The notes below the pieces were generated by a model. That model was not told where the DNA came from. It made no database searches and saw only the letters and a list, made by a program, of their open reading frames with translations. DNA of 22,508 nt from Nitrospinota bacterium (GTDB lineage: Bacteria; UBA8248), in the NCBI GenBank assembly GCA_046581755.1, contig JAYGFR010000205.1:1-22508 (forward strand), given 5' to 3'. Each line of letters begins with the position of its first letter. Position 1 is the first letter of the stretch. This document shows positions 1-22,508 of the stretch, one piece after another. The translations under genes and the position numbers were made by a program.

Positions 1-54
1 CAATATTCCCAAAGTGCGCACGGTTCCTTTTTTTCTTTTTGAATCAACGTTCAC
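1..54 (-). CDS. Possible 5' end of a gene running off the window (MNVDSKRKKRNRAHFGNI...)
   Basis: GTG at 52-54 on the minus strand, preceded by RBS-like GAGAGG; frame stays open to the window edge; only 18 codons visible. Confidence 0.3.
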   Translation of the reverse strand, partial: MNVDSKRKKGTVRTLGIL

Positions 55-138
55 CGCTCGTCCTCTCAGTGAAGCGTTAAAATCACAGTGCTTCAAGAAA
101 GCCCATGAATAATGGCAATGCGATTAAAAAAATCTGGA

Positions 139-891
139 TTATGGACAACGTAACAAAAAGCAGGCATAACCCACCGATTCTTTTCCGCCGCCAGTGTGGT
201 AGCGGTTGAGCTCGTTTTGCCACTCTCCCAGGGTCGTTTGCGCCTCCGCGGAGGCGTTGTATTCAAGCCGGTTTTCGATAATAGACCTGGCCTGGGGGGC
301 ATAATAATTTTCCCAGGCGGCATCCGTTTCCAGCTCCGCGAATTCAACGTGAAACCCCGCGTCGATAAATTCCGCGGTTCGCTTCTCCAGGCCGGCGATT
401 CGAAGGGGAGTGAACCCTTTGGACCAATCAATCACCGATGGAGTCGCGGAATCGGGGGCGCCGGGCTTCCATGCGATTTCAGACAGCGCGATCCATCCCC
501 CCCGGCGCACCACCCGGGTCAACTCGTTCACAATTTTGTCGAAGTTGAGCGGGCAGGTGTTGCCGAGCATCAGGGCAAGGTCGAAATAAAAATCATCGAA
601 CGGAAATTCGTCTGCCGGGGAGTCCAGGATATTCACGAGATGATCCAGATCCCCGAAAACCGTCCGGCGGCGCGCCTCCTCGGCGAATTCGGCCCGCGGC
701 TCAACGCAAGTGACAACGCATTCGAATTTTTCCGCCAATGTGAGCGCGGCTCCCCCTTTTCCGCATGCAACGTCCAGGACGCTGGACGATTCGGTGAGGC
801 CGCAACGGTTTCCGAAATTTTCGACCGTGCCGGAGGTGATGGGAGAAAGGAACAAGTTATGCTTATAACGCTCAAAGGTGTCCAGAATCAT
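139..891 (-). CDS. Class I SAM-dependent methyltransferase
   Basis: Motif I VLDVACGKGG, acidic motif II (VTCVE), FDLALM and VVRRGGWIALSE post-II/III motifs; ATG 891 chosen, ORF extends to TTG 933. Confidence 0.85.
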   Translation of the reverse strand: MILDTFERYKHNLFLSPITSGTVENFGNRCGLTESSSVLDVACGKGGAALTLAEKFECVVTCVEPRAEFAEEARRRTVFGDLDHLVNILDSPADEFPFDDFYFDLALMLGNTCPLNFDKIVNELTRVVRRGGWIALSEIAWKPGAPDSATPSVIDWSKGFTPLRIAGLEKRTAEFIDAGFHVEFAELETDAAWENYYAPQARSIIENRLEYNASAEAQTTLGEWQNELNRYHTGGGKESVGYACFLLRCP

Positions 892-1078
892 GCGGGCGAA
901 TTTCCCGTTTTGATTAAAAAAGCGACAATCCAAGCATATCCAGCATCAACAGGAGCGAAACAAAGCCGAGCACAACGGCGATTCCGCCAGCGAACAAACC
1001 AAAAAGTACGCTGTAAACATTAATTTTCTTGAGAATTTTGCTGTATGCGGCCATTTTGAATTTTCCTCACCTGAGAAT

Positions 1079-1987
1079 TTATTTGGCGCTTTTTTTGACT
1101 TTTTTCCCTTGCGTGGGTTGGGATTTCCCAATCTGGAGAAAAATTTTCCCGTCTTTAAAAATGCTAACCGTTCCAGTGGATTCGCTGATCACGAAAGAGG
1201 TTGCTGCACTCACCTCTGAAATTCCGGCCGCCGCCATGTGGCGGGTCCCGAGTCCGGGCGGTAAATCGATGTCTCCGGCGGCGTTCAAGTGTCTGCCGGC
1301 CGCTTCCACGACCCCGTCTCCCCGGATGACGAAAGCGCCATCGATTGCGCTGAATTCCTTGATGGTTTCCCGAAGATTGGAATCCATGATGTTTCTCTGT
1401 TCCTCGGGGTAGCCGTGAAACGGGTTGATCACCATCTGCCGGGAATACTGGAGGACGATATCGTGATCTCCGAGAACAAAGAGAGCTCCCCGGGATTTTC
1501 CTTCCCGCCCCTCGGCGGCGATTTCGAGTGAAAGGGAAAGAAGTGTCTCGAATACCTTGGGGTCCAACCCGTTCAACTCATTTTGGGTTTCGGAGATCAA
1601 CATCATCTCTTTTTCCTGGTCCAGACGAAATACGATGAGCGTGTCGATTTGCTCATTTTCCGACAGCCCCGAAAGGCACACAATGGTGTCTTCTATTTTG
1701 ATGGCGCCATCGCTCAACGCAATCACAACTCCCATTTTGATGGCGTCGATGCGTTTCAGAGAGAGCGCGGGGAGTTGAAACACCCGAAAGCCCTTGCCCG
1801 CGAGATCCTCGAAGAGTTCAGGCGAACATGTTGTGACGAATCGTTCCACATCGGTGGGAAGCTGGGATAGTGCCTCTATATCCTTCAATGCATCGGCGTG
1901 CACAAAAATCGCCCGTGCGCCCAGGTGGCCGCAGACCACCGCGGCCGCTTTGATGAGAATTTCGCTTGTCCCTACCGATTTTTCCAT
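1079..1987 (-). CDS. dacZ: Diadenylate cyclase (DisA_N/DAC domain), DacZ/CdaZ-like with soluble N-terminal alpha/beta domain
   Basis: Catalytic DGA (FSAIDGAFVI) and RHR-type GLGTRHMAA motifs; EGREGK, INPF and ISESTG signatures; no TM helices; RBS GGGGAAGG. Confidence 0.88.
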   Translation of the reverse strand: MEKSVGTSEILIKAAAVVCGHLGARAIFVHADALKDIEALSQLPTDVERFVTTCSPELFEDLAGKGFRVFQLPALSLKRIDAIKMGVVIALSDGAIKIEDTIVCLSGLSENEQIDTLIVFRLDQEKEMMLISETQNELNGLDPKVFETLLSLSLEIAAEGREGKSRGALFVLGDHDIVLQYSRQMVINPFHGYPEEQRNIMDSNLRETIKEFSAIDGAFVIRGDGVVEAAGRHLNAAGDIDLPPGLGTRHMAAAGISEVSAATSFVISESTGTVSIFKDGKIFLQIGKSQPTQGKKVKKSAK

Positions 1988-1998
1988 ACCTTCCCCAG

Positions 1999-3495
1999 TT
2001 AACCCACACCTTCTATCACAATGTACCGCGTGGCTCCGCGCCGTTCAATCAAGAAAAGATGGCCTTTTTCTTTTTTGTGCTCAATCGCAGCCGAGAGGTC
2101 ACGAACATTGTTCACGCCTTTTTGATTCGCTTCGATGATTAGATCGCCGCGCCGGAGACCCGCTTTGGCAGCCGGGCTTCCGGGAATTACCCTGGCGACG
2201 ACAACCCCTGTTTTGGATTTAGTTCCAATTTGCCCGGCAATTTCCCGCGTCAGGTTTTGGCCCTCGATGCCAAGCTTTTTGCTCATTTCCGCTTTTCGGG
2301 AGGCGCTGGCCAGATTCGTAGGGCCGGGCATCCTTCCGGTTGTGAGGGTAATGGTAATGGATTTACCTTTGCGGCGAACGCCGAGTTTAACGTCGGTTCC
2401 AGGAGAAAGAGCGGCCGCCATCCGGGAGAGGGAGCGTGGATTTTCGACCTTTTTCCCGTTCAACGAGAGGATGACATCCCCCTGCTTCACCCCTGCCTTG
2501 AATGCGGGCCCTTTCTTGACCAGACTGGCTACAATGACCCCCTTTGTGTTTTTGAGGTCCATCGCTTTGGCCAGGCTTTCACTCACGGGTTGAATGGAAA
2601 CGCCTAAAAATCCCCGGACAACCGTGCCTTTGCGTAAATTCGGCATTAAGGACTTGACTTGATTTATCGGAATGGCGAATCCGATGCCGATATTTCCTCC
2701 GCCCCGGCTAAATATGGCGGTATTGATTGCGATTACCTCGCCGGAAAGGTTGAACAAAGGTCCGCCGCTGTTTCCCGGATTGATCGAGGCATCCGTCTGT
2801 ATGAAATTGTCGTAGGGCCCGGCGCCGATAACCCTTCCCTTGGCGCTGACGATTCCGGCGGTGACGGTGTGACTCAGGCCAAACGGATTGCCGATGGCCA
2901 CCACCCAATCGCCCACGCGCATTTTTTCACTGTCACCGAGCTGGACGGCGGGCAGTTTTTCGCCCGGCTTCAATTCAACGCGAAGGAGCGCGATGTCCGT
3001 TTTCGGGTCGCGTCCGACAATGGTGGCTTTCCGCTTCTTTCGATCCTGGGTGATTACGGTGATTTCAGAAGAATTTTCGATGACGTGGTTGTTCGTCAGA
3101 ATCAACCCTTTTTCGGAGTCCACGATAAACCCGGAGCCCAGACTCGATCTTTTTTGTGGCGGCCGCTGAGGCAGTCCCGGAAACCCTGGAGGCCGGCCTT
3201 CGAAAAACCGGCGAAAGAGTTCGCTGAACTGGTCTCCCGGACGCCTGGGGATTCCCCCTCTCGCATGGACGAGGGTTTCGGAACTGATGTTGACCACCGA
3301 GGGTTTCAGGCGCTCCACGAGATCGGCCAACGAGGGAAGGCCTTTTAAGCTGGCAGCCGCATTTACGGCGCCAGGAGCGTTGATGGATACAACAAGCGCA
3401 ACCAGGAAGGCCAACATCCCTCGATATAAAATTTTGCCGGCCCGGGACCGATTGGGGTTGACGATCATCGTCATAGCAGAGTCCTTTTTGTCCAT
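1999..3495 (-). CDS. htrA: Do/DegQ (HtrA) family periplasmic serine protease with two PDZ domains
   Basis: Catalytic triad motifs TNNHVI, DPKTDIAL, INPGNSGGPL; GFLGV and LGIEG PDZ starts; N-terminal signal/TM segment; start may be ATG 3474. Confidence 0.95.
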   Translation of the reverse strand: MDKKDSAMTMIVNPNRSRAGKILYRGMLAFLVALVVSINAPGAVNAAASLKGLPSLADLVERLKPSVVNISSETLVHARGGIPRRPGDQFSELFRRFFEGRPPGFPGLPQRPPQKRSSLGSGFIVDSEKGLILTNNHVIENSSEITVITQDRKKRKATIVGRDPKTDIALLRVELKPGEKLPAVQLGDSEKMRVGDWVVAIGNPFGLSHTVTAGIVSAKGRVIGAGPYDNFIQTDASINPGNSGGPLFNLSGEVIAINTAIFSRGGGNIGIGFAIPINQVKSLMPNLRKGTVVRGFLGVSIQPVSESLAKAMDLKNTKGVIVASLVKKGPAFKAGVKQGDVILSLNGKKVENPRSLSRMAAALSPGTDVKLGVRRKGKSITITLTTGRMPGPTNLASASRKAEMSKKLGIEGQNLTREIAGQIGTKSKTGVVVARVIPGSPAAKAGLRRGDLIIEANQKGVNNVRDLSAAIEHKKEKGHLFLIERRGATRYIVIEGVG

Positions 3496-3714
3496 TTACT
3501 TAAAGCGGCAATAGATGTCCGGCTATTTCGACGTTGGTGGTTCCCTTTTTGTAATCCATGTAATTTCAGTTATTTGGGTTCATCCGTCGCCAGAAATTAA
3601 AACATGCGGCACATATCGAACGCTCTATGCATTCAACGGGATGAAGTTGTCAATCCCTTTTAACGGGAAAATTCGATTCGCCTTGGTCCCGGTGCGGCCG
3701 GCCGGAATTGAGCG

Positions 3715-4276
3715 CTAATTATTCAGTGGCTTATGGGTACGAAGGGAGCGGCGGCCAATGCGAATGGCGGATGATCTTTTCCGCGGGGAGGAATGCGTGG
3801 GCGCCTGAGCGGCAGGCTGGGATTTCATGGCGGGGATATCGGCCCGGGAAGCGGCTTTTTTTTCCTTATTCGCCCCGTTCGCGCCATTATTGGCCAAGTC
3901 CTTCACCGGCCCTCCCTTGTTCTGCGAAGAGCTCTTTTGCGCTTGAGTGATACTGGATGTTTCCGGGACGGGTTCCTCCGCACCTTGCCATTTATTATGG
4001 GATGACAGTTTTCTTTTTTTGCTCACGCTGAACGTTTTGGAACCGAAAGCCTCCGTATTGCCCAAACCTTTGTTTTGGTCCCCTCGGGGCCGCTTTTTAC
4101 TGAGGGTGATCGACCCGGCGGTGGCGGCCTCTTCATTGCCCCACCCTTTGTTCCGGGAGGCGCGCTTGTGTTTCTGGCTGACGTTCAATTGTTTGGCCTT
4201 GACCGCTACCGCCTTGTTTTTCGTGGTGTTCCTCTTCGATCTTTTTAAGGGGATTCGAGCGCATTCGCCTTGCCAT
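3715..4276 (-). CDS. Hypothetical highly basic protein with degenerate ~26-aa repeats, probably one frameshift near 4242-4246
   Basis: ORF 3715-4188 is open upstream to ~4278; removing one A from the A5 run joins ATG 4276 (MARRMRSNPLK) to RSKRNTTKNK...; repeated NKG motif. Confidence 0.5.
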
Positions 4277-4464
4277 GGTTATGGGGGTATTTTTCACTGC
4301 GGGAGGGATGATTTTTATTGTTTTGGGGCGTTGATCCGCGCTCTTCGCGAGAGTAGTCTGAACCAATCTGGCAGGTATCGTAACCTTCCCGGTGTTCCGG
4401 TATTTTTTGGACCGGAAATGCCCTTTGGATTTATGCTGGTCCCACCATTTTGGAGGAGATTGGA

Positions 4465-4917
4465 ATGGGCGACAAGGCCTTTATCGATTCATTTCTGGCG
4501 GAAAAACGCATGTGCCGTTTCTCGGTAACGCGCGAGAATGGTGGACAGCTTATCCGTCCCATCTGGTATATTTGGGAAGATGGTAAATTTCTCATCAGCA
4601 CAAAAACTGTAGGTATCCACACCCGTATTGTCAGGAATAATCCCAAAATTTCTATCGTAGTGGATAAGGACAATCCCCCATATGCTGCCGTTGTTTGCGA
4701 GGGGGAGGTGGAGCTCATCGAAGGCGTCGGAAAAGACCATGATCTTATTGGACGATGCGCGGAACGCTACCTCGGCCCCGAAATAGCGCCAAAATTCATG
4801 GCGGGCCCCGTTGCCCAGGTGGATCGGGTACGTTTCGTCGTACATCCCAAGCGCTGGACAATTTGGAACGCAGGTGCTGATCCCCCCTTCAGCGCCCGGC
4901 CAGGGGATTACTCTTAA
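4465..4917 (+). CDS. Pyridoxamine 5'-phosphate oxidase-like (split beta-barrel) protein
   Basis: RPIWYIWEDG, RNNPKISIVVD, AVVCEGEVE motifs; RBS GGAGGAG at 4452-4458 before ATG 4465. Confidence 0.85.
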   Translation: MGDKAFIDSFLAEKRMCRFSVTRENGGQLIRPIWYIWEDGKFLISTKTVGIHTRIVRNNPKISIVVDKDNPPYAAVVCEGEVELIEGVGKDHDLIGRCAERYLGPEIAPKFMAGPVAQVDRVRFVVHPKRWTIWNAGADPPFSARPGDYS

Positions 4918-5029
4918 GGCCGATGGGTGGGGGAATCAGGTTCAAAGGGCTGGTCGTGTTCAAAGGAGGAAGCCTGGCCCGCTAATTTTTCCGCATTGGA
5001 TCCGATCATTCGCCTCGATGTGCCTGTGC

Positions 5030-5476
5030 CTAAAGGACTCCGGGGGTAACTTCGCGGATGCGCCGCCAAATGACGATTACGAAAAGGATGACCCCTCCGA
5101 GTTGAGCCAAACCTGAGCAAATCAGCAAAAATCGTGCGATCGGATGCGCAGACCGCCATAGCCAGGGTTCGCCGATGATTCGGAGGATGAGCCCTCCCAC
5201 CGTGAGATAATAGACCGCATAGACGGTGGGCAGGTGGTAGCGTCCCTTGGTTTCTGGGTAAGTTCCCCGGATGAGGGGGAACATCCACAGTGCAACGCCC
5301 ATAACCATGAGCCCGAGCCATCCCACGAATCCGATATGCGCATGCAGAAGAAGCGCATCTCTCGGCATCGGGATAAGCCAGATGGCATTGGCCAGCATGA
5401 ACAGGGCGCCCGAGGCAAATGTGATGACGAAGCAAATAAGGCTCGTTTTTAAAAAAAGGCGGATGATGGAGGGCAC
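5030..5476 (-). CDS. 4-TM membrane protein with HxH motif (heme-copper oxidase subunit I-like / NnrS-like fragment family)
   Basis: Four hydrophobic helices; LHAHIGFVGW...MGVALWMFP motif; GTG start with AGAGGAG RBS. Confidence 0.7.
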   Translation of the reverse strand: MPSIIRLFLKTSLICFVITFASGALFMLANAIWLIPMPRDALLLHAHIGFVGWLGLMVMGVALWMFPLIRGTYPETKGRYHLPTVYAVYYLTVGGLILRIIGEPWLWRSAHPIARFLLICSGLAQLGGVILFVIVIWRRIREVTPGVL

Positions 5477-5509
5477 TGTAGCATCTCCTCTGGATGGTCA
5501 AATGGAGGA

Positions 5510-5935
5510 ATGTACAGGACATCCTCACCAGCATATACGGGAATGCCGCTAGACATGAAAGGTGCCCGCAAGTGGGCGCGGCTGCTCGTTTGCCTCGCCT
5601 TCCACGTGATATTAATGGGTCTTGGCGGCACCATTCTCATTCATGTATATGGCCTTGCCCGTCCCGAAAAGCTCCTTTTTTTCCCCTCGTTCGCGGCCGC
5701 TGCCGTTATTGGTGTCTTCTGCACATGGGATATCGAGGGCAACCGCGTCGCCGAGGCAGGGAACCTCGCCGGTGTTCTAACCGCAGTGCGCCTATGGAGC
5801 GATGTTGTTTATCCAACTCTCGATATAGGCCCATGGGCTTACTTTGGCGCATGGCCGGTTTGGGGGTCCTATCTGGCGAATATCGCCGCGATCCTACTGG
5901 CGGGATTGTTCACCGAGCGGCGTCGCGCTGCTTGA
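5510..5935 (+). CDS. Hypothetical membrane protein
   Basis: 3-4 hydrophobic segments; divergent from the previous gene; start uncertain (5510 or a downstream ATG). Confidence 0.55.
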   Translation: MYRTSSPAYTGMPLDMKGARKWARLLVCLAFHVILMGLGGTILIHVYGLARPEKLLFFPSFAAAAVIGVFCTWDIEGNRVAEAGNLAGVLTAVRLWSDVVYPTLDIGPWAYFGAWPVWGSYLANIAAILLAGLFTERRRAA

Positions 5936-6065
5936 AGTCAGCACCCTCTCGAAGCGGGCCTTGAGATTTCGGGCGCCATGATCGTGAGCGGGCGCTGGCC
6001 CCCAAATACCCCCCTAGGGCGAATATTTCGAAACGCTTTGGCCCGATCCGCTGCGAATTTCAGGC

Positions 6066-6291
6066 AATTGCGCCGAGGCGCGGGCAGATTCGCGCGCCCT
6101 GGTTTCCGGTTCTTTCGGAAGAAAATTCAAGAAAATGCGCCAAGCCGCGCGCAATTTCGCACGCCCCCGCATAGTCCCCAACCCCCCTCTCCCGCCGGGA
6201 GAGGGGGGGGTGAGGGAGAAATTTTCGAGCAAATGCGCCAAGCCGCGCGTAATTTCGCGCGCCCCCGCATAGTCCCCAAAACCCCCTCTCC
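6066..6291. repeat. Imperfect intergenic direct repeats: ~60-bp copies at 6133-6192 and 6231-6291, degenerate partial copy at 6066-6099
   Basis: aaatgcgccaagccgcgcgYaatttcgcRcgcccccgcatagtccccaa...ccccctctcc repeated with 98-bp spacing; third copy matches 27/34. Confidence 0.9.
6181..6216. repeat. BoxC/REP-like palindrome CCCTCTCCC-gcc-GGGAGAGGG..GGTGAGGG
   Basis: 12-bp stem 6182-6193 / 6197-6208 followed by GGTGAGGG, resembling the enterobacterial BoxC-type motif. Confidence 0.6.
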
Positions 6292-6490
6292 GGACCCAGC
6301 GCAGTTTGCTGGCGCGCGTCAAGCCCCCCTAACCCCCCGGAAACGGGCCTGTGGGCGGTAAGCCGGGCCGTCCGGAGGGCCCGAATTAAGGGGGAAAATT
6401 CCCGAATTACTTATTGGCCAAATCCTTCCGTTCGGGTAGACTCCTCTGAACCGAATGCAACTAAATTGTATTTTTTCAAAGGGGGAGTTC

Positions 6491-7489
6491 ATGCGTACGT
6501 ACAGAGGATATCTGACCGTGGCGGCCGCCGCGCTTTTAGCGGGAGGTTTTTTCGCGCTCGAGGCCCGCGCCGCCGCCAACATCACCATCGTCGGCGCCAG
6601 CAAGGGCGCGGGCGCCTTCCGGATGGCCGCCGGGCTCGCCGAGGCGGTGAACAAGACGAGCAAAACCGTCAACATCACCAACCGTGAATCCAAGGGGTTT
6701 GTCGCCAATACCCGCCTCGTGGCCAGCGGGCGCTCGGCCATCGGAATGACGAACGGGATCTTCGTCGATTTTATCCAGCGGAAGCACAAGCCCTTCCACA
6801 AGGGCAAGGCGATGATGACCATCCGCGGCATCGGACCCGTCTCGACCTCCTGGTTCCAGGTGGCGACCTTCCACAAATCCGGCATCAAGAGCTATTACGA
6901 TCTGGCCGGCAAACGGGTGAACATGGGCCCGCGGGGGAGCTCCACCCTCTTCATGCTCAAGTTCATCACCGACAACATCAAAGTCACGGGCAAGATCCGC
7001 AAGGACTACATGGGCTGGTCGCAGGCCGCGACGAACATGATCGATGGCAAGCTCGACGCCTTCGCAATCCCGAACCCGGTCCCCGCGCCCGCGATTCTGC
7101 GCGCCTCCCGTAGCGGACCCCTCCGGATTCTCAGCATTCCCGACGAAGTGCGCGACAAATTCGTCGCCATGAGTTCGGGCTACTACAAGGCGAACAAGGA
7201 CGCGAGCGCGTATCAGGGCATGAAGGGCAAGAAATTCAAAACCGTCGCCTACACCATTTTCGCCGTCGCCAACAAGGACGTTTCCAACGACGTCATCTAC
7301 GAGGTCACGCGCCGCACCTACGACAAGGCGAACCGGGACTTCCTGATCAACGTCTTCAAGGGCTGGAAGATCGGCCTGGACTTCGCCTCCAAATCGGGCG
7401 AATTCATCAAGCAGATGGGCAACTTCAACATGAAGCTCCATCCCGGCGCGGCCCGCTTCTGGAAGTCGAAAGGGTACGATGTGAACTAG
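6491..7489 (+). CDS. TAXI family TRAP transporter solute-binding subunit
   Basis: Signal peptide; ESKGFVANTRL, DLAGKRVNMGPRGSST, IDGKLDAF and LHPGAARFW TAXI signatures; RBS GGGGAG before ATG 6491. Confidence 0.92.
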   Translation: MRTYRGYLTVAAAALLAGGFFALEARAAANITIVGASKGAGAFRMAAGLAEAVNKTSKTVNITNRESKGFVANTRLVASGRSAIGMTNGIFVDFIQRKHKPFHKGKAMMTIRGIGPVSTSWFQVATFHKSGIKSYYDLAGKRVNMGPRGSSTLFMLKFITDNIKVTGKIRKDYMGWSQAATNMIDGKLDAFAIPNPVPAPAILRASRSGPLRILSIPDEVRDKFVAMSSGYYKANKDASAYQGMKGKKFKTVAYTIFAVANKDVSNDVIYEVTRRTYDKANRDFLINVFKGWKIGLDFASKSGEFIKQMGNFNMKLHPGAARFWKSKGYDVN

Positions 7490-7546
7490 GCCCTTTCCCG
7501 ATTCTGGAAGAGGGGATGCCGGTTCGGTTTTCTTGAGTTCCAAGTG

Positions 7547-7585
7547 GCCCCCCGGAGGGTTTTCCGCCGCTCCGGGGGGCTTCTT
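7547..7585 (+). terminator. Intergenic GC hairpin between SBP and permease genes (partial terminator or mRNA stabiliser)
   Basis: 11-bp stem gccccccggag (7547-7557) / ctccggggggc (7570-7580) followed by ttctt. Confidence 0.5.
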
Positions 7586-7629
7586 CCGGCGGCGCCCGCA
7601 ATTCGAATTCCGGTGCGTGAGGATGGTGA

Positions 7630-10242
7630 ATGAAAAAGTTTTTCGACGCGGCGTGGGGGTGGGTGCGGTTCATTTTCTCTCCGGAGGCGATTCGCCCCCG
7701 GGAGCTTTCTTCCGGATTCCAACGGGAGAACCTTCCCGTCGCACTCTTTCTGACGGCCTTGTTTCTTTTTTATCAGCTGGCGATGGCGGGAAGGACCTAC
7801 AACCTCTTTCTCCCGTATGAGATCGGCTGGGAATGGCAGAAGACCCTGTTTCCCGTCCTGGGATTTTGGCTTTCCGCCTTGATCTGGTTTTACGTCACGG
7901 GTCTTTGCCTTTTCTCGAGGGTGGTGACTTTCCTCTCATCCCTCGTGTTCGCCTTCTACTACCTCTACGGCGCCGCGAATAAAGCCCCCGTCGATCTCAT
8001 GCTGGGCTTCGGCGAGGTCTTCGTCTATGTGATTTCGCCGTTCCTGTCCGCCGCGCAGGAAAAATCCCTGTCGGCGATCTGGGAGACTTTCCATTTCCCG
8101 GGGCTGTCGATCTACGCGTTTCATTTTTATCTTCCCTTCTATGTCGTTTTCACCGCCATCCTGACATTTGTTTATTACCCGGCGAGACGCGGCGCGCCCA
8201 AGAACAGGCCCTCCTCGGTGGACCTTGTTTTGTGCGCGGGCGTTGTGATCTTCACGGTGGAGTACATCGTGAATTTCGCCGACCGCGGGGACCGGGCGGG
8301 GCTCGTCCTGTGGCCGGACGTATTCATGGGAACGATCGCCATCCTCGTTTCCATCGAGATGTGCCGGCGGATACTGGGGTGGGTGCTGCCGCTACTCGGG
8401 ATCGCATTTTTCATGTACGCGCTCTACGGGAACTACTTTCCGGGGCGCCTCCTCCACAAGGGATTTTCCTATAACGAGGTCGTCGGCTTTATTTACGGAA
8501 CCGCCGGTATATTCGGAGTCATCGCGAACGTCTACGCCAGCTACGTTTTCCTGTTCATCCTGTTCGGGGTTTTCCTGGAAAAGACCAAGGTGGGCGACGT
8601 TTTCATCGATCTGGCCTATGCCCTCGTGGGGAGGCTGCGGGGCGGGGCGGCCAAGGCCTCCGTCGTCTCCAGCGCCCTGGTGGGCTCGGTGGTGGGAAGC
8701 GGCGCGGCCAACATCGTCATTACCGGAACCTTCACGATCCCCCTGATGAAGCGGGCGGGTTTCAAGCCGCACTACGCCGCCGCGGTCGAGGCGGTGTCCT
8801 CCATCGGCGGTCACCTCCTCCCCCCCGTCATGGGCTCGGCGGCGTTTCTGGTGGCGGCGTTCACCGAAACGGACTACGGGTGGATCGCCCTGATCTCGCT
8901 CGTTCCGGCGCTGATGTACTACTTCGCGGTCTACATGTCGGTTCACTTTCGATCCGGGATAGAGGGGATTCACGGCCTGCCCAAGGAGAAGCTTCCGGAG
9001 CTCTGGCCCCTCCTGAAAAAGGACGGGTACCTGCTGCTTCCGGTGTTGCTTCTGGTTCTCCGCCTGGTGATCGGCCGATCTCCTTTTGACGCGGCCCTGT
9101 GGTCCATCGTCCTGGGGATGGCCCTCGGATTTTTCCGGGACGACACCCGGCTCCTGGCTTTCCCGCCGATTCTCGCGAACGCGGTGGGCCTGTCCAAATG
9201 GAGCACGCGAAACGACCGCCTCGAATTCCGCGCCGCAAAACACCGGGGAAGCTTGATCGCTTCGGGAAAAAGCCCCGATGAGGCAGATGCGGCGGCGGCG
9301 GCCTACCTGGAGGCGGCAAAGGCCGAGCCGCCGGGCAACGCGCTGATGGAGAACTGGATGCTGCTGGCCGGCCTGGGCGTGCTCGTGCTTCTCCCGGCGG
9401 TGGGTTTCGGCATCTATGAGGCGATTTTCTGGGCCGTCCTCGCCACGGAGGTTCTTTCCTCGCCCCGGGTGATGGACGGTCTGGAGAAGGGGGCGAAAAA
9501 TTCGCTCATCATCGGCGTGACGGCGGGCGTAATGGGAATCGTCCTCGCGGGCATTTCGATGCCCGGCCTCGGCATCAAATTCTCGGCGATTATCCTGAGT
9601 TACTCCTTTTTCCTGGATCAGTGGCTGGGCATCACCGGGACCGCCCTTCCGGTGGCCATTCTGCTGTGCGCCGCCGGGAGCTACATCATGGGGATGGGGA
9701 TGACGATCACAGCGAGCTATGTCCTGCTCTCGATTCTCGCCGTGCCCGCGCTCATGGAGCTGGGCGTGCCCCTCCTGAGCGCCCATCTCATGATTCTCTG
9801 GCTGAGCCAGGACGCCTCGCTGACCCCACCCTTTGCGCTGGGCGCGTTCATCGCGGCGGGCATCGCCGGGGCCGATCCGATGCGCACGGGATTCGCCTCC
9901 CTCAAGCTCGCCAAGGCGCTCTACGTCGTCCCCTTCCTGATGGCCTATACGCCCATCCTCATGGACAAAAACGCGGCATGGGCCGCGATCGCCATGATCT
10001 GGGTGACGGGTTTCATGGGCTTTTACTGCACTTCGGCGGCGCTCGAAGGCTACGTCCGGCGGCATCTCCTGATGTGGGAAAGAATCCTGTTCGCCCTGGC
10101 GGGGGGGCTGCTGTTCTTCTACGTCACCTGGATGAAGATCGCCGGAACCGTTCTCATGGCGGCCTTGATCGCCCGCCAGTATATGCAGAGCGAAAAGACC
10201 GGGGCCGCGCCGATCGAAGCCGAAAGAAGCGCATCGGCCTGA
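7630..10242 (+). CDS. TRAP transporter fused permease (4TM/12TM, TAXI type)
   Basis: GIFG, GGAAKASVVSS, TGTFTIPLMKRAG, AVEAVSSIGG-LLPPVMG, GMGMTITASY and LTPP motifs; many TM helices. Confidence 0.95.
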   Translation: MKKFFDAAWGWVRFIFSPEAIRPRELSSGFQRENLPVALFLTALFLFYQLAMAGRTYNLFLPYEIGWEWQKTLFPVLGFWLSALIWFYVTGLCLFSRVVTFLSSLVFAFYYLYGAANKAPVDLMLGFGEVFVYVISPFLSAAQEKSLSAIWETFHFPGLSIYAFHFYLPFYVVFTAILTFVYYPARRGAPKNRPSSVDLVLCAGVVIFTVEYIVNFADRGDRAGLVLWPDVFMGTIAILVSIEMCRRILGWVLPLLGIAFFMYALYGNYFPGRLLHKGFSYNEVVGFIYGTAGIFGVIANVYASYVFLFILFGVFLEKTKVGDVFIDLAYALVGRLRGGAAKASVVSSALVGSVVGSGAANIVITGTFTIPLMKRAGFKPHYAAAVEAVSSIGGHLLPPVMGSAAFLVAAFTETDYGWIALISLVPALMYYFAVYMSVHFRSGIEGIHGLPKEKLPELWPLLKKDGYLLLPVLLLVLRLVIGRSPFDAALWSIVLGMALGFFRDDTRLLAFPPILANAVGLSKWSTRNDRLEFRAAKHRGSLIASGKSPDEADAAAAAYLEAAKAEPPGNALMENWMLLAGLGVLVLLPAVGFGIYEAIFWAVLATEVLSSPRVMDGLEKGAKNSLIIGVTAGVMGIVLAGISMPGLGIKFSAIILSYSFFLDQWLGITGTALPVAILLCAAGSYIMGMGMTITASYVLLSILAVPALMELGVPLLSAHLMILWLSQDASLTPPFALGAFIAAGIAGADPMRTGFASLKLAKALYVVPFLMAYTPILMDKNAAWAAIAMIWVTGFMGFYCTSAALEGYVRRHLLMWERILFALAGGLLFFYVTWMKIAGTVLMAALIARQYMQSEKTGAAPIEAERSASA

Positions 10243-10250
10243 CCCCCCGG

Positions 10251-10268
10251 CGGGCCGGAAACGGCCCG
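10251..10268. terminator. Hairpin between convergent genes
   Basis: cgggccg-gaaa-cggcccg 7-bp stem with GNRA loop; no clear U-tract. Confidence 0.5.
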
Positions 10269-10283
10269 GCCGTGAAATGGTGT

Positions 10284-11938
10284 TTAGTTAATCGCGCCGA
10301 AGACCGTTTTTCCGCCCACCACCGTCATCACGGGGCGGATGTCCCTGATCTCGTCCAGCGGGACTGTCATATAGTCCCGGTCGAGAACCACGAAATCAGC
10401 GAGCTTTCCCTTTTCGATAGAGCCTAGATTCTTTTCCTGAAAAAGAAAGTAAGCATTCGAGCGCGTGTGGGCGATGAGCGCGTCTTTCCGGCTTACGGTC
10501 TGGTTGTGAACGACCGACCCGTCGAGCATCTTGCCCGTAGTGGCCCACCAGAGCGAGTAAAAGGGGTTATAGGGCGCGCTACCCCGAGGGTGTCCGTGTC
10601 CCGAGCCCCCAGCGCACGCCGCTCGCCTGAATGGCGCGCATCGGCGGCAGGCCAAACGCCTTTTTCTTGCCGAATTTTTTGATCTACATCCGGCCCTGGA
10701 TGGTGGGATGGCTATGGATGGCCGCCATCATCCCAAGCTTCTTCATCCGGGCGAGGTTTTTGGGGCCGACAGCGTCCAGGTGGGCAAAAACCCAGCGCAA
10801 CGGTTTCAGGGGAGTGGCCCGATTCGCTCGCTCGAAGTTATCCAGTACATGGGAGCCGGTTTCATCGAGTGTGGCGTGCATATGAATGTGCCATTCCGTG
10901 CCGGCCGCGGCCCGCGCGAGTTCCAGCAGCTTGGCGGCGTGCTTGCCGCTCGTCTTGAACTTCCGGAAGGTGTTGTCGTGAAGGGGGCGGTAGAACGTCT
11001 CGCCGATTCCGATGAGACGGTAAAAGGTGTCCGTGCCCGAGGGAGGGGAATTTTCCTTGAGTTTCTTGAGAAGTTTTTTCGCCTTGGGCTGAAACATAGT
11101 GTAGAAGGTACGGACAGTCAGGTTGTTCTCGTTTCTCAGTTTTTTAAACACTTTGTAGCCGGACTTGTACCTTCCTCCTCCGCCCACGTCGAGGACGGCA
11201 GTGATGCCGGCGCGGTTGAGCTCGGCGGTAATGGCCCGGGCGCTCGCCATTTTTTCCTTGAATGAAAGTTTGCTGATTTTCCTCCGGACACCCCGCTAGG
11301 CGCGGCCCGCGAGCATGCCGGTGGCCTTTCCGTTTTTGCCGCGCACGATTTTGCCCCGCTTGGGGTCCGGCGTTTTGTCCGTGATTCCGGCAATCTTCAA
11401 GGCCAGGCTGTTGAGATAGGCCCGGTTGAACAGCCGCTGGATGTACACGGGGTTGTTCGGGGCGGCCTCGTCCAGCTCTTTCAGGCTGAAGCCCTTTTTC
11501 TCGTCGGTGAACTGATCCTCCGTCCAACCCACGATGACGGTGATCCATTCTCCCGGTTTCAGTTTTTTCGCCCGCGCGCGTATCATCCCGCGCGCTTTTT
11601 TTGCGGGAGGTCACCCCGTCGAGACGGACTTCCTGCGTCCAGTAGGTGGACTCCCGGATTAGGTGAACATGATTGTCGATCAAATCGGGGATCACGGTCT
11701 TTCCGCCAAGGTCGGTCACTTTCGCGCCGGCGCCCGCGAGGCGGCGTATCTCTGCGTTGGTGCCCACGGCTGCAATCCGGTCCCCCCGGACGGCGATAGC
11801 CTCTGCGGTAGAAAATTTCCCGTCCACCGTGAGGATCTTCCCGTTGACGAAAATCCGGTCCGTGGCGGATTGGGCAAGTGAACTGCCCATGCCAAATGTC
11901 AAGACGATTGCGATGAAGGTTGCTTTGGGTGCTCTCAT
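10284..11938 (-). pseudogene. YtcJ-like amidohydrolase (Amidohydro_3) with signal peptide; disrupted as given by 2 in-frame TAGs and 3 indels
   Basis: NGKILTVD, DLGGKTVIPDLIDNHVH, HMHA, FAHLD and GSIEKGKLADFVVLDRD...TVVGGK motifs across four ORF fragments; RBS GGAGGAGG before ATG 11938. Confidence 0.85.
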
Positions 11939-12213
11939 GCCTTCCTCCTCCCTGGAGCCCATCCGCCAATCGGTCCCCTCCGGACAGTCGCCAACACTTT
12001 GGTTTTCTGTGATGAGGCAATCATCATAAAGAAGTTAAAACCCCAAAGGAAGGCACACCGGGAAAGGCTCCTGGTCGCCCTGGCGGGGGGGGCTCGCCGG
12101 GGTCCCGGGCTTCAGGCGAATCCGGCCGGATTCGGGCGGGAGCGAATACCCTCTCGGGTTGCGGGAGGCCCCAATCGGTATGGTCCCATCTCCCCGGCGG
12201 AGGGTGCGCCGGG

Positions 12214-12762
12214 CTATTTATTCGGGATGGCGCAAAACCCCTGCGCCTCGATGCGGAAAAGATGGTTGAGCTTGGATCGGAAATTCTCGAGCGCAATGAC
12301 GCCGGCCAGCTCGACGAGCTCTTCGTCCGTGAACGAGTTTTGCGCCTCGGCGAATTCCGCGTCGCTCACTTCCATTCCGGTGGTGGTCATGCGCTCGGCG
12401 AACCCGATCGCGATTCGCTCGCGGGCGGTGAAGCGGGGGTCGGTCTCGAAGTTTTCGAGCGCGCCGATCTTGTCCATCGTGACGCCCTCTTTCATCCCAC
12501 GGGATGAATGGATGTCGATTCAGAAGGGGCACCCGTTGATCGTGGCCACGCGCACGTTGACGAGCGCCTTGAGGTCCGCGCCCAGCAGGCCGGATTCGTC
12601 CACCCCCCGCTGGAGGAGGTTCAGCCCGCGCATGATGGTGGGCCGGTGGGCGTAAATTTTCGAGGTGTTGAAGACGAAGCCGTGCTCCTCATTTTGGGTC
12701 TCGAACATCTCCCGCGCGAGGGGGTCTTCGGGCGAATCGGAAACTTCGGGGATGCGGGCCAT
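12214..12762 (-). CDS. Carboxymuconolactone decarboxylase/AhpD-family protein, probable selenoprotein (C78-x-x-U81), 182 aa
   Basis: ORFs 12520-12825 and 12214-12495 are in the same frame: INGCPF-TGA-IDIHSSRG...FTARERIAIGFAERMT...FTDEELVEL; RBS GGGAGG before ATG 12762. Confidence 0.88.
12481..12519 (-). promoter_or_regulatory. Candidate bacterial SECIS element
   Basis: mRNA after UGA reads AUCGACAUCCA-UUCAUCC-CGUG-GGAUGAA-AGAGGGCGUC: 7-bp upper stem, 4-nt loop with GU at positions 2-3, 18 nt from UGA, extendable lower stem. Confidence 0.72.
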
Positions 12763-12772
12763 GCGGGGCCTC

Positions 12773-12812
12773 CCATGAGTGGCAGCCGCCGGCCATGAAT
12801 GGCAGCCGCCGG
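12773..12812. repeat. Tandem 20-bp duplication (19/20 identical)
   Basis: ccatgagtggcagccgccgg (12773-12792) followed by ccatgaatggcagccgccgg (12793-12812). Confidence 0.9.
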
Positions 12813-12815
12813 ATT

Positions 12816-13274
12816 CTAGAGCCACATTCTGACGCGGCTGCGGTAGTCGCGGTATTCATCGCCGAAGAGGCGCTCGAGCGTTTCCTCCTCGTGGGGGATG
12901 AAATACATCTGAACGATCAGGGCGAAGGCGAACCCGGAGATCATCACGGCCGCCGAGACGAGCAGCCAGCCGATCCCCGCCATGATCAGCGCCATCCCCA
13001 GATAGAACGGATGGCGCGAGATGCGCATCGGGCCGCCCGTGATGAGGATCTTTGGCGTCCCCTCCGGTTCATGGGCGATGCCCGCCCCCTCGAACGCCTG
13101 GACCGCCCAAATCATCAGCCGGATGCCCAATCCGATCGGGAGCACCCCGAGCGCCTGGAATATCCGGCTCACCGGCGGCCCTTCTGGGGCCAGGGTATCC
13201 GCCGCGAGACCCGCGAAGAGGCAAAGCAGCGCGATCAGCGGCGGGCGGGTTTTCAGCAGATTTATCATCGGCAC
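12816..13274 (-). CDS. Isoprenylcysteine carboxyl methyltransferase (ICMT/PEMT) family membrane protein
   Basis: LITGGPMRISRHPFYLG and IPHEEETLERLFGDEYRDYRSRVRMW signatures. Confidence 0.9.
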   Translation of the reverse strand: MPMINLLKTRPPLIALLCLFAGLAADTLAPEGPPVSRIFQALGVLPIGLGIRLMIWAVQAFEGAGIAHEPEGTPKILITGGPMRISRHPFYLGMALIMAGIGWLLVSAAVMISGFAFALIVQMYFIPHEEETLERLFGDEYRDYRSRVRMWL

Positions 13275-13280
13275 TTCACC

Positions 13281-14676
13281 TCAGATCCCGCGCGCGATCA
13301 GGTCCACCCTGTCGGTGTCCAGGATCTCGCAGTCGATGATCTCGCCGGGGCCGGCCTCGGTTTCGTGCAGGAACACCTCGCCGTCCACCTCGGGCGCCTG
13401 GTGGCGGGTCCTCCCGCGAAGAAGGCCCTCGGCGGTCACTCCCTCGACGAGCACCTCGCACCGCCCGCCCACCAGCGCCGCGTTCATCCCGGCCTGGATT
13501 TCCTCCTGAAGGGAGAGAAGGCGGCGTAGCCGCTCGCGCGCGGCCTCCTTGGGCACGGGGTCCGGCAGCCGGGCGGCAAATGAGCCCTCCTCGGACGAGT
13601 AGGCGAACGCGCCCAGGCGCGTGAAGCGGGTCTCCCGGACGAAATCGAGCAGGGCCTTGAAATCCTCCTCGGTCTCCCCGGGGAACCCGACGAGCATGGT
13701 CGTCCGCAGGGCGCATCCGGGGATGGCCCGGCGCATTTTCTCGATGAGGGCGCGCGTTCCCGCCTCGTCGATTCCCCGGCGCATCGCGGTGAGCACCGGG
13801 GTGGCGATGTGCTGGAGGGGCATGTCGATGTACTCCACCACCCAGGGCAGATCGCGGATGGCGTCGAGAAGCTCGTCCGTCACCCCGCGCGGGTAGTTGT
13901 AGAGAATGCGGATCCAGCGGAGATCCTCCAGCCGCTCCAGGAGCTTGGCCAGGGAGTGGCCCTCCCCGATTTCGGTCCCGTAGCTCGTGATCTCCTGGGC
14001 GAGCAGGTTCATCTCCTTCACCCCGGCGGCGGCGAGCGCCTCGCCTCCTCGATGATGTGATGGGCGGCGCGGGAGCGGAACCGCCCCCGGAACCGGGGGA
14101 TAACGCAAAAGGTGCAAGGCCGCGAGCATCCCTCGGCCACCTTGAGGTAGGCGCTCGGGCCGGGTTCGGCGAGCAGGCGCGGGAGGCGGCGGCTGTAGTC
14201 CATCAGGGTGTCCGAGAAGGCCTCGCGCGCGGGCAGGGCGCTGCCGGATGCCTCGGCGAGGAGGTCCCCGATGCGGTCGTATTCGCGGGTGCCGATGAAC
14301 AGGTCCACCTCGGGAAGGCCCTGGGCCAGCTCCCCCTGGTAGCGCTCGGCGAGGCACCCCGCCACGACCGGGTTTCGAGCCGGCCCTCTTCCTTCAACCC
14401 GGCGAGGCCCAGAATCGTGTCGATCGACTCGCGCTTGGCGTCCTCGCGGAAGCCGCAGGTATTGACGATGGCGACGTTGGCCTCGCCCGCGTCGGCCACG
14501 AGGCGGTATCCCGCCCGGACAAGGGAGGCGAGCATGATCTCGCTGTCCACCGCGTTCTTGGCGCAGCCGAGCGAGACGAGAGCGGCGGTGGGGCTCCCCT
14601 CGGCGGCCGGGGGGGCGTCCCGGCTGATGACGGGCATTTGGGAAACGTCCTGGATCTGAAGAAACTCGCCGCTCAT
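13281..14676 (-). CDS. rimO: Ribosomal protein S12 methylthiotransferase RimO (two apparent 1-nt deletions, ~14370 and ~14040)
   Basis: [18 protein letters not shown]...[61 protein letters not shown] and QAPEVDG (TRAM) across three frames; ATGA overlap with the upstream stop. Confidence 0.92.
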
Positions 14677-16019
14677 TCCGGGCCCCCCATCGGCAGGGGG
14701 ACCGAGGTGCGGGTGGCGCCGGGGTCGATATGCCATTCGTCTTTCGGGTGGTTGAAGTAGCGGATGGCGACCTGCGGAAGCTCCTCGCCGAGGATGGTGA
14801 GCAGCCGCACCATGCCCAGCGATTCTCCTTTCTGGTCCGCATCGTCCAGCGTTTCCAGATACAGGGCCGGATCGATGCAGAGGTTTTTCATCTGGATGAC
14901 ATGAACCCCTGTCCGCCCGCAGAATTCGAGCAGGGCTTCCACCTCGGCCTCCCGGTCGGTGACGCCGGGGAAGACGAGATAGTTGAGCTGGGTGTAGAGG
15001 CCGGCCCCGGCGGCCGCCCTGACCGATTCCTCCATCTCGGCGAAGCCGTAGGTCTCGGGCCGGTAGTAGGCGCGGTGGCGTTCGGGCAGGACGCTGTTCG
15101 TGCTGAAGCGGATGCTTTCGAGGCCGGCGGCGGCTAGGCGGGAAACCCATTCCGGGCGGCTGCCGTTGGTGTTGAGGTGAAGAGTCCCCTCGCCCGTCCG
15201 CTCCCGGATGAGCCGGCAGGCCCGCTCGATGACGCCCGCCTGGAGAAGGGGCTCGCCCTCGCAGCCTTGCCCGAAGCTGGCGACGGCCTTTTCGGCGCCC
15301 TCCAGATGGGGGGCGCCGATCTCGGCGAGTTCCTCGGGGGTGGGCACGAAATCGATCCGCTCATGGCTCGCGGGGAAAAGATCGTCCGTCTGGAGGGAGA
15401 TGCACCCCCGGCAATCGGCGTTGCACAGGGGGGCGATGGGTAGCCCCATCTCCCAGCGCCCGGCGAAGAAGTTCTTGGCCGCGAAACAGTGAAACTCGGC
15501 CGCGCACCGATCCAGATGGGCGACCATCCGGTTTTTGGGGAAGCGTTTTTTCATCTCGGCCAGCCGGGCGGGCAGGCCCCGGTCGTCGTATTCCTCGGGA
15601 GCCCACCGGGGGCAATCGTCCACCTGGACGGCGGCGCAGACAAACCCTTCGGTTTCGGGGTCGAATCCAATTGCCGTATAGGCCCAGAGGGGCAACGCCC
15701 GGGCCCCCCCGGCGCGCTCGGCCACGGGAAGGAGGGTGCGCATCCAGCCCGGAGCGGGGAAGGTGCAGGCCGCCTGGGGGGTCTCGGGCCCACCGCCCCA
15801 ATCCACCTCATCGATCGTGGCGAGCTCGTCGGCATCGGGATCGCCCCCCACGGGAAGGCTGTCCGGTATCGTGAAGAGGCGGCTCCCATCCGGCAGGGGG
15901 GAAATCTCTCCGGCATCGGGCGCGACGGGCTCCTTGCCGAGGGCTCCGACCATCCAGAGGTCCGGGTGCTCGAACAGCTGCCCGTCGGAATCGGCAATCA
16001 CCATGAGAGGGGTTGTCAT
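14673..16019 (-). CDS. Radical SAM protein of unknown function with long N-terminal extension
   Basis: CNADCRGC (CxxxCxxC), [12 protein letters not shown] and HLNTNGS motifs; RBS GAGGAG. Confidence 0.9.
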
Positions 16020-16048
16020 CGAATGGGGTTCTCCTCGAATCGAGGGGG

Positions 16049-16549
16049 CTATCGGACCGCGATAAAGCCGGTGTAGGACGGCGTGTTGAGCCGGCGGCGG
16101 ATGAGGTCCAGCGACTTGCGGACGTCCTCCAGCTGGCGGTACGTGCTCAGCCCCGCCCGGGAGGAAATCCGGGGGGACTCGAGCTGGAGTCCCCCCGATG
16201 CGAGCCGATCGTTGGCGTCTTGAATGAGCCGGATTTCGGACCGGAGAAGCTGGGTCCGGTCCCGCTCGATTATTTTTTTCACATTGCTCAAATGGGCAAG
16301 CGTGTCCCGGTGCTCGCGCACGAGGGCGGCGCGGTTCCGGTCCGTGATCAGCCTTCCGAGGATGTCCTTGCCGGTCTTTTCCACCCCCCGGACACCTTTG
16401 CCGATCTCGCGGACCCCGGCCCGCACCCCGCGGATGGGCAGGGTGATCGTCTCATCGATCGATTCGGCGACCGATTTTCCGCATCCGGCGAGTGGCGCTG
16501 CGATCAGTGCCAGCACCATCCAGGCGGCCATTTGGCGGCGGGAGGCCAT
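16049..16549 (-). CDS. Hypothetical lipoprotein
   Basis: Basic N-terminus, hydrophobic core and LAGC lipobox; helical mature region; RBS GGAG. Confidence 0.7.
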   Translation of the reverse strand: MASRRQMAAWMVLALIAAPLAGCGKSVAESIDETITLPIRGVRAGVREIGKGVRGVEKTGKDILGRLITDRNRAALVREHRDTLAHLSNVKKIIERDRTQLLRSEIRLIQDANDRLASGGLQLESPRISSRAGLSTYRQLEDVRKSLDLIRRRLNTPSYTGFIAVR

Positions 16550-16833
16550 GGGATATTTCTCCGTTTGGGGTCAATGCGCCGGAGATCTTCCGGCGGCGGC
16601 GTATCCTCATAAAAATTCGGCACATAGGCTGCCAGAGGGGGAAATTAGCAGATGATCCGCGGATAATCCAACCGGCCTTTACCTCTGCCGGGATGGACAA
16701 CTGCGTCCCCGCCGGGCGTATACTTCTCTCTAAATTCAGGGATGGGGAGAGGAGCGAGGCCCGCATCGGGGCGCATCCTCCTGCTATTGCCCATTCGCTG
16801 GACCGTCCATGACGCATTCAGGAGGATCACCCC

Positions 16834-17664
16834 GTGTGGCGCGAAGATTGTCTCTCTCGAATCCCTCTCGTTCAATCGGAGACCAGCCGCTTGTCCGCGC
16901 TGTGGAGGGGGCTCAGCGATGAGGAGTGGGACAGGGATACCTTCTGTCCCGGCTGGACGGCGGCAACCGCCATCAGCCACGTGACGACCGGGGGCGCTTT
17001 TTATCACAACACCGTCTGCCGCGCGCTCGATGGCCTTCCGCCCGAACCCCCCTACGGCGGGGACGCCAAGGAGTTCTGGTCCATCCGGAAGGTCAAGGGC
17101 GAAGAGCTCATGGCGCTGCCCCGCGCGGAGATGATGGATATCTTCGATTCCACCTCGGCGGATCTCCAGGAATCGCTCGAGCGCATCACGGAGGCGGATC
17201 TCGACAAGCCCGGCTATCATCCCCGGGGCCTGACCAATCTCAAGGCCTGGATCGGCATGCGCCTGGTCGAGCTCGTCGTTCACGACTGGGACGTCCGGTT
17301 CGAGAAAGAATCCCCCTGCGCCGTCGTCCCCCAGGGCGCCGAGGGGATGCTCGTCTTTATTCCGGATACTCTCGCCCGCCTTTTTAACGTGCGCGATAAG
17401 CAGCCCTTCGAGGGCCGGTTTCATTTCCGCTCGACCGCGCCCGGGCGGGGATGGACGCTCGAGGTGGCGGGCGAGGAGGCTTCGGTATCGGCCGAGGTTT
17501 CGGGAGACTACGATGCGGTCATCGAAACCGATGCCGAGGCGCACCTTCTTCTGCCCTACGGGCGGCTCAAGCGGGAGGAGGCCGAGAAGGATGGCCGTCT
17601 CCGGGTCGAGGGCGATGTCTCCGCGGCCGGCCGTCTCCTGGGCGTGGTGTACTGCAAGTATTAG
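16834..17664 (+). CDS. Maleylpyruvate isomerase (MDMPI)/DinB-superfamily metal-dependent enzyme with SCP2-like C-terminal domain
   Basis: LSDEEWDRDTFCPGWT...ISHV and RLVELVVHDWDV motifs; C-terminal LRVEGD; RBS AGGAGG before GTG. Confidence 0.85.
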   Translation: MWREDCLSRIPLVQSETSRLSALWRGLSDEEWDRDTFCPGWTAATAISHVTTGGAFYHNTVCRALDGLPPEPPYGGDAKEFWSIRKVKGEELMALPRAEMMDIFDSTSADLQESLERITEADLDKPGYHPRGLTNLKAWIGMRLVELVVHDWDVRFEKESPCAVVPQGAEGMLVFIPDTLARLFNVRDKQPFEGRFHFRSTAPGRGWTLEVAGEEASVSAEVSGDYDAVIETDAEAHLLLPYGRLKREEAEKDGRLRVEGDVSAAGRLLGVVYCKY

Positions 17665-17699
17665 GGCGCCGCGCCGGCTGAGTGATGAAAGGTGGAGGG

Positions 17700-20201
17700 A
17701 TGACAGCTTTTCCCAAGCCGCTACCGCCCGAAGCGCTCCGGTGGGTGTTCGACCCCTCCGATTCCCTTCCTGCGGACGGCGGCAAGCTCTCCAAGGAAAC
17801 CTTCATCGGCCAGGAGCGCGCCGAGCGCGCGCTCGCCTTCGGCCTCGGGATGCGTTCCTACGATTTCAATCTCTACGTATCGGGCTCCGCCGGAACGGGC
17901 AAGTACACCATGTGCCGCTCCTATTGCGAGCGCGTGGCCTGCGAGCGGCCCGTGCCGGATTCGGTCGTCTTCGTCCACAACTTCGCCGTTCCCGATAAGC
18001 CCATCTGGCTGACCTTCCCGGCGGGCGCAGCATGTGCGTTTGAAAAGGACATGGCGGCCCTCGTCGCCGAGCTCCGGGACTCCATCCCCAGGGCCTTCGA
18101 AGAGGACGCCCACGAAAGCGCCCGGAAGGAAATCGTCGAGGACGTGAACGTGCGCCAGCGGCAAAGGCTCGAAGAGCTTGAGCGCGTCGCCCGCGAGTCC
18201 GGCTACGCCATCCAGATAACCCAGACGGGCATCAACGTCGTCCCGCTGATTCACGGCGAGCCGGCGACCCCGGAGGCCTACGAAAAACTCCCCGAGGAGG
18301 AGCGTAAAAAACTCGACGATGCCCGCACTGTGCTGAACGGTCCGATCTCGGATTTCGTCAAGGAGACGCGTTCTCTCGAAAAAGAAATGCGCGCGCGCAT
18401 CCAGGATCTGGACAAAAAAATCGCGCTCACCGCCGTAAAGGGTCCGGTGGACGAGTTGCGGGAGAAAAATAAGGACCACGAGAAGGCGGTCTCCTACCTC
18501 GACATGGCCGAGCAGCACATCCTTTCCCACCTTTCGGATTTTCTGAATCCGGGGGGCCAGCCTCCGCCGGGCGGGGCGTCCATGATGATGTTGAGGCCGC
18601 CCGGGGATGAAAACCCCTTTCGCGTTTACGAGGTGAACGTGGTGGTCGATCATTCCGGCCTCGAGTGCGCGCCGGTTGTCTTCGAGTCCAACCCGAACTT
18701 CAATAACCTTTTCGGCCGGATCGAGCGGCGAGCCCATTTCGGAACCTACACCACCGACGCCACCCTCATCCGCGCCGGCTCGATGATCCAGGCGGCCGGT
18801 GGTTTTCTCATCCTGAACGTCCTCGATGTTCTGACCAACCCCGGCGTCTGGCCGGCCCTGAAGCGCGCCATCCGCACCCAGTGCGTCCGCATCGAGGATC
18901 TGGGCGAGACCTTCGGCTGGAGCCAGGGCACCATCAAGCCAGAACCCGTGCCGGTCAACGCCAAGGTCGTCCTCATGGGCAGCCCAGCGATCTACTATCT
19001 CCTTCTCCGGCAGGACGAGGATTTCGCCAAGCTCTTCAAGGTGAAGGCCGATTTCAGTTCCGACATCAAGAGGACCGCCGAGAGCCTCCGTGACTTCCGG
19101 GCCTTTATCGAGTTCCACCGGGACGAGGAAGGCCTGCTCGCCTTCGACGACGGCGCGGTGGCGCGGGTCATCGAGGCGAGCGCGCGCATGGTCTCCGACA
19201 AGGAGAGGCTTTCGGCCCAGTTCGGCGAGCTCCGCGAACTCCTGCTCGAGGCGGATCACTGGGCCCGCGAGGAGGAGGCCCAGCGGGTCGAGACCCGGCA
19301 CATCGTCCGCGCCGAGGACGAAAAACGGTTCCGGGACAATCTGCTGGACGAGCGCCTGCGCGATCAGATCGTCGAGGGGAACGTGCTCATCGACGTCGAG
19401 GGTGAAGTGGCGGGCCAGATCAACGGCCTGGCCGTTCTCGGCCTGGGTGGATTCAGCTTCGGCAAGCCCTCGCGCATCACGGCCCAGACCTACATGGGCG
19501 ACCGGGGGGTGGTGAACATCGAGCGCGAGAGCAAGTTATCTGGAAGCATCCACGACAAAGGGGTGCTCATCCTCCAGGGCTATCTCGGGGCCACCTATGC
19601 CCAAAAACGGCCGCTGGCCCTTTCGGCGAGCATCACCTTCGAGCAGAACTACGGCGGCGTGGACGGCGACAGCGCCTCATCGACCGAGCTTTACGCCCTC
19701 CTCAGCAGCCTGTCTGAACTGCCAATCAAGCAGGGCCTCGCCGTCACCGGATCGATCAACCAGCGCGGGAAAATTCAGCCCATCGGCGGCGCGAACGAGA
19801 AGATCGAGGGGTTCTTCGAGGTATGCCGGGAAAAGGGCGCCCTCAATGGAGAACAGGGCGTCCTCATCCCCCACCAGAATGTGAAAAACCTCATGCTCCG
19901 GGACGAAGTCATCGCCGCCGTGCGCGAGGGTAAATTTCATATCTACGCCATCCACACCGTGGACGAGGGAATCTCGATTCTCACCGGCGTCGAGGCCGGC
20001 GAGAGAGCCCCGGATACGGGCGATTTTCCGCCCGGCACCGTCCACGGCCTCGCCGCGGCCAAGCTGGCGAGAATGTACGATGATTTAAGAAGGCTCGGAA
20101 AACGCAAGGACGAGGAGGACGAAGACGCCCCGGCCCCCGGGGATGAAGGCCTGCCCTCGCCCCCCGACCCTCCGCCCCATCCGCCCCGGCGGGGGAGGTA
20201 G
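17700..20201 (+). CDS. Lon-like protease, LonC type (AAA-like domain with coiled-coil insert plus Lon_C)
   Basis: IGQERA, GSAGTGK, GQINGLAV, FEQNYGGVDGDSAS (catalytic Ser), TGSINQRG and IGGANEKIEGFF (catalytic Lys); RBS GGAGG before ATG 17700. Confidence 0.92.
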   Translation: MTAFPKPLPPEALRWVFDPSDSLPADGGKLSKETFIGQERAERALAFGLGMRSYDFNLYVSGSAGTGKYTMCRSYCERVACERPVPDSVVFVHNFAVPDKPIWLTFPAGAACAFEKDMAALVAELRDSIPRAFEEDAHESARKEIVEDVNVRQRQRLEELERVARESGYAIQITQTGINVVPLIHGEPATPEAYEKLPEEERKKLDDARTVLNGPISDFVKETRSLEKEMRARIQDLDKKIALTAVKGPVDELREKNKDHEKAVSYLDMAEQHILSHLSDFLNPGGQPPPGGASMMMLRPPGDENPFRVYEVNVVVDHSGLECAPVVFESNPNFNNLFGRIERRAHFGTYTTDATLIRAGSMIQAAGGFLILNVLDVLTNPGVWPALKRAIRTQCVRIEDLGETFGWSQGTIKPEPVPVNAKVVLMGSPAIYYLLLRQDEDFAKLFKVKADFSSDIKRTAESLRDFRAFIEFHRDEEGLLAFDDGAVARVIEASARMVSDKERLSAQFGELRELLLEADHWAREEEAQRVETRHIVRAEDEKRFRDNLLDERLRDQIVEGNVLIDVEGEVAGQINGLAVLGLGGFSFGKPSRITAQTYMGDRGVVNIERESKLSGSIHDKGVLILQGYLGATYAQKRPLALSASITFEQNYGGVDGDSASSTELYALLSSLSELPIKQGLAVTGSINQRGKIQPIGGANEKIEGFFEVCREKGALNGEQGVLIPHQNVKNLMLRDEVIAAVREGKFHIYAIHTVDEGISILTGVEAGERAPDTGDFPPGTVHGLAAAKLARMYDDLRRLGKRKDEEDEDAPAPGDEGLPSPPDPPPHPPRRGR

Positions 20202-20370
20202 CCGCTTCCCTGCCTGCGCCCCCCCCCCCGGGAGAGTTCCGGCAATCCCGAATGCACGAATGCCGTCCGGTCTGCTTGCAACGGTACACCCTCAAACGGA
20301 CAGCCGATCCCTTCCCGGCCCTTTCCTCCGCGCGGAGAGCGGGTCCTCGATCGCTCCGGTGAGGCCCTGC

Positions 20371-21045
20371 TCAGCGCACGTGCCCGTAGAAGCGGGCGAG
20401 CTTTTCGGGCGGGACGCCTAGGGCGTAGAGGACGCTGAGCCCCAACCACAAGTAGAAGCACCGCCATTTCCCCCAAACCTCGATGCGTCTTCCGCTGGTC
20501 GTGATGGGCTCCTCGATGAGGGCGATCTCTCCCGCCTCGCGCATCCGGGCGCTGAAGCCCCAGTCCTCGAAAAGAGGAACCTCGGGGTATCCTCCCAACT
20601 CCTCGAACACCTTCCGCCGCGCAAAGATGGCCTGATCGCCGAACAAAAGGCGCCACCGCCTGGACCTGGTATTGGCGCTGAGGCTGATGAACCGGCTGAA
20701 CCGATCGTCCCGGTCGAAGCGGTGGATGAACCCGCCACCGGCGGCGGCGGGATCGCGCATCGCCTCCTCGATCAGGCCCAAACCTCCGGGCGGCAGGCGG
20801 GTGTCGCAGTGGAGAAAAAGCAGAATATCCCCCTTGGCCCCGGCCGCTCCCACGTTCATCTGGAGCGCCCGGCCGGGCGGGGAGGCGGCGATTCGCGCGC
20901 GGTCGCGGGCGATTTCGAGGGTGGCGTCCTCGCTTCCGCCGTCGGCGAGGATGATCTCCCAATCCCCGGCCTGGGCTTCGAGATCGTCCAGAAAAGGCCC
21001 CAGGCGCTCCGCTTCGTTCAACACCGGGACGATGATGGAGATCAA
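20371..21045 (-). CDS. Glycosyltransferase family 2, TIGR04283-like
   Basis: ISIIVPVLNE, DGGSED, GRALQMNVGA, LFLHCDT, FGDQAIF, PLFED and TSGRR motifs; TTG 21045 with AGAGGA RBS (ORF extends to 21213). Confidence 0.88.
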   Translation of the reverse strand: MISIIVPVLNEAERLGPFLDDLEAQAGDWEIILADGGSEDATLEIARDRARIAASPPGRALQMNVGAAGAKGDILLFLHCDTRLPPGGLGLIEEAMRDPAAAGGGFIHRFDRDDRFSRFISLSANTRSRRWRLLFGDQAIFARRKVFEELGGYPEVPLFEDWGFSARMREAGEIALIEEPITTSGRRIEVWGKWRCFYLWLGLSVLYALGVPPEKLARFYGHVR

Positions 21046-21389
21046 GGCCGGGTTTCCTCTGCGGCGGCGCGGGGTCGCACCATCTCTTTGGATGGAATAA
21101 TTATGGGTACGCAGTTTCTGTAGCCATGATGCCGGTAAATGGGCCGTAATGGGACAGATTTTTATCTTTTGATGGATACTCTCAAATTCCGCTGAGCATA
21201 CAAAGCGACACAAAGAAGGAGAGGGAGCTTTATTTCAAGAAAAATATTCCAGAAACGGTGCGGAATGGGGGGCAGGCGGCGACTATCCGTAGACGTACTC
21301 GACCTCGGGCTGGCCAGCCACGGTGGCCGTCAGGTACACCCGCTCTGGCTCCATCTCCTCGCGGGGAGCTCCGCCATAGCCTCCCTGAA

Positions 21390-22092
21390 TCATTTAAGCC
21401 CGAATTTCTTTTTGATTTCCTCGAACCTTCCGCTCTTTTTCATGGCCCGGAGGCGGGCCGTTACCTTCGGGACGAGGCCCTCATGTTTGAGGTGTAGATA
21501 ATGAAATAGCGGGTTTACCTGAACGGGCGGGGAAAGTATGATAACCTTTTTGAGCTTCAGCTCTTCGATGAGCTTTTGACCGGTAAAACGATTCGCCGCC
21601 GCCACATCCATTCTCTTTTTCCACCATCAGAAATGCCGACCTGTCTATGCCGACAATTAACCGCTTCATTCCGATGGTGTTTTGCTCGGCGACTTTATAC
21701 CCCCGGTGAAACACGATTTTGTAGGGCTTCAGGCTTTCCCAGCCGTTGATTTTGATGCCGCCGCTTTTTCCAAACGCCATCTGCTCGGCCTGGACATGGC
21801 TCACCGGTATCCGGATGAGATTGGTGTATTTTTTGTCGATCCCTTTGATCCGGACCAATTCCACATCGGCCCGGCCTTGATTCGAGGTGCGCAGCGCCCG
21901 TTCGGCGGGGTAGGTCTTGTAGATCAATTGGATCCCCAGTTTTTCGTAGGCCTCCCGGATGATGGCCGCCGCCGCCGCTTCATGGAACACGTTCTTTTCC
22001 TGTGGATATACCAACGTCAGTGACTTCGTTTCGGCGCCGGAGGCCGGGGGAAGGAGGAAACCAAACACCACCAAAATGAGAAAAAACCTCAT
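21390..22092 (-). CDS. Family 3-like periplasmic substrate-binding protein, frameshifted near 21612-21620
   Basis: Signal peptide, IIREAYEKLG..YPAERAL..GRADVE, GWESLKPY; continues in the second frame as RMDV...LFHYLHLKHEGLVPKVTARLRAMKKSG. Confidence 0.75.
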
Positions 22093-22228
22093 GGCATCGA
22101 CCTTTCATTCCGTTCAACCGGCATTGCCCAAATGGTTTTTTGAATAGAGCCCCGGATTATGCGGCAACGCTCTCCATTTTTCAAATTTCGGCCATTTTAC
22201 CTTTCCCTGCCGGCGCCTCCCGCCGATG

Positions 22229-22418
22229 TCCATCAAGGCGCTGAGAGATACCCTCAGGTCACTTCCTCGGGCCAACAAACACGGGGCCAGCGGGAATTCG
22301 AGCCTCCGGTGAGCGTGCCACCTTGTGGAGTGACAGGAGACCCTGGCACCGGCCTTCCCGCTGGATCGGCCACTCGACCGAGCGCTTCACCCTCTCGCCC
22401 CTTGACGTGGAGCCGCCC
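22229..22418 (-). ncRNA. Candidate ~185-nt rod-like structured RNA (6S-like size and architecture; family unassigned)
   Basis: Nested inverted repeats span 22229-22411; G-U wobbles favour the minus strand; TAAAAT -10-like hexamer at 22424-22429. Confidence 0.6.
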
Positions 22419-22508
22419 AGATTATTTTAAGGGGAATACTCCGGGAGACGGAGCGGCGGGGCGAATAGGCTAAAGTGGGGGAATATTATTTGCCTGAAAA
22501 TTACATTT

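Follow-up and report, generated by a model that had tools for sequence, protein, structure and literature searches.

A predicted AhpD/CMD-fold selenoprotein gene, divided by an in-frame TGA, in a Nitrospinota genome

Results

The window (the whole 22,508-nucleotide stretch of contig that we analyzed) carries on its minus strand a complete coding sequence for an AhpD/CMD-fold protein, a predicted selenoprotein of 182 residues (12214..12762) whose reading frame is open from start to stop when an internal TGA is read as selenocysteine (Sec, U). The ATG start codon (12760..12762, minus) corresponds to the position at which orthologues begin with M-[A/P]-R-[I/V], and a putative Shine-Dalgarno-like GGGAGG (12769..12774, minus) lies 6 nt upstream of it. 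This GGGAGG also marks the end of a 20-nt unit that is duplicated in tandem (95% match, 12773-12812) within the 53-nt spacer between the stop of a PEMT-like gene and the start of the AhpD-like gene. The stop codon is TAG (12216-12214, minus).

A first-pass annotation, made from the letters alone, had pointed to a TGA within INGCPF*IDIH on the minus strand and had proposed that the two flanking open frames form one gene of 182 codons with Sec at position 81. Read directly, the strand gives ATC AAC GGG TGC CCC TTC TGA ATC GAC ATC CAT, with the TGA (12520..12522, minus) as codon 81 of the frame; 101 codons follow it up to the TAG, in agreement with the roughly 100 first estimated. The motif around the predicted Sec is G-C78-P-F-U81-I-D-I-H85, and the TGC for Cys78 (12529..12531, minus), which opens this CxxU motif, is invariant in all 21 aligned sequences. 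The annotation had also described the motif as CxxC-xx-xH. The TGA does occupy the column of the second Cys, but the histidine is not general: among 15 TGA forms, residue 85 is His in just 4 and Asn in 11, and the invariant residue is D83. Translation table 11 divides the same locus into two ORFs, 12825/12762..12520 and 12495..12214.

Several profile models recognize the read-through product. Pfam CMD (PF02627) matches residues 41-123 continuously over the TGA, with 50.7 bits against a cut-off of 23; this one domain across the TGA, together with Cys homologues that are single polypeptides, bears out the single-gene reading of the annotation. The AhpD core domain TIGR00778 scores 37.9 bits (cut-off 27.8). 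The peroxidase-related enzyme model TIGR01926, listed as an AhpD-like selenoprotein model in a review (PMC13188914), reaches 50.1 bits against a cut-off of 81.8. The best NCBIfam match is NF053654 (YciW-related (seleno)protein), aligned over positions 1-175 of 179 at 160.8 bits, below the cut-off of 310; nine TGA-bearing orthologues score 140-175 bits with the same model. As the window protein and its orthologues all lie far under this cut-off, we regard them as a sister clade of NF053654 and not as members.

An AlphaFold model built with 21 sequences is all-helical (pLDDT 92.2, pTM 0.87) and places U81 in the first turn of a helix spanning residues 79-91. Foldseek finds the AhpD-core structures 2prr and 6k40 at a TMq of 0.84, and a profile search of PDB sequences returns 16 CxxC relatives (top match 2gmy, E 4e-27) whose second Cys falls on the U column. 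In the 21-sequence alignment, D83, E115, E151 and F176-C177 are the same in every Sec and Cys form. The TGC for Cys177 (12232..12234, minus) closes a C-terminal G-F-C that is found in 22/22 and 21/21 sequences of both forms. This G175-F176-C177 segment (12232-12240, minus) lies outside the region aligned to solved structures, and its cysteine may be a third redox residue.

We compared the locus with 20 related loci from species-representative genomes. Codon 81 is TGA in 14 of these (L016-L029), which represent at least four phyla (Nitrospinota, Dehalococcoidia, Rokubacteria/Methylomirabilota and Binatia); in five more distant relatives (L030, L032-L035) the column holds TGT or TGC, and the remaining locus, L031, is unreadable in one frame. 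TGA and Cys codons thus alternate at this column. L031 itself (Thermoleophilia; a tblastn match of 35% identity) has many stops in the frame read and is broken or frame-shifted. Among the genomes of 30 relatives, the nine closest orthologues (56-75% identity) contain exactly one TGA each.

Protein databases reflect the split that the first-pass annotation had anticipated of gene callers. Among the best 120 of 479 database relatives, only 10 span the full length; the other 110 are C-terminal fragments (100-129 aa) that cover 48-55% of the query; in a sample alignment the fragments start directly past the U column or at Met89. At the U column the full-length entries show C (4), W (2), G, S and L, with one garbled. 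Cys stands there in P0013, P0014, P0015 and P0018 as well as in L030, L032, L033, L034 and L035, and these Cys homologues are single chains, not pairs of separate proteins. Entries P0002, P0003, P0005, P0006 and P0010 show W, W, G, S and L, respectively; here the depositing pipelines probably translated TGA under another genetic code.

Conservation includes residues 82-88, which separate the TGA from the internal ATG. In 15 pairs drawn from six sequences, dN/dS ranges over 0.12-0.53 downstream of the TGA and over 0.30-0.69 upstream of it. Ratios as low past the TGA as before it indicate that the downstream half is translated in the frame that reads through the TGA, and this half is under purifying selection. 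In the tree, the window protein groups with the Nitrospinota orthologues (support 100/97). The tree needs one or two switches between Sec and Cys, with one change sufficient in 41% of bootstrap trees and L034 forming a long branch; on this topology a single origin of the Sec forms may be compatible with the data.

Downstream of the UGA lies an apical SECIS-like hairpin (12491..12508, minus) with a 7-bp stem, UUCAUCC/GGAUGAA, and the loop CGUG (12501-12498), which is in register in 15/15 TGA forms. An extended stem-loop with a lower stem (GAC.AUC ... GAG..GUC; 12481..12516, minus) is predicted at -13.5 kcal/mol; the lower-stem extension is also predicted in L016 and L017, and in L018 it is one pair shorter. 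The hairpin was part of the original annotation, which set it 18 nt after the UGA with GU in the apical loop. The hairpin and its loop are as described, G at loop position 2 being followed by U, but the stem already begins at 11 nt, and it is the loop that follows at 18 nt.

The published bSECIS model, as its criteria are worded in PMC13188914, calls for a loop of 3-9 nt on an upper stem of 4-16 bp, a G at loop position 1 or 2, mostly with G or U next to it, a UGA-to-apical-loop distance of 16-37 nt, and a minimum free energy (MFE) of -7.5 kcal/mol or lower. The element has a 4-nt loop and a 7-bp stem; the loops across the 15 sequences are CGUG, AGUG or CGGG; and the spacing from UGA to loop is 18 nt in all 15. 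For the energy, the outcome depends on what is counted, as the apical hairpin alone has -7.1 kcal/mol and the hairpin with its lower stem -13.5, and the wording of the criteria is silent on which part counts. Under strict scoring, 165 of 2202 random TGAs of the genome pass (7.5%), and the window element and those of L016-L019 do not. A looser scoring that includes lower stems was dropped as evidence because 215 of 435 random TGAs (49%) pass it. In this GC-rich genome, the bSECIS criteria have little specificity.

Single-sequence thermodynamics was likewise set aside as support for the hairpin, with a fold z-score of -0.70 (50 of 200 shuffles fold equally well) and the strict energy threshold missed by 0.4 kcal/mol. 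Comparison across sequences is more informative. Among the 15 TGA forms, 95.9% of cells are paired in register, versus 33-54% when the partner strand is slid by 1-3 columns; three of the seven stem pairs are changed on both sides, and none of 500 shuffles matches the observed pairing or covariation score. The fold is thus conserved in register with compensatory pairs, whereas the energy of the single sequence is unremarkable. The main compensatory pair (U-A versus G-C) follows clade boundaries and so represents few independent events. The peptide encoded by the hairpin (S/A-S/F-R-G-M) is fixed in the TGA forms only and variable in the Cys forms; constraint on the protein may contribute to the conservation of the hairpin. 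When the Cys-form motifs are folded in the same register, the energy is positive in 5 of 6. The Cys form L030 (Thermoleophilia) has a hairpin of -7.1 kcal/mol in the same register after its TGT, which is either a remnant of a former SECIS or chance. No alternative structure is common to the 15 TGA-form sequences. Rfam gave no match anywhere in the window at gathering thresholds, which places the hairpin outside any curated RNA family.

The genome encodes the machinery for Sec insertion, that is, selA, selB and selD together with a tRNA for Sec (selC). The genes selA (569.8 bits) and selB (374.7 bits) are adjacent on contig C136, and selD (335.4 bits) lies at C268:4596-5561 on the minus strand, all above their cut-offs. 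Among 44 tRNAs, ARAGORN reports one tRNA-SeC with anticodon tca (C264:1657-1753). The selD frame has one in-frame TGA, which suggests that selD itself probably encodes a selenoprotein. Release factor RF2 is present (491.5 bits, above cut-off); outside selenoprotein genes TGA therefore acts as an ordinary stop rather than a reassigned codon.

The same genome contains 17 AhpD/CMD-like matches, of which 14 have one TGA, 13 of them at the CxxU column. The 12 further CxxU genes of this fold are on contigs C213, C231, C284, C247, C225, C42, C215, C369, C251, C110, C94 and C398. Most CxxU paralogues are of a CxY-U-LxHN type and share a GCUYGGUCRAGC-like hairpin about 20 nt after the UGA. The paralogue closest to the window gene is a Cys form on C118 (CEFCTQMH) with 30% identity. 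Around the window gene, RimO, the PEMT-like methyltransferase and the AhpD-like gene follow each other in this order in L016 and L017 as in the window; the neighbors in Rokubacteria, Binatia and Dehalococcoidia are unrelated (peptidase M28, a luciferase-like monooxygenase and others). As the gene order is not kept in other phyla, we draw no functional link from it.

The TGA at 12520-12522 is kept in contigs from five independent studies (runs X3, X5, X10, X6 and X12), the support here coming from assembled contigs and not from raw reads. Within the gene these independent contigs differ only at 12270 (L165F) and at 12295 and 12433 (both synonymous). An RNA contig (run X15) was considered as evidence of transcription and rejected, as it spans only 12662-12887 and falls short of the TGA and of the whole gene.

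Both genes flanking the AhpD-like gene show indel differences from independent assemblies. On one side, a rimO homologue (13284-14880, minus) occupies three reading frames and is interrupted near 14042-14066 and 14311-14401. All three independent assemblies that cover the first site have an extra G after 14042, which makes that break specific to this assembly, either as an assembly error or as a strain variant; for the break at 14311-14401, the independent assemblies list no indel. On the other side, an Amidohydro_3-family gene (10284-11962, minus) is scattered over several frames, and there the independent assemblies show indels of 1-2 nt at two places, 10574-10600 and 11596. The broken amidohydrolase segment lies between the copies of a 32-nt direct repeat (91% identical; 10076-10107 and 12060-12091). 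The X5 and X10 contigs have loose ends at 12060, and contigs from three runs join both repeat copies. These features hint that the region immediately past the 3' end of the AhpD-like gene is structurally variable or ambiguously assembled.

Discussion

We interpret the minus-strand segment 12762..12214 as a single AhpD/CMD-fold gene in which the TGA at codon 81 is predicted to be decoded as Sec, likely under the guidance of the hairpin, and we put the probability of this reading at about 0.92. An obvious concern, given the indels in both flanking genes relative to independent assemblies, is that the TGA is a nonsense mutation or a sequencing error in a pseudogene or in a misassembled Cys form. 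A TGA at this very column in 14 other genomes of several phyla and in the nine closest orthologues, its retention in the contigs of five studies, and the purifying selection on the downstream half already largely refute this idea, to which we give hardly any credence. The notion that TGA is an ordinary sense codon in this organism (genetic code 4 or 25), which might be suggested by the W or G at the TGA column in some database entries of relatives, is practically refuted by the RF2 gene; the selA, selB and selD frames hold only the one internal TGA, in selD, and the genome has dedicated Sec machinery.

The UGA could also simply terminate translation, to give an N-terminal product of 80 residues and a separate C-terminal product of about 93 residues from the internal ATG (12495). 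An ATG-started ORF at 12495..12214 does exist, databases hold hundreds of such C-terminal gene calls, and some termination at the UGA is to be expected with RF2 present. As the main fate of the message we nevertheless consider this very unlikely: neither the CMD domain nor the predicted helices are interrupted at the TGA, the Cys homologues and every solved relative consist of one chain, termination would separate the two redox residues of the active-site motif, and the stretch from the TGA to the internal ATG is conserved. A subtler alternative, improbable in our view, accepts Sec insertion and questions only the hairpin at 12508-12491, whose conservation would come from the peptide SSRGMK while the true SECIS is another or a larger element. 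The stem does sit in codons of conserved residues, the hairpin alone reaches only -7.1 kcal/mol, the published criteria discriminate poorly in this genome, and its CxxU paralogues use a different hairpin consensus. Against this, the peptide is conserved in TGA forms and variable in Cys forms, the loop sequence and the 18-nt spacing agree with the published model, and the 15 sequences share no other structure; in L020 the pairing is kept, with a non-synonymous UCC->UUC matched by a synonymous GGG->GGA.

If codon 81 is decoded as Sec, the SelA/SelB/SelD/tRNA-Sec machinery of the genome would carry this out. SelB with Sec-tRNA(Sec) would recognize the hairpin, whose apical loop of 4 nt begins 18 nt after the UGA and carries the G-U, and would presumably compete with RF2 at that codon. 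The encoded enzyme would act as a CxxU thiol/selenol oxidoreductase. In M. tuberculosis AhpD, the nucleophile is the second Cys of the motif; U81, at the N-terminus of the helix 79-91, would likewise be the likely attacking residue. C78 would then likely resolve it through a selenenylsulfide, to be re-reduced by a cellular thiol system. By analogy with solved relatives, the substrate may be a peroxiredoxin partner, a hydroperoxide or another electrophile.

Such proteins are not new as a kind, as the first-pass annotation had noted: the family is abundant and already catalogued. The Sargasso Sea data of 2005 contained AhpD-like CxxU selenoproteins (27 sequences, COG2128; PMC1088965), the GOS survey of 2008 gives AhpD-like 1 (299 sequences) and AhpD-like 2 (70 sequences; pfam02627) (PMC2398784), and a 2026 review names several AhpD-type selenoprotein models (PMC13188914). 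The window protein shares with this family the AhpD/CMD fold with Sec at the second CxxC position (C78-P-F-U81), widespread Cys homologues whose Cys aligns to the TGA, a SECIS-like hairpin after the UGA and a marine metagenomic origin. Its provisional placement as AhpD-like 1 rather than AhpD-like 2 goes by length and by the source names of homologues ("alkylhydroperoxidase family enzyme"). The window gene is a further member of the kind known since 2005. Its closest curated counterpart, NF053654 (GroundWater_YciW), aligns end to end and is likewise a Sec/Cys family, with the window protein scoring below its cut-off.

Among proteins of known structure, the CxxC AhpD-core proteins 2gmy (Atu0492), 2o4d/2ijc (PA0269), 7xw1, 2prr and 6k40 (D. 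radiodurans AhpD) have the same fold (TMq 0.68-0.84), but all are Cys forms, with 19-26% identity to the window protein. The short ones among them are without its first ~38 residues, and the G-F-C177 tail is left uncovered because none aligns past residue ~171. The debrominase Bmp8 (6ohi, 6ohj) matches residues 10-170 (E 8e-24, TMq 0.78-0.79, 19% identity), and its fold supports thiol-based chemistry beyond peroxide reduction. There are no bmp-type neighbors beside the window gene, and by this analogy a dehalogenase role is only a possibility. M. tuberculosis AhpD (1knc, 1gu9), the CxxC-xxx-H prototype, matches the fold only weakly (TMq 0.55-0.57, E 0.2-0.3), and the counterpart of its motif His is the H85 that only a minority of the TGA forms in the window clade retain; no ahpC lies beside the window gene.

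More tentatively, the gene may represent an uncurated clade of AhpD-fold selenoproteins, sister to NF053654, that occurs in Nitrospinota, Rokubacteria, Binatia and Dehalococcoidia. Such a clade would be marked by CPF-U-[IMV]-D, by a SECIS that dictates SRGM in the protein, and by the invariant G-F-C177, which could possibly relay with C78 and U81 (Cys/Sec/Cys), and the window gene would be the odd one out among the 13 CxxU AhpD-fold paralogues of one genome. We hold this proposal to be possible, though well short of probable.

Conclusions

The practical value of the finding lies in annotation. Standard gene callers cut the gene at the UGA, and some of the resulting fragments bear the name "hypothetical protein"; for this reason, unless Sec-aware tools are applied, selenoprotein counts come out too low in marine Nitrospinota and in soil or groundwater Rokubacteria. 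In the BSepDB account of the organisms richest in selenoproteins, three Nitrospinota MAGs with 48-54 selenoprotein genes are among the top ten (PMC13326102). The window gene adds one more predicted Sec-dependent redox enzyme to a lineage already reported to be selenoprotein-rich.
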